A stretch of 64,000 nt of DNA from an uncultured Chloroflexia bacterium (GCA_963734535.1 CAVTHS010000014.1:1-64000); one strand, 5' to 3'. Positions 1-64,000 are shown, numbered from the stretch's first letter. A program made the numbers and translations. Notes: generated by a model from the letters alone, not told the origin.

Positions 1-41
1 CGTGCGCGTGGCCGCGGCTCAGTGCGGCCGTGGGCGAAGGA

Positions 42-2810
42 CTACGCGGTGGGTCGGCGGTCTCGGGCGCGCGAGAGCAGGCCGAGCTCGGCGGCACGGC
101 GGACGGCTGCCCTTCGGCTGTTCACGCCGAGCTTGGCGTAGATGCTCTTGGTGTGCGTCCGCACAGTGTTCGGAGACACCACCAGTTCGCGAGCGATGTC
201 CGGCCCACCCAGCTCGCTGCCCAGGAGGCGCAGGACCTCGAGCTCCCGTTCGCTGAGCGGCTCGATCAGCGGCTGTTCGGCAGGCGTTTGTCCCTCGACC
301 GTGACTGCAGCGGCCTGGAGCCGGCGCACATAGCTCGGAGCGTTCCGCTCCTTCGCCGCCAGCTTGAGCAGCGCCGCCATGGGCGGCCCTTCGTCGATGA
401 AGACGCGGACGTAGCCCTCCGGCTCAGCCAGCGCCACCGCGCGCGCCAGCGAGGCGAGCCCACCCGCCGGATCGCCGCGCGCGTGACGGGCGAGTGCCTG
501 CACGACGAGGAGGTCGATCGCGCTCCCGCTGCGCCCACCGTCCTCCGCACTTGCGAGCAGGCGCTCTGTGAGCTCGATCGCCTCGCCGATCCTGTCGTCG
601 GCACGGTCCCGCGTCCCCTGCGCCAGGAGCAGCCTCGCCAGCGTGGCGTGCTCGAACTCGTGGAGGTAGCTGAGCTCGTCCGCGGCCGCGACACCATGCT
701 CCCGCGCCCAGCCCCACGCCGCCGACAGGCTTCCCTGGGCGATCCACACCCTCGCCCTCACGGCGGCGACGGGGCGCACATCGGGGGAGTAGTTGCTCGC
801 ATACAGGCGCTCAGCCTCCTCGAGGAGCTCGAGCGCGCCATCGAGATCGCCTTCTGCCTGTCGGATCCGGGCCGCCGCGACACGCGACCGGTAGGGGTAC
901 TGCGGCAGGCCGTTCTCATCCCCCAGATCGCGGCCCATCAGCAGGTGCTGCGACGCGGCCTCGAGGTCGTGGCGTTCGCGACACAGCTCGCTCATGCCCA
1001 CGTGCATGTCCGCCGCCCCCCGCAGCGCGGGCGCGCCATGTTCGGTCGCAAGCTGCAGTCCCCGCTCGAACGAGCGCATCGCATCGCGGAGGCGACCCTG
1101 GGCGATCAGGATGTCGGCCTGGACGGTGGCGCCGCCGATGACGGAAGAGACGTCTCCCGCCTCCTGCAGGTCCGCCATGCTCTCGACGTACGAACGGTGC
1201 GCTGCCTCGAGATCCCCGCTCGCCCAGGCAACGAGTCCCAGCAATCCCGCTGCCGCACCACGCCCGAGCTGATCGTCTTCGCCGACGAGGTCGAGCGCCC
1301 GGCGGGCATGGGTCATGGTGCCGGTCACGTCGCCGATGGCCATGGCCCGGGCCGCACGGTAGAGGGCGATCGAACCCGGCAGACGGCGGAACGCATCCTG
1401 GTCGACGACGACCATCGCAGTTGCTGGGGCCCCTGCTACCTCAGGCTTGTCGGCCGTCGCCTCCAGCCACCGTTCGGCATCCCGCAGTCGGGCCTCAACG
1501 CTCTCGATCTTGCCTCCGTCCAGGAGCGTCGCGGCATACGCGACGCTCAGCACGGGCCTGACCCGGATCAGCTCGTCGGGAAGTGCCTCAAGCCACCGGC
1601 GCGCGGTGGCCGCCTGATCCTTCTGGAACGTCGCCGGGATTGCGAGCTCCACCAGGTCCGCCGCCCGCTCGAAATCCTCGCCGGCCATCGCGTGGCGGAT
1701 CGCCTCGGACCGGTCTCCGTGCTCCTCGTACCACTCGCAAGCCCGCCGGTGCAGCTCCGGCACCCGCCCGGGTTGCTCGTCGAGGAGGCGGGCCCGGAGC
1801 ACGTCGGCGAAGAGATGGTGGTAGCGATACCACCGGCGGCGGTCGTCGAGCGGAACGAGGAACAGGTTGCCTCGATCCAGGGCTTCGAGCATGGCCTTGC
1901 CGCCGTACTGGCCGGTGACCGCGTCGCACAACGGGCCGGTCATGCGGGCGAGGATCGACGTCTCCAAGAGCAAGCTCCGGACACGTTCGGGCTGACGGCG
2001 CAGGACCTCCTCGACCAGGTAGTCGACGATGTAGCGGTCGTCCCCGGAGAAGCCCGCGATGAAGCCGGCGACATCGTCACGCCCCTGCATCGAGAGCGCC
2101 GCCAGCTGGAGCGCGGCGATCCAGCCCTCGGTACGGGCCCCCAGGGCCGCGACGTCTCCCGCCGCGAGACCCAGCCGCATCACCCCGTTGAGGTAGGCAG
2201 CGGCCTCCTCCGGCGTGAAGCGCAGATCGACCGCCCGGATCTCGACGAGCTCTCCCCGCGACCGCAGGCGGGCCAGCGGCAGCGCCGGATTGGCGCGGGT
2301 TGCGATCACCAGGCGGATCTGGGGGGGCAGGTGCTCCAGCAGGAACGCCATTCCGTCGTTGACGTCGTGCGCGGCGATCACGTGGTAGTCGTCGAGCACC
2401 AGCACGACCTCGTTCGGCACCGCGCCGAGCTCGTTGAGCAGCGTGGCGAGGACCGTCTCGATCGGCGGTGGCTGGGGCCCGTGCAGCAGAGACAGCGCAT
2501 GTGCGCCGACCCCCGGCACCACCCTCTGCAACGCGGCCACCACGTAGGTCCAGAAGGAGACGACTTCGTTGTCAGCCAGGTCGAGCGAGAGCCACGCCAC
2601 GGACCGTCCGCCGGCCGGAGCGGCTGAGAGCCACTCGGCAACCAGCGTCGACTTGCCGAAACCGGGCGGGGCCGAGATGAGCGTCAGCTTCGACTCGGCT
2701 CCGCGGTCCAAGCGCTCGATGAGCCGTGGGCGCGCGACCAGGCCGCGTCGCAGCCTGGGGACGTAGAGCTTTGTCTCGAGCAGCGGGTCTGCGATGTCCA
2801 GCGTGGTCAC
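42..2810 (-). CDS. MalT-like LuxR-family transcriptional regulator (STAND ATPase + TPR + LuxR HTH), paralog 1
   Basis: LLETKLYVP N-terminus, Walker A APPGFGKST, VLVLDDYH Walker B, TEGWIAALQLA, WYRYHHLF, C-terminal LSERELEVLRLL...TVRTHTKSIYAKLGV HTH. Start uncertain: GTG at 2810 chosen by comparison with paralog 2; the ORF extends to 2894. Confidence 0.92.
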   Translation of the reverse strand: MTTLDIADPLLETKLYVPRLRRGLVARPRLIERLDRGAESKLTLISAPPGFGKSTLVAEWLSAAPAGGRSVAWLSLDLADNEVVSFWTYVVAALQRVVPGVGAHALSLLHGPQPPPIETVLATLLNELGAVPNEVVLVLDDYHVIAAHDVNDGMAFLLEHLPPQIRLVIATRANPALPLARLRSRGELVEIRAVDLRFTPEEAAAYLNGVMRLGLAAGDVAALGARTEGWIAALQLAALSMQGRDDVAGFIAGFSGDDRYIVDYLVEEVLRRQPERVRSLLLETSILARMTGPLCDAVTGQYGGKAMLEALDRGNLFLVPLDDRRRWYRYHHLFADVLRARLLDEQPGRVPELHRRACEWYEEHGDRSEAIRHAMAGEDFERAADLVELAIPATFQKDQAATARRWLEALPDELIRVRPVLSVAYAATLLDGGKIESVEARLRDAERWLEATADKPEVAGAPATAMVVVDQDAFRRLPGSIALYRAARAMAIGDVTGTMTHARRALDLVGEDDQLGRGAAAGLLGLVAWASGDLEAAHRSYVESMADLQEAGDVSSVIGGATVQADILIAQGRLRDAMRSFERGLQLATEHGAPALRGAADMHVGMSELCRERHDLEAASQHLLMGRDLGDENGLPQYPYRSRVAAARIRQAEGDLDGALELLEEAERLYASNYSPDVRPVAAVRARVWIAQGSLSAAWGWAREHGVAAADELSYLHEFEHATLARLLLAQGTRDRADDRIGEAIELTERLLASAEDGGRSGSAIDLLVVQALARHARGDPAGGLASLARAVALAEPEGYVRVFIDEGPPMAALLKLAAKERNAPSYVRRLQAAAVTVEGQTPAEQPLIEPLSERELEVLRLLGSELGGPDIARELVVSPNTVRTHTKSIYAKLGVNSRRAAVRRAAELGLLSRARDRRPTA

Positions 2811-2945
2811 GGCTTGTGCTGCATGGTGATTTGTGGATGCGCTGTCTGCCGATGCGGCGAGTGCTGCCCTCATTGTGGGCTTCGAGCGAGGCATCGAGGT
2901 CGGGATCCGGACCCTCGGAGGACCCGTGTCCCTCGGGCGACCAGG

Positions 2946-3320
2946 CTAGGCAGCCGCGGAGACCCACGTCCATGCGTACCAGACGGTCAATGCGTTGAAG
3001 ACGAAGCTCACGACGATCAGGAAGTTGTCGTAGAGGCCCGGGTACGGCAGGCCAAGCAGATTGAAGACAACGACGAGCACCGCCACGACGATGTTGACCC
3101 AGCCGATGGCGGGGTACGGCAACGTCAGGGACAGGACGACCATGATGATCGGGATCAGCATGATCACGGCGATCCCCAGCCACATTCCCTGACTCGCCTT
3201 CCGGCCCTCGATCTCACCCGGTGTGACGTCGCCGGCAAACAGGCGCAGGACATCCCCCAGGAGGTAGGTCAGCATCACGGCCACCCACAACCCTGAGAGA
3301 ACGATCCTCACATCCGCCAT
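2946..3320 (-). CDS. DUF6326-like small membrane protein
   Basis: 124 aa with about 4 hydrophobic segments; the N-terminal VRIVLSGLWVAVMLTYLLGD and LSLTLPYPAIGWVNIVVA patterns resemble DUF6326. Confidence 0.7.
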   Translation of the reverse strand: MADVRIVLSGLWVAVMLTYLLGDVLRLFAGDVTPGEIEGRKASQGMWLGIAVIMLIPIIMVVLSLTLPYPAIGWVNIVVAVLVVVFNLLGLPYPGLYDNFLIVVSFVFNALTVWYAWTWVSAAA

Positions 3321-3359
3321 GATCTCGGCTGCCTCGTTCCTGAGCCCGTCCTGGGGCGC

Positions 3360-4337
3360 TCAGACCGCCACGACCACCTTGCCCCGGGCGTGGCCCGCCT
3401 CGATGTGGCGCAGGGCTTCCGCCGTCGCGGGCAGCGGGTACGTCGCGCCGATGACCGGCCGGACCTCGCCGCGTTCAACCATGGACGTGAGGACCTCGAG
3501 ATCGTCGTGGTTCGGGTTGGAGAGGGGTCGGCGCAGGCTGTGCTTCACGAAGGGGGACAGCACGACCGGTCGGATCAGCCGGACCAGCAGCCCCAGGCCG
3601 CTCGCGCCCGTGCCGCTCATGAGGACGAGGGTGCCGTCGGGTGTCAGGGCTCGTCGAGTGTCCGCGAGGGAGTGGTTCTCCATGTTGTCGAGGATCAGGT
3701 CGTAGCGTGCCGCACCCCTGGTGAAGTCCTCCCGGGTGTAGTCGATGACGTGGCGCGCGCCAAGAGAGCGGACCAGGTCCACGTTGGTCGGGCCGCACAC
3801 CCCGGTGACCTCGGCGCCGAGGGCGCGGGCGATCTGCACCGCGTACGTGCCCACTCCGCCGGACGCCCCGTTGATGAGGACCCGCTGACCGGCCCGCAGC
3901 CGGCCCGCGTCGCGGAGGCCGTGGAGCGCCGCGGACGCCGACGTCGGGATGGCCGCGGCCTGCTCGAAGCTCATGCTGGACGGCTTGCCGACGAGCCCGT
4001 CCTCGTCGGCCCGTGCGTACTCCGCGCAGGCGCCCGATGACGGCCAGCTGCAGACTCCGAAGACCTGGTCACCGGGCGCGAACCGGGTCACGGCGTTGCC
4101 GGTCGCCTCCACCGTCCCGGCGATGTCGAATCCCGGCACGCCGAACTTCGGCCCGCGCAGGCCGCTCGTGAACCGGATCGGGAACGGCGATCCCCGAACG
4201 CCGAATGCGTCTCCGATGTGGAGCCCCGCGGCGTGCACGCGGACGAGCACCTCCCGGTCGCCGATCCCGGGTTTGTCGATCTCCCGGCTGACGAGCACCT
4301 CCGGCCCGCCGTACCGTTGCTGGACGATTGCCTGCAC
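3360..4337 (-). CDS. NAD(P)-dependent MDR-family oxidoreductase (quinone reductase/alcohol dehydrogenase-like)
   Basis: QAIVQQRYGGPEVL start, PGFDIAGTV, VLINGASGGVGTYAVQ nucleotide-binding motif, GHARGKVV end; GTG start at 4337 after a GAGGAG RBS. Confidence 0.9.
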   Translation of the reverse strand: MQAIVQQRYGGPEVLVSREIDKPGIGDREVLVRVHAAGLHIGDAFGVRGSPFPIRFTSGLRGPKFGVPGFDIAGTVEATGNAVTRFAPGDQVFGVCSWPSSGACAEYARADEDGLVGKPSSMSFEQAAAIPTSASAALHGLRDAGRLRAGQRVLINGASGGVGTYAVQIARALGAEVTGVCGPTNVDLVRSLGARHVIDYTREDFTRGAARYDLILDNMENHSLADTRRALTPDGTLVLMSGTGASGLGLLVRLIRPVVLSPFVKHSLRRPLSNPNHDDLEVLTSMVERGEVRPVIGATYPLPATAEALRHIEAGHARGKVVVAV

Positions 4338-4371
4338 GATTGTCTCCTCGCCTCGTTCCGCATCGCGTCGC

Positions 4372-4400
4372 TGCTTACGACATAAGCATATGCCATAAGC
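4372..4400. promoter_or_regulatory. Tandem TetR-type operators in a divergent promoter
   Basis: Palindrome TGCTTA-cgaca-TAAGCA (4372-4388) overlaps an imperfect second copy GCATA-tgcca-TAAGC (4386-4400), followed by the -10-like TAGAAT (4401-4406), between divergent oxidoreductase and TetR genes. Confidence 0.65.
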
Positions 4401-4435
4401 TAGAATGGCGTCAAGGGCCCTCGAGGAGAACATCG

Positions 4436-5098
4436 GTGACACGCCAAACGACGCCGAAGCGCGCGCCGCTCAGCCGGGACCGCGTATTGCGCGCCGCCCT
4501 GGAGCTCGCCGACGAGGGCGGCAGCGGGGCGCTGACGATGCAGGGGATCGGTCGCCGGCTCGGCGTGGAGGCGATGTCGCTCTACCGGCACGTTCACAAC
4601 AAGGACGACATCCTCGACGGGATCGTCGACCTCGTTTTCGCCGAGATCGAGCTGCCGGCCGATCGCTCGAGCTGGCGAACGGTGCTCCGGGCCCGATCGA
4701 TCTCGGCCCGCGCCGCCCTGCGCCGGCATCCCTGGGCGATCACCCTCATGGAGTCGCGCCTGACGCCCGGCCCGGCGAATCTGCGCAGCCACGAGGACAC
4801 GGTCTCCGTCCTGCTCGACTCGGGGTGCTCGGCGACAACGGCAACGCACGCCTACAACCTCGTTGACAGCTACGTGCTCGGGTTCGCGCTCCAGGAGGTG
4901 AACATGCCGTTCAGCAACGCGGAGGAGCTGGCGGCGGTGGGGGAGCTGCTGATCGCCCGCGTTCCGGCCGACCAGTACCCGAACCTCGTGCGCGTGGCGG
5001 CGGAGCTCCTCGCGTCCGGCTTCGATTACGCCGACGAGTTCGAGTTCGGTCTCGACCTCCTCCTCGACGGCATCGAGCGGGTCGTCCAGGGAGCCTGA
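4436..5098 (+). CDS. TetR/AcrR family regulator with TetR_C-type C-terminal domain
   Basis: LSRDRVLRAALELADE...LTMQGIGRRLGVEAMSLYRHVHNKDDIL HTH; EFEFGLDLLLDG C-terminus; GTG after GAGGAG. Confidence 0.92.
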   Translation: MTRQTTPKRAPLSRDRVLRAALELADEGGSGALTMQGIGRRLGVEAMSLYRHVHNKDDILDGIVDLVFAEIELPADRSSWRTVLRARSISARAALRRHPWAITLMESRLTPGPANLRSHEDTVSVLLDSGCSATTATHAYNLVDSYVLGFALQEVNMPFSNAEELAAVGELLIARVPADQYPNLVRVAAELLASGFDYADEFEFGLDLLLDGIERVVQGA

Positions 5099-5109
5099 TC
5101 GCCGGGCGA

Positions 5110-5290
5110 CGGCTCTCGCGGAACCTTGTCGGGCTCGCGCGCTCGATCGAGGACGAGCGCGGCTCGCCTCGCGGCCAGGTCGGGATCGACACGGAGCTCG
5201 TCGAACGCGGTACGCGGCGCGGGACGCGGAACGAGCCGAGGACGTAGGTGCGGTCCGGCGTTCTGTGCTCGTGAGGCACGACCGCGGGCG
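5110..5290 (-). pseudogene. Possible remnant of a multicopper-oxidase-like gene
   Basis: Fragments HEHRTPDRTYVLGSFRV and AFDELRVDPDLAARRAALVLDRAREPDK in two frames recall an internal segment of actinobacterial-type multicopper oxidases. No start or full domain; recognition from memory only. Confidence 0.3.
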
Positions 5291-5336
5291 GCGGGTCCGC
5301 AAGATGACGCCCCACGGTATGCCGAGCCAAGCACCA

Positions 5337-6112
5337 TCAAGGCACCGTCAGCGTCCCGTGCATCTGCTCCTCGTGACCGGGGATGCGGCAGTAGAAGTCG
5401 TACGTGCCCGGTTTCGGCGACGTGAGTTCGAACAGGTTCTCGCTGCGCGGCCCCACCTTCACATCGACGTTGAGAGCAGCGATCGTGAACGTGTGGATGA
5501 TCGGGTCATCGTTCCTGAATCACGAACTTCGTCGTGCCATCGGCAGCTGCCGTCAGCGTGTCCGTGTCGTACTTCAACCCGTAGGCGGTGATCGTTGTCG
5601 CCCCTTCCTTGTCGGCCGCCGAGACACCATGGATGCTGGCAACCGTGAGGACGGCGGAGATGATCGACAGGATTGCGACGAGCCCAAGGACGCCTTTGAC
5701 TCCCCTGGTCACGTTGGCGGGGCCGCTCGCGCTGGTGGCGACCCCGAACGTGCTGGACCAGGCCCGCGGAACTGCCAACGAGGACGAAGATGGCCGCCGC
5801 AAGGCCAATGACTGGCCGGTACGCGAAGTCGAAGAACGAGTCCGGCGAGGAGAGATTCTCGCCAAGTCCATCGATCGCGAACAGCATCCCGACGAGCCCG
5901 CCCAGGACGCCCACGATGAGGCCCCAGGGACGAACGAAGTAGATGACCGCACCGATTGACCCGGCGATGCCGCCGACAATGACCGGGTACGCCCATTCCG
6001 AAGGCTCGAGAACCAGGTTCACGATGAGGATGACGGCCTCGATGAAGAGGTACATCGCGATGCCCAGGAGTGCAATCCGGGTGTAGTACGGTGTCCCTGT
6101 CAGTTTCTGCAT
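5337..6112 (-). CDS. Multi-pass membrane protein with C-terminal cupredoxin (type-1 copper) domain; two apparent frameshifts
   Basis: Joined from three frames: MQKLTGTPYY... with about 5 TM helices, then GVKGVLGLVAILSII...YGLKYDTDTLT, then NDDPIIHTFTI...PGTYDFYCRIPGHEEQMHGTLTVP* with His-Cys-His-Met ligands. Frameshifts near 5740 and 5517. Confidence 0.78.
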
Positions 6113-6192
6113 TGCCTTGGCCCCTATCCGCTGCGCTCTTCTTCGTCTTCCAGGTCCGGCGCTCGGCCATTGACGGTGGGTGACACCATCCG

Positions 6193-6711
6193 CTAACGAC
6201 CGGCGGCTCCGGCGTGTTCGCCTTGCCGGAACTCGACGAGTGCCGGGTTGAGGAGCGGGTCGACCTGCGTCGCGGCTCCGGCGTGTTCGCCTTGCCGGAA
6301 CTCGACGAGTGCCGGGTTGAGGAGCGGGTCGACCTGCGTCGCGGCTCCGGCGTGTTCGCCTTGCCGGAACTCGACGAGTGCCGGGTTGAGGAGCGGGTCG
6401 ACCTGCGTCGCGGCTCCGGCGTGTTCGCCTTGCCGGAACTCGACGAGTGCCGGGTTGAGGAGCGGGTCGACCTGCGTCGCGGCTCCGGCGTGTTCGCCTT
6501 GCCGGAACTCGACGAGTGCCGGGTTGAGGAGCGGGTCGACCTGCGTCGCGGCTCCGGCGCCCGGGGCAGGCGAACCCGTGATCAGGGCCGTTGCGAGGAT
6601 CGCCGCGGAAACGACGGCCACGATGACCGCTGCGATGAGGAATGCCGGGCCGAAGAGGTGTGCCTGCCCGCTCGTTTCCCTGGCCTTTGTACCCTGCTGC
6701 ACCAGATCCAT
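6193..6711 (-). CDS. Membrane-targeted/secreted protein with five identical 23-aa repeats (AGAATQVDPLLNPALVEFRQGEH)
   Basis: ATG at 6711 lies 7 nt after an AGGGGG RBS; the hydrophobic helix AFLIAAVIVAVVSAAILATALITG is followed by 5 repeats and AGAAGR-stop. Confidence 0.72.
   Translation of the reverse strand: MDLVQQGTKARETSGQAHLFGPAFLIAAVIVAVVSAAILATALITGSPAPGAGAATQVDPLLNPALVEFRQGEHAGAATQVDPLLNPALVEFRQGEHAGAATQVDPLLNPALVEFRQGEHAGAATQVDPLLNPALVEFRQGEHAGAATQVDPLLNPALVEFRQGEHAGAAGR
6203..6559. repeat. Perfect tandem repeat, 5 x 69 bp plus a partial copy
   Basis: Unit ggctccggcgtgttcgccttgccggaactcgacgagtgccgggttgaggagcgggtcgacctgcgtcgc starts at 6205, 6274, 6343, 6412 and 6481, with a 10-bp partial at 6550; no spacers. 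Confidence 0.97.
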
Positions 6712-6763
6712 TGTCATGCCCCCTGCGTGGCACCCGGCGGGTGCTTCTACGATCGGGGCGTGA

Positions 6764-6799
6764 GATCTGACGGCACGAGCGTTCGATCCCACGGCACGA
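6764..6799. promoter_or_regulatory. Direct-repeat operator candidate GATCnnACGGCACGA x2
   Basis: GATCtgACGGCACGA (6764-6778) and GATCccACGGCACGA (6785-6799), 21-bp period, between the repeat-protein gene and the divergent STAND regulator. Confidence 0.55.
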
Positions 6800-6920
6800 A
6801 TCGCCGTATCACTCGCGCATCCCGCTGAACGTATGTACGGTGGCGCCGAGCGGATCCGATGTCGCGGGCGGTGCAGTCGACATCCTTCGTCAACGTGGGG
6901 GAGTGGGGGGCAGCCAACTC

Positions 6921-9900
6921 GTGGCTCAGCTGCAGCCAGGCGCGTTCTTCGTCGGTCGTGATCGCGAGCTTCGCGAGCTGCTCGACGCGCTCGATGAGGC
7001 CGGATCCGGCCGAGGTCGCATCATCATGCTCGGCGGCGAGCCAGGCATCGGCAAGAGCCGCCTGGCGGACGAGCTGGCAACGCGTGCCCGAGAGCGCGGA
7101 CACCAGGTCCTCTGGGGTCGCGGCTGGGAGGACGCCGGGGCGCCCCCGTACTGGCCCTGGGTCCAGGCGCTTCGGTCCTACCTGCGATCGACCGACGCCG
7201 ACGACATCCGGCGGCAGATGGGATCCGGTGCGCGCGACATCGCCCAGATGCTGCCAGAGCTGCGCGACCTGTTCCCGGATCTCCCGGCCGCGCCCGATCC
7301 CGATTCGGAGTCGGCGCGGTTCCAGCTGTTCGACTCGACGGCCACGCTCCTGCGCAACGCCGCACGCGCCCGCCCTATGCTCATCGTCCTCGACGACCTG
7401 CAGGCCGCCGATACGCCCTCGATCCTGTTTCTCCGCTTCCTGGCCAGCCAGCTGAGCGACATGCCGGTACTCCTTGTCGCGACCTATCGCGACGTCGAGC
7501 TGACGCCGGAACACCCGCTCACCTCGGCGATCGCCGAGGTGGCTCGAGAGCCACTCACCCGCATCCTCGTGCTTGCCGGATTGGCGTCGGATGCCGTCGG
7601 ACAGTTCATCGTGGCGACCGCGAACGTCACGCCTCACGACCACCTCGTTGCAGCGGTGTGGCGAGAGACCACGGGTAATCCGCTTTTCGTCGGAGAGGCG
7701 ATCCGTCTGCTGTCCGCCGAGGGACGCCTCAGCGAGGTGGCGGACCTTCCGTCGCTGAGGGTCGCGGTCCCGGCTGGCATTCGGGCGGTCATCGGTCGTC
7801 GGATCGGGCACCTCAACGAGGCGACCATCCGAGGTCTCGGACTCGGGGCTGCGCTCGGTCCCGAATTCAGCCTCGAAGTCCTGCGTCGGATCGGCGAGTT
7901 CGGGATCGACCAGGCGCTCGAGCTCGTCGATGAGGCGGTCGAGTCGGGCCTGCTCCTGCCGGTCGCCGGCGTACTGGGTAGATACCGCTTCTCCCACGAC
8001 CTCGTGCGCGAGTCCCTGTACGACGAGCTGTCGCCTGGCCGGCGAGCTCGCCTCCATCGGCACATCGCACATGTCCTCGAAGAGATCTATGCGACGTCGA
8101 CCGAGGGACATCTCGCTGAGCTTGCCTTCCACTACGTCGAAGCTGCACAGGGCGGGGATGCTGGTCTGGCGCCGAGCGATGTCGAACGCGATGGACCCAA
8201 GGCCATCGACTATGCGAGGCGGGCCGGGAACGATGCAGCCAGGTCGCTGGCGTACGAGGAGGCGGCGCGCCTCTACCGCATGGCGCTGGCCGTGCTCGAC
8301 GCCGATGGCGTGGCGGATGACCAGGCCCGGGGGGAGACCCTGCTCGCGCTCGGCGACGTCGAGGCCCGTGCGGGCGAGCTCGACGATGCACGCACGACCT
8401 TCCTCGAGGCGGCGGACATCGCCCGGCGGACCGGCGCCGGGCAGCACCTGGCGCGGGCCGCGCTCGGCTTCGGTGGTCGTCACCCATGGGCACGTCCTGG
8501 CAAGGACACGCGGCTCATCCCCCTCCTGCAGGACGCGCTGGTCATGCTCGGCGGCACCGACGATCGCCTCCGCGTTCGCCTGCTGACCCGCCTCGCCTGC
8601 GCCTGGCGCAGCACGCCGGAGCGGCGGAACGACAGTGCGGCGCTGAGCCGGCAGGCTGTCGAGATCGCGCGCGGGTTGGATGATCCCGCCAGCCTCAGCT
8701 ACGCTCTCGCCGGTCGCTTCTGGGCGACGTGGTGGCCGGAGAACCCAGCCGAGCGGCTGCCGATCGCACAGGAAATGGCCGGGATAGCGGAGGCGCTCGC
8801 GGACGGCGAACGCATCACGGCCCACCTGATGTTGTTCCTCAGCCTCAGCGAGCTCGGCCGGATCGCGGAAGCCCGAAGTGAGTCGGACACCCTCAGCCGC
8901 GTTGTCGGGGAGCTGCGTCAGCCGGCGCACCTGTGGCTGGAGCCCGTCAACCGCGCGGAGCTGGCCCTGCTGGAGGGGGAATTCGTCCTGGCGGAGGAGC
9001 TCATCGCCTGGGAGATGGCGTCGCGTCATCGGGTCACACCCGGTCGCGACGACGTTTCGGCTGCTCGGATGCACCGATTTCTGCTCCGTCGCGAGCAGGG
9101 CCGGATTGCCGAGGAAGAGGCGACGGTGCGGACCTCGATCGACGATTTTCCGTGGTACCCATTCCATCGGGCGGCGCTGGCGTGCCTCCTCCTCGATCTG
9201 GGCCGGGATGCGGAGGCGGGCGTCGTTCTTGACGATCTCGCGGAGCACGAATTCAGGGCGCTGTACCGGGACAACGAATGGCTCCTCGGGATGAGCCTCG
9301 CCAGCGAGGCGTGCGCAAGGCTGGGCGATGCTTCGGCTGCCTCCACGCTGTACAACCAGTTGCAGCCTTTCGCCGGTCGGCACGCGGTCGGGCATGCGGA
9401 GGGAAGCGTTGGAGCAGTCGACCGCTACCTGGGGCTGCTCGCAGCGACACTCGGCCGGCTCGACGACGCGGATCGCCACCTGACGGCGGCGATCCAGTTC
9501 AACGAGCGAATGGGCGCACGTCCCTGGACGGCCCATAGCCAGCATGATCTGGCCGTGGTCCTCGTGCGACGCGACATCCCTGGCGACAGAGAACGGGCCC
9601 GGCAGCTCGACCGCGCGGCGCGAGCCACCGCGGACAAGCTCGGCATGGTGCTGGCAGAAGGGATCAGCGCCGGTACCGACGAGCCAACGTCCGCGGCGGC
9701 GCCCGGATCCCCGCTGACCTCGGGCACGTTCCGCCGCGAGGGCGAGTACTGGACGATCGAACTCGGGCGGGAGGCGTTCCGGGTCCGGGACTCAAAGGGC
9801 GTCCGTCATCTTGCACGTCTGCTCGCCGCACCTGGCCGCGAAGTGCATGCCCTCGAGCTCGCGCGTCTCGAGTCCCCGCGGGCCGGCGCCGCCACGGTAG

Positions 9901-10298
9901 CCGATGGATCCATGCCGGCCGATGGGCTCGGCGACGCCGGACCGGCGCTCGATGCCGAGGCGAAAGCCGCCTACCGACAGAGGCTCCAGGAGATTCGCCG
10001 AGAGCTCGCGGAGGCGGAGGGCTGGAACGACCCGGAACGCGTCGCTCGGCTGCAGGCCGAGGAAGTGGCGCTCGGGCGTGAGCTGGCTGCTGCGCTCGGA
10101 CTCGGAGGACGCGACCGTTCGTCCGCCTCCGCGGCAGAGCGCGCGCGGGTGAGCGTCACGCGAGCGATTCGGACCGCATTGCTGCGGATCGCCGAGCATA
10201 GCCCAGCCCTCGGGGATCACTTCGGCGCCACGATCCGGACCGGGACGTTCTGTTCCTACATGCCTGACCCTCGCGCGCCGATCACATGGCGGCCGTGA
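6921..10298 (+). CDS. Large STAND (AAA_16) ATPase-TPR transcriptional regulator with C-terminal winged-HTH-like domain
   Basis: FVGRDRELREL, GGEPGIGKSRL Walker A, LIVLDDLQAAD Walker B, TTGNPLFV, YRFSHDLVRE, helical repeats, C-terminal FRREGEYW...RDSKGVRHLARLL...AERARVSVTRAIR...IRTGTFCSY. Start GTG 6921 (ORF from 6840). Confidence 0.87.
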   Translation: MAQLQPGAFFVGRDRELRELLDALDEAGSGRGRIIMLGGEPGIGKSRLADELATRARERGHQVLWGRGWEDAGAPPYWPWVQALRSYLRSTDADDIRRQMGSGARDIAQMLPELRDLFPDLPAAPDPDSESARFQLFDSTATLLRNAARARPMLIVLDDLQAADTPSILFLRFLASQLSDMPVLLVATYRDVELTPEHPLTSAIAEVAREPLTRILVLAGLASDAVGQFIVATANVTPHDHLVAAVWRETTGNPLFVGEAIRLLSAEGRLSEVADLPSLRVAVPAGIRAVIGRRIGHLNEATIRGLGLGAALGPEFSLEVLRRIGEFGIDQALELVDEAVESGLLLPVAGVLGRYRFSHDLVRESLYDELSPGRRARLHRHIAHVLEEIYATSTEGHLAELAFHYVEAAQGGDAGLAPSDVERDGPKAIDYARRAGNDAARSLAYEEAARLYRMALAVLDADGVADDQARGETLLALGDVEARAGELDDARTTFLEAADIARRTGAGQHLARAALGFGGRHPWARPGKDTRLIPLLQDALVMLGGTDDRLRVRLLTRLACAWRSTPERRNDSAALSRQAVEIARGLDDPASLSYALAGRFWATWWPENPAERLPIAQEMAGIAEALADGERITAHLMLFLSLSELGRIAEARSESDTLSRVVGELRQPAHLWLEPVNRAELALLEGEFVLAEELIAWEMASRHRVTPGRDDVSAARMHRFLLRREQGRIAEEEATVRTSIDDFPWYPFHRAALACLLLDLGRDAEAGVVLDDLAEHEFRALYRDNEWLLGMSLASEACARLGDASAASTLYNQLQPFAGRHAVGHAEGSVGAVDRYLGLLAATLGRLDDADRHLTAAIQFNERMGARPWTAHSQHDLAVVLVRRDIPGDRERARQLDRAARATADKLGMVLAEGISAGTDEPTSAAAPGSPLTSGTFRREGEYWTIELGREAFRVRDSKGVRHLARLLAAPGREVHALELARLESPRAGAATVADGSMPADGLGDAGPALDAEAKAAYRQRLQEIRRELAEAEGWNDPERVARLQAEEVALGRELAAALGLGGRDRSSASAAERARVSVTRAIRTALLRIAEHSPALGDHFGATIRTGTFCSYMPDPRAPITWRP

Positions 10299-10519
10299 CG
10301 ACGGTTTCGGGATTCGGACGAGGGCGAGCCAGGCGACGGTGAGCAGGCGTGCTCCTCCGCGCGCGACCAGGGCCGCTCGAACCGGCCGGGCTCGGACGCG
10401 GTGCCGCGGCCCGGGCTGATGCGACGGACGAGACCGCTGTTGCGCGCGAAAGCGACGGGGGCGGCCACGCCAGGCACGTCGCCGAGCGGGGCCGCACCTG
10501 CCGCGACGTGAGTCGCCGA

Positions 10520-11261
10520 TCAGCTCCCGGCGAGCACCTCGAATCGCCAGTACGGCCAGTCCCCGTCGGCGGTCTCGAACGTCCCCGAGGCGCGCAGCGG
10601 GATCCGTTCGCCGGACGACAGGCGTTCGTGGCGGTCGAACTCGAGTCGGTAGGGTTCATGCAGGTATCCGGCGCGTCCGTGCTCGCGAGGCCGATCCGGC
10701 GACCGGGCCGATCGAACGTCGCCAGCGTCGTCGACCGTTACCCGGACGATTGCGTCGACGTCGATCCCAGGAGCCGCGAGGGTGAAGGCGTCCTCGCCGT
10801 CCGCCACCCACGACGAGTCCTCGCGCTCGCGACGCGGCGAGTGGAGCGAAGGCAAGCTCCGCGAGATTGCGGACGAGCTGCGACCGCGTCACCTCGGGCC
10901 CCCGGGCGGACCCGACCGGGATCACGCCGAGCAGTCGCGCTCCGCCGTAGCCTCCCTCGCGATCGAGCCGGTCCTCGGCGTCGACCCAGACCAGCCGCGA
11001 CAACCGCAGCCTGGCTTGCCAGCGAAAGCCGAGCCCTTCGGTTTCGAACGATTGGTGCCCGTCCCAGTCCATCCATCTCCCTCCGGGTGCCCGACAGATC
11101 GAACCCCGGACGTGGAGCCGTGTTGGGCCGGGATCATCGCCGGTCGGGACCGCCGCGTGGATCGCTGCCTCGAGCCAGCGGCGAGCGGCCAGCGGGCGAT
11201 CCGCCACGGTCGGTGGTGCTCCGCCCGGGGAGCGGTCTCCGGAATGAGCCATTGCCTTCAT
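10520..11261 (-). CDS. DUF6544-like protein, split by a frameshift near 10815
   Basis: GFRWQARLR...DAEDRLDREGG...LLGVIPVGSARGPEVTRSQLVRNLAELAFAP continues in another frame to IPLRASGTFETADGDWPYWRFEV*. Confidence 0.65.
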
Positions 11262-11337
11262 GGTCTTCTCCGATCAGTGGTGACGCGAGTGCGGTCGGTC
11301 CGGCGCTGAACCCGCAGCGAGGAACGCAGGCGGATCA

Positions 11338-12724
11338 TCAGTGGCTCGCCGTTGTGCCGTCGAGTGTCGTCCCTGACCGGACCGACGTCACGACGGCGAC
11401 GATCGCGTCGCTCGCCGCGGTCGCGCCCTTCGCGCTCTCGATCAGCGAGTCATGCGTGAGGTCGGGGAAGACCCGGTGCGACACATCCGTGGAGAGGTTT
11501 GCCATGCGGTCCTGCTGGTCGAGCCAGCCCTCGAGCGACTCGGCTGCGGCCGTGACCACGACGAGCGGCCGGTCGCCCAGGTTCGGGAGCGCGCTCGCCG
11601 CGTCGAGGATGCCGTCGAGCCGGACGAACTCTTCACCGAAGCTCGCTGCCGCCTGCGGGGTGGATTCGGCAGCGTGTCGGCGAGCCTCGACGTCTGGCGG
11701 CAGGTCGCTCGACCCGACCGAGGTCACCAGTCGGGCGATGCCGACTCGGGCCAGGCCAGGCAGGATCCCCGTGAGCGTGCTGGCCTGGCCCTGCACGGAC
11801 TGGCCACCGGGCAGCGAGGGCGTCGCGTGCGGCGACTGCGCGTCGAGCAGCACGACACCCGCCACCTCGTCCGCGTACGCGGCCGCGAAGAAGCGCACGT
11901 ACAACCCGCCTGCGGAGTGGCCGGCGAGGATGTAGGGACCAGGGTTGCCCGACGCGGCGAGGAGCGCATGGAGGTCGCGAGCGATGGCCGCACCGTCCTG
12001 GGCGCCGCTTGCGGGCTCGCTCCTGCCCCGACCGGCCCGGTCGTAGGCGCACACCCGCGTCGTCGAGGCGACCGCCGGGGCGATGCGCGCGAAGTAGGCA
12101 GAACCCTGGCCGAGACCGCCCTCGAGGACGACGGTCGGGCTCCCCGTACCCGTGCACGAGATGAACAGCCTGTGTCCGCCGACGTCGACCATCTCCCCGG
12201 CGACTCCGGCTGGTCCGCCGTCAGTCGCCTCGATCACGGTCTCGGCGGCGCCGCCGACCGCGAGCAGGGCGAGGACGCCGACGACCGGGAAGAGGAGCCA
12301 CCGCGACCGACCCGGGACGTCCCGGCGGACGCGCTGGACCAGCCAGGCTGCCAGCACGAGCACCGGCACGGGCCAGGCCCACGAGAGCAGGCCCATGGCC
12401 TGGGTCCCGGGAGCGAAGATCGATGAGCGCGATGCCGGTCGTGCTCATGATCGCTGCGGGCACGAACCCCCATCGCTGGGGATGGTTCGTGAACCGGATC
12501 GAGAGCATGGCGATGAGCGCCCAGCCGATGCCCCAGCCGAGCAGGGCGGCGCCGGTCATGCGGCTCTCGCCGCCTCCGGCGGCAGGCCCCAGCGCGATGA
12601 GAAGCGGCAGCAGGAACCCGACCAGCAGTGATGGGAGGACCACGAGAGAGAGGCGGTTCGACCGCGCAGGCGGCGCAGGCCGCGCGTTCCGGGTGGCGAT
12701 GGGTGTGGCAAGCTCGACCGTCAT
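11338..12724 (-). CDS. Membrane-anchored alpha/beta hydrolase; frameshift near 12420
   Basis: N-terminal TM helices (ORF 12221-12739) join VDVGGHRLFISCTGTGSPTVVLEGG, YDRAGRGRS, GHSAG nucleophile motif, VVLLDA and catalytic His (THDSL). Confidence 0.85.
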
Positions 12725-12814
12725 CTCGATCCCCTCCATTCGACGACGGGGACGGGGGACACCCGGCCTGCCGTTGTCACCCGGACCGTAGGCGCAGCGC
12801 CACGGAGGGCCATC

Positions 12815-12849
12815 GGGGCCAGCCCATCGATCGGCCTCAGGGTCAGCCC
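12815..12849. promoter_or_regulatory. Possible response-regulator boxes upstream of the hydrolase
   Basis: GGGGCCAGCCC (12815-12825) and AGGGTCAGCCC (12839-12849), imperfect direct repeats near a NarL-type regulator locus. Confidence 0.3.
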
Positions 12850-12864
12850 GGATGCGGGGTGCCG

Positions 12865-13184
12865 TACGATTGGGCCGCGATCCCTCGTGGGCCGGCGCTG
12901 GACGACCTGATCTTCATGGCGCAGATCGCGATCCCGATCGCGGTCCTGCTCGTGGTCTTCCAGGCCCGGATGGCCCGCGCCGCCGTCGCGGACCTCGTCG
13001 TCGAGCTGGGACAGACGCCGACGCCCGCCCGCCTCCGCGATGCCCTCGCGAACGCGCTCGGCGATCCCTCCCTGCAGGTCGCGTACTGGGCACCCGACGA
13101 GGATCGGTGCGGATCGTGGCCCGGATCCCGAGCGCGGCACCGACACGCCGCGCCGACGGCACGACCGCGCGGGTCGCGACGTGA
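12865..13184 (+). pseudogene. Remnant of a sensor histidine kinase (deleted at 5' end and internally)
   Basis: IAIPIAVLLVVFQARMARAAVADLVVELG...LRDALANALGDPSLQVAYW (post-TM region of NarL-partner kinases) jumps to VRIVARIPS (HATPase-like terminal strand); the HisKA_3/HATPase core is missing; it lies directly upstream of two response regulators. Confidence 0.65.
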
Positions 13185-13256
13185 TCGTCCGATCCGGTGC
13201 CGGTTTCCGGGTTATCCCTGTAGGCGCCTTGCTGGGTCGAGGTGGATGATCGGGCC

Positions 13257-13613
13257 ATGACGACCATCCTGATCATCGACGATCACGCCGCGTTTCGCGT
13301 CCAGGCGCGTGCCCTCCTCGTGGCCGACGGCTTCTCCGTGATCGGCGAGGCTGTCGACGGAACGTCCGGCCTCGAGGCCGCGCGGACGCTCCGGCCCGAT
13401 CTCGTCCTGCTGGACATCGGGCTGCCCGACGTCGAGGGCTTCGAGGTCGCCAGGGAGCTCGCGGTCACCGGACCGCCGCCACTTGTCGTGCTGACCTCGA
13501 GCCGCGAGGCGAGCGAGTACGGCCCGCGGCTGACGAGCAGCCGGGTCCTCGGGTTCATCCCCAAGGACGAGCTGTCGGGCGCAGCGATCCGGGCACTGGT
13601 GCGCCTGGCATGA
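13257..13613 (+). CDS. Single-domain response regulator (receiver only)
   Basis: ILIIDDH, PDLVLLDIGLPDVEG, LTSS and FIPK receiver motifs. Confidence 0.9.
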   Translation: MTTILIIDDHAAFRVQARALLVADGFSVIGEAVDGTSGLEAARTLRPDLVLLDIGLPDVEGFEVARELAVTGPPPLVVLTSSREASEYGPRLTSSRVLGFIPKDELSGAAIRALVRLA

Positions 13614-14263
13614 GCCTGCGTGTCGTCCTGGCCGACGACTCGGTCCTGCTCCGGGAGGGGATCGCCCGGCTGCTGGCGGAGGCCGGGATCGAGGTCGTCG
13701 GCCAGGCCGGCGACTCCACCGCACTCATGGCAGCGGTCCGCGAGCACAGGCCGGACGTGGCGATCGTCGACATTCGGATGCCGCCGACGCACACCGACGA
13801 GGGCCTCCGCGCCGCCGAGGCGATCCGCGCCGAGCACGGCACGAGCGTCGGGATCCTCGTCCTGTCGCAGTACGTGGAGACGACCTTCGCCCTGCGGCTC
13901 GTCGCCGACGGGGCAGGCGGCGTGGGCTACCTGTTGAAGGACCGGGTCGACGACCTCGACGACTTTGCCGACGCGATCCGGCGGATCGCACGCGGCGGCT
14001 CCGTGATCGACCCCGAGGTCGTCGCCCAGCTCGTCGGGAGGCGGCGCGCGCGGGTCCCGCTCGACGACCTGTCCGAGCGCGAGCGCGAGGTGCTCGCGCT
14101 GATGGCCGAGGGTCGCTCGAACCAGGCCATCTGCGACAGGCTCTTCCTCGCTCCGAAGACGGTCGAGGCCCACATCGCCAACATCTTCTCGAAGCTCGAG
14201 CTCCTGCCGGCGCCCGACGATCATCGCCGGGTCCTCGCCGTCCTGGCGCACCTGCGGGGCTGA
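13610..14263 (+). CDS. NarL/LuxR-family response regulator
   Basis: VVLADDSVLLREG, DIRMPP, GYLLKDRV, LSEREREVLALMAEGRSN HTH; ATGA overlap with the upstream gene. Confidence 0.94.
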   Translation: MSLRVVLADDSVLLREGIARLLAEAGIEVVGQAGDSTALMAAVREHRPDVAIVDIRMPPTHTDEGLRAAEAIRAEHGTSVGILVLSQYVETTFALRLVADGAGGVGYLLKDRVDDLDDFADAIRRIARGGSVIDPEVVAQLVGRRRARVPLDDLSEREREVLALMAEGRSNQAICDRLFLAPKTVEAHIANIFSKLELLPAPDDHRRVLAVLAHLRG

Positions 14264-14352
14264 TCGGTCGGACCCGTCTCGGCGCCCACGGGATGAACCA
14301 CGGTGACCGGCGACGTGTCGCTCCACCCCGCGGGCTGGTACGTTGGCGGAAC

Positions 14353-17124
14353 ATGGCCAGCCTGCTGCTCGAGACCAAGCTCTTCACACCGCGGCCGCGC
14401 CGCGGCCTGGTCGCTCGTCCGAGACTGAGCGAGCGCCTTGGCCGTGGGGCCGAGTCGAAGCTGACGCTCATCTCGGCGCCGGCCGGCTTCGGCAAGACGA
14501 CGCTGCTGGCCGACTGGCTGGCGGCCGCTCCGGCCAGTGGCCGGTCGGTGGCGTGGCTGTCGCTCGACCGTGCCGACAGCCAGCCCTCGACGTTCTGGAC
14601 GTACCTGATCGCCGCCCTGCAGACGGTGCAGCCGGAGGTCGGCGCGAATGCCCTCGCGCTCCTCCAGGAGTCCCAGCCACCGCCGTTCGAGACGATCCTC
14701 GCGACGCTGCTCAACGAGCTCGGCGCGCTGCAGAACGAGATCGTGCTGGTGCTCGACGACTACCACGAGGTCGACACGCACGATATCCAGGGCGGCATGG
14801 CGTTCCTGCTGGAGCACCTGCCCCGCCAGCTGCACCTGGTGATCACCACACGCGCTGACCCGACGCTGCCCCTGGCTCGCCTGCGGGCGCGGGGAGAGCT
14901 CGTGGAGATCCGTGCCGCCGATCTGCGCTTCAACCCGGACGAGGCTGCCGCGTACCTCAACGACGTGATGGGACTGGGTCTTGCCGCGGCGGATGTCGCG
15001 GCGCTGGAGACCCGCACCGAAGGCTGGATCGCCGCGCTCCAGCTGGCGGCGCTCTCGATGCAGGGGCGTGACGATGTCGCCGGCTTCATCGCGGGCTTCT
15101 CCGGGGACGACCGCTACATCGTCGACTACCTGGTCGAGGAGGTCCTGCGCCGTCAACCCGAGCACGTCCGGATGTTCCTGTTGCAGACCTCCATCCTGGG
15201 CCGCCTGAGCGGCCCACTCTGCGATGCCGTCACCGGCCACGACGGCGGCAAGGCCATGCTCGAAGCCCTGGATCGAGGGAACCTGTTCCTCGTCCCGCTC
15301 GACGACCGCCGCCGGTGGTATCGCTATCAGCATCTCTTCTCGGACGTTCTGCGGGCACACCTCGTGGACGAGCAGCCGGACCGAGTCCCCCTTCTCCACC
15401 GGCGGGCGAGCGACTGGTACGAGCAGAACGGCGAGCGGTTCGAGGCCATCCGCCACGCGCTGGCTGCCGAGGACTTCGACCGGGCAGCCGACCTCATCGA
15501 GCGCGCCGTGCCGGCGATGCGCCGGAGCCGACAGGAGGCTGTCCTGCTCGCGTGGCTGCGGGCGCTGCCGGACGAGGTCTTCGCCGTCAGGCCCGTGCTC
15601 AGCGTTCATCACGCCGGGGCGTTGCTGGCTCACGGCCAGCTCGATGGCGTGGAGGCGCGTCTCCACGACGCCGAACGGTGGCTCGACACGACGGCCGAGG
15701 GGCAGGCACGACCGAAGACGGTGTCGGCGGAGCGGGTCGTCGTGGACGAAGAGGAATTCCTGCGTCTCCCGATCGGGATCGCCATCTACCGCGCCGCACA
15801 GGCCCTGGCCACCGGCGACGTGGCCAGCACGGTGAAATACGCCCAACAGGCACTCGACCTCGCACCTGAGGATGACCACCTCCGGCGCGGCTCGGCAGCG
15901 GGGCTCCTGGGACTCGCATATTGGACACGTGGGGACCTCGAGGCGGCGCACCGTTCGTATGCCGATTGCATGGCGAACCTGCACAAGGTGGGGCACCTCT
16001 CTGACGTCATGGGTTGCGCACTCGCCCTCGCTGACATCCGGATCGCGCAAGGCCGCCTCGGCGAGGCAAAGGGCACCTACGAGCAGGCACTACAGCTTGC
16101 GAACGAACCGGGCGCGCCCGTGCTGCGGGGAACGGCCGACATGCACGTTGGCCTGAGCGAGCTGTCCCTCGAACGGGATGATCTTGATGGCGCCCTGCAG
16201 CACCTGCTCACGAGCAAGGAATTGGGCGAGCAGGCTGGCCTGCCGCAGAACGCGTACCGCTGGCGGGTCGCCATGGCTCGGATACGCAACGCCGAAGGAG
16301 ATCTGGACGCGGCGCTCGACCTGCTCCAGGGGGCCGAGGGCCTGTACATGAGTGACTACTTCCCCAGGGTGCGACCCATCGCAGCACTGAGGGCCCGCGT
16401 GTGGGTCGCACAGGGGAAGCTGGGCGAAGCCGTGGGTTGGGCGCGTGAGCAGGGCCTGTCGGCTGCGGACGATCTCAGCTACCTGCGTGAGTTCGAGCAC
16501 ATCACCCTCGCCCGGGTGTTGCTTGCCCGGTCGATCCAGGACCGTGCCGACCGCTCCACGCGTGAGGCCGAGGAGCTCATTGAGCGCCTCCTGCAGGCGG
16601 CGCAGGAAGGTTCGAGGACGGGGAGCGTCATCGAGCTCCTGGTGTTGCAGTCGCTCGCCCACCAGGTCCAGGGCAACATCCCGGCTGCTCTTGCGCCGCT
16701 GGAGCGCGCCCTGGCGCTGGCCGAGCGAGAGGGCTATGTCCGCATGTTCGTGGATGAGGGCCAGCCCATGGCGGTCCTCCTCGAGGCAGCCGCCGAGCAG
16801 GAGATCGCACCGACCTACGTCCGTCGCCTGCTCACCGCCCTGGGCGACGCCGTGGACGACGCGTCCGCCAGGCAGGGCTTGGTCGAGCCCCTCAGCGAGC
16901 GTGAGCTTGACGTGCTCCGGCTGCTCGGGACCGACCTGGACGGCCCGGACATCGCCCGCCAGCTCGTGCTGTCCCTGCACACCGTGCGGAGCCATACCAA
17001 GAACATCTACGCCAAGCTCGGCGTGAACAACCGTCGGGCAGCGGTCCGCCGGGCCGAGGAGCTCGACCTGTTGGCGCAGGCCCGCAACCGCCAACCCCGG
17101 CCGGCGGTCGTACGCGACGCATAG
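14353..17124 (+). CDS. MalT-like LuxR-family transcriptional regulator, paralog 2
   Basis: LLETKLFTP, APAGFGKTT, VLDDYH, TEGWIAALQLA, TPR region, LSERELDVLRLL...TVRSHTKNIYAKLGV. Confidence 0.93.
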   Translation: MASLLLETKLFTPRPRRGLVARPRLSERLGRGAESKLTLISAPAGFGKTTLLADWLAAAPASGRSVAWLSLDRADSQPSTFWTYLIAALQTVQPEVGANALALLQESQPPPFETILATLLNELGALQNEIVLVLDDYHEVDTHDIQGGMAFLLEHLPRQLHLVITTRADPTLPLARLRARGELVEIRAADLRFNPDEAAAYLNDVMGLGLAAADVAALETRTEGWIAALQLAALSMQGRDDVAGFIAGFSGDDRYIVDYLVEEVLRRQPEHVRMFLLQTSILGRLSGPLCDAVTGHDGGKAMLEALDRGNLFLVPLDDRRRWYRYQHLFSDVLRAHLVDEQPDRVPLLHRRASDWYEQNGERFEAIRHALAAEDFDRAADLIERAVPAMRRSRQEAVLLAWLRALPDEVFAVRPVLSVHHAGALLAHGQLDGVEARLHDAERWLDTTAEGQARPKTVSAERVVVDEEEFLRLPIGIAIYRAAQALATGDVASTVKYAQQALDLAPEDDHLRRGSAAGLLGLAYWTRGDLEAAHRSYADCMANLHKVGHLSDVMGCALALADIRIAQGRLGEAKGTYEQALQLANEPGAPVLRGTADMHVGLSELSLERDDLDGALQHLLTSKELGEQAGLPQNAYRWRVAMARIRNAEGDLDAALDLLQGAEGLYMSDYFPRVRPIAALRARVWVAQGKLGEAVGWAREQGLSAADDLSYLREFEHITLARVLLARSIQDRADRSTREAEELIERLLQAAQEGSRTGSVIELLVLQSLAHQVQGNIPAALAPLERALALAEREGYVRMFVDEGQPMAVLLEAAAEQEIAPTYVRRLLTALGDAVDDASARQGLVEPLSERELDVLRLLGTDLDGPDIARQLVLSLHTVRSHTKNIYAKLGVNNRRAAVRRAEELDLLAQARNRQPRPAVVRDA

Positions 17125-17278
17125 GCTCACATGTGGGCCCGACACGTCGCCGCGCGCCGATGACGGGGACCGGGCACCAGTAGCGACCGGCCGCGGCGAC
17201 GCGGTGAACGGGCATCGCGGGAACGGCAGGCGCGGGAAACCAGGCCAACCCGGGGTTTCTCGCGTCCGGACCGACAAG

Positions 17279-17337
17279 AATCACCACATCAATCACCACG
17301 TGTGGTGATGCGCGCTCACCACATCCGCCCCTAGCTT
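17279..17337 (+). promoter_or_regulatory. Array of TCACCAC boxes plus -10 element
   Basis: AATCACCACA (17279), AATCACCACG (17291), inverted TGTGGTGAT (17301), TCACCACAT (17316), then TAGCTT (17332-17337), upstream of the 17407 operon. Confidence 0.7.
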
Positions 17338-17406
17338 CCGGATAACGCCAGCAACGATCGCGACGCCGGCGGCATCCACTGAGAGATCAGGAGGCGAAAG
17401 GAGCAG

Positions 17407-17661
17407 ATGAGCGGAAGAGCACGCATCGACGGCAACGGCCGCGAGGCCGGACGATACGAGATCCGCCTCAAGGGGCACCTCGATACCCGGTGGGCCACCT
17501 GGTTTGACGGGCTGAGCCTCACCCACGCGAGCGACGGCATCACGATCATCCATGGCCCCATCGCCGACCAGGCCGCCCTGCATGGCCTGCTCCAGAAGGT
17601 TCGGGACACGGGCCTGCCGCTGGTCTCGGTCATCTGCATCGATCCCGACCAGCCGAGCTGA
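17407..17661 (+). CDS. Conserved small hypothetical protein (YEIRLKGHLDxRWxxWFDG type)
   Basis: 84 aa with an AGGAG RBS; YEIRLKGHLDTRWATWFDGL...GPIADQAALHGLLQKVRDTGLPLVSV has a mixed beta/alpha pattern, possibly ACT/ferredoxin-like. Confidence 0.8.
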   Translation: MSGRARIDGNGREAGRYEIRLKGHLDTRWATWFDGLSLTHASDGITIIHGPIADQAALHGLLQKVRDTGLPLVSVICIDPDQPS

Positions 17662-17778
17662 CCGCCAACGAACCCCCGGGCAGCCCAGACCCGAATCCGG
17701 TCGTTGACCGAGCCACGAGCGAATTCACCAGGAGACAGCTGGTTCCCAGCGTCCCTCAGCAATGAAAGGAATCCCGCC

Positions 17779-18540
17779 ATGACCTCATCGCGAAAGATCG
17801 CGCTCGCCGTGGGCGTGCTGTTCATCCTCACCTTCATCACCTCGATTGGAGGAGCGATTGCCTACGGACCCGTCCTGAGCGACCCCAGCTACATCACCGG
17901 TGCCGGCGCCGACGGCCGCGTGCTCCTGGGGGCGTTCCTCGAGCTCATGCTCATCCTCACCAACATCGGCTGCGCGACCGTGCTGTTCCCGCTCCTCAAG
18001 CGGCAGCACGAAGGCCTCGCCCTCGCCTACGTCGCCGCCCGGATCGTCGAGTGCACGTTCATCCTGGTCGGCATCCTCAGCGTGCTTGCCATCGTGACGT
18101 TGCGCCAGACCGCGACCGCCGCGGATGCGGGCTCGATCCTCACCATCGGCAAGGCGCTCCACACGATCAAGGACTGGACCTTCCTGCTGGGCCCCGGCTT
18201 CACCGACGGCATCGGGACCGGACTGATCCTGGGCTGGGTGCTGTACCGGTCCGGCCTCGTGTCGCGGCGCATGGCGCTCTTCGGCATCATCGGTGGTCCG
18301 CTGCTCGCCGCTTCAGGGATGGCCGTGCTGTTCGGTGTCATCCCGCAGGGCTCCGCCGCGCAGGGTATCGCGACCGTCCCGGAGTTCATCTGGGAGGCGT
18401 TCATGGGCCTGTGGTTCACGTTCAAGGGTTTCAAGGCCCTGTCTCCGGCCGCAAATGCCTTCGACTCGGACGCGGACGAGCAGTCGGCAGGGGCCACCCG
18501 CGCACCGATCGCCGTCGCCACGAAGGCGGCTGCAGCATGA
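17779..18540 (+). CDS. DUF4386-family membrane protein
   Basis: RKIALAVGVLFILTF, LFPLLKRQHEGLALAYVAARIVE, LYRSGLVSR, PEFIWE; about 6 TM; GAAAGGA RBS. Confidence 0.82.
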   Translation: MTSSRKIALAVGVLFILTFITSIGGAIAYGPVLSDPSYITGAGADGRVLLGAFLELMLILTNIGCATVLFPLLKRQHEGLALAYVAARIVECTFILVGILSVLAIVTLRQTATAADAGSILTIGKALHTIKDWTFLLGPGFTDGIGTGLILGWVLYRSGLVSRRMALFGIIGGPLLAASGMAVLFGVIPQGSAAQGIATVPEFIWEAFMGLWFTFKGFKALSPAANAFDSDADEQSAGATRAPIAVATKAAAA

Positions 18541-19049
18541 CCGCGGTCCGCGAGCAGGCAGCTCCGGCCTCTCCGCGGGTGTTCGTCCGGGTCGCCTGGG
18601 TGCTGCACCGCGCCTACTACCGGCTCACCGGGGGCCGGCGCGGACTCTGGCGACCGAAGGCTGGAGCCAAGTTCGGGACGATGCGCCTCACGACGCTCGG
18701 GCGGCGCTCGGGCCAGCCGCGGGTCGCGATCGTCGGCTACTACGAGGACGGCCCCAACCTGGTCACGCTGGCCATGAACGGCTGGGCCGAGGCGGAGCCG
18801 GCGTGGTGGCTCAACCTCCAGGCGCAGCCGGAAACGGTCGTCGAGCTGAAGGATGGTCCACGCGAGGTCCGGGCCCGCGTCGCGGCGGGACCGGAGCGGG
18901 AGCGGCTGTGGGCCGGCTTCCGCGACTATCCCGGCTGGGGCGACGACCTCGACGGGCTCGCAGCGCGCCGATCGACGGAGCGCGCGGTGGTCGTCCTCGA
19001 GCCCCGCACGATCGCAGCCGGGCAACCGTTCCCGAAAGCAGCGGCGTGA
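18537..19049 (+). CDS. Deazaflavin (F420)-dependent nitroreductase/quinone reductase family (DDN-like)
   Basis: LTTLGRRSGQPR, LAMNGWAEAEPAWWLNLQAQPET, ERERLW, RAVVVLEP. Confidence 0.87.
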   Translation: MTAVREQAAPASPRVFVRVAWVLHRAYYRLTGGRRGLWRPKAGAKFGTMRLTTLGRRSGQPRVAIVGYYEDGPNLVTLAMNGWAEAEPAWWLNLQAQPETVVELKDGPREVRARVAAGPERERLWAGFRDYPGWGDDLDGLAARRSTERAVVVLEPRTIAAGQPFPKAAA

Positions 19050-20218
19050 TGAGCCTCGTGCGCAACCTCGGCCGCCGAAAGCTGCGGACGACGCTCACGG
19101 TGCTCGGGATCGTCATCGGGATCTGGGCGCTCGTCGTCTTCAGCTCGATGGCCAACAAGATCAACACGCTCGTGTCGAGCGGCACCGACTACTACGTCGG
19201 CAAGGTTGTCGTGAGCGACGGCTCGACCAGCGGCCTGGGCATCGGCCTCGTCCCGATCGACGTCGAGCTGGCCGGCCAGATCCGTGGCCTCGGCGGTGTG
19301 GGCGCGGTCGACCCGCAGGTGCAGATGCCGTTCGAGGACGTCAAGGCCGCAGGCTTCGGCATCCCGAAGCTCATCATCGGCGCGGTGGCCGGCGCGGACC
19401 GGGGGCTGGACGGCTTCCGGGTCCACCCCGGCCAGGGCCGCCTGTTGACCGCGGCGGATGAGGGCTCCCGGGTGGCCGTCCTGGGCTCGGACATGGCCCG
19501 CCAGTTCGGCCTCACCGTGGGCGGCACCATCGTGGTGCGCGGCGTGTCGTTCGCGATCGTCGGCGTGCTTGAACCCACCCTGACCGCGCCCGACACGACG
19601 GCCATGCTGCCGCTGGCGGCGGCCCAGGAGCTGTTCCTCGCCAGCCTTCCCCCGAAGCTGAGCGGGGCCCTGCATGCCAGCGAGCTGGCAACCCAGATCG
19701 TCGTCTACCCATCACCGGGGACCGATACGGGCCCGCTTGCCAACGAGATCAAGGCGCTGGGCAACGTGACCACGATGACGAGCGCCGACTTCAAGGAGCA
19801 GGTGGGCGGCAGCATGGTGATCTTCAACGCGATCATCATCGGCGTCGCGATCATCAGCCTGGTCGTCGGCGGCCTGTCGGTCATCAACACGATGGCCATG
19901 AGCGTCACCGAGCGGACCCGTGAGATCGGCATCAAGCGGGCGATCGGCGGGTCGCGCCAACGGATCATCCGTGAGCTCGTCACCGAGGCCGGGCTGATCG
20001 GGGTGATCGGCGGGCTCATCGGTCTCGCGCTGGGGGCCGTGGTGGTCTTCCTCGCCAACGAGGCCGGCCGGAGCTCCGGCACCAGCCTGTTCGACCTGAC
20101 CCCGGGCACGGCGGCCTTCGCCGTCGCCTTCAGCACGATCCTCGGCACCGTCGCCGGCATCGTGCCCGCCTGGAACGCTGCCCGGCTGGATCCGGTTGCC
20201 GCGCTCCGCTACGAGTAA
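19049..20218 (+). CDS. ABC transporter permease, MacB/FtsX family
   Basis: RRKLRTTLTVLGIVIG, GRLLT...AVLGS, SVINTMAMSVTERTREIGIKRAIG, PAWNAARLDPVAALRYE. Confidence 0.93.
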   Translation: MSLVRNLGRRKLRTTLTVLGIVIGIWALVVFSSMANKINTLVSSGTDYYVGKVVVSDGSTSGLGIGLVPIDVELAGQIRGLGGVGAVDPQVQMPFEDVKAAGFGIPKLIIGAVAGADRGLDGFRVHPGQGRLLTAADEGSRVAVLGSDMARQFGLTVGGTIVVRGVSFAIVGVLEPTLTAPDTTAMLPLAAAQELFLASLPPKLSGALHASELATQIVVYPSPGTDTGPLANEIKALGNVTTMTSADFKEQVGGSMVIFNAIIIGVAIISLVVGGLSVINTMAMSVTERTREIGIKRAIGGSRQRIIRELVTEAGLIGVIGGLIGLALGAVVVFLANEAGRSSGTSLFDLTPGTAAFAVAFSTILGTVAGIVPAWNAARLDPVAALRYE

Positions 20219-20231
20219 GGGGGACCTGACG

Positions 20232-20945
<714 letters not shown>

Positions 20946-21048
20946 CGGTCTCCGGGAGCCATCACGAGGGTTGATCCATCCCTGCCTTCGATCCGCCCTG
21001 CCGCAGCCGAAAGGAAAGCATCGTGACGACACCGACTGTGCTTCTCGA

Positions 21049-21549
21049 ATGAGTGACGTTGTCGAGCTCCTCACCCGGAGTGTGCTCATCGGCGTGGGAG
21101 CGTCGGCGCTGATGGACCTCTGGGCGCTGTTCTCGCGACGCGCCCTCGGCATCCAGGGCCTCGACTACGCGCTGCTGGGTCGCTGGATCGGCCACTTCCC
21201 GCAGCGCCGCTTCTTCCACGAGCGGATCGCTGCCGCCGATCCGATTCGCGGAGAGCGACCGCTCGGGTGGGTGGCGCACTACGCGATCGGCATCGCGTTC
21301 TCGTTCCTGCTGCTCGCGATCTGGGGGCTCGACTGGGCCCGATCCCCTTCGATCTGGCCGGCGATGCTTGTCGGGCTGGGCACGATCGTCGCCCCCTGGT
21401 TCATCCTGCAGCCCGGCATGGGCGCGGGCATCGCGGCCTCGCGAACGCCCAACCCCCGCGCCGCACGGCTCCGCAATCTCGCGACCCACGCCGTCTACGG
21501 GATCGGTCTCTACGCTTCGGCCGCGGCGCTCTCGATCCCCTGGACCTGA
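21049..21549 (+). CDS. DUF2938-family membrane protein
   Basis: IGVGASALMDLW, LDYALLGRWIGH, GERPLGWVAHYAIG, PWFILQPGMGAGIAASRTPNP. Confidence 0.82.
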   Translation: MSDVVELLTRSVLIGVGASALMDLWALFSRRALGIQGLDYALLGRWIGHFPQRRFFHERIAAADPIRGERPLGWVAHYAIGIAFSFLLLAIWGLDWARSPSIWPAMLVGLGTIVAPWFILQPGMGAGIAASRTPNPRAARLRNLATHAVYGIGLYASAAALSIPWT

Positions 21550-21607
21550 TCCGACCGGGCTCCGGTGGGGGCTCGGGCAGCAGCTCCCTGGGCGGGCACC
21601 CGGGCCG

Positions 21608-22432
21608 TCAGCGGCGAACCGCACCCGCGGCCAGGCCCCGGATGAAGCTGCGTTGGGCCAACAGGAAGAGGAGCAACGGCGGCAGGATGGCGATCGCCAT
21701 CCCGGCGAAGGTCAGTCCCTGGTCCGTTGCGTAGAACGTCGAGAAGCGGCTCAGGGCAAGCTGCACCGTGAAGGCATCCGGCTTCTGGATCAGGACGAGC
21801 GATCCGCTGAAGTCGTTCCACGTGAACACCGCCACGAGGACGGCGACGGCGACGATGCCCGGCCGCGCGAGCGGGACCATGATCCCGAGCAGAACCTCGA
21901 TCCGGCCGGCTCCGTCGACCCGGGCGGCATCGATGACGTCCCGCGGGATCGTGCGGAAGTAGCCGGTGAGAATCAGCGTTGCGAACGACACGTTGGCCAT
22001 CACGTTGAACAGCGCAACCCCGGGCAAGCTGTTGATCAGACCAAGGCTGCGGAACATCGAGAAGAGCGGAACGATGAGCACGTCGGTCGGGACGATCAAG
22101 GGAGCCAGGACCACCATGAAGAACACGGCTCGGAGGGGAGGCCGCAGCCGCGTGAGCGAATACGCTCCGGAGACCGACACGACGAGGACGACGGCCACGG
22201 TCATCGCGGTGACATACGCCGAGTTCGCCAGCGCAGGGCCGAGCTGGCCGCGGGTCCAGGCCTCGCCGATGTTCCCGATGGCCGGCGGCCACGGCAGGTC
22301 CCACGGAGCGCGGTAGATGTCCGCGCCTGGCCTGATCGCATTCGCCAGCGTCCAGGCCACCGGGTACAACCAGGCGACGGCGAGCATGCTCAGCAGCACC
22401 GTGGACCAGCGAACGCGACGCGGGCCGGTCAC
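21608..22432 (-). CDS. Carbohydrate ABC transporter permease (MalG-like)
   Basis: NSAYVT, YFRTIPRDVIDAARVDGA EAA motif, WNDF, QRSFIRGLAAGAVR; GTGA overlap with the upstream permease. Confidence 0.92.
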   Translation of the reverse strand: MTGPRRVRWSTVLLSMLAVAWLYPVAWTLANAIRPGADIYRAPWDLPWPPAIGNIGEAWTRGQLGPALANSAYVTAMTVAVVLVVSVSGAYSLTRLRPPLRAVFFMVVLAPLIVPTDVLIVPLFSMFRSLGLINSLPGVALFNVMANVSFATLILTGYFRTIPRDVIDAARVDGAGRIEVLLGIMVPLARPGIVAVAVLVAVFTWNDFSGSLVLIQKPDAFTVQLALSRFSTFYATDQGLTFAGMAIAILPPLLLFLLAQRSFIRGLAAGAVRR

Positions 22433-23349
22433 GAGCTCACCATCTCGGCGCGGCGCTCGAAGAACCGGTACTCCAGCAGTGCGAGCAGCAGGATCAGGAA
22501 CAACAGGATCATCGCCATGGCCTGCGCGTAGCCGACCTGGAGGAACCGGAACGCGGTGACGTAGACATCCGTGGCGACCGTCTCGGTGGCGTGCGAAGGA
22601 CCACCCTGGGTCATGACCCACACCATGTCGAAGATCCGCAGCGTCCCGAGCGTGGTCAACAGGACCAGCGTGAACGTGTGTGGCCACAGCAGCGGCCACG
22701 TGATCCGCCGGAACTGCGTGAACCTTCCGGCACCCTCAAGGACAGCGAATTCGTAGTACTCGCGCGGGAGCCCCTGGATCGCCGCGAGATACACCACCAT
22801 GTTGAAGCCGGCGAACCGCCACAGGAAGGCAACCATGATCGCCCAGAGCGCCGTGCTTGCGTCCGCGAGTGGCGCGATCGTCAGCGTGTGGAGCCCGAGG
22901 GCCGATCCCACGCCGGCCACGATCCCGAAGTAGGGTGCGTACAGGAACTTCCAGACCTCGCCGACCGCGACCGAGGCAAGGACGAATGGCGCGAAGAACA
23001 CGACTCGGAAGAACGTCCTTCCGCGTTTCACGTCGGCAACGAGGACGGCAAGGAACAGCCCGACGCCAGTCAGGAGCACGACCGCCGCGCCGGTGAACAG
23101 GAACGTGTTCACCAGGCTCCGATGGAAGACGGCGTCTCCGAAGATCGCACGCGCGTAGTGATCGAGCCCGACGAAGCTGGTGAGATCCAGGCCCTTCGTG
23201 TCATGCAGGCTGAGCACGACGCCGTAGACCAGCGGGTAGAAGAGGAAAGCGGCCAGGATCAGCAGGATCGGCAGGAGGAACAGCAGGTCGATGGCGCCTT
23301 CTCGGTGCGAGCGGCCGAGGGTCGCCAGGCGAGCTCGCGAATCGATCAA
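22429..23349 (-). CDS. Carbohydrate ABC transporter permease (MalF-like)
   Basis: LFLLPILL...FYPL, FVGLDHY, GFNMVVYLAAIQGLPREYYEFAVLEGA, MTQGGPSHATET; start uncertain (TTG 23349; ORF to 23421). Confidence 0.9.
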   Translation of the reverse strand: MIDSRARLATLGRSHREGAIDLLFLLPILLILAAFLFYPLVYGVVLSLHDTKGLDLTSFVGLDHYARAIFGDAVFHRSLVNTFLFTGAAVVLLTGVGLFLAVLVADVKRGRTFFRVVFFAPFVLASVAVGEVWKFLYAPYFGIVAGVGSALGLHTLTIAPLADASTALWAIMVAFLWRFAGFNMVVYLAAIQGLPREYYEFAVLEGAGRFTQFRRITWPLLWPHTFTLVLLTTLGTLRIFDMVWVMTQGGPSHATETVATDVYVTAFRFLQVGYAQAMAMILLFLILLLALLEYRFFERRAEMVSS

Positions 23350-23583
23350 GGCCGGGCCGTCGCAGAAGAGCCCGCCCCGCGTCTCATGCGACGGTCGGCG
23401 ATCGAGGGACGCGCATGGCATCGCTGGCGCCGATCGGGCGTCGGCCGCCGGCGCGATTCGCCCGGACCATCACACCTCCCGAGCGGGATCTGACCGGCCG
23501 AACCATACTCGCTCTCCGCTGGCGCCGACGTGGGGAGGCGGGCTCGCGGATCCAGCACGCGCATGGTCTACCTTGGGGGGTTA

Positions 23584-25014
23584 GTGGAGCCGATTCATCC
23601 AACGAGCGACGGCCTGTGGACGCGGGTGCGCAGTCGCCGGGACGTGCTCAGGCTCGGTGCGGTCATCGTCGCTGGCGGTGCGGTTGCTCCGCTGCTCGCC
23701 GCGTGCGCCGCGCCGAGCGGAAGCGCCGCGGCCTCCGTCGCTCCGAGCTCGGGCGGCAGCCTGGCGCCCGCCGCCCCGGCGACACATCCCCTTTCCGGTC
23801 CAATCACGGTCCTGATGGGCGGCGACCCGAGCACCCAGCCGTCGCTGAAGAAGGTCTACGACGACTTCAAGGCGCAGAACCCCGCAATCGAGTGGGACAC
23901 CCGGGCGCTCCCGGGCTTCGGAGCCGAATGGGATCGGCTCGCGCGTGCCTCGCTGGAGTCCGGCGAGCCCGTGGGGCTCGTGATGATCGATGGCTTGTTC
24001 GTTCGAGCGTGGGCGCGCGACGGCCTGCTCGCCGACCTCGGCGCCGACCCGGCGATGGCCGCGGTGCTCGCTCGAGTGCCGGAGCGGTTCCACCTCGCGG
24101 GGCCGGGAGAGGCCACCACAAGAGCCTTCCCCCTCGCCCTGACCCAGGGCGTCCAGACCACGGGCATGTACTACAACAAGGCGCTGCTCGAGCGGGCCGG
24201 CCTCGAGGCCCCGAGGACCATCGCGGAGCTCACGGCAATGGTCAGGCCGCTGGCGGCGCTCGGTGCGGCCCCGCTCACGTTCTGCTCCGGTGAGATCTCC
24301 TTCAACTCGATGCTCGTCACGTGGGTCTTGCCCATGATCGCGGGTCGTGGCGGCGACCCGCTGGCCTTCGTCGAGCGCACGATCAAGGGCGAGGTCGGAT
24401 ACGACAGCCCCGAATGGATCGAAGCCTTCGAGACGATCGACCACCTCCGCACCTCCGGCGTCCTGCTCGAGGGATCCGGGGCTACCGACTACGCGACGAT
24501 GCAGGCGCTCTTCCTGCAGGGAAGGGCAGGCCTGGCGTACAACGGCTCGTGGCTCCTGGCGCAGCTGCAGGCAGGCACCCCCACGGTCGCGTTCGACCTG
24601 CACGTCGCCCCGCTGCCCCTCGTGGACGGGACGTCGAAGGCGCACTCGATCCTCTCCTGGGGTGGCGTCGCGATGCCGGCCAAGGCCGCCGGGAGCCGTG
24701 ACAGCGTGCAAGCGTTCCTCGAGTATGCGAGCCGGCCGGAGGTCGACCGGGCCGTGGTCGAGGGCCTGCAGTCCTACTCGCCGATTGCCGCGTCGAATGC
24801 GGCGATCCACGACGCCGTGGCGCGGGAGTTCCTGCCCATGTTCGAGGACGCCATCACGCCGCTCAACTGGCTCTGGGAGCCGGAGATCGAAGCCGAGATC
24901 AACAACCAGGTCCAGGCGCTCGTGAAGGGCGACACCGACCCCGCATCCGTCGGGAAGGCGATCGAGGCCGTCGCAGCGGAGCTGCGTTCGTCAGGTCGCA
25001 GCTACTACTCGTAA
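23584..25014 (+). CDS. Sugar ABC transporter substrate-binding lipoprotein (Tat signal)
   Basis: SRRDVL twin-arginine motif, LAAC lipobox, GMYYNKALLERAGLEAPRTIAEL, FLQGRAGLAYNGSW (SBP family 1). Confidence 0.88.
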   Translation: MEPIHPTSDGLWTRVRSRRDVLRLGAVIVAGGAVAPLLAACAAPSGSAAASVAPSSGGSLAPAAPATHPLSGPITVLMGGDPSTQPSLKKVYDDFKAQNPAIEWDTRALPGFGAEWDRLARASLESGEPVGLVMIDGLFVRAWARDGLLADLGADPAMAAVLARVPERFHLAGPGEATTRAFPLALTQGVQTTGMYYNKALLERAGLEAPRTIAELTAMVRPLAALGAAPLTFCSGEISFNSMLVTWVLPMIAGRGGDPLAFVERTIKGEVGYDSPEWIEAFETIDHLRTSGVLLEGSGATDYATMQALFLQGRAGLAYNGSWLLAQLQAGTPTVAFDLHVAPLPLVDGTSKAHSILSWGGVAMPAKAAGSRDSVQAFLEYASRPEVDRAVVEGLQSYSPIAASNAAIHDAVAREFLPMFEDAITPLNWLWEPEIEAEINNQVQALVKGDTDPASVGKAIEAVAAELRSSGRSYYS

Positions 25015-25105
25015 TAGGGCGCTTACCAATCGGTTGCGGGGACGGGGTCGTTGTCGCGCCGCGGTGACCGGCCCGAAGCCGTGACCACGCCGCCGCCCGG
25101 CATGA

Positions 25106-26374
25106 TCAGCTCGCGTGCGCCTCGTCCGGGAGCAGCAGCGCCTCCGGATCGTCGAGGGGGACGCCAGTGTCGGCAAGCCGTTCCACGATGGCCGGCCGGC
25201 CCAGGCGGACGAGCGCCCCGATCGCGTCGTTGACCTTCGGGACATTGGCATTCATGCCCGCGACCACGCGGCCGTCCCGGAGCCAGAACGCGACGAACGC
25301 ACCGGAGGCGGGGTCGCCGCGGACCACGACCCGGTCCCAGGTGGGTGCATGCCCCGCGTATTCCATGCTGAGGTCGAACTGGTCCGAGTAGAGGTAGGGA
25401 ATGCGGGCGTACGGGTCGGTGCCTCCCAGCATGTTCTGGGCCGCGATCCGGCCCTGGCGCCGCGCGTTGTCCCAGTGTTCCACGCGAATTCGCGCCCCGA
25501 AGAGCGGGTGCCACGCCGCCGCCACGTCCCCGGCGGCGAAGATCCCGGGCACGCTCGTCTCGAGGTGCTCGTCGACGTGGATCCCGTCGCCAACCTCGAG
25601 GCCCGCCGCTGCGGCCAGGTCGGTCCGGGGTCGGGCCCCCACCCCGACGACGACGAGATCGGCCTCGATGCGCGTCCCGTCGTCCGTCTCGACCGCCTCG
25701 ACCGCGGTGCCGCCCCGGAAGGCGACGGCGCGCTGGGAGAGAAGCAGCTCGACGCCGTGGGCGGCATGAAGGTCGCGATAGACCGCCCCGATCTCGGGCC
25801 CGAGGACGCGCTCGAGCGGCGTCGAACCGGGGGCGACGAGGGCGACCGCCACCCCGAGCTCGCGGAGGGACGCGGCGACTTCCGAGCCGACCCATCCGCC
25901 GCCGATGACGGCGACCCGGCGCGCCGCGACGGCCCGGTCCCGGATCGCCTCGGCGTCCCCGACGGTGCGGAGCAGGTGGATGCCGGCAAGATCGCTCCCG
26001 GGAACGTCGAGCCGACGGGGCAGCGCACCGGTGGCGAGGAGCAGCCGGTCGTAGCGGATCCTTGACCCGTCCTCCAGGATGACGTCCCGCGATGGAACGT
26101 CGATCGACGTTACGCGCGAGGCCGTCCGCAGGTCGATGGCCTGCTCCGTGTAGAAGCCCCCCGCGTGGACATCCAGCTCGTCGCGCTCCTTCGCGCTCCG
26201 GAGATACTCCTTCGAGAGCGGCGGTCGCTCGTAGGGACGGTCGAGCTCCTCCCCGACGAGCACGATCCGCCCATCGAACCCCTTCTTGCGGAGGTGCGCG
26301 GCGGCGTTCGCCCCGGCGAGCCCGGCGCCCACGATGACGAATGTCCGTCCGCTGACCTGCCCGCGCTCCGTCAT
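25106..26374 (-). CDS. FAD/NAD(P)-dependent ferredoxin reductase-like oxidoreductase
   Basis: IVGAGLAG, PYERPPLSK, LLLATGA, VIGGGWVGSEVA, IFAAGDVA, RVEHWDNA, YSDQFD. Confidence 0.92.
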   Translation of the reverse strand: MTERGQVSGRTFVIVGAGLAGANAAAHLRKKGFDGRIVLVGEELDRPYERPPLSKEYLRSAKERDELDVHAGGFYTEQAIDLRTASRVTSIDVPSRDVILEDGSRIRYDRLLLATGALPRRLDVPGSDLAGIHLLRTVGDAEAIRDRAVAARRVAVIGGGWVGSEVAASLRELGVAVALVAPGSTPLERVLGPEIGAVYRDLHAAHGVELLLSQRAVAFRGGTAVEAVETDDGTRIEADLVVVGVGARPRTDLAAAAGLEVGDGIHVDEHLETSVPGIFAAGDVAAAWHPLFGARIRVEHWDNARRQGRIAAQNMLGGTDPYARIPYLYSDQFDLSMEYAGHAPTWDRVVVRGDPASGAFVAFWLRDGRVVAGMNANVPKVNDAIGALVRLGRPAIVERLADTGVPLDDPEALLLPDEAHAS

Positions 26375-26390
26375 CCTGTTGACCTCTTCT

Positions 26391-26436
26391 ATAACTAATC
26401 TATCTTATCTTTGCGGCTCCGCCACGCCGTGTCAAG
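26391..26436 (-). promoter_or_regulatory. Sigma70-like promoter region with AT-rich operator candidate
   Basis: The minus strand reads TTGACA followed by the AT-rich AAAGATAAGATAGATTAGTTAT just upstream of the reductase RBS; -10 spacing is imperfect. Confidence 0.35.
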
Positions 26437-27207
26437 GGGGTCGCGACCGCGTGGGTCCAGCCGGCCCCGGAGAAGGTCGCCCGCACCGTCTGCCAGCCTC
26501 CAGGCCCAGCCACCGCCGTCACCCCAGGCGAGGGACCGGAGGGCCGCGCCGGGTCCCGCCGGACGCAGGTATTCGAGCCGGTATCGCCGCTCCGGCGCAC
26601 GTACGTCGTCGGGACCGCCGGCGGCCGCGACCGCCTCGTCCATCCAGTCGAGATAGACGGCGTTGTTCACGTGGCCCTGGGGGTCCAGCTCGCGGAGGCG
26701 GGGGACCAGCGGCAGTCCCGCGACGCCCGGCGGCGACGGCGGAAGGTCCACGCGGGTGGGCGTGAACGGCGCACGGTCCACGCCCGGGACCTCCGTGAAG
26801 TCGAGCGGGATCCTGATCGGGGCGCGGCCGTCGGTCATCGCCCAATCGACACTGACCTCGCCGGCCAGACTGCCGTCGACGGCGCGGAGCTCCGACCGGC
26901 GACGGCACATCACCCGCCGGAACCCGGCGAGCCGGGTGGAGACGCGCAGCTCGTCGCCGTCGTGGATCGGCGCGACGAGAACCACATCGATCGCCCGGAC
27001 AACCCAGGCGAGCCCGCGCTCGCGATACCAGTCCCGCGGGAAGCCCAGGACCTCCGAGTGCCGCCAGGCGACATCCCCGATGTAGCCCAGCAGCGCCGAG
27101 GTCTTCGCCAGGCCATCTGGGGTCGCCTCGTCGAAACGAACGCGGTACATCTGCTCCAACCAGAGCACGTCGGGCGCGCCGGCCGGGGCGACGTCGCGCT
27201 CCGTCAT
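26395..27207 (-). CDS. Acyl-ACP/acyl-CoA thioesterase (double hotdog)
   Basis: YRVRFDEATPDG, AWVVRAIDV, RLRELDPQGHVNNAVYLDW, YRLEYLRPA; ATGA overlap at 27204-27207. Confidence 0.87.
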   Translation of the reverse strand: MTERDVAPAGAPDVLWLEQMYRVRFDEATPDGLAKTSALLGYIGDVAWRHSEVLGFPRDWYRERGLAWVVRAIDVVLVAPIHDGDELRVSTRLAGFRRVMCRRRSELRAVDGSLAGEVSVDWAMTDGRAPIRIPLDFTEVPGVDRAPFTPTRVDLPPSPPGVAGLPLVPRLRELDPQGHVNNAVYLDWMDEAVAAAGGPDDVRAPERRYRLEYLRPAGPGAALRSLAWGDGGGWAWRLADGAGDLLRGRLDPRGRDPLDTAWRSRKDKID

Positions 27208-27881
27208 CCGGGGGAAGGCTTGCGGCCGGCCAGCGCGTCGAGCGTCTCGAGCGTCACCACGGCGGTTCCCTGCCGCGGTGCCGTCTGCTGCGAGAGCCGC
27301 ACCGCGCACGAGGTGCGCACGTCGAAGACCACCAGCCCGACGCGCAGGGCGTGCTCCTCGTCGGCTGCGTGGCGGCGCGCGTCATCGAGCTGGTTGAGAA
27401 CGTCGGCGTTGATCCCCCGCGCGCCCCACTTGCAGTCCCACGCCTCCTCGCGTCCGGCCGTCTCGACGGTCAGGTCGTACGGGTGGATCTCGGCGGCGAC
27501 GCCGTCGAAGAGCACGCGACGCTCGCGGCGAACCGCGGCCGTGCCCGCTCGCCGGGCCACCAGCACCTGCGCGAGGGACTCGACGAACGCCCCCCGGAAC
27601 TGGCTCCTGACCTGCTCCCCCCGCTCGGCGACCTCGAGGCTGGCGGCCAGGATCGCCTCGGCGTGCTCGGGGTCGGGCGCTCCGGCCCCGAGCACCGTCG
27701 GGAAGATTCGTCGCCACGTCTCCGGCTCGGTCGATTCGCCGTTCATGACGGCCCTGGCCAGCAGCCGCTGCCCGTAGCTCGCATCGGCGGCGAGGGTCGC
27801 CAGGCGCGCCACGAGCGGGTCCGCCTGGATCCCCGCATAGACGACCGCGCGAGCGTCGCGGGCAGCATCCTGGAACCGCAC
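27204..27881 (-). CDS. Hypothetical protein with a PD-(D/E)XK-like motif
   Basis: RGAFVESL...HPYDLTV...AWDCKWG...LNQL; start uncertain (GTG 27881). Confidence 0.55.
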   Translation of the reverse strand: MRFQDAARDARAVVYAGIQADPLVARLATLAADASYGQRLLARAVMNGESTEPETWRRIFPTVLGAGAPDPEHAEAILAASLEVAERGEQVRSQFRGAFVESLAQVLVARRAGTAAVRRERRVLFDGVAAEIHPYDLTVETAGREEAWDCKWGARGINADVLNQLDDARRHAADEEHALRVGLVVFDVRTSCAVRLSQQTAPRQGTAVVTLETLDALAGRKPSPG

Positions 27882-28288
27882 CTCAGGCTCGACCCGTTCC
27901 TGGACGGGGCGCCGCGCCGGCGGTTCCCCCGCGGGCGGTTCCCTTCGCCGAGCGCCAGCTCGGCGATCGCCGGGAGGGTCGACAGCCAGTCGATCGCCCG
28001 GTGGGGATCGGTGATTCGGCCGGCCTCGTCCGCAAGGGCGTCGATCGCGGCCGCGGTCTCCGCCGGGACGAGCGCGCCAGCGTCGGGCACGGAAGCGCTG
28101 AGTCGCGCGCGACCCATCTCGGCGAGCTTCGTCACGTAGGTCCACTCGTCCTCGATGGTCTCGCCGAGCTCGGAAAGGACCTCCAGGGCGGCCAGGGCGA
28201 TCGCGAGGAGATCGCCGGCTCGAACGGGACCGGGACTGCGCGGGACGGCGCCCGCGGGCCCGGGTCCGCCGGCCAGATCTTCGCTCAC
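27743..28288 (-). CDS. Hypothetical helical protein (true 3' end possibly near 27883)
   Basis: LEVLSELGETIEDEWTYVTKL...AIDALADEAGRITDPHRAIDWLSTLP reads as genuine coding; the tail overlapping the next gene may reflect a frameshift. Confidence 0.6.
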   Translation of the reverse strand: MSEDLAGGPGPAGAVPRSPGPVRAGDLLAIALAALEVLSELGETIEDEWTYVTKLAEMGRARLSASVPDAGALVPAETAAAIDALADEAGRITDPHRAIDWLSTLPAIAELALGEGNRPRGNRRRGAPSRNGSSLRCGSRMLPATLARSSMRGSRRTRSWRAWRPSPPMRATGSGCWPGPS

Positions 28289-28381
28289 GAACGAGAGCGT
28301 AGCGCTGCGCCGCGGGGTGCGTCGCGCGCCGCGCCGTGCGCCGCCAGGGCACCGCGCCCCGGAGGCCAGGTGCCCTGTCGC

Positions 28382-28624
28382 TCAGGCCAGGCGGGGCAGT
28401 CGACTCCGCTCGAGATCGCGTGCCGCCAGCTCGATCCGGACCAGCAGCGCACGGAGCCGCTCGTAGCAGGTGGCGTCCCATGCGCGAGAGTACGCGGCGA
28501 TCGCTTCGGCCCGGAGACGCGCGGCATCGCCCATCGCGCCCAGCTGCTCGAGACGGGCGAGCGCGTCGAGCACGTCGCGATAGAGACGCGGAAGCGTCTC
28601 GGCGATCGTCTGGTCCGAGTTCAC
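28382..28624 (-). CDS. Small hypothetical helical protein
   Basis: IAETLPRLYRDVLDALARLE...AIAAYSRAWD; same strand as neighbours and fills the gap. Confidence 0.6.
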   Translation of the reverse strand: MNSDQTIAETLPRLYRDVLDALARLEQLGAMGDAARLRAEAIAAYSRAWDATCYERLRALLVRIELAARDLERSRLPRLA

Positions 28625-28700
28625 GCTCAGGATCGTGGCGCTCCCCATGGCCGGTGGCAATCCCCCGAACGTACGGGGCCGGGCGGGCCGGGCCCCCGGG

Positions 28701-29090
28701 TCAGTCCCCGGGGTGGCTGCCCGAGCGGATCTGGAAGCGCTCGAACCGGCCCGTCGGCGGCATCCAGGCCGGGATCACCCGGTCCACCTGCGCCGAGATC
28801 GGGCCGCGGGCGAGCGCCATGAGCAGTGCCTCGAGAGCTGCCCGGGGACCCTCGGCCACGCACACCACCGCGCCGTCCGCCCGGTTCGCAACCCAGCCCC
28901 GGAGCTCCAGGCCTCCGGCCACCTGCATCACGAACCAGCGAAACCCGACGCCCTGGACGGCGCCGATGACCGTCGCCTCGAGGCGCTCGGCGACGGGTGT
29001 CCCGTCGTGGCCCGGGAGCGCGCCGCCATCGCCCACCGGCGTGCCGTCGGGGCCCGGGGGCAGGGTCGTCGCGTCGTCGGGCACGGTCAC
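28701..29090 (-). CDS. acyP: Acylphosphatase
   Basis: VIGAVQGVGFRWF, LRGWVANRADGAVVCVAEG; GTGA overlap with the holB stop. Confidence 0.9.
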   Translation of the reverse strand: MTVPDDATTLPPGPDGTPVGDGGALPGHDGTPVAERLEATVIGAVQGVGFRWFVMQVAGGLELRGWVANRADGAVVCVAEGPRAALEALLMALARGPISAQVDRVIPAWMPPTGRFERFQIRSGSHPGD

Positions 29091-30268
29091 GCCGCACGCG
29101 GCCATGCGAGCACGAGGACATCCACGACCAGCTCGGGATTCGCGTTCGAATCGAGCAGCTCCGCGGACCGTGCGAGCCGGGCGAGGAACGCCGGAGCGGC
29201 ACCCGCGGGGAGAAGGGCCGCAGCCGTCTCGAGGTCGTCGATGAGCGCGAGGTCCACGGCGCGCTCGCGCCCGCCGGCCACGACCACGGCGAGGTCCCGG
29301 GCAACCGCTGTCCACGTCTCGAGGAGCGCCCGCGCCGCGAGTCGCCGCTCCGCCGGCGATGCACGTCCCGCCTTCGCCACGTCGGCCTGCCCGTCGGGCG
29401 GCGCCGCCGCCGAGGGTGCCGGCTCGGACGGTCGGCCGCCGGTTCCCCACGACTCGACGCCCAGGCCCACGAGGTCCGCCGCCCGGGTGAGCAGCTCGCG
29501 GCCGATTGCCAGGCGCCGCGCACGGTTCTCCGGGATCAGGTCGAGGAGCGTTCGTGCGATCTCCCCGCGAGCCTCGACGGCCCTTGGCGCGGCCGCGTAG
29601 GCGAGGGCAAGGCCCGGCCTGCCGCCGGCCACGCGGGCGAGTCGCGCTGCTCTCGGTGGGTCGATGCCGTGCTCGTCCAGCAAGACCTCGATCGCCCGGA
29701 TCCCCAGCGGCCCCAGGCGAAGCGTCGTCGCCCGCGACCGGACCGTCGGGAGCAGTCGCTCGGGCTCGTCGGCGCACAGGATCAGGGTCGCCCCGGGCGG
29801 CGGCTCCTCGAGGGTCTTGAGCAACGCGTTCTGGGCGTCCTCGTTCATCCGGTGCGCGCCCTCGATGACCGCCACGCGGTGGCGACCCTCCACCGGGAGG
29901 CGTGCCATCTCGTGGATCAGGTGGCGAACCGTGCCCGGGTCGGGGTCGCCCGGGTCGCCGATGCGGACCTGCCGGCCCGCCCCTTCCGGAGCCAGGCGGT
30001 GGAGGTCCTGGTGGGTGCCGCCGGCGACCAGGTGACAGGCACGGCAGGCGCGACACGGACGCGGGACGCCCTCCTCGGCGGCACAGAGCAGCCCGGCCGC
30101 CAGGTCCAGGGCGAGGGTGGTCTTCCCGACGGCGCCGGGACCGACCAGGAGCAGCACCTGCGGGACGCCGCGGGCAAGCATCCGCTCGACAGCCGTCAGC
30201 GCTGCCGGCTGGCCCCGGGTCGCGAATCGCGTGGCGAGACCGGCTGCCGCGCCGGTCTCGGGCGCCAT
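29087..30268 (-). CDS. holB: DNA polymerase III subunit delta' (clamp loader)
   Basis: GPGAVGKTT, C...PCRACRAC zinc module, HQDLH, AHRMNEDAQNALLKTLEEPP, LLPTVRSR; start uncertain. Confidence 0.88.
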   Translation of the reverse strand: MAPETGAAAGLATRFATRGQPAALTAVERMLARGVPQVLLLVGPGAVGKTTLALDLAAGLLCAAEEGVPRPCRACRACHLVAGGTHQDLHRLAPEGAGRQVRIGDPGDPDPGTVRHLIHEMARLPVEGRHRVAVIEGAHRMNEDAQNALLKTLEEPPPGATLILCADEPERLLPTVRSRATTLRLGPLGIRAIEVLLDEHGIDPPRAARLARVAGGRPGLALAYAAAPRAVEARGEIARTLLDLIPENRARRLAIGRELLTRAADLVGLGVESWGTGGRPSEPAPSAAAPPDGQADVAKAGRASPAERRLAARALLETWTAVARDLAVVVAGGRERAVDLALIDDLETAAALLPAGAAPAFLARLARSAELLDSNANPELVVDVLVLAWPRAA

Positions 30269-30422
30269 GCGCGTTCCCGGCGCTCGGCCCGTGGCGGCCG
30301 GCGAACGCGGGCCGGCGGAGGGGCGAGCGGATCCGGTCGACGGGCGCGCGCCAGAAGCCGGCGGTTCCCCGCCGGCCTCCGACGGGCCCGTGCCGCGTCC
30401 CGCCATGCGTCGGGACCCGGGC

Positions 30423-32537
30423 TCAGGCGCCTTCGACGGGCGCTGCTGCCTTCCGAACGTACCGGCGCTTCGGGGCCGGTGCATCTGCGGTCGCCGGGGC
30501 ATCCGCCGCGGATGCCGTCGGCGCGACCGATGCGGCCGCTGCCCGTGGGGCTCGGCGCTTCGGGGTGGCCGGCATGACCGCCTCCACCGGCGCCGCGGGT
30601 GCCGCCTCGACAGCCGCGGCCTTCGGTCGGGCGACCCGGCGCTTCGGGGCCGCAGGGACCTCGGGCGTGGGCTCGACCGGCGGTGTCGCCGGGAGGATTC
30701 GCGCCGCCGCCGATGCGGCCGCGCCCGTGGCCCGACGACGTCGGGCCGGCGCGGGAGCGGACTCGGGCGCCTTCTCGACGGTCGGGGCCGGGACCGGGTC
30801 CAGGGCGGCGGCCGCGGCACCTGCGGCCCGCCTGCGTCCACGCCCGCGCGCCGGCGTCGACGTGTCGGGTTCGGCCGCGACGGCCTCGCCCTGGGCAGAC
30901 GCGCTCCCAACCGGGACAGCGGCGCCCGCGGCCGGTCGCGTCTCGGCCTGGCGGCCGAGCTTCTGCGCCAGCTGTGCCTTCAGGAGCTCCTCGAGCTCCG
31001 GTGGAACCTCGCTCCACGGCTCGCTGCTTCCCGAGCGCCCCTCGAGGCGCTCCGGACGGGCCTGTACCGGCCGGCCGGCGTCGCGACGCGGGGCTGCATC
31101 ACGTCGCGGCGCCACGTCGCGGCGCGGTCCTGCATCGCGATTCACCCCACCCCGGCCGGCAGGCTCGCCGAAGCGCACCGACCCGCCGGCGCTGCTCGGC
31201 GCGCCTCCCCGACCGTACCGCTCGCGATCGATCGCCGCGGCGTACGAGCCGGCTCGACCGCGACCACCGCGGTTCCCCTGGGTCGGCTGACCGCCACGGG
31301 CACCCTGCCCGCCGCGGTTCCGGCGCTCCGCGAGCAGATACTCGGGGATCTCCGGCTCGTCGTCGAACTCCTCGTCCTCCGTCGTCGGTCGACCGGCGAC
31401 TGGGGCGGCAACGCCGATCTGGGAGTCCCACACCGAGCCGAACGCGGCCGGGCGGGGTGCCGGGCGCGGTGCCGGGATGGATTCGTCGTCCACCTCGAAC
31501 TCGAGCTCGGCGTCCTCGGCGGTGAGCGCCGCTACGGGAAGCGGCTCGGCCGCGCCGTCCGCCGCTGTCTCCACGCCGCCCTCGTGGCCACGGCCACGGC
31601 CACGGCCACGGCCGCCGCGTCGCCGACGGCGCCGCGGCGCATCCTCGTCGCCCTCCGTCTCGGGCGCGCCGGGCGCGCCGTCCGCACCTGCTGGAGCGAC
31701 CACCTCCTCGTCGTCCGTCGCGACCGGCTCGGCCGGCACGGGGGTCGTGGCCGCGGCACGGACGGTCCGGGCCTTCGAGAGCTTCTCGCCGGGCAGCGCG
31801 ACGATCGCGACCTGCTCCTCGACCTCGTCGACCGGCCCGCGCTCGTCGGCGACGATCGCCTCCACGCGCCGCGTGCGCGGGGCGCGAACGGCGCGCTCGA
31901 CGGAAGTCCGTGAAGCGGCCACGGGCTCGCGTTCCACGCGGACGCGCCCCCGGCCGCGGCCACGACCGTGGCCCGTCCCTTCGGACAGCTTGTCGGGGAC
32001 CTCGGTCATGGACAGGTCCTCGTCGTCCGACGGGACGCGGCGCCCGGATACCGTGGATGCCCGCTCGACCTTGGCGAGCTGCGTGATGTCCGTGAACTTG
32101 TCCGCGACGTCCATCAGGTCCGAGCTGGTGTTGCCCCGGAAGCTGATGACCTCGACGCGCACGCCCATCTCCTGGACTGCACGGATCGCCGGCGCGAAGT
32201 CGCCGTCACCGGAGACCACGACGGCCACGTCGAGGTTCCGGGCGGTCTTCATCATGTCGACGACCAGCTCGATGTCGAGATTCGCCTTGACCTTCCCGTC
32301 CCCGTACTTCCGGATGTCCTTGCTGACGACCCGGAAGTCGTGGCGCGAGAGGAAGGAGTGGAAGTTGCGCTGGTTCTCGTTGTCCGGGTCCAGCCCGGTG
32401 TATGCGTATGCCCGGACGAGATCGCGTCCGGCTGTTGCCGCCTTCAGCAGCAGGACGTAGTCGATGTCCGCCCCGGCCGCCTTGGCCGCGTAGAAGATGT
32501 TCGCGACGTCCACGAAGACGGCGACGTTCTTGCCCAC
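30423..32537 (-). CDS. NYN (LabA/DUF88, PIN-like) domain protein with a long low-complexity C-terminal tail
   Basis: AVFVDVANIFY, KANLDIELVVDM, VVSGDGDFAPAIRAVQEMGVRVEV, LMDVADKF in the first ~160 aa; the remaining ~540 aa are rich in A/P/R/E/G. Confidence 0.88.
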   Translation of the reverse strand: MGKNVAVFVDVANIFYAAKAAGADIDYVLLLKAATAGRDLVRAYAYTGLDPDNENQRNFHSFLSRHDFRVVSKDIRKYGDGKVKANLDIELVVDMMKTARNLDVAVVVSGDGDFAPAIRAVQEMGVRVEVISFRGNTSSDLMDVADKFTDITQLAKVERASTVSGRRVPSDDEDLSMTEVPDKLSEGTGHGRGRGRGRVRVEREPVAASRTSVERAVRAPRTRRVEAIVADERGPVDEVEEQVAIVALPGEKLSKARTVRAAATTPVPAEPVATDDEEVVAPAGADGAPGAPETEGDEDAPRRRRRRGGRGRGRGRGHEGGVETAADGAAEPLPVAALTAEDAELEFEVDDESIPAPRPAPRPAAFGSVWDSQIGVAAPVAGRPTTEDEEFDDEPEIPEYLLAERRNRGGQGARGGQPTQGNRGGRGRAGSYAAAIDRERYGRGGAPSSAGGSVRFGEPAGRGGVNRDAGPRRDVAPRRDAAPRRDAGRPVQARPERLEGRSGSSEPWSEVPPELEELLKAQLAQKLGRQAETRPAAGAAVPVGSASAQGEAVAAEPDTSTPARGRGRRRAAGAAAAALDPVPAPTVEKAPESAPAPARRRRATGAAASAAARILPATPPVEPTPEVPAAPKRRVARPKAAAVEAAPAAPVEAVMPATPKRRAPRAAAASVAPTASAADAPATADAPAPKRRYVRKAAAPVEGA

Positions 32538-32623
32538 GTTGACTCCTCAATGTTCTCTGGCACAGGTGCCAAGCTTCCGCTCCACACCTGCGGGCCGGGC
32601 GGCGCCGCGCGCCGTGTTCGGCC

Positions 32624-33088
32624 TTACCCCCTGCCGGCGGAAGCCCGCTCCGCCCGGATCAGACATTCGATGCGAGGCCCCGCCGCGGCGAAGCCGAAGC
32701 GCTCCCAGACGGGCAGGGCGTACCCCGCGTATCCGAGCGCCGCCTCGACGACGGTGCAGCCCTTGTTCCGCGCCGATCGGAGCAGCTCCTCGACCAGGAC
32801 GCCGGTCACCTGTTCCTGGTCGTGACGCGGATCCACGACAAGGAGGTCCACGGCGCCGACGTAGCCGCCGGCGTGGACGGACGGCCGGAGGGCGAGAACC
32901 GCCAGCCCGGCCAGCGCGCGAAGCGTTTCCGCGACGAGGACGCTCGCTTGCGGAAGATAGACGAGCTGCCGCAGCAGGTCACCGGCGTCGAGGGTCGCGG
33001 TCGAACCGGCGGCCGGAGCGGTCGCCGACCAGAGCGCCATCATGCGCTCGACGTCGGTGATGCGTGCTGCTCGAACCTGGTACTCCAC
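32624..33088 (-). CDS. GNAT family N-acetyltransferase
   Basis: VRAARITDV, VDLLVVDP, LVEELLRSARNKGC, WERFGF; the acetyl-CoA loop looks degenerate. Confidence 0.75.
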   Translation of the reverse strand: MEYQVRAARITDVERMMALWSATAPAAGSTATLDAGDLLRQLVYLPQASVLVAETLRALAGLAVLALRPSVHAGGYVGAVDLLVVDPRHDQEQVTGVLVEELLRSARNKGCTVVEAALGYAGYALPVWERFGFAAAGPRIECLIRAERASAGRG

Positions 33089-33240
33089 CCGGCGGGCCCG
33101 CGACCTCGCACTTTGGATGCGACCCGGCACGTACAGTGAACGGTCCTCGGACGGGCTCGACCGGGAACCTGGCGTCGCAGCGCCGCACCGGGGCGGCGAG
33201 CGTGCATCACGCTCGGCCGGACCACGCCGGGGCGCGCGAC

Positions 33241-33279
33241 GCCGTATTGCATTCGGGTCGCTGCTGACTAATATACGGC
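33241..33279 (+). promoter_or_regulatory. Promoter of the liv operon framed by an inverted repeat
   Basis: TTGCAT (33247-33252)-16 bp-TAATAT (33269-33274), flanked by GCCGTAT/ATACGGC arms. Confidence 0.5.
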
Positions 33280-33453
33280 ATCTCTCCGGCTGCAACGCAG
33301 GAGAGTCCAAGTGGGCCCCCGCCCGAACAAGCCCCGCCGTCCGCCACGTGCCCCTGGGGAGGGATGCGCGTCGTCCAAACGGAGACGGGGAATGCGCGAT
33401 CACCGCGGGCGACAGCCGCGCACGCAGGGCGGGGGATAGAGGAGGAGACGCTC

Positions 33454-34731
33454 ATGAAGTTCGCCCGAGTGGGTGCAGTCATTGCCGTCGCGGCAATCGT
33501 GGTTTCCGCGTGCAGCGGCAGCGCGACCCCGGCCCCGAGCGCCGCAGCGAGCGCCGCGGCCAGCGCAGGGGCGAGCGCCGCGGCGGGCAGCGTCGACGTC
33601 AAGATCGGCATCGAGCTTCCGCTGTCAGGTGCCGACCTTCCGAACGGCGATCCGACGCTCAAGGGCGTCCAGCTGGCGCTCGAGCAGATCCAGGTTCCCG
33701 GCTACAACGTCACCTTGAATGTCCAGGACGACGCGGTCAACGGCGTCCACGACCCGCAGCAGGGCGCCAAGAACATCTCGACGCTCGTCAACGACCCGAC
33801 CGTGATGGGCGTCGTCGGCCCGTTCAACTCCAACGTGGCGAAGGCCGAGATCCCGATCTCGAACGCGGCCGGCCTGGTCCAGTGCAGCCCGGCGAACACG
33901 AACATCTCGCTGACCAAGCCCGAGTTCGGCGCTCTCGACCTGCGCAAGGCGAACCCTGACAAGATCGCCTACGTCCGCGTCGCGACCACCGACGACATCC
34001 AGGGCGCGGCCGGCGCTGACATCGCCTACACGATCGTCAAGGCGCGCAAGGCCTTCGTGATCGACGACACCGAGACCTATGGCAAGGCCCTCTCCGATCA
34101 GTTCGTGGCCACGTTCACGAAGCTGGGCGGCACGGTCATCGATGGTGGATCGCACGGCGTTCCCAAGTCCGGCCAGGGCGACTTCACGAGCCTCCTCAGC
34201 CTGGCCAAGGCGCAGAACCCGGACTTCGTCTTCTTCGGCGGCGTCACCGCGACCGGAGGCGGCCTCCTCCGCAAGCAGATGGTCACCGCCGGCATGGCCG
34301 CGATCCCGATGGGCGGGGGCGACGGCCTCAGCGACGGAGCCGCCAGCGTCAAGGGCTCGTTCCTCAACCTCGCGGGTGACCAGGGCGATCCGAACACGTA
34401 CATGACGGTCGCCGCGACACACGACATCCCCAACCCGGAGAAGTTCGCCGCGGACTACAAGGCCAAGTTCAACGCAGAGCCTGGCGCCTACAGCGCTTCC
34501 GGGTATGCCTGCGCCCAGACCATCCTCGAGGCAATCAAGAACGTCGGTGGCGACCGCGAGAAGGTTCGCGCCTACGTGACCGACCCCTCCCACACCTACG
34601 ACACCGTCCTGGGCAAGTTCTCGTTCGACAAGAACGGCGACACGACCCAGCGCATCATCTCGGACTACACGTTCGACCCGGGCACGAAGGACTGGAAGTT
34701 CGTCTCCCAGAAGGACTTCGGGGCCGCCTGA
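33454..34731 (+). CDS. livK: Branched-chain amino acid ABC transporter substrate-binding lipoprotein
   Basis: VSAC lipobox, KIGIELPLSG, GVVGPFNSNVA, SPANTN, DDTETYGKAL, VLGKFSFDKNGD. Confidence 0.9.
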   Translation: MKFARVGAVIAVAAIVVSACSGSATPAPSAAASAAASAGASAAAGSVDVKIGIELPLSGADLPNGDPTLKGVQLALEQIQVPGYNVTLNVQDDAVNGVHDPQQGAKNISTLVNDPTVMGVVGPFNSNVAKAEIPISNAAGLVQCSPANTNISLTKPEFGALDLRKANPDKIAYVRVATTDDIQGAAGADIAYTIVKARKAFVIDDTETYGKALSDQFVATFTKLGGTVIDGGSHGVPKSGQGDFTSLLSLAKAQNPDFVFFGGVTATGGGLLRKQMVTAGMAAIPMGGGDGLSDGAASVKGSFLNLAGDQGDPNTYMTVAATHDIPNPEKFAADYKAKFNAEPGAYSASGYACAQTILEAIKNVGGDREKVRAYVTDPSHTYDTVLGKFSFDKNGDTTQRIISDYTFDPGTKDWKFVSQKDFGAA

Positions 34732-34758
34732 GCCGTTCGCCGTTCTGCTGAGCAACAT

Positions 34759-34792
34759 GAGCGAGGCCGGGCGCACTCGCCTGGCCTCGCTC
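34759..34792 (+). terminator. Strong hairpin between livK and livH (partial terminator or mRNA stabiliser)
   Basis: GAGCGAGGCCGGGCG-cact-CGCCTGGCCTCGCTC, a 15-bp stem with one G-U pair and no U tail. Confidence 0.55.
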
Positions 34793-34809
34793 GATCATCC
34801 CACCCGCCG

Positions 34810-35796
34810 ATGAGACTCCGATCGCGCCGAAGCCTGCTGGTTCCGGCAGTGCTGCTGCTCCTCGCCGTGCTCGATTGGGCATACGTCGGGACCGAGCAGT
34901 TCGTGAACGCCCTGACCATCGGGGCTGTGTATGCCCTGATCGCCCTGGGCTACACGATGGTCTACGGGATCATCGAGCTGATCAACTTCGCCCACGGCGA
35001 CGTCTTCATGGTCGGCTCGTTCGTGACCTACTGGCTCCTCACGAGCCTCGGGTACAACGGCACCATCTCGGATGTGCCACTCCTCATCGTCGTGGTCCTC
35101 GGAACGTTCCTGTTCGCGATGGTGCTCCTGGGCGGGATCGGCGTGATCATCGAGCGATTCGCCTACCGGCCGCTTCGCAACGCACCCCGCCTTGCTCCCC
35201 TGATCACGGCGATCGGGGTGAGCTTCATCCTCCAGAACATCATCCAGATCTTCTTCGGGCCATCACCGGTCTCGGCCCCGCAGGTCATGGACGTCCAGGC
35301 GCGGGTGAGCATCGGCGGCGTGGACGTGTCGGTCGTCAAGCTGTTCGTGATCGGCGTTGCGTTCGTCCTGATGATCGCCCTTCAGACGTTCGTCTCACGG
35401 ACGCGGATGGGGCGCGCCATGCGTTCCACGGCCATCGACCGTGACGCGGCCCAGCTGATGGGCGTCGACATCAATACCACGATCGCGGTGACGTTCTTTC
35501 TCGGCTCGGCGCTTGCCGGAGCCGCCGGCGTGGTGCAGGTCCTGTACCTCGGAACGACCAACTTCCAGCTGGGCTTCCAGGCCGGCCTCAAGGCGTTCAC
35601 GTCCGCCGTCCTGGGCGGGATCGGCAACATCACGGGCGCTGCCCTCGGGGGCTTCCTGATCGGATTCATCGAGGTGAACAGCACGGTGGCCGGGTACGGG
35701 CGCTGGAGCGAGGCGATCGTGTTCGGCATCCTCGTTCTCGTCCTCGTCTTCCGCCCCACGGGCCTCCTGGGCCAACAGCTCGGAGAGCGGGCGTGA
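34810..35796 (+). CDS. livH: Branched-chain amino acid ABC permease
   Basis: YALIALGYTMVYGIIELINFAHGDVFM, ERFAYRPLR, LKAFTSAVLGGIG, RPTGLLG. Confidence 0.95.
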   Translation: MRLRSRRSLLVPAVLLLLAVLDWAYVGTEQFVNALTIGAVYALIALGYTMVYGIIELINFAHGDVFMVGSFVTYWLLTSLGYNGTISDVPLLIVVVLGTFLFAMVLLGGIGVIIERFAYRPLRNAPRLAPLITAIGVSFILQNIIQIFFGPSPVSAPQVMDVQARVSIGGVDVSVVKLFVIGVAFVLMIALQTFVSRTRMGRAMRSTAIDRDAAQLMGVDINTTIAVTFFLGSALAGAAGVVQVLYLGTTNFQLGFQAGLKAFTSAVLGGIGNITGAALGGFLIGFIEVNSTVAGYGRWSEAIVFGILVLVLVFRPTGLLGQQLGERA

Positions 35797-36993
35797 GCGG
35801 GCGGCGCCTCCAGGGCGGCAGCGCTCCGCTCAGGCTCCTGCCCGGCGCGGTCCGCGGCACGCATCGAGCGCTTCGCGGGCCGTCACCAGTCGCTGGCCGT
35901 CCTCGTCGGGGTGGCGCTCGTCGGCGCCTTCCTCCCGGTCATCGTCGGTGTCCCGCCGTTCTCGGGATTCGGGAACCGGAATGACTTCGTGGACGGGTTC
36001 GCGAACGCGGGGGTCTTCGTCCTCCTCGCGCTCGGGCTCAACGTGGTGGTGGGTCTCGCCGGCCTCCTGGACCTGGGCTACGCGGCGTTCTTCGCGATCG
36101 GCTCGTACGCCTACGCCTACAGCGCCTCGCCATTCTCCCACCTCGACGTCCCGTTCTGGCCGATGCTCATTGTTGGCGCGCTGATCGCGGCGACGTTCGG
36201 CATCCTGCTCGGCGCGCCCACCCTCCGCCTGCGCGGCGACTACCTCGCCATCGTCACCCTCGGCTTCGGCGAGATCGTCCCCGTTGTCTTCCTCAACAGC
36301 GACACCTACACGAACGGCACCAATGGCATCAGCGCCGTCTACCAGCCCAGCCTGTACGGCCTGGCCGGGATCGGCAGCTTCGGGTTCGGCAACCCGTGGC
36401 CCTACTACATCACGGTTCTGGCGATCGTGGCAGTCGCCATGATGCTGCTCTACCGGTTACAGGATTCGAGGCTGGGCCGGGCGTGGGTCGCCATCCGCGA
36501 GGACGAGGTGGCGGCCGCGAGCATGGGCGTCAACACCGTCACCACGAAGCTGCTCGCCTTCGCCATCGGCGCGTCCACTGCCGGACTGGCCGGCGTCTTC
36601 AACGCTTCCAAGCTCTCCCTCGTCAGCCCGGACCAGTTCGGGTTCACCGTCTCCTTCACCATCCTGGCCATGGTCGTGCTCGGCGGCATGGGCAACATCT
36701 GGGGCGTCGCGATCGGGGCGTTCGTGCTCTACGAGATCCAGAGCGTCTTCCTGAAGCAGCTGACCAACTTCGTCCACGGCATCCACCTGCCGGCGGTGGA
36801 CCTTGGATTCCTGCGCGTCGACATCTCCAGCATCGACTTCGTCCAGTACCAGTTCCTGCTCTACGGCCTGGCCCTGGTGGCCATGATGCTCCTGCGGCCC
36901 GAGGGCCTGTTCCCGAGTCGCCAGCGGAGGCGGGAGCTGCATGAATCCGCGGAGGAAGCCGCCGAGTCGAACGAGGACGTGGTGCAGGCATGA
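35793..36993 (+). CDS. livM: Branched-chain amino acid ABC permease (5' end probably frameshifted)
   Basis: LGLNVVVGLAGLLDLGYAAFFAIG, LRLRGDYLAIVTLGFGEI, GRAWVAIREDE, RPEGLFP. GTG at 35793 overlaps the livH stop, but the main frame opens later. Confidence 0.92.
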
Positions 36994-37997
36994 GCGGAGA
37001 GGCCCCCAGCCTGGTCTTGTCCGCGAGCGGCGTCACGAAGCGGTTCGGTGGCCTCCTTGCAGTGAACGCGGTCGACTTCGACATTCCGGAAGGATCGATC
37101 GTCAGCCTGATCGGGCCCAACGGCGCGGGCAAGACGACGTTCTTCAACGTTGTTGCCGGCCTCTACGAGCCGACGCACGGATCAGTCCGCTTCATCGGCA
37201 ACGAGATGATCGCTCGCGGCCGCCGAGTCTGGGCCGAGCCGCTCATCTGGGTGCTCCCGACGGTCGTCGTCGCGCTCCTGGGCGCCCTTCTCGAGGTGTT
37301 GACCGGGTCCGGAGTGGCACTGGCTCTCGCAATGCTGGTCGCGCTCGGCCTCCTCATCACGATGTTCCTGCTGGCGATCGTCCGGCCACCGATCTACGAG
37401 CACATGCTGCACCGGCTCGGCATCTTCAAGAGCGCCCGGCCGAACGACATGGTGATGGCAGGGCTGGGCCGAACCTTCCAGAACATCCGCCTGTTCAAGA
37501 CGATGACGGCCCGCGAGAACGTCATGGTGGGAATGCATAGTCGGCTGCAATCGACCGTGCTCGACGCGGGGCTGCGGCTGGCGCGCCACCGGCGCGAGGA
37601 GAACGAGGCAGACGCCCAGGCGAGCCGGTGGCTGGCGTTCGTGGGGCTGAAGGGCAAGGGCGGCGAGATCGCACGCAACCTCTCGTATGGAGACCAGCGC
37701 CGTCTCGAGATCGCCCGCGCCCTTGCGAGCCAGCCGAAGCTCCTCCTCCTGGACGAGCCGACGGCCGGCATGAATCCATCCGAGACGGCGCAGATGATGA
37801 CCCTCTTCGGGCGCATCCGGACCGACCTCCACCTGACCATCCTGTTGATCGAGCACGACATGCAGGTGGTCATGGGCGTCAGCGACCGCGTGACGGTCCT
37901 CGACCATGGCGAGAAGATCTCCGAGGGAACACCGGACGAGGTCCGCCGCGACCCCCGGGTCATCGAGGCCTACCTCGGGAAGGGAGCGAGCCAGTGA
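36990..37997 (+). CDS. livG: Branched-chain amino acid ABC ATPase with an internal hydrophobic insertion
   Basis: GPNGAGKTT, RTFQNIRLF, LSYGDQRRLEIARAL, LLDEPTAGMN, IEHDM, VIEAYLG; ~75-aa hydrophobic insert after GSVRFIG. Confidence 0.92.
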   Translation: MSGEAPSLVLSASGVTKRFGGLLAVNAVDFDIPEGSIVSLIGPNGAGKTTFFNVVAGLYEPTHGSVRFIGNEMIARGRRVWAEPLIWVLPTVVVALLGALLEVLTGSGVALALAMLVALGLLITMFLLAIVRPPIYEHMLHRLGIFKSARPNDMVMAGLGRTFQNIRLFKTMTARENVMVGMHSRLQSTVLDAGLRLARHRREENEADAQASRWLAFVGLKGKGGEIARNLSYGDQRRLEIARALASQPKLLLLDEPTAGMNPSETAQMMTLFGRIRTDLHLTILLIEHDMQVVMGVSDRVTVLDHGEKISEGTPDEVRRDPRVIEAYLGKGASQ

Positions 37998-38752
37998 CCG
38001 CCACGGCGGGCGCGGCCACGCCCTCCACCAGCCCGGCCCAGCAGCCGCTCCTCCGGCTGGACGACGTCAACACCTACTACGTGCATATCCACGCGCTGCA
38101 GGGGATCACCCTGGAGGTCTTCCCGGGCGAGATCGTGACGCTGCTGGGCGGGAATGGCGCCGGCAAGACGACCACGCTGCGCACCATCAGCGGAATGATC
38201 CACCCGCGCTCGGGCACCGTCCACCTGGGCGGCGACGACATCACCCACGTGCCGGCCCACAAGCTCGTCCGCCGGGGAGTTGGCCACGCGCCCGAGGGAC
38301 GCCGCATATTCGGCCGGATGACCGTCCTCGAGAACCTCCAGATGGGCGCCTACACCCGGAGCGACAAGGGCGAGCTCCAGGCGGATTTCGACCGCGTCTT
38401 CGAGCTGTTCCCCCGGCTCCGCGAGCGAAGCAGCCAGGCCGGCGGGACGCTCTCCGGTGGCGAGCAGCAGATGCTCGCGATCGGGCGTGCGTTGATGACC
38501 CACCCGACGCTCCTTCTGCTGGACGAGCCGTCGATGGGCCTCGCGCCGATCCTCGTGGAGCAGATCTTCCAGGTCATCCGCGACATCCACGCGCAGGGGA
38601 CGACGGTCCTCGTCGTGGAGCAGAACGCGCTGATGGCCCTCGGGATCGCCCACCGGGGCTACATCCTCCAGACCGGCCGGATCGTCCTCGAGGACACGGC
38701 CCAGAACCTGCGCCAGAACCCGGAGGTCCAGAAGGCCTACCTGGGCGGCTGA
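37994..38752 (+). CDS. livF: Branched-chain amino acid ABC ATPase
   Basis: GGNGAGKTT, APEGRRIF, LSGGEQQMLAIGRAL, LDEPSMGLAP, VEQNA. Confidence 0.95.
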   Translation: MTATAGAATPSTSPAQQPLLRLDDVNTYYVHIHALQGITLEVFPGEIVTLLGGNGAGKTTTLRTISGMIHPRSGTVHLGGDDITHVPAHKLVRRGVGHAPEGRRIFGRMTVLENLQMGAYTRSDKGELQADFDRVFELFPRLRERSSQAGGTLSGGEQQMLAIGRALMTHPTLLLLDEPSMGLAPILVEQIFQVIRDIHAQGTTVLVVEQNALMALGIAHRGYILQTGRIVLEDTAQNLRQNPEVQKAYLGG

Positions 38753-38795
38753 GCCCGCACCGCAGCCTCCATCCACGCCCCAGGTCGCGGGCGCC

Positions 38796-39226
38796 CTACT
38801 CTGGCCGAGCCCCGAACAGCTCCGCTGTGGCGAAGGCCAGTCCGACCACGCCGGCCGCAGCCAGCCAGACGCCCGGCGCGCGGTCCGGCAGCATCGTCCC
38901 GAAGCCGCCCGAGTCGAGGGCGATCCCGACCGAGCGAAGGACGAGGCCCAGCGCTGCGATCACGGCCAGGGCGGCATAGGCCCACCAGCGGTCGACGGCC
39001 ACGGGCCGGTCCCCCATCGCGTAGGGCAGGGTCACCAGCGCCAGGGTCGCGAGCGCGGCGAGGAAGGCCAGGATCCCGGCGCCGAAGAACCCGTTGCCCT
39101 CCAGGGCGGGAATCCCCTCGGCGCCGCCGGCCCGAAACCACGGCAGCGCGCAGCCGACGACGATGAGGATCGCCGACACCGTGGCGACCCAGCGCCCGCG
39201 GCCCAGCGATCGGCGGTGCAGCGACA

Positions 39227-39227
<1 letters not shown>
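38796..39227 (-). CDS. Hypothetical membrane protein
   Basis: About 4 hydrophobic segments, GCALPWF motif; start overlaps the hpt stop. Confidence 0.7.
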
Positions 39228-39789
<562 letters not shown>

Positions 39790-39793
<4 letters not shown>

Positions 39794-40338
39794 GCGGTGA
39801 CCTCCGCGTCGGGCGGTGCGGCGGCCGTGAGCCGCCCGGGGGTCGTGAGCCGCGCGGCCGCGCGGGCGCGTGCCTCTGCCCGGCTGCGGCGCGGGCGCGG
39901 CTGGCTCGGAGCCGCCGCAGCGAGCTGGCTCCCGGTCCGTTCCCTGGGCGGCGTGGTCTGCCCGTCCGCCCCCGTGAGCATGCCGGCGAGCGAGAGCTTC
40001 CCGTACTTGAAGAGCAGGGCCCGGAAATCGCGCGAGTAGAGGAGCTTCACCGTGACACCCGGGTACAGCTCACGCAGCCGTCGCAGCTTGCGATTCTTCT
40101 TGCGGACCAGGCGCTGCTTGAGCGTGGTCAGCTCCAGGTAGACGTCGAGCTCCGGCAGGTAGAAATCTGGGCTGAAGCTCTCCAGCACTGCGCCGGAACG
40201 GTCGAACAGGATCGGGAACGTGTGCGGCTCGTATTCCCAGGCGACCGCGTAGAAGTCGAGGATCCGGGCGAGCTCAGCCTCGCTGGCATGGGCGAAGGCC
40301 GGGGCGGGCCGGCGACCGAGATCCGCGTCGAGAACCAT
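39790..40338 (-). CDS. Conserved protein with a PD-(D/E)XK-like fold, coupled to hpt
   Basis: FAHASEAELARILDFY..WEYEP.TF...FSPDFYLPELDVYLELTT...KKNRKLRRLRELYP; stop overlaps the hpt start. Confidence 0.7.
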
Positions 40339-40431
40339 CCCGGGCAGTCTAGCCGGTCGCCTCGCGGTCCGGCCGCCACACCCGGACGGGTTCGGACGAA
40401 CCCGGACGGCGGTGGAGGACCGTGGCGAGCC

Positions 40432-40450
40432 GATACCCGGGGGGAGTATC
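40432..40450. promoter_or_regulatory. CsoR-type operator
   Basis: GATAC-CCGGGGGGA-GTATC: ATAC/GTAT inverted arms around a C/G tract, the established CsoR operator architecture, 45 bp upstream of the csoR-like gene. Confidence 0.75.
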
Positions 40451-40494
40451 ATGACCCTGCGTCCACGAGCCACGCCCGCAGGAGATCGCCCGCC

Positions 40495-40902
40495 ATGACG
40501 ACCGAGAAGACCGCGCGTGCCGCCTCGCCGGTCGTCGCCGCGCACGCGGCATCGGTCGCCGCGCATGCCGCACCGCCGCCGGCGAGCCTGCCCGGCACGT
40601 TCCGCCACAGCTACTCGCGCGACCGCGCACAGCTGCTTCGCCGGCTCAGCCGGATCGAGGGGCAGGTCCGCGGGATCTCACGCATGATCGAGCGCGAGGA
40701 GTACTGCATCGACATCCTGCAGCAGACGAGCGCGCTTCGGGCCGCCGTCGACGCCGTCAGCCTTCTCGTCCTGGAGGACCACGTCCAGGGCTGCATCCGG
40801 ACCGCCGCCGAGCGAGGCGAGGCGGAGCAGTACGTTGACGAGGTGCTCGACGTGGTCCGCCGCACGCTCGGGCGACCCGTGCGGAGCGCATCCCGGGGCT
40901 GA
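40495..40902 (+). CDS. csoR: CsoR/RcnR-family metal-sensing repressor
   Basis: LLRRLSRIEGQVRGISRMIEREEYCIDILQQ...LEDHVQGC with the Cys-His-Cys copper-type ligand set; AGGAG RBS. Confidence 0.88.
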   Translation: MTTEKTARAASPVVAAHAASVAAHAAPPPASLPGTFRHSYSRDRAQLLRRLSRIEGQVRGISRMIEREEYCIDILQQTSALRAAVDAVSLLVLEDHVQGCIRTAAERGEAEQYVDEVLDVVRRTLGRPVRSASRG

Positions 40903-41033
40903 GGGCGCCGCGGACCGCCATCCCAGGGCGCATCGCCGGGCGACCCCCGGGTGTCGAGGGGGTACCTTCGGCCGCCGTCGGGTGCCCGTCGGGGGGATGG
41001 CCGAACGTGGTGCCCCGGCGCACCCTCGAGTTG

Positions 41034-42464
41034 ATGATGACCACCGATCCGCCGACCGCGACGCCGGTCCGCGTGAACCTGCCGCACATCGCCGCGCCGG
41101 CCGTGTTTCGCGAGCGTCGCGCAACCTTCCGGCGAGATGAGGACCAGCTGGTCCACGAGGAGCGCGCCCTGCTTGCCCGCGCGCTCGACATCCTGGCGGG
41201 ACCGGGCGAGGCAGACGAGCAGCTTGCCGGGATCCTGGCGATGGTCGCCCGGGTCGCCGGGGCACGACGCGCGGCCGTCGTGGTCGACCAGCCGATCCGG
41301 CACGTCACCGTCGCGATCGCCCCCGGCGAGCCCGAGGATGCCGGCGCCGCGCTTGCCGCGTGGCTCGACGCGCACGCGCCGCGGTCCGCGGCACGTCGTG
41401 CGGCCGACCCTGCCGCCCCCGTCATCGTGGTCCGCGCCCGGACCGACGCCGGGGTCCCCGCGGCGAACCGGGCACTGGCCCCGGGGGTGACCAGCACCCT
41501 CGTCACGGTCGCCGGCGAGGGCGGCGTCCACCTCGGGGTGGAGCTGCCGCCCGGGACCGATCGGGCCCTGGTTGCCACGCGACTCCCCGCCTCGACCGTG
41601 CGCCACGTCCTCGTTGCGCTCTCCCTGGCAGCGAGGCGCGCGGTGGACGATCGCGAACGAGCCGAGCTTCGCGCCCGCGACACCGAGCGGACCCGCTTCG
41701 TGTCGATGGTCGCGCACGAGCTGCGAACGCCGCTGACCGGCCTGGGCGGCTACCTGGACCTGCTCCTCGAAGGGCGGGTCACAGACGCCGGCGTGGAGCG
41801 CGAGTTCCTGGAGCGAAGTCGCCGAATGACGGAAGGGATGACCGAGCTGGTCGGCGACCTCCTCGAGATGAGCCGGATCGAGGCCGGCAGCCTGGGGCTG
41901 AAGATCGCGCCCTTCTCGCTGGCCGAAGCCTGCGCGCGCGTCCTGGACGCGCTGATGCCGATCGCTGATGCCGCCGGGCTCCGGCTCGTCCGTGCGTTGC
42001 CGCCCCGCCTCCGGCCGGCCACGGGGGACCGGCGCCGGGTCGAGCAGATCATCACGAACCTGGTCGCCAACGCGATCAAGTTCACGCCGCGCGGCGGACT
42101 CGTGGAGCTCGAGGCGCGGGCCGGCTCCACGGCCGCGTTCGTGCTCGTCCGGGACGATGGGCCGGGCGTCATGATCGAGGATCGGGCGCGGATCTTCGAA
42201 CCGTTCGTGCGCCTCGACGGCCACGATCGCATCCCCGGGACCGGTCTTGGCCTGCCGATCGCGCGGGATCTCGCTCGCGCCATGCACGGAGACCTGGGCG
42301 CCGCGAGCGTGGCAGGCACCGGTTCGACGTTCGTGCTCGCGCTTCCCGGCGCGGCCGACCGGGATGGAGCCAGCGTGGCAGCCTCCCTCGCCGCCGTCCT
42401 CGACGACGAGGAGCTGGCCCTCGAGGAACAATCGGTCCTGGCCGCCCTCCGCCGACCGGCCTGA
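41034..42464 (+). CDS. Soluble sensor histidine kinase (HisKA + HATPase)
   Basis: FVSMVAHELRTPLT H-box, QIITNLVANAIKFT, VRDDGPG, IFEPF, GTGLGLPIAR, GTGSTF; no TM helix; no adjacent response regulator. Confidence 0.9.
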   Translation: MMTTDPPTATPVRVNLPHIAAPAVFRERRATFRRDEDQLVHEERALLARALDILAGPGEADEQLAGILAMVARVAGARRAAVVVDQPIRHVTVAIAPGEPEDAGAALAAWLDAHAPRSAARRAADPAAPVIVVRARTDAGVPAANRALAPGVTSTLVTVAGEGGVHLGVELPPGTDRALVATRLPASTVRHVLVALSLAARRAVDDRERAELRARDTERTRFVSMVAHELRTPLTGLGGYLDLLLEGRVTDAGVEREFLERSRRMTEGMTELVGDLLEMSRIEAGSLGLKIAPFSLAEACARVLDALMPIADAAGLRLVRALPPRLRPATGDRRRVEQIITNLVANAIKFTPRGGLVELEARAGSTAAFVLVRDDGPGVMIEDRARIFEPFVRLDGHDRIPGTGLGLPIARDLARAMHGDLGAASVAGTGSTFVLALPGAADRDGASVAASLAAVLDDEELALEEQSVLAALRRPA

Positions 42465-42495
42465 CGGCCTTTCCGCGGGGGATCGGCCACGCGGG

Positions 42496-42547
42496 TTGTC
42501 CACATTCACTGGCGGCCACCGCGAGTTCGTGGATAAGCCCGTTGACA
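42496..42547. promoter_or_regulatory. Two DnaA-box-like 9-mers and a TTGACA hexamer upstream of rsmG
   Basis: TTGTCCACA (42496-42504), CGTGGATAA (= TTATCCACG on the minus strand, 42528-42536), TTGACA (42542-42547). Confidence 0.5.
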
Positions 42548-42687
42548 CGCCGGGTGGGCCGGACGGACGATCCCAGTCCGCATCGACCGCGGACCAACGA
42601 CGGGGACCGTTGCCCGCGTGGGGCCCAGGGGAAACCCGGCCACGAACCGCGCCGGCAGCCTGAGACCGTCGATGTCACGTCGGCCGC

Positions 42688-43537
42688 GTGCGAGTCGAAC
42701 ATCGGCCGGGAGACGGCGCGGTCGGGAGCGAGGCCGGAGATTCCAGCTGGAGGGTCCGGAGGCTGCACGATCGCGCGCCGCTCCCGGCTGATCCGTCCGG
42801 GTGCCCCGCCCTTCCGGCGGATGCCCGCGTCGCCCTCGACGAGGGCCTGGCGGCGATGGGTCTCGGCAGTCTCCCGTCGCCGGCCGTGGCGGCCCTCGCC
42901 GACCACCTGCGCATGCTCCTGGCGTGGAACGCCGCCGTGAACCTGACGGCGATCCGCGATCCCCTCGCGAGCGGTGTCCGCTCACGTGCTCGACGCCCTG
43001 TCGGCGCTGCCCGTGCTCCGCGCGCGCGGCATCCGCGCGCTCGTGGACCTGGGCTCGGGCGGCGGCTACCCCGGCCTGCCGCTGGCGATCGCGCTGCCCG
43101 CCGAGCGCGCACTGCTGGTCGAATCGATCGGCAAGAAGGCTCGCTTCCTGGCGACCTCGGTCGCGGGGCTGGGCCTCGCCGGGCGCGTCGACGTCGCCGC
43201 GGAGCGGGCCGAGGCGCTGGCTGCCGACGGGCGCCACCGGGAGCGCTGGCCGGCCGTGACGGCGCGTGCCGTGGGATCCCTCGGGGACCTCGTCGAGCTC
43301 TCCTTCCCGCTGCTCGCGCCCGGCGGCATCCTCGTGGCGTGGAAGGGGCCGGCGATCGGCGAGGAGCGCGACCGGGCGATGCCCGCCCTGGCCGCGCTCG
43401 GTGGCGGCACGCTCGAGGTCATCGACGCGGCGCCGCCGGCGCCGGCGGGCCATGTCCTCGTGGTCTGTCGCAAGGCGGGCCGTACCGCTCGCGCCTGGCC
43501 ACGGCCTCCGGCGGAGCGAACCCGCCACCCGTGGTGA
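42688..43537 (+). CDS. rsmG: 16S rRNA m7G527 methyltransferase; frameshift near 42975
   Basis: LLAWNAAVNLTAIRDP in one frame, then HVLDAL...LVDLGSGGGYPGLPLAI...ESIGKKARFL...RAE...VTARAV...AWKG; start uncertain. Confidence 0.9.
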
Positions 43538-43575
43538 GCGATGGATCCACCTCGCGAGGCTGCTAGGCTCCCCTG

Positions 43576-44298
43576 ATGCGGATCGCGGTCCTCTCGGACA
43601 TCCACGCCAATCTGCCCGCGCTCGAAGCCGTGCTCAAGGCTCTCGGGCACGTCGACGCCGTCTGGCACCTCGGCGACGTGGTCGGCTACGGGCCGCAGCC
43701 GGACGAGGTCGTGGCGCGCCTGGAGGAGCTCGGCGCGGTCGGCGTGCGGGGGAACCACGACGCGGCTGCGCTCGACCCGGAGATGGCGGAGTGGTTCAAC
43801 CCGGACGCACGCCGCGCCATCGAGTGGACGGCCCGGCGGATCAGCCCGGCCACTCGTGCCTGGCTCGGCGCGCTCCCCGATCGGCGGGAGCTCGAGGGCC
43901 TGACCCTGGTCCACGGCAGTCCCCGCGACCCCACCTGGGAGTACGTGATGACGGGGACCGAGGCCCGCGCGAACCTGCCGGCGTTCGGCACGCTGCATCT
44001 CTTCCACGGCCACACGCACATTCCCATCGCCTTCCGCGAAGACGGCGGGAGGATGGAGACGCTCGGCCCGCGGGACGGCGGCTCGTTGATCCTCGACGAT
44101 CGACGGGTGCTCGCCAACCCGGGCAGCGTCGGCCAGCCCCGCGACGGCGACCCGCGTGCGAGCGCGATGGTCCTGGACACGGAGACGTCGACACTGACAT
44201 GGCGCCGGGTTGCCTACCCGATCGCCGCGACGCAGGCGGCCATGCGCGCACTCGGCCTTCCGGCTCGGCTCGTGACGCGCCTCGAACGGGGACTCTGA
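43576..44298 (+). CDS. Metallophosphoesterase (calcineurin-like)
   Basis: SDIHAN, LGDVVGYG, RGNHD, HGSP, GHTH, NPGSVGQPRDGDPRAS. Confidence 0.93.
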   Translation: MRIAVLSDIHANLPALEAVLKALGHVDAVWHLGDVVGYGPQPDEVVARLEELGAVGVRGNHDAAALDPEMAEWFNPDARRAIEWTARRISPATRAWLGALPDRRELEGLTLVHGSPRDPTWEYVMTGTEARANLPAFGTLHLFHGHTHIPIAFREDGGRMETLGPRDGGSLILDDRRVLANPGSVGQPRDGDPRASAMVLDTETSTLTWRRVAYPIAATQAAMRALGLPARLVTRLERGL

Positions 44299-44330
44299 TC
44301 GCCGGCGGCGACCGCGGCGGACCGCGGCGG

Positions 44331-44339
44331 TGGTATAAC
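44331..44339 (+). promoter_or_regulatory. Extended -10 promoter element
   Basis: TGgTATAAC about 60 bp upstream of the permease start. Confidence 0.45.
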
Positions 44340-44401
44340 CATGGTCTTGCCCTCGGCCGTCGCGACAGCGCTGGCCCCTACGTTCGAGTGACAACCTTCG
44401 C

Positions 44402-46474
44402 ATGATCGGTGGTCGCCGGCCCCTGCAGGGCCGCAAGATCGGGGATCGGCGCGTCCGCGTGGATCGACCGCACTCCCCGTACTTCCGCTACACCGGCGCG
44501 GGGATGCTCACGGCGAAGGAGGCGGCGACCGCGCCGCGCACCGGCGTCGCGCTGGTCTGGTCGCACCTGCGCCGTTCTCTGTTCGGCCGTCCCCTCTCGA
44601 ACGAGGACGAGGCGGAGGAGCGCCTGCCCAAGAAGCTCGCCCTGCCGATCTTCAGCTCGGATGCGATCTCGTCGTCCGCATATGCGACGGAGGAGATCCT
44701 TCGCGTGCTCGTGGTCGCCGGGGCGGCGGCGCTCGCGCTGTCCGTCGAGGTGGCGATCGCGATCGCGATTCTTCTCACCGTCGTCTCGATCAGCTACCGG
44801 CAGGTATGCCGCGCCTACCCGTCCGGCGGTGGCGCCTACGTGGTGGCTCGCGAGAACCTCTCACAGACGGCCGGGCTGGTGGCAGCCGGCGCCCTCCTGA
44901 TCGACTACGTCATGACGGTCGCGGTCTCGACTGCGTCGGCGATCCAGCAGATCCAGTCGATCATCCCCGCCGCGTACGACTACCGGATCGAGATCGCCTT
45001 CGCGTCCATCGCCCTCATCACGATCGGCAACCTCCGCGGCCTCCGCGAATCGGGCAACATCTTCGCGTTCCCCACCTACCTCTTCGTCGCCCTCGCCATC
45101 GGGGTGGTCGTGATCGGCCTGTCGCGCATCGTCACCGGGACTGTTCCCGTGCTGCCGCCGCAGCCCGAGGTGGTACGTCCCGGCGTCGAGGTCCTGACGA
45201 TCTTCCTGCTGCTGAAGGCCTTCGCGGGCGGCTCCGTGGCGCTCACGGGCGTGGAGGCGATCGCCAACGGCGTCCCGGCGTTCAAGCCACCGGAGGCGAA
45301 GAACGCGGCCAACACCATGGTCACGATGGCGTTCCTCCTGGGGGCGATCTTCATCGGCGTCACGGTTGTCGCGCACGCGTTCGCGATCCTCCCGTCGGAG
45401 GACAACTCGGGAGGCCCCACCGTCATCGCGCTCGTCGCCCAGTCTGCCTACGGCCAGGCCTCGCCCCTCTTCTACGTCTTCCAGGGGGCAACCGCGCTGA
45501 TCCTCTTCCTGGCTGCGAACACGAGCTTCAACGCGTTCCCGCGGCTCGCCGCGATCCTGGCCCAGGACGGGTTCATGCCGAGCCAGTTCGCCTTCCGGGG
45601 TGACCGGCTGGCCTTCAGCTGGGGGATCGTGCTCCTGGCCGCCATCGCGTTCGGGCTTCTCTTCGCCTTCAACGGCGACACCCACGCCCTCATCCCGCTC
45701 TACTCGGTGGGGGTCTTCGTCTGCTTCACGCTGTCGCAGACCGGGATGGTCCGCCACTGGCTGGCCGTGCGCGAGGCCGGCTGGTGGTGGCGCGCCAGCG
45801 TCAACGCGTTCGGCGGGCTGCTCACCCTGGTGGTGCTCCTCGTGGTGGCGAGCGTCAAGTTCCGTGACGGGGCCTGGCTCGTCCTCGTCCTGATCCCGCT
45901 GCTCGTGCTCCTCTTCCAGTTCATCCACCGGCAGTACGCGACATCACGCCGGCAGCTCGCGTTGCGTCCGGACCAGGTCGTCGCTGCGCCGCATCGGGAA
46001 GAGCGCGTCGTCGTGCCGATCAGCGGACTGAGCCGGGCGGTGGTCCAGGCGGTCAACGTCGGCCGGTCGATCTCGCCCGATGTCCGGGCCGTCCTCGTCG
46101 TCGACGACCACGCCTACGCGGAGCAGGTCCGCGACGAGTGGGCGCGCCAGGTCCCGGGCGTCTCGCTGGTCATCGTGGAGTCGCCCTACCGGGCGCTGAC
46201 GGGCCCATTCCTCGCCTACCTCGACGTGCTCGACCAGGCCTGGACCCCGGACAAGGATGCGCCGATCACGTTCGTGGTGATCCCGGAGTACGTCCCGCGC
46301 CACTGGTGGGAGCGGATCCTCTACAACCAGTCCACCAGCCAGCTCCGTCGGGCGCTGCTGGGCCGCCCGAACACCGTCATCACGAACGTCCCCTATCGGG
46401 GCGAGGAACCGGCGGTCTTCGAGCGTCGTGGGCGCCTCGACCCGCACACGCCCCCGGACACCTCGGGCGACTGA
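44402..46474 (+). CDS. APC-superfamily permease, KimA/YdaO-like K+ transporter
   Basis: LFGRPL, LPIFSSDAISSSAYATEEIL, YPSGGGAY, IDYVMTVAVS, NLRGLRESG, LTGVEAIANG, LIPLYSVGVF, C-terminal ESPYR cytoplasmic domain. Confidence 0.9.
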   Translation: MIGGRRPLQGRKIGDRRVRVDRPHSPYFRYTGAGMLTAKEAATAPRTGVALVWSHLRRSLFGRPLSNEDEAEERLPKKLALPIFSSDAISSSAYATEEILRVLVVAGAAALALSVEVAIAIAILLTVVSISYRQVCRAYPSGGGAYVVARENLSQTAGLVAAGALLIDYVMTVAVSTASAIQQIQSIIPAAYDYRIEIAFASIALITIGNLRGLRESGNIFAFPTYLFVALAIGVVVIGLSRIVTGTVPVLPPQPEVVRPGVEVLTIFLLLKAFAGGSVALTGVEAIANGVPAFKPPEAKNAANTMVTMAFLLGAIFIGVTVVAHAFAILPSEDNSGGPTVIALVAQSAYGQASPLFYVFQGATALILFLAANTSFNAFPRLAAILAQDGFMPSQFAFRGDRLAFSWGIVLLAAIAFGLLFAFNGDTHALIPLYSVGVFVCFTLSQTGMVRHWLAVREAGWWWRASVNAFGGLLTLVVLLVVASVKFRDGAWLVLVLIPLLVLLFQFIHRQYATSRRQLALRPDQVVAAPHREERVVVPISGLSRAVVQAVNVGRSISPDVRAVLVVDDHAYAEQVRDEWARQVPGVSLVIVESPYRALTGPFLAYLDVLDQAWTPDKDAPITFVVIPEYVPRHWWERILYNQSTSQLRRALLGRPNTVITNVPYRGEEPAVFERRGRLDPHTPPDTSGD

Positions 46475-46596
46475 GACGGCCGCCGACCGGCGCCCCTCGT
46501 CGAGCACGGTGGTATCGTTGAAGCCTGACGGAGCCCACCCGTCGCGGCCCGCATCTCCGGGCCCCGTCCTGCTGACCAAGAGGTCGCCCCCGCCCC

Positions 46597-47058
46597 GTGG
46601 CCGACAAGCCAGTCGCGCTCTACACCCGCGTCGTCGTCGCTCTCAACGGCGGCCCGTGCGACGATCGGATCGTCCGTCTCGTGGTCGAGACGGCACGCTC
46701 GACGAGGGCGGAGATCGTGGCCATCCATGTCGTGGAGATCGACTGGACGCTGCCCCTCGACGCCAACGTCGCCGACCGCTCGGAGAGCGCCCAGCGCGTC
46801 CTCGACTCGGCCGAGGGGATCGCCGAGCGCCTCCGCGGCACGCTCGAGCCCGTCCTGGTCCAGGCCCGCGACGTGGGTGCCGCGATCGTCGACGAAGCGG
46901 TCGAACGGGGGGCGGACCTGCTGATCGTGGGGCTTCCGTATCGGAAGCGCTTCGGCGGGGACTTCGCGATCGGGCGAACCGTCCCGTACGTGCTCAAGAA
47001 CGCGCCGTGCGCCGTCTGGGTGGTGCGCGAGCCGATGCCAGGGGAGATCCACGCATGA
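46597..47058 (+). CDS. Universal stress protein (USP)
   Basis: VVVALNG, AIHVVE, AIVDEAVERGADLLIVG, GRTVPYVLKNAPCAVWVVR. Confidence 0.9.
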   Translation: MADKPVALYTRVVVALNGGPCDDRIVRLVVETARSTRAEIVAIHVVEIDWTLPLDANVADRSESAQRVLDSAEGIAERLRGTLEPVLVQARDVGAAIVDEAVERGADLLIVGLPYRKRFGGDFAIGRTVPYVLKNAPCAVWVVREPMPGEIHA

Positions 47059-47543
47059 AAGCGGTCATCGTCGGCTGCGGACGGGTCGGGGGAGTCCTCG
47101 CCTCGGCGCTCGATGCGACGGGCCACGACGTCATCATCATCGACCTCCTGACCCGGGCGTTCGACCGCCTTCCGGCGACGTTCGGGGGCGAGGCCGTCCG
47201 GGCAGACGGCACGGACGAGGATGCGCTCCGCCGCGCCGGCGCCGACGGGGCGGACTTCTTCGTTGCCCTGACCGAGGGTGACAACCGCAACATCATGGCG
47301 GCGCAGCTCGCCCGCGAGGCGTTCGGAATCGGGACCGTCTACGCGAAGGTGAACGATCCGATGCGCGCGGAGGCGTATGCCGAGCTGGGAATCGGGACGG
47401 TGTGCCGGACGACGATGATGGCCGACGCGCTGCTCGGCGCGATGAAGCTCCCGGCCGGAAGCGATCCGTCGGTGCGCTCGGGCGCCGACCATGATCACCC
47501 GCCCATCGGGAATGCCGCGGCCACCGGGCAGCTGGAGGCCTGA
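47055..47543 (+). CDS. TrkA/KtrA-family RCK_N potassium-uptake regulatory subunit
   Basis: KAVIVGCGRVG, DGTDEDALRRAG, ALTEGDNRNIM. Confidence 0.9.
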   Translation: MKAVIVGCGRVGGVLASALDATGHDVIIIDLLTRAFDRLPATFGGEAVRADGTDEDALRRAGADGADFFVALTEGDNRNIMAAQLAREAFGIGTVYAKVNDPMRAEAYAELGIGTVCRTTMMADALLGAMKLPAGSDPSVRSGADHDHPPIGNAAATGQLEA

Positions 47544-47545
47544 GG

Positions 47546-48214
47546 ATGTTCGTCCTTGTCGTAGGCGGGGGGAAGGTCGGCTACTACCTGACGCGTGAGC
47601 TCTCCGAGTCCGGCCACGAAGTGGTGCTCATGGAGAAGGATCGCGGGCGAGCCGACCAGATCGCCGATGAGATCGGGTCGATCGTGGTCGCGAAGGACGG
47701 CTGCGAGGGAAGCGCCCTCGCCGACGCGGGAGCAAACCGCGCGGATGTCGTCGCCGCCGTCACCGGCGACGACGAGGACAACCTGGTCATCTGTCAGATG
47801 GCGAAGCACCATTTCGCCGTCCCGAAGACGATCGCCCGGGTCAACAACCCGAAGAACGAGCCGCTCTTCAAGCATCTCGGGGTGGACGAGCTGATCTCGC
47901 CGACCCGGATGATCCTCGGCTCGATCGAGCAGGACATCCCGGTCCACGAGCTGCTGCACCTGGCACCGCTCTCGCACGAGTTCGAGCTCGTCGAGGCGCA
48001 GCTCACCGTCGAGTCGCCCGCGGTCGGGAGGACGCTCCTGCAGCTGCAGCTGCCGAGCGGCTGCTCGGTGGTGGCCCTCGTCCGGGACGAGATCGCCCAG
48101 GCCGTGGGTCCCGATACCGTCTTCCGGGCGGGAGACAAGGTGATCGCCGCCGGCCGCGCCGAGTGCGAGCCCGCCCTCCATGGGACGCTCATCGGGGCCT
48201 TGCCGGTCGCATAG
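47546..48214 (+). CDS. trkA: TrkA-family potassium-uptake protein (RCK_N + RCK_C)
   Basis: VVGGGKVG, AVTGDDEDNL, IARVNNPKN, C-terminal RCK_C (LPSGCSVVALVRD...GDKV). Confidence 0.9.
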   Translation: MFVLVVGGGKVGYYLTRELSESGHEVVLMEKDRGRADQIADEIGSIVVAKDGCEGSALADAGANRADVVAAVTGDDEDNLVICQMAKHHFAVPKTIARVNNPKNEPLFKHLGVDELISPTRMILGSIEQDIPVHELLHLAPLSHEFELVEAQLTVESPAVGRTLLQLQLPSGCSVVALVRDEIAQAVGPDTVFRAGDKVIAAGRAECEPALHGTLIGALPVA

Positions 48215-48539
48215 CCCGGCGGGTCCCGGGCGGCGTCGCGGGCCGCCTCAGGTGGCGGGGGCGCGCCGGCGCGTCGCTGGGGGTGGGCTCGCACGCCGCA
48301 ACCCAAGCGCTTCGCACCATGCTCGCCGTTCCCCGGGCCCGGGGCGTGCACCGGTTGATCAGTGCGACCGACGGCCGCGTCGCCGGTCGCGATCCTGCAT
48401 CACGGGCTGTGCCGCCGGACCGCCGGGCGGTCATTCGGGTCGTCGGACGCACGCTTCCGTCGTGCAGGGGCCCCCTCGCCGGTCGCAGTGGTCATGGGGT
48501 GCACACGCGATCCCGTACGGACACCATCGCGCCGAACTC

Positions 48540-48569
48540 TTGACAACGACATTGTCATGGTTCCATACT
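48540..48569 (+). promoter_or_regulatory. Heat-shock operon promoter with an overlapping palindromic operator
   Basis: TTGACA (48540-48545)-18 bp-CATACT (48564-48569); perfect inverted repeat TGACAA-cgaca-TTGTCA (48541-48557). Confidence 0.7.
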
Positions 48570-48700
48570 TTGCCCGTGTCCGGAAGGATAGCAGCCTGAT
48601 GGATCCCGTCAGGTCGACCGCGAGGCCATCGGCCCATCGTTCCGGCCACCCGCCAGCGCGGCGGGAGCCAATCCAGCCACAGCACCCGGAGGTGCCAGCA

Positions 48701-49195
48701 ATGACCATCATCCGTCGATCAAGCCCCTGGGACGACTTCTTCACGCTCCGTCGGGGCATGGAGCGGCTCTTCGACGACGACGCCAGGCCGCGGTTCTTTC
48801 GAGCGACGCTTGCCGGGGCCGAGCCGGCCCTCGACGTGACGACGAACAAGGACGAACTGGTCGTGAAGGCCAGCCTCGCCGGCTGGAGCCCCGAGGACGT
48901 GGAGATCACGCTCACCGGGAACACGCTCACGATCTCCGGCGAGCAGAAGCAGGAGGAACGCCGTGAGGAAGGCTCCTGGATCCTGAACGAGATCCGGCGC
49001 GGCAGCTTCAGCCGCACGCTGGAGCTGCCCGAGGGCCTGGTCGGCGATCGCGCCACCGCCAGCTTCGAGCACGGAATGCTCACGCTCCGCATCCCGAAGG
49101 CCGACGAGATCAAGCCGAAGCAGATCAGGATCTCGGCCACGTCGGCGCCGGACAAGCCCGAGCCCGATCTCGTCGGGGCGGGCAGCCGCCGCTGA
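48701..49195 (+). CDS. Hsp20/alpha-crystallin small heat-shock protein
   Basis: PALDV...VVKASLAG..PEDVEITL..NTLTISGE, EIRRGSFSRTLELP, ATASFEHGMLTLRIPK; GGAGG RBS. Confidence 0.94.
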   Translation: MTIIRRSSPWDDFFTLRRGMERLFDDDARPRFFRATLAGAEPALDVTTNKDELVVKASLAGWSPEDVEITLTGNTLTISGEQKQEERREEGSWILNEIRRGSFSRTLELPEGLVGDRATASFEHGMLTLRIPKADEIKPKQIRISATSAPDKPEPDLVGAGSRR

Positions 49196-49207
49196 GCGGA
49201 CGGACCA

Positions 49208-49576
49208 GTGCAGCGGAGCCGGTTCGATCGGGATCCCGAGCGCCCCGTCTACGTGATCTCCGTGGCGGCCCGCATCGTCGCGGTCCATCCGCGGACGCTC
49301 CGGATCTACGAGGACGAGGGCCTGATCGAGCCGGCCCGCACGCCGACGAACATCCGCCTCTATTCAGACCACGACCTGCGCCGGATCCTGTGGATCCGGC
49401 ACCTCACCCAGGACCGGGGGGTCAACCTGGCCGGGGTCCGGATCCTCTTCGAGCTCGAAGAGCGACTCGGGGTCCGGATCCTTGAAGCCCTCTCGGACGA
49501 ATGGACTGCCGGCGACCGCGCTTCCGCGGCCACGGCCGAACCCGAACCCGAACCCGCTGGACCGCATGGGTTCTGA
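49208..49576 (+). CDS. hspR: HspR-like MerR-family heat-shock repressor
   Basis: PVYVISVAARIVAVHPRTLRIYEDEGLIEPART..NIRLYS..DL...LTQDRGVNLAGV; chaperone-operon context. Confidence 0.85.
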   Translation: MQRSRFDRDPERPVYVISVAARIVAVHPRTLRIYEDEGLIEPARTPTNIRLYSDHDLRRILWIRHLTQDRGVNLAGVRILFELEERLGVRILEALSDEWTAGDRASAATAEPEPEPAGPHGF

Positions 49577-49743
49577 CCCGGAGGATCTGACGATCGCCTG
49601 CATCGCACCGCGCCCTCGATCCGCGCAATGATCGGGATGACACCTTCCGTAGCCGCAGCGCGCCCCCGGACGGGGGCCCCGGCCATCGGGCCGGTCCCAC
49701 GAACCGGGGCGCACCAGCGTCCCAGACGCGCCAGGAGGGCGTG

Positions 49744-52221
49744 ATGCCGAGAGCAAAGAAGGACGTGTCGCGACCGTCCGAGATCAGGACCCGCGAGCTG
49801 CCGCTCGTGGCCCTTCGCGAGACGGTCATCTTCCCCGAGATGATCGTGCCCCTCCAGGTCGGCCGCGAGAAGAGCGTCAACGCGCTCAACGCCGCGGTCG
49901 CGGAGGGCAGCCTCATCGCGCTGGTCACCCAGCGGCATGCCGAGATGGAGGAGATCGGCGACCCGACCGAGCTCTACCCGATCGGGACGCTCGCCAAGAT
50001 CGCCCAGGTCGTGCAGCTCCAGGACGGAACCGTCCGGGCGATCGTGCAGGGCCAGAGCCGCCTGCGCGTCCTCGGGTTCGTCTCGACCAGCCCGCATCTC
50101 GTGGCGACAGTCGAGGAGCTCCCGGACGCCTCCCCGAAGGACCTGGCCGTGACGGCCCTCATGAAGACCGTCCAGGCCCAGATGGACCAGTACGTCCAGT
50201 CGGGGGCGCCCGTTCCGCCGGAGGCGGCTGTCGCCGCGCGCAACATCACCGAGCCGGGCCTGCTCGCGGACATGGTCGCCTACAGCCCGGACATGTCGAC
50301 CGAGCAGCGCCAGGAGCTCCTGGAGACGATCGACGTCGTCGAGCGGCTGAAGCTCGTCTCGACGTTCCTCAACCGCCAGGTCGAGATCCTCGAGCTCAAG
50401 GGGAAGATCCAGAGCGAGGTCAAGTCGGAGCTCGACAAGACCCAGCGCGAATACATCCTGCGGGAGCAGCTCAAGGCCATCCAGCGCGAGCTGGGCGAGG
50501 ACGACCCGCAGCAGGCAGAGATCCACGAGCTTCGCGAGAAGGTGGAGCAGTCCGGGATGCCCGACGAGGTCCGCACGCGGGCCCTCAAGGAGGTCGACCG
50601 GATGAGCCGCATCCCGTCGGCGTCACCGGAGGTCGGCGTGATCCGGACCTACGTCGACTGGCTCGTCGGCCTGCCGTGGAACACCTCGACGGACGACAAC
50701 CTCGACATCCGCGAGGCGGCCCGCATTCTCGACGAGGACCACTACGGGCTGGACAAGATCAAGGAGCGGATCCTCGAGTACCTCGCGGTTCGCACCCTGG
50801 CCGCCACGATCCGCAGCCCGATCCTGTGCTTCGTGGGCCCGCCCGGCGTCGGCAAGACGTCGCTCGGGAAGTCGATCGCCCGCGCGATGGGCCGCAAGTT
50901 CGTCCGGATGAGCCTGGGCGGGGTCCACGACGAGGCCGAGATCCGTGGCCACCGGCGGACCTACATCGGGGCCCTGCCGGGCCGGGTGATCCAGAGCATC
51001 AAGACCAGCGGCTCGAACAACCCGGTCTTCATGCTCGACGAGGTCGACAAGCTGGGCATGGACTTCCGGGGCGACCCGTCGTCCGCCCTCCTGGAGGTCC
51101 TCGACCCGGAGCAGAACAACACCTTCCAGGACAACTACCTCGAGGTGCCGTTCGACCTGAGCAAGGTCCTCTTCATCACCACGGCCAACCTGCTCGATCC
51201 CATCCCGGCGCCCCTGCGCGACCGGATGGAGGTCGTCCAGCTGCCGGGCTACACCCAGCGCGAGAAGGTGGAGATCGGGAAGCGGTTCCTCGTCCCGAAG
51301 CAGCTCCACAACCACGGCCTGACGGAGAAGCGGATCGAGATCACGGACGACACGTTCGTGGAGCTGGTCCAGGCCTACACCCACGAGGCCGGCGTCCGGA
51401 ACCTGGAGCGCGAGCTGGCGAACATCATGCGCAAGGTCGCCCGGCAGGTCGCCGAGGGCCGCAAGCGCAAGACCATCGTCAACCGCGCGAAGCTCGTCGA
51501 CTTCCTGGGTCCGCCCCGCTTCGAGTATGGCGAGCTGGAGTCCGAGGACCAGACCGGCGCGGCGACGGGCCTGGTCGTCACGGAGGTCGGCGGCGACATC
51601 GTGGCGGTCGAGGTGACGAAGATGGAGGGCCGCGAGGACTTCATCCTCACCGGCCAGCTCGGCGACGTCATGAAGGAGTCCGCTCGCGCGGCGCTGTCAT
51701 GGATCCGCGCCAACGCCACGAAGCTCGGGATCGAGCGCGAGGTCTTCGAGAAGCACACCCTCCACATCCACGTGCCGGCCGGCGCGATCCCGAAGGACGG
51801 CCCGTCGGCCGGGATCACCATGGCCACGGCGATGGTGAGCGCCCTCACCGCCATCCCGGTCCGCAAGGACGTGGCGATGACCGGCGAGATCACGCTCCGT
51901 GGGCGGGTCCTCCCGATCGGCGGCCTCAAGAGCAAGATCCTCGCCGCGCACCTCTCCGGCGCGCGGATGGTGATCCTCCCCAGGAAGAACGAGAAGGACC
52001 TCCGGGACATCCCCGACGAGATCCGAAAGCAGATCAAGGTCGTCCTCGTCGACTCGATGGACCAGGTGCTGGACGCGGCCCTGCGGCGACATCCGCAGCC
52101 GCTCCAGCCGCGATCCCCCGGCTCCGGCGGCGACGAGAAGCTCACCGAGCCCCTCGCGGTGCCGGCTGGTCGGCCGGGCTTCCCGGCCGACCAGCCGGCG
52201 GCAATCGCGTCGGGCCGCTGA
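49744..52221 (+). CDS. lon: ATP-dependent Lon protease
   Basis: LON N-domain, [33 protein letters not shown] catalytic Ser, GGLKSK catalytic Lys. Confidence 0.97.
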
Positions 52222-52270
52222 CCGCGGCCCGGCCGCGGGTCCGTCCCGGGCACGGCCGAGGGAGGCGACC

Positions 52271-53318
52271 ATGGAGTACAAGGACTACTACAAGGTCCTG
52301 GGCGTCCCCACGTCCGCGACGCCGGCGGAGATCAAGAAGGCGTACCGGAAGCTCGCCCGGGAGCACCATCCGGACCGGAACGCCGGGAACAGCAACGCCG
52401 AGCGCCGTTTCAAGGAGGTCAACGAGGCGCACGAGGTTCTCGCCGACCCCGCCAAGCGGGCGCAGTACGACGAGATGGGCGTCGCACTGGCAGGACTATG
52501 CCCGGGCAGGAGCGCGGCCGGGCGGCGACCCCTTCGGACCGGGCGGTCCCTTTGCGGGCTTCGGGTCGGCAGCCGGCGCGGGCCGCGGTGCCGGCGCGGG
52601 CCGGCGCTCGGGGACGAGCGGCGCCGGCGCGTCACCCGGCGGCATCCGGTTCGAGTTCGCCGGCGACGGCGGCGACTTCTCCGACTTCTTCCGGACCTTC
52701 TTCGCCGGCGCCATGCCGGACGATCTGGGCGGGTCCGCGCCCCGTGGCGGCGGGGTCGCGGCCGGCCGGGGGTCGCGCCCGCGCGGCCACGTGACCGCCC
52801 CGCCCGCCGTCGAGGCGCAGGTCGACCTGAGCCTCGAGGATGCCTTCCACGGGGTGACCCGCCTGGTCGACGTGGACGGCAAGCGCCTGGAGGTCAAGAT
52901 CCCTGCCGGTGTCGAGACCGGGAGCCGGATCCGGCTCCGCGGTCGCGGCGGCGGAGAAGGCGCCGCTGCCCGCGACCTCGTGCTCATCGGGCGGGTCGCC
53001 CCGCACTCGGTCTTTCATCGGGACGGCGCGACGCTCACGCGCGAGCTGCCGGTGACGCTCCGCGAGTCCCTCCTGGGCGCCGAGGTGCCGGTCAGGACGC
53101 TGACCGGCCGCGTGCTGCTGCGTGTCCCTGCGGGGACCCAGAACGGGCGGGTCATCCGGCTCGCCGGACAGGGCATGCCGCGCCTCAAGGGCGACGGCCG
53201 CGGCGACCTCCACGTGAGGGTCCGCGTCATCCTCCCGGTGCTCGACGAGGCCGGGCGCCAGGCCGCGGCCGCGTTCCTGGACGTGGTCGACCAGCCCGAC
53301 CCGAGGTCGGTCGAATGA
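52271..53318 (+). CDS. Class II J-domain chaperone (DnaJ/CbpA-like, no zinc finger); frameshift near 52480
   Basis: DYYKVLGV...[17 protein letters not shown]-domain, then a G/F region with [26 protein letters not shown]...GDL in the next frame. Confidence 0.92.
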
Positions 53319-53457
53319 CCGGCCGGCCGGAAGCCCGCGACACCGGCTCGACGCCCCTCGCGCCCGGACGCCCCGAACAGACGACCTCAAGCCCCACGCT
53401 CCACGACGCGACGCTCCCCGACCCGTCACCCGCAGCCTCGAAGGATCCGACCGCACC

Positions 53458-56206
<2,749 letters not shown>

Positions 56207-56448
56207 TCGGGGCGCCCCTGGCCGGGGGGCGGCGGAGGCGGTCGCGCGCGGCTGCCCGATGGATTCGACACGGTGACCGCTCGCGTTCGGTCAGCCCCGG
56301 GTCGCGATCGTGCCGCCCTGAGCGTTCGTCGACCGTCCTGGCCCCGTTCGCGGCCGCCTTGGCAGCCAGCGGCTTCGGGCGCGTTGGCAGCCCGGCCGCC
56401 CTGGCCGGCCCGGGCCGTGGCGCGGCGTGCGGCTCTACGATGGCGGCC

Positions 56449-57087
56449 ATGACGCCCGACGAGGTCCGAGAGCGCATGCGCGCCGCGACGCAGCCGCTCC
56501 CCCAGCCCCCGGCCTGGCTGCGCCCGGAGCGGCTCCCGGACGGCGTCCCGTTCGAGCGGCCCGCGTCGCCCGCCAACGCTCGACCCGCGGCCGCGCTCGT
56601 GCTCGTCTACCCCGGGCCCCGCGGGGAGGCGATGCTCGTGCTCACCGAGCGCGTCGACTACGGGGGCGATCACTCGGGCGAGGTGTCCCTCCCGGGCGGG
56701 AAGGTCGAGCCGGGTGACGCCGATGCAGCCGCAACGGCCCTGCGGGAGGCCCGGGAGGAGGTCGGGCTCGACGCCCGAACGGGACGGCGTCGAGGTGATC
56801 GGCCGCCTCGACGCGCTGTGGATCCCGCCCAGCAACTTCCGCGTCGAGCCGATCGTGGCCGTCGCCGCGCGGCGGCCCGCGTTCGTGGCCGGATCGCCGG
56901 GAAGTGGCCGCCATCCTCGAGACGCCCGTGAGCGGCGTTCCTGCCCGACGTCGCGCCGGTGATCGTCGACCCCGACCCGCACGGCCGGCCGATCCGGTAC
57001 GGCGCCTACCTCGTGGAGGGGCGGATCGTGTGGGGAGCCACGGCCGCCATCCTCGGCCAGCTCGGGGCCGTGCTCGGGGCGCGATAA
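56449..57087 (+). CDS. Nudix hydrolase, CoA pyrophosphatase (NudL-like); several frameshifts
   Basis: [15 protein letters not shown]...[16 protein letters not shown]...[11 protein letters not shown] Nudix box; [10 protein letters not shown] at the end in a shifted frame. Confidence 0.87.
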
Positions 57088-57147
57088 GGGCCGCGCTCGA
57101 AGTCCTCTGATGTCGGCGCGCGCATCCCCCGGGCCGCGACCGACCCG

Positions 57148-57312
57148 CGTGCACGCCCGTGACCACTGCGACCGGCGGGAACCCGGCAGTCGACGGAGTT
57201 GTGCGCCCGTTGAGCGGATCGGCGGTTGGGCGGTTGTCCGGCGCGTTCCGTGACGCAAGATGGCCGCTGGACCGATCGCCGGCGGTCGCAGTGACCAATC
57301 CGTGCACGCCCG
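57148..57312. repeat. Intergenic element with nested inverted and direct repeats
   Basis: Direct repeat CGTGCACGCCCG (57148-57159, 57301-57312) outside inverted repeat CACTGCGACCG/CGGTCGCAGTG (57164-57174, 57283-57293). Confidence 0.5.
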
Positions 57313-57430
57313 CTCAGCTCGCGGCCGTCGCTCGTCAGCTGGCGGCGCGCCGCCGGGCTGGCGGCGCCCCGCGGCCGACGTGACCGGCCCGAGCCACGGT
57401 CCCAGGGTCGGCGGCGGAAGCCGCCGGACG

Positions 57431-57931
57431 TCAGAGCGGCTCGCCCTCGGCGGCGGTCCTCGCATTCGCCGCTGCGCTCGAGGCCAGCGAGCCCTCACCC
57501 TTCGCCACGGGCAGCGGCCCATCGCCGGGGACGGCGCCCGCGTCCGCGGCGCCCGCGGTCAGCTCCAGCGCCCGGCCCTCGAGGATCCCGCGCGCGGCCG
57601 CGTCGTCTGCGCCCGCGAACTCGACCACGAACGCGCGCATCTCGGAGAGCTCCGTCCAGGCCGCATGCTCGACGCCGGCGGGCCAGAGCACGGCCTCACC
57701 GGCCGCGACCCGCGCCCGCTCGTCGGCCACCCGGACCCAGCCGCCGCCCTCCACGATCACGAGCCAGGCGCTGTTGGGGCTGGAGTGCAGGTCCATGGAG
57801 GCCCGGCGGGCGAACGCGAGCTCCGCCACGAGGCCGCGCGCGTCGGCGTGGATCACCTGGGATGCGACGCCCGTCGTCCCGTCCGGACCGTCCGGGCGCC
57901 GGTGTCCGACGCCGAAGCGGCGGATCTCCAT
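57431..57931 (-). CDS. Cupin-domain protein
   Basis: MDLHSSP...LVIVEGGGWV...VAAGEAVLWPAGVEHAAW cupin motifs. Confidence 0.82.
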   Translation of the reverse strand: MEIRRFGVGHRRPDGPDGTTGVASQVIHADARGLVAELAFARRASMDLHSSPNSAWLVIVEGGGWVRVADERARVAAGEAVLWPAGVEHAAWTELSEMRAFVVEFAGADDAAARGILEGRALELTAGAADAGAVPGDGPLPVAKGEGSLASSAAANARTAAEGEPL

Positions 57932-57934
57932 CGC

Positions 57935-58363
57935 TCAGCCGCGGCGCCGCCGAGCGCGCTTCGGCCGGATCGTCGACTCGGGGTGCGCGAACTTCTGCTT
58001 CGAGTAGAAGCGGGCCTTGGCCAGCTGCTGCTGGTATCGCGCCAGCTCGGGCGGGAAGCGCACGAAGCGGACCCATGCCAGGATGCCCAGCCCGATCGGC
58101 AGGCTCACGGCGGTGAAGATGAAGTCGAAGTGGAAGACCGCGTAGACGAGGAGCAGGAAGAAGAGCGTGATCGACGTCCACAGCAGCCACTCGTAGAGGT
58201 CGAGGTACGGCTGGTGACGACGTAGCTGCCGCGTCCGGACGTTGTACAGGATCACGATCGCCACGATCCCGACCAGCGAGGAGATCCAGATCGCGTTGAA
58301 GAGGTCGGGGAAGAGCACGTCGTTGAACGCGGTGAACAGGTAATCCCAGGGAGGGAGGGTCAC
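57935..58363 (-). CDS. Hypothetical membrane protein (about 3 TM, basic tail)
   Basis: Hydrophobic segments, GGAGG upstream of GTG, directly upstream of the cupin gene. Confidence 0.72.
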   Translation of the reverse strand: MTLPPWDYLFTAFNDVLFPDLFNAIWISSLVGIVAIVILYNVRTRQLRRHQPYLDLYEWLLWTSITLFFLLLVYAVFHFDFIFTAVSLPIGLGILAWVRFVRFPPELARYQQQLAKARFYSKQKFAHPESTIRPKRARRRRG

Positions 58364-58556
58364 GTGGCGCGGGCCTCCGTCGCTTCGCGGGCTCGGCGGG
58401 CGCAGCGAGCGAGGCGTCCACGCCGGCGGCGCCACCACCCGGCGCCGGACGCTGAGTATGCCATGCTCGCGGCGTATACTCGCGCCCAGAGCGAGGCCGC
58501 CCGTACGCCCATGGTGGCCGGTGCCCGGGCGCGCTGACGCAGGGAGGTTGATCCGG

Positions 58557-60105
58557 GTGCGAGCCCTCCTATCGGTGGCGAACCGCGACGGGGTCAGCGC
58601 GCTCGCCCGCGATCTCGCCGGCCTCGACGTCGAGCTTTACGCCACGGACGGGACACGGGAGCACCTCCTCGCGGACGGGATCGACGTGCTCCCGGTGACG
58701 GCGCTCACGAACCTGCCACCGCTCGTCGGCGGCCTCGTCAGGACCTTCCATCCGGCCGTCTACGCGGGGATCCTCGCGCGCCGCGACCGGCCGGCCGAGC
58801 TGGCCGAGCTGGCCGAGCACGGAATCGGGCTGCTTGACATCGTCGTGGTGACCGTCAAGCCGTTCGCCCCCCAGGTCGGCGAGCGGCGCGTCCCGCTCGA
58901 CGAGGCGCTCGAGATGATCGACGTGGGCGGTACCGCCCTCCTCTCGGCCGCCGCTCGCAACCACGCGGGCGTGGCCGCGGTCAGCAGCCCGTCCTCGTAC
59001 GCGGAGGTGGTCGCGGACATCCGCGCTCGCGGCAGCGTCTCCGCGGAGCTGCGCCAGCGCCTCGCCGCCGAGGCGTTCGCGACCGTCGCAGCGCACCACG
59101 CGGAGGTGGCCGCCTACCTGAACCAGGTGACGGGGGCCACCTTCCCGCCCCACGTCTCGATCATCCTCGAGAAGGTGGCGGACCTCCCGTACGGCGAGAA
59201 CCCGCACCAGCGGGCCGCCTTCTACCGGGAGACGACGCATCGCGACGGCACGCTGGCGGACGCGGTCCAGCTCCAGGGCCGACCGCCCACCTTCAACGAC
59301 CTCCTCGACCTCGACGCGGCCTGGCTGATCGCGCGCGACTTCGGCGCCCCGACCGCGGTCGTCGTCCGCCACACTGACCCGGTCGGCCTCGCCTCGGATG
59401 ACGGACTGCCGGAGGCCTACCGGCGGGCGCTCGAGACGGACCCCGCCGCCGGATACGGCGCCATCGTGGGCGTCAACCGGCCGATGGACGGGGTCACCGC
59501 GAGCGAGATCGCCGCCGGGACCTTCGAGGCGGTCGTCGCGCCGGGCTACGACGACGCGGCGCTCGCCGCGCTCGCGGTGCGGTCCAGACCTGGAGGTCCT
59601 CCGCGTGCCGCCGAACCCGGCGCACGGGCTTCGCGACTACGGGATCGCGGCGCTCGACTTCAAGCGGATCGGCGGCGGCCTCCTCGTCGAGACGCTGGAC
59701 CACACGGGCCTGGACCGCGGGCAGCTGCGCGTGGTGACCGAGCGTCGGCCGACGCTGGACGAGCTGACCGACCTGATGTTCGCCTGGCGCGCGGCGGCCC
59801 ACGTCCGCTCGAACGCGATCGTCCTGTGTCGGAATCTCGCCACGGTCGGGATCGGCGCCGCCCAGGTGAACCGGCAGATCGCGGTCGAGGTCGCGCTCCG
59901 GCGGGCCGGCGACCGGGCCAAGCTGGCGGTCATGGCCTCCGACGCCTACTTCCCCTTCCCCGACGCCATCGCCCATGCGGCGATCGCCGGGGTCAGCGCG
60001 ATCATCCAGCCGGGCGGCTCCCGCCGGGACGAGATGGCGATCGAGGTCGCCGACCGCCACCACCTCGCCATGGTCTTCACGGGCCGCCGCCACTTCCGCC
60101 ACTAG
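58557..60105 (+). CDS. purH: Bifunctional AICAR transformylase/IMP cyclohydrolase-like protein with divergent motifs; frameshift near 59580
   Basis: RALLSV, IDVGG..LL.AAARNH, YGENPHQ.AAFY, SNAIV, GIGAAQVNR, ASDAYFPFPD, IIQPGGSRRD, MVFTGRRHFRH. Confidence 0.88.
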
Positions 60106-60753
60106 CAGGGCCCGCGCTCGTACCGAGGCTGCCGTCCGCGGCAACGCCCGGGCTCTCGGGCGTCCACGCCCCGGTGGCCCGATCCCACTCGGCCACCGGC
60201 CGAACGGCCGTCGGTCCCTCGCGCAGCTCGGCGCGTCGACGCGCGGTCGCGACGGTCTCGTCCCAGCCCGGCGGCCGCAGGCGCGGTGCCAGTTCCGAGA
60301 GGGGTGCCAGCACGAAGAGCCGCTCGCGTGCGCTTGGATGCGGGACGGTCAGCCACTGCGCGGCCGAGCGAGCGGGGTCATGGCTGCGACCGTCGGACGG
60401 CCGTTCCACGTGGATCGCCTGGCGCCCGAACACCAGCAGGTCCAGGTCCAGCGCCCGGGGACCCCATCGCGGACCGTCCCGGCGTCCGAACGCTCGCTCG
60501 AGCCCCTTGAGCGCGACGAGCAGGGCGAGCGCCGCCCGACCGGATCCCGCCCGACGGGCACGTCGAGCGCGACGACGGCGTTCCGGAACTCCGGCTGGTC
60601 GAGGACTCCGACGGGCGCCGTCGCGTAGAGCCGCGAGATACCGACCAGTCGGACGCCTGCCAGCGCGGCGAGGGCCTGGACCGCAGCCGCGAGCGCCGCG
60701 TCGGGCTCGCCGATGTTCGCCCCCAACCCGACGTACGCCCGGACACGTCCCAC
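60077..60753 (-). CDS. folK: 2-amino-4-hydroxy-6-hydroxymethyldihydropteridine diphosphokinase; frameshift near 60540
   Basis: AYVGLGANIG, SRLYATAPVG..DQPEFRNAV, then LKGLERAFGR...RWGPRALDLDLL, LTVPHP...RLFVLAPL; GTG after GGGAGG. Confidence 0.92.
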
Positions 60754-60783
60754 CCGGCTGCCTCCCGCGGTACCGTTTCGGGC

Positions 60784-61910
60784 ATGCCGCCCGTCGCCGT
60801 CCGCATTCTGCACGCCGAGGCGGGGTCGGCGGCCGGACCGCTGGAACGGGCCCTGATCGGGGCGCGCAGCGACCTGGCGGAGCGCCACCGGCGCGGGTTC
60901 CTCGCCGCGGGCGCAACCGACGTGCGGGTCGTCGCGGGCCCGCCGGATGGGATCCCGTTCGGCGCCCGCCTGCGCGGCCTCGCCGTCGCATGCCTGACCG
61001 GCGGGAAGGGCGGCCTGGTCGTGCTCGGCTCGGGCGCGATGCCGCTGGCGACCGCCGGGGATCGGCGCGCCTTCGTCCTCGTCGCGCGCGGCCCCGGCCG
61101 GGCCGCCCTCGCCAACAACGTCTACTCGGCCGACGTGGTTGCCCTCGGCGGACCGACGGTCGAGCGCGACCTTCGCGACCTCCCGGACCTGCCCGCCGAC
61201 AACGCCCTGCCGCGCTGGCTGGCTGAGGTCGGCGGCTGGCGGGTCGCCGGGCTCGAGCGGTGGCGACTGGGCATCGACCTCGACTCCCCGCTGGACCTCC
61301 TCCTCGTGGGACGGGCTGCCGACATGGCCGGCCTCGACCATGCGAACGTCCCCCGGGAGGCCGTCGCCGCCCGGCTGGCAGGCGTCGCGGCGATCCTCGC
61401 CGACCGGCGCGCCGAGCTCGTCGGTGGCGGGACGGACCTCGGCCGGGACGCTGCGGGCGCTCGAGCGGCGGTGCGGCGCCGCGTCCGGGCGCTGATCGAG
61501 GAGCGCGGCCTGCGGGCGTGCCAGCGGTCGGCTCTCGGCGGCGGCCCAGATGGGCCGCTTGCGAGGCCGCCGCGATCGACCCTGGGACTGCTGGTCGATC
61601 GCGACGGGCCGGAGGCGCTCGGCAGCCTCCTCGCCGGGCTCGGCGATGCCGCGGTCGTCGACACGCGCGTCCTGATCGCCCACCGGTTCGGGCGCGGACG
61701 AGGCGCGCCTGGCCGCCGGCCGAGGATCGCTTCGCCGCCGACCTGCTCCTGCCCGACCGGATCGCCGATCCGTGGCTGCGCGCCCTGATCGTCGGCCTCC
61801 GCGACGCACCGATCCCGATCCTTGCCGGCGGCCACACCCTCGTCGGGCCGGGAATCCGGCTCGTCGCGGCTCGCCGCGGGCGGCCACGCACCCGTGACGG
61901 ATCGTCGTGA
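60784..61910 (+). CDS. Hypothetical protein, possibly nucleotidyltransferase/GT-A fold (CofC-like); frameshifts
   Basis: FGARL, VVLGSGAMPL, ANNVYSAD, DNAL, IDLDSPLDL (resembles the CofC/MobA DxDTPxDL motif); the C-terminus continues in the 61260-61910 frame. Confidence 0.55.
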
Positions 61911-63067
61911 GCACGCCGGCCGAGGACGCCATCCGGGCGGAGATCGCCGCGCGGCGGGCCGATCCCATTCGCGCGTTTCATGGCGCTCGCCCTCGGCGAC
62001 CCGGTGGGCGGCTACTACACGGGGCCGCGGGCACGCCCGACCCGCGACGGCGACTTCCTGACCGCACCCGAGCTTCACCCGGTCTTCGGGGCGGCGCTCG
62101 CGCGGCAGCTCGCCGAGGCCTGGGAACGGCTGGCCCGGCCCGATCCGTTCACGCTCGTCGAATACGGGGCCGGCGCGGGGACGCTCGCCCTCGCGATCCT
62201 CGGCGGCCTCCGCGACGACCGCTCGCCGCTGGCCGACGCCCTGGTCTACGCCCCGATCGAGCTGAATCCGCACCGCCGGGCCGAGCTCGAGGATCGGGCC
62301 GCGCCGTCGGACGGCCGGGCTCCGCGTCGTCGCGGCGCGCGTCGGAGCCGGGCAGGTCACCGGAGCCGTGCTGGCCAACGAGTTCCTCGATGCGCTCCCG
62401 GTCCACGCGGTCGAGATCCGGGACGGGCAGGCCGCCGAGGTCCACGTCGGCGTCCGGCAGCGGCACGTTCACGGAGCTCCTCCTGCCGCCGTCCACGCCG
62501 GCGATCGCGGCCCGCCTCGACGCGCTCGCTGCAGGCGGCGTCATGCTCGAGGAGGGGCAGCGGGTGGAGCTCTGCCTCGCGCTCGACGGCTGGGTCGCGG
62601 ACGTGGCCGCCATGCTCTCGGCGGGCCTCGTGCTCGTGATCGACTACGGCGCGCCAGCGCCCCGGCTGTACGGCCCGCGCCACCGCGCCGGGACGCTGAT
62701 GACCTACCGCGGCCACGCGGCCGACGGGTCGCCGCGACGCACCCTATCGGGACGTCGGCGAGCGCGACATCACCGCCCACGTCGACACGACGACGCTGGC
62801 CAGGCTGCTCGCCGCGGTCGGCTTCGAGATCCTCGGCGAGACGACCCAGGCCGAGCTGCTGGCCGGCTGCGGGCTCGAGGACCTGCTCGAGCGGGAGCGG
62901 AGTCGCGCGACCGACATGGCGCGGCGCTCCTGCTTCGGACCGCCGTGATGCGGCTGCTCGATCCCCGTCACCTCGGCGGCTTCCGGGCCGTGCTCGCGGG
63001 CCGCGGGATCGCCGGTCGCGCCGCCCCTCCGCGGCCTCGCTCCGACCGGCGGGGACGGCCGGGCTGA
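61907..63067 (+). CDS. SAM-dependent methyltransferase, MidA/NDUFAF7 family; multiple frameshifts
   Basis: FMALALGDPVGGYY, GDFLTAPELHPVFG, LVEYGAGAGTLA, ANEFLDALP, VIDYG, GTLMTYRGH, DITAHVD, RLLDP..LGGFR spread across frames. Confidence 0.87.
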   Translation: MSTPAEDAIRAEIAARRADPIRAFHGARPRRPGGRLLHGAAGTPDPRRRLPDRTRASPGLRGGARAAARRGLGTAGPARSVHARRIRGRRGDARPRDPRRPPRRPLAAGRRPGLRPDRAESAPPGRARGSGRAVGRPGSASSRRASEPGRSPEPCWPTSSSMRSRSTRSRSGTGRPPRSTSASGSGTFTELLLPPSTPAIAARLDALAAGGVMLEEGQRVELCLALDGWVADVAAMLSAGLVLVIDYGAPAPRLYGPRHRAGTLMTYRGHAADGSPRRTLSGRRRARHHRPRRHDDAGQAARRGRLRDPRRDDPGRAAGRLRARGPARAGAESRDRHGAALLLRTAVMRLLDPRHLGGFRAVLAGRGIAGRAAPPRPRSDRRGRPG

Positions 63068-63305
63068 CTGAGCCGGCGCGGATCTCCGGGCTCCTCCGCC
63101 GGCCGCAGAAGGCGCGACGCGCCCGACGCGCCCCACGTCGGTCGCCACGTGCCCGGAACGCTCCTGCTAGGATGCCATGGCGCGCCCGGGACCCCCGGTC
63201 ACGACGCGTGCGCCCGTCTCACCCGAGCCCCCGCCGGGTCGACGTGGACCGGCCGTCAGCCCCGCATCGGGAGTCGGCGGGCCTGCCCGGCCGCAGAAAG
63301 GTGCG

Positions 63306-63662
63306 ATGGAAGGGATCTGGTACGTCGTCGGCTTCGCCTTCGCCGGCGTCTCCTTCGTCTTCCTGACGATCGGGCTCTCGTGGCTCATCAGCCATCGGAC
63401 GCGAGGCAGCCGCGGCAAGGGCCTCCCGTACGAGAGCGGGATCGACACCTTCGGCGATACGCACGGCCGCTTCGGCGTCTCGTACTACCTCTACGCCCTC
63501 CTCTTCGTCGCCTTCGACATCGAGGTGATCTTCATCTTCCTGTGGGCGCTGGTCATCCGCGATCCGATCCCGGGCCTCCTGACGACGATGTTCCTGTTCG
63601 TCGGGATCCTGCTGCTCGGGCTCGCGTACGCGTGGCGCAAGGGCGTGCTGACGTGGCACTGA
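63306..63662 (+). CDS. nuoA: NADH-quinone oxidoreductase subunit A
   Basis: KGLPYESG, YYLYALLFVAFDIEVIFIFLWA, YAWRKGVLTW. Confidence 0.94.
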   Translation: MEGIWYVVGFAFAGVSFVFLTIGLSWLISHRTRGSRGKGLPYESGIDTFGDTHGRFGVSYYLYALLFVAFDIEVIFIFLWALVIRDPIPGLLTTMFLFVGILLLGLAYAWRKGVLTWH

Positions 63663-64000
63663 CCGAGCCCGGGCGCGCCCGGCCGGCGGCGTCCGAACCC
63701 GGACCTGCCGGTTCTCGGCGGCGACCCCGGACGACGCGCTCGTCGAGGCGATCGTCGTGCCCGAACGCGCTCTGGCGGCCCGAGGATCCGGCCGGCTACG
63801 GCGGCGGCGCGCTGCCGGACGACCCGCGCCTCGAGATGCGGCGCTACGACGAGTCCGGCGAGGGCCGCCGCGACGACGCTCGCTGGGGCGGCCTGGACAT
63901 TGTCCCCACGAAGGCCGACTACGTCCTGGACCTGATCCGGCTGAACAGCCTCTGGCCGCTCCTCTCGGGGCTGGCCTGCTGCGCCATCGAGATGATGTCC
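63653..64000 (+). CDS. nuoB: NADH-quinone oxidoreductase subunit B (5' part, runs off the window)
   Basis: Open frame from a GTG overlapping the nuoA end to ...RLNSLWPLLSGLACCAIEMMS (NuoB tandem Cys motif). Confidence 0.9.
   Translation, partial: MALTEPGRARPAASEPGPAGSRRRPRTTRSSRRSSCPNALWRPEDPAGYGGGALPDDPRLEMRRYDESGEGRRDDARWGGLDIVPTKADYVLDLIRLNSLWPLLSGLACCAIEMMS

Follow-up and report, generated by a model that had tools for sequence, protein, structure and literature searches.

The regulator gene and the small repeat gene that face away from one another at positions 6193 to 10298 of the window (the whole 64,000-nucleotide stretch analysed, from an uncultured Chloroflexia bacterium; GCA_963734535.1 CAVTHS010000014.1:1-64000) very probably constitute a conserved two-gene unit that has been inherited, and has moved, as one. 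The small gene with its identical repeats, the divergent AAA_16/TPR gene and the 21-bp direct repeat lying between them, all of which were described in the original prediction, were confirmed as real.

The case for a two-gene unit comes from the distribution of its members. A regulator ortholog (60-88% identity) was located divergently upstream in 12 of the 15 other loci that contain an EFRxGE-type small gene, the remaining three being without informative sequence; the postulated linkage of the repeat gene to a STAND regulator is thus strongly upheld for the close family. Viewed from the regulator, 23 orthologs at 54-78% identity were fetched, and 22 of them are preceded by a small gene encoding a transmembrane helix and repeats; the small genes beside these more distant orthologs display other motifs, mostly of the DGW type. 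Ortholog L058 has no small gene, and none was found upstream of regulator homologs at 38-43% (0 of 6) or 31-39% identity (0 of 15). In a set of 41 related genomes, full regulator orthologs are confined to G000, G012 and G013, and the same three hold a close relative of the small gene. Homology at the DNA level between the window and five other loci (L025, L007, L005, L006 and L037) spans only 6173/6191 to 10299, ending at the stop codons of both genes, and the flanking genes differ and are unrelated from locus to locus. The EFRxGE-type regulators (8 rows) form a monophyletic group in their tree (SH-aLRT 99), nested among DGW-type clades, and the motif classes follow the regulator phylogeny. 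The pair is found in no fewer than two bacterial families; its genes occur in two orientations and its motifs vary, the small gene encoding 100-220 residues with 2-7 tandem copies of a lineage-specific motif. At one locus (L038) a GerE-type gene lies ahead of a related small gene.

The regulator gene (6921..10298, plus strand) encodes a 1125-residue protein in which an AAA_16 NTPase is followed by an extended helical/TPR region and, at the C-terminus, by a DNA-binding-like domain. The longest open reading frame extends from 6840 to 10298 (1152 residues); the GTG at 6921 is taken as the real start because orthologs differ by one-base indels within 6840-6920. The NTPase domain (6948..7478, plus strand; residues 37-213 of the 1152-residue frame) matches Pfam PF13191 above cut-off (E 1.4e-28) and retains intact Walker A and B motifs (GEPGIGKS and hhhhDD). 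Within the helical sensor region (residues ~420-900) the best TPR_12 stretch (8337..8462, plus strand) scores 28.8 bits against PF13424, for which the cut-off is 30.1 (E 1.5e-6), and PF13424, PF13181 and PF07719 are all found in homologs of the regulator. Pfam detects no helix-turn-helix in the protein, and the winged helix is visible by fold alone: the C-terminal 221 residues (9633..10295, plus strand) were modelled by AlphaFold (pLDDT 81.7) as an OmpR/PhoB-like winged helix that is split by a disordered loop and a helical hairpin. In VIA-align comparisons this model matched BaeR (Z 7.8, 93 residues aligned) and GlnR (Z 7.5, 91 aligned of a 95-residue target), followed by AdeR, CssR, VicR, CpxR, VanR and ArlR (Z 6.8-7.2), all listed matches covering model residues ~29-213, whereas Foldseek returned nothing at E<=1e-3. 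The modelled C-terminus therefore looks like a split OmpR/PhoB winged helix, in agreement with the winged helix-turn-helix originally assigned to the regulator, although Z scores of 6.8-7.8 are middling and can reflect a common arrangement. Orthologs (~1120-1130 residues) are common, 3369 proteins at E<=1e-3 having been identified among 8000 scored for the C-terminal domain; the regulator is single in its own genome, where paralogs reach only 31-33% identity. Comparison with anti-phage STAND proteins of the Avs-like type yielded only P-loop-level PADLOC matches (mad8, E 0.0025; BrxD, E 0.0048), and the modelled terminal domain looks DNA-binding.

The small gene occupies 6193..6717 on the minus strand (stop codon 6193-6195), within an open reading frame of 6193-6792, and its start is likely either ATG 6717, giving 174 residues, or ATG 6711, giving the 172 residues originally reported; homologs of the protein begin with MDL.QQG. 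The product consists of an N-terminal tail of ~22 residues, one transmembrane helix, five 23-residue repeats with the motif LVEFRQGEH, and a brief tail with GR as its last residues. The single hydrophobic helix (6574..6654, minus strand; residues ~22-48) is predicted to insert N-in, leaving the repeats outside, and across 26 family members lysine and arginine within 15 residues of the helix number 66 on its N-terminal side and 25 on its C-terminal side. In the AlphaFold model the helix spans residues 22-47 (pLDDT 80-93) and the repeat region has no confident fold (pLDDT ~40). AxA-like sites occur 10-25 residues past the hydrophobic segment, which resembles a membrane anchor more than it does a cleavable signal. 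A set of 28 homologs contains proteins of 102-150 residues with 2-4 repeats each, and the family comprises 152 representative clusters at E<=1e-3; the small protein has no family match in Pfam, NCBIfam or PADLOC. The repeats are encoded by a 69-nt tandem array (6203..6559, minus strand), which Tandem Repeats Finder reports as 5.2 copies with 100% matches and no indels, each unit encoding AGAATQVDPLLNPALVEFRQGEH. Arrays of period 69 are also present in L005, L006, L007, L025 and L035 (2.9-6.9 copies), where the units are 97-100% identical in DNA within a gene, compared with ~75-80% between genomes. The array is kept identical by concerted evolution.

The intergenic region suggests how the two genes may be connected. 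Two 21-bp direct repeats (6758-6778 and 6779-6799; 81% identity between units) lie 41-82 bp ahead of the ATG of the small gene, within the best-conserved stretch of an alignment of seven loci, and are a candidate operator for the winged helix of the regulator. Eight base pairs downstream of the proximal repeat is a -10-like hexamer, TAGAAG (6744..6749, minus strand), which is conserved as TAGA[AG]G in all seven aligned loci; judged by eye, it may be the promoter -10, and a consensus promoter scan missed it because the final T is absent. According to passages of PMC10936776, SARP promoters obey a rule in which the 3' repeat is 8 bp from the -10 and the repeats are 11 or 22 bp apart. The window would match this geometry, its repeat spacing being 21 bp and its repeat lying 8 bp from a putative -10. 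Upstream of the small genes of other clades no 21-bp direct repeat was found. The intergenic alignment also revealed a second near-invariant non-coding block (6827..6865, plus strand) upstream of the regulator's true start, which matches no Rfam family and may serve the regulator gene as promoter or leader.

The closest known analogue of the pair is AfsR/AfsS, followed by Rap-Phr systems with repeated autoinducers. Passages of PMC10832544 describe AfsS as carrying 2-5 fast-diverging repeats that bind AfsR, which in turn activates afsS. As portrayed there, Streptomyces AfsR, like the window regulator, joins a winged helix of the OmpR type to a STAND NTPase and TPRs, and the two systems share an adjacent small gene with short tandem repeats that diverge rapidly between species. 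AfsR binds direct repeats beside the -35/-10 positions, a placement to which that of the candidate operator here would correspond. In contrast with AfsR, however, the DNA-binding domain of the window protein lies at the C-terminus and is interrupted by an insertion, its N-terminus begins directly with AAA_16, Pfam detects neither Trans_reg_C nor BTAD in it, and its NTPase scores as AAA_16 and not NB-ARC. AfsS, moreover, is soluble and cytoplasmic, whereas the small protein in the window carries a membrane helix and is predicted to place its repeats outside the cell, and thus direct contact of the AfsS type would be impossible unless the repeats were released and taken up. AfsR/AfsS and the window pair showed no homology in sequence.

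As in the RRNPP systems (Rap-Phr, NprR, PlcR, PrgX and AimR), in which the gene for a cytoplasmic TPR-type receptor adjoins that of a small exported precursor, the gene for a putative TPR-type receptor here lies beside a small gene, and the distribution is patchy, as of a mobile cassette. With regard to the exported propeptide of these systems, the adjacency is present, the N-terminal hydrophobic segment is of anchor length and cleavage is putative. In RRNPP systems the mature peptide occupies the TPR groove of the receptor, a mode of binding that would be putative here. RRNPP receptors are built of TPRs alone, have an N-terminal helix-turn-helix or a three-helix bundle that binds response regulators, and lack an NTPase, whereas the putative receptor here is a STAND NTPase of ~1125 residues with an OmpR-like C-terminus; the pair also differs in its phylum, Chloroflexota, in repeat units of 15-23 residues and in a precursor gene that is upstream or divergent. 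MalT and other LAL proteins, which are ligand-gated ATP switches of the STAND class, share the order of N-terminal AAA_16-type NTPase, helical repeat sensor and C-terminal DNA-binding domain, but Pfam finds no GerE/LuxR helix-turn-helix in the window regulator, the C-terminus of which is OmpR-like in the model. MalT is not known to have an obligate small partner gene. Fungal precursors of the alpha-factor type likewise carry several copies of one peptide in an exported precursor, variable in number and kept alike. The alpha-factor system is eukaryotic and employs Kex2-type spacers and a surface receptor; unlike alpha-factor, the window array displays no comparable spacer motif. Sections of PMC5199041 draw the parallel between repeated autoinducers and fungal multi-copy pheromone precursors, and report that several autoinducer copies, identical or variant, are present in some phr genes, read there as a route to new specificities.

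By reference to these systems we tentatively propose a self-contained two-gene regulatory cassette, the whole chain, peptide sensing included, being rather less than evenly probable. In the first step, which on balance is expected to hold, the regulator would bind the two conserved 21-bp repeats, which directly adjoin the -35 position in the promoter of the small gene, and activate that gene, as AfsR, in the passages cited above, does at afsS. In the second step, for which the expectation is firmer, the small protein would insert N-in and its disordered repeats would be displayed outside the cell or released there. The third step is doubtful: the repeat units would themselves be the signal, and peptides that had been released and re-imported would act on the TPR sensor of the regulator, with ATP-driven oligomerisation helping to close an autoinduction loop. 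Peptide sensing by the TPR domain is putative. Co-variation of the TPR domain with the repeats, for which the original prediction had proposed a test, was not found. Divergence between motif classes is not raised in the TPR region, and the regulators of the window and L025, the repeats of which differ at 5 of 14 core positions, have 125 differences that are sparse in the TPR region (~26 in ~450 residues) and include 54 in residues ~904-1103. Searches identified no cleavage motif common to all motif classes and, in the neighbourhoods of the loci examined, no protease, exporter or importer linked to the gene pair. Also counting against the chain are ortholog L058, the arrangement at L038 and the related small genes of three congeners (below), which occur apart from this regulator.

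It is conceivable, if unlikely, that the small protein is instead a membrane-tethered partner that steers the regulator through its cytoplasmic N-terminal tail, by sequestration or as a co-factor, and that the external repeats are a sensing or protease-cleavable part that frees the regulator. Such an arrangement would be analogous to the membrane sequestration of other regulators, or to AfsS as a co-factor of AfsR. It is consistent with the absent co-variation between TPRs and repeats, and with the tail and helix remaining recognisably homologous across motif classes; the L079 protein, for example, begins with MDLV.QGT as in the window, yet its repeats are entirely different. The tail, 13-40 residues long across the family and predicted helical in the window protein (pLDDT 59-69), exceeds what a signal peptide requires, the hydrophobic segment of 20-27 residues is of membrane-anchor length, and the N-termini of 3 of 18 members faintly match the NCBIfam single-pass membrane protein family CU044_5270, far under cut-off. 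A tethered partner, however, leaves unexplained the need for an external array that concerted evolution holds identical, and no linked protease is available for the cleavage.

A still less likely view is that the small protein is purely an output: the regulator would sense another cue and switch on a surface or secreted repeat protein, without feedback, the latter serving an envelope function such as matrix, adhesion, wall binding or antagonism. The promoter architecture, which points to the small gene as a direct target, and the lack of TPR co-variation fit this view. In addition, three congeners (G006, G011 and G020) contain related two-repeat small genes that adjoin LemA/M48 peptidase, methyltransferase or CBS/BON genes; no such regulator lies within 18 kb of these genes and no ortholog was found in the three genomes, indicating that the protein can act alone. 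Against this, the co-movement of a 1125-residue regulator with a single gene of 100-220 codons suggests a closer partnership than that of regulator and target, and passages of PMC10832544 report that AfsS, the small repeat protein of the closest analogue, feeds back on AfsR.

It is very unlikely that the small protein is a multicore RiPP precursor, with the repeats serving as core peptides that undergo enzymatic modification before their release. A leader-like N-terminus is indeed followed by repeated cores, and the AAA_16 region matches the TOMM kinase/cyclase family below threshold (122 bits, where 706 are required), but a membrane helix is unusual as a leader, and at no locus examined is a modifying enzyme, protease or exporter conserved beside the pair, in keeping with the absence of a RiPP-modifying enzyme stated at the outset.

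The membrane cupredoxin gene directly downstream of the small gene (6112-5337, minus strand; Cupredoxin_1 on the last 60 residues, E 1.6e-9) passes through three reading frames in the window. In contigs of public run X1 a single base is missing at each of two positions, 5518 and 5737, which coincide exactly with the frame changes, and the window therefore probably contains two one-base insertion errors in a single open reading frame of ~257 codons. The original prediction counted this gene as part of the module and offered a copper-binding stalk as an alternative function of the repeats; despite the shared strand, the 81-nt gap and one histidine per repeat, that proposal is highly improbable, since cupredoxin, 4TM and TetR matches are absent from all 18 related loci searched, DNA homology does not extend past the small gene, and most homologs have arginine or glutamine in place of the repeat histidine. 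Judged from these sequences, the cupredoxin is a mere neighbour outside the system.

Equally improbable is an assembly artefact, or a repeat that is non-coding and was mistaken for a gene: the array is bridged by no read-derived contig and the two likely one-base errors are nearby, but arrays of the same period and frame in five other genomes or contigs show that it is not a product of this assembly, the tail, helix and motif are conserved as amino acids over the 152 representative clusters, GC3 is 0.75-0.92, and read depth, 55 over the collapsed repeat contig and 11.5-15 over the flanks, is a weak hint of ~4-5 copies.

The two genes, present together in many soil Chloroflexota, have the appearance of a signalling or regulatory pair not previously described. 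Should the repeat units prove to be the signal that acts on the TPR sensor, the pair would represent a STAND-based equivalent of Rap-Phr signalling in which the precursor is multi-copy.

The regulator and the small repeat gene very probably function as a pair, a view that is well supported by their conservation. Genome and metagenome contigs were scanned together with related genomes, which yielded 15 further loci encoding EFRxGE-type repeats (L005, L006, L007, L008, L025 and L029-L038; L024 duplicates L007, and the two were counted once). In 12 of these 15 loci an ortholog of the regulator (60-88% identity) was identified by tblastn divergently upstream of the small gene, which bears on the conserved adjacency that the original prediction proposed to test. 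The other three yielded no ortholog: the contig of L008 ends inside the small gene, L036 offers no sequence on the upstream side and L038 retains only 316 nt there. L008 was considered as a counter-example and dropped, as truncation of its small gene makes a co-directional regulator downstream possible. The DNA homology (blastn) to L025, L007, L005, L006 and L037 fills the interval between the two stop codons, with limits at 6173 or 6191 and at 10299, and the genes outside these borders vary by locus (M23 peptidase, ArsC, glucosaminidase, shikimate kinase, cyclase, Fic, B3_4 and LtrA). Among 41 related genomes a full ortholog of the regulator is present in G000, G012 and G013, and a close relative of the small gene occurs in the same three; the window's own genome contains only regulator paralogs of 31-33% identity and no second copy of the small gene. 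In L006 (500-8400) the cassette is duplicated in tandem, the regulators of the two pairs being 76-77% identical to that of the window. At this locus the third codon of the inner small gene is a stop, and the 3' end of that gene extends into the terminal part of the second regulator, from which the final ~29 residues are missing. The same two-copy arrangement was found in genome G727 in the class search.

The membrane cupredoxin, which the original prediction included in the module, does not belong to it, as no cupredoxin match was found at the related loci searched and the homology ends at the stop codon of the small gene. Indeed, tblastn with the four-helix membrane part, both cupredoxin halves and the TetR, DUF6326 and hydrolase sequences returned no match in any related locus. 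The cupredoxin gene (5337-6112, minus strand) occupies three reading frames in the window. The first frame encodes a four-helix membrane part; the second contributes one more helix and the initial half of the cupredoxin domain and ends at a stop, and the third encodes the copper-site half, which matches Cupredoxin_1 (1.6e-9) and displays the type-1 copper site C-x4-H-x3-M. Contigs from the public sequencing run X1, which are 98-99% identical to the window, have one base fewer at 5518 and at 5737, and the run X3 has one base fewer at 5520 and at 5737. As the missing bases lie exactly at the frame changes, and their removal restores one ORF of ~257 aa, the two frameshifts are probably assembly errors in the window and not the signature of a pseudogene. 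The support from X1 for the corrected frame is not fully independent, as this run may derive from the source sample. Similar single-base errors may occur in other genes of this genome.

The small-gene ORF spans 6193-6792 on the minus strand, and its homologs place the start at the ATG at 6717 or 6711, giving a protein of 174 or 172 aa. This protein comprises a short polar N-terminal tail, one hydrophobic helix, five 23-aa units (AGAATQVDPLLNPALVEFRQGEH) and a six-residue tail. The underlying array (6203-6559; period 69, 5.2 copies and 100% matches in Tandem Repeats Finder) bears out the earlier description of a one-helix gene with five DNA-identical repeat copies. A search with the small protein retrieved 28 relatives, which are 102-150 aa long and contain 2-4 repeats each; none has a Pfam domain, and where a source gives them a name it is 'hypothetical'. 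The small proteins matched no family in Pfam or NCBIfam, and the top score in the ESM Atlas (0.80) was to an unnamed cluster; matches to RRM_occluded, TPR_16 and TPR_4 in Pfam were all below the cut-off, with no stretch passing, and were dismissed as low-complexity noise. Lysine and arginine residues within 15 positions of the helix total 66 on the N-terminal side and 25 on the C-terminal side in 26 members, rows that were chosen by a motif pattern defined after the family had been seen, and this bias predicts that the N-tail is inside and the repeats outside. The AlphaFold model is confident for the helix and less so for the N-tail, which is also helical, and the pLDDT of ~40 in the repeat region means that no fold is predicted for the repeats.

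The repeat DNA within a gene is 97-100% identical in the window subclade (L005, L006, L007, L025 and L035, with 2.9, 3.0, 4.9, 6.9 and 2.9 copies per array, respectively). Within-gene identity in other clades is 72-93%, and identity between genomes ~75-80%; these values indicate that the arrays are kept uniform while the copy number shifts (2-7). The invariant core of the repeat is (L/I/M)(V/I)(E/Q)FR.(G/S)E. In a set of 1.84 billion proteins, a profile of the EFRxGE proteins matched 152 representative clusters at E<=1e-3 and 50 at 1e-10, and a profile of one clade with DGW motifs matched 89 clusters. Three long profile matches, P0249, P0279 and P0302, were found to be a mistranslated repeat, unrelated GEQ-type repeats and a wrongly extended ORF, and are uninformative on function. 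Another match to the EFRxGE profile, P0346, is a secreted-looking protein of 337 aa with about eight 22-aa repeats and the core VEW(R/K)QG.YSG, a core that may be distantly related to the motif but lies in another, larger context; it revealed nothing on the function of the small protein.

A third single-helix subfamily, with two LIEFRAGER or LIEYRA.ER repeats, comprises L012, L013 and L014, from the congeners G006, G011 and G020, respectively, together with L038 (317-628). No regulator ortholog lies within 18 kb of the relatives in the three congeners, and none was detected in those genomes with the query used. Thus, the small protein can exist without this regulator. The neighbours of these genes encode LemA and an M48 peptidase in G006, and a SAM methyltransferase and a CBS/BON protein in G011 and G020, while the L038 relative sits behind a gene ending in a GerE/LuxR-type helix-turn-helix.

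The pairing is not confined to loci with EFRxGE repeats. In searches of 401 genomes each, the regulator had matches in 33 genomes of the class (E<=1e-120) and in 17 of the phylum (E<=1e-60); the unpublished genomes G309, G546 and G486 are counted in these tallies. Upstream DNA was taken from 23 orthologs (54-78% identity), excluding G727, G714, G769 and the unpublished genomes, and ORFs were screened by position, GC3 and hydrophobicity, with repeats judged by eye. A small gene of the same build, divergent or co-directional, was present upstream of 22 of the 23, two of these loci (L056 and L064) being cut by contig ends and one (L067) lying over two frames; the ortholog at L058 has no small gene. 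Many loci display the repeat motif V(T/V)DGW...(Y/L)L, while DGWEAGL or DG(F/Y)LPG occurs in L056, L057, L071 and L078, DGWMHSPFTR or TDGWM..LPGVG in L039, L064, L069 and L070, DVSTD.AEAIRGA in L079 and QHVLREN, the weakest case with two copies only, in L065. As a control, more distant homologs were inspected, and no such small gene was found upstream of any of the 6 at 38-43% or the 15 at 31-39% identity. A quick maximum-likelihood tree built from 26 regulators places the 8 EFRxGE rows in one monophyletic clade (SH-aLRT 99) nested among the DGW clades, and gene orientation tracks the clades. Several of these loci have individual features. The regulator ORF of L079 (G731:C31) is only 496 aa, its N-terminal 330 residues being 78% identical to the window's, and the accompanying small protein couples a window-like N-tail (MDLV.QGT) to an unrelated 21-aa unit (DVSTD.AEAIRGA...) that is present four times, as if the repeat part had been exchanged behind a conserved head. 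In four loci from one family of the class (L039, at 1568-2284, L058, L070 and L078), the cassette is immediately preceded by a conserved gene of ~230-260 aa that has no Pfam match at E<=1e-3; in L058, where the small gene is missing, it abuts the regulator directly. Upstream of a 39%-identical STAND homolog, L041 (2532-2924) contains two copies of a 39-nt tandem DNA repeat, which translates into repeats on both strands and may be either coding sequence or an operator.

The longest ORF of the regulator is 6840-10298 on the plus strand. An alignment of the intergenic regions of seven loci, however, shows one-base indels between 6840 and 6920, and GTG or TTG at 6921 in every locus, and thus the true start is 6921 and the protein has 1125 aa. 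Of the AAA_16/TPR/winged-helix architecture proposed originally, the first two elements stand, with Pfam matches to AAA_16 (1.4e-28) and TPR_12, while Pfam detected no helix-turn-helix and the third element is OmpR-like only by fold, with Z scores below 8. A PDB sequence search with the regulator gave 0 matches, and PADLOC gave P-loop-level matches only. The C-terminal 221 aa, folded with a 51-row alignment (pLDDT 81.7), form in the model a three-stranded sheet and a helix, a disordered loop, a helical hairpin, two further helices and a terminal hairpin. Foldseek returned nothing from the PDB at E<=1e-3 for this model, and a structural aligner run against representatives placed nine OmpR/PhoB-type DNA-binding domains in its top 50, including BaeR (Z 7.8) and GlnR (Z 7.5; 91 residues aligned to a target of 95), as well as AdeR, CssR, VicR, CpxR, VanR and ArlR. 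Each of these matches covers model residues ~29-213, bridging an insertion, and the remaining top-50 rows cover the hairpin only. As the aligner warns that Z values below 8 can reflect a common arrangement, the model lends moderate support to an OmpR/PhoB-like DNA-binding fold. The domain is widespread, being found at E<=1e-3 in 3369 of 8000 scored proteins, mostly of ~1120-1130 aa, and the regulators carry no annotation beyond AAA ATPase or TPR protein. A Streptomyces plasmid STAND protein shares the domain at 49.5% identity with a different NTPase, and its small neighbour is DUF6417, with neither helix nor repeats, which indicates that the C-terminal domain has a wider distribution than the cassette. 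In G001, a congener lacking the cassette, a 142-aa ORF at C1:492167-492463 (minus strand) matches the final ~99 residues of the regulator at 75% identity. This ORF could be what is left of a cassette since lost, or else the C-terminal half-domain could occur there on its own.

The window, contig C14 of a 3.2-Mb genome in 14 contigs, has a GC content of ~70%. Between the divergent genes two 21-bp direct repeats are present at 6758-6799, as originally described, and with the small gene and the regulator also in place that observation is confirmed as a whole. Mean column identity in the seven-locus intergenic alignment is 82%, compared with ~76% for the surrounding coding DNA. On the small-gene strand the 21-bp units (6799 to 6758) are followed by 8 nt, a -10-like TAGAAG (6749-6744; TAGA[AG]G in 7/7 loci), ~25 nt with a G-rich ribosome site and the ATG; the -10 was assigned by eye and its final T is missing. 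SARP sites are described in the available text of PMC10936776, a paper on the AfsR structure, as direct repeats 11 or 22 bp apart, the 3' repeat lying 8 bp from the -10. The geometry of the candidate small-gene promoter resembles this rule, a match that is suggestive but depends on a -10 picked by eye. Direct repeats of 10, 11, 20, 21 or 22 bp (>=16/21 matching) were not found in the relevant place upstream at 21 loci of other clades, and a sigma-70 consensus scan identified 0 promoters. Three terminator-like sites did not exceed the level of shuffled controls, and Rfam matched nothing at E<=1 over 5000-10600. Ahead of the regulator's start codon at 6921, a 39-nt non-coding block (6827-6865) is almost invariant in the seven loci, which differ by ~24% elsewhere; it has no Rfam match and no clear consensus structure, RNAalifold being uninformative on such GC-rich sequence.

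No description of the regulator/small-gene pair was found in the open-access literature searched. The closest analogue, as far as the available text of PMC10832544 describes it, is AfsR/AfsS, in which AfsR, a STAND regulator that combines TPRs with a domain of the OmpR type, activates the adjacent afsS. AfsS is small, with 2-5 repeats and low identity across species, and its repeats bind AfsR and strengthen its DNA binding. The two systems differ, however, in domain order, in NTPase family and, above all, in the membrane helix; together with the lack of detectable sequence homology, this makes AfsR/AfsS an analogy and not a family to which the cassette belongs. A second analogue is Rap-Phr, whose receptor class differs; some phr genes contain several identical or variant autoinducer copies, linked to diversification, according to the available text of PMC5199041.

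How the pair works can be read in several ways. The small gene could encode a multi-copy pheromone precursor whose units would be released outside the cell and then re-imported, where they would gate an ATP-driven OmpR-type transcription factor that would in turn drive expression from the promoter of the precursor gene itself. On this reading EFRxGE, the several DGW types and the other motif classes would be pherotypes diversifying by repeat expansion and contraction. Taken as a whole, the idea that the regulator drives expression of an exported repeat protein, with the repeat units returning as signals, is plausible but tentative, and that the cassette is a STAND-class peptide communication system in Chloroflexota is possible yet doubtful. 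Several observations count against peptide sensing. Identity along 25 regulators is flat (0.39-0.75 in a sliding window), with no patch separating the motif classes. Of the 14 repeat-core positions, 5 differ between the window and L025, while only ~26 of the 125 differences between their regulators fall in the ~450-residue TPR region, 54 lying at residues ~904-1103, and pairwise difference maps show no clustering in the TPRs. The co-variation of repeat and TPR domain that the original prediction proposed to look for was thus not seen. A complex predicted for three repeats (54-122) and regulator residues 400-1125 received a score of 0.00, defined by the tool as "no verdict", and was weighed neither way.

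The hydrophobic segment of the small protein, which is of anchor length, also speaks against a released peptide; that the protein is instead a membrane-tethered partner acting via its N-tail, the part predicted to be inside, is rather unlikely. Peptide sensing is further disfavoured by the lack of a shared cleavage motif and of a linked protease or transporter, and by the orphan relatives in G006, G011 and G020 that have no regulator. It could be argued that the small gene is pure output, simply a target of the regulator, the candidate promoter geometry being compatible with such control; we consider this unlikely. A RiPP precursor, a copper stalk or an artefact are, taken together, very improbable. 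The histidine of the window unit is R or Q in most relatives, which counts against the copper stalk. No read-derived contig from the public runs spans the repeat array, a point on the side of an artefact, but arrays of the same period occur in L005, L006, L007, L025 and L035.

Both the regulator and the small-gene families lack a name or a described function, and the pair is nonetheless common in uncultured soil and sediment Chloroflexota. To our knowledge no peptide communication system is known in this phylum. If the signalling reading is true, the regulator would represent a first for peptide quorum sensing, both as a receptor that is neither of the RRNPP nor of the two-component type and as a receptor from this phylum. 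The cassette is directly testable, as a candidate operator can be guessed from the sequence. If the repeats are signals, the motif classes would constitute a ready catalogue of natural ligand-receptor variants, and the AfsR/AfsS principle of a STAND regulator with a small repeat partner would reach beyond Streptomyces and across the membrane. If the small protein is instead a tethered partner or an output, the cassette would still represent a compact sensor-regulator-target unit.
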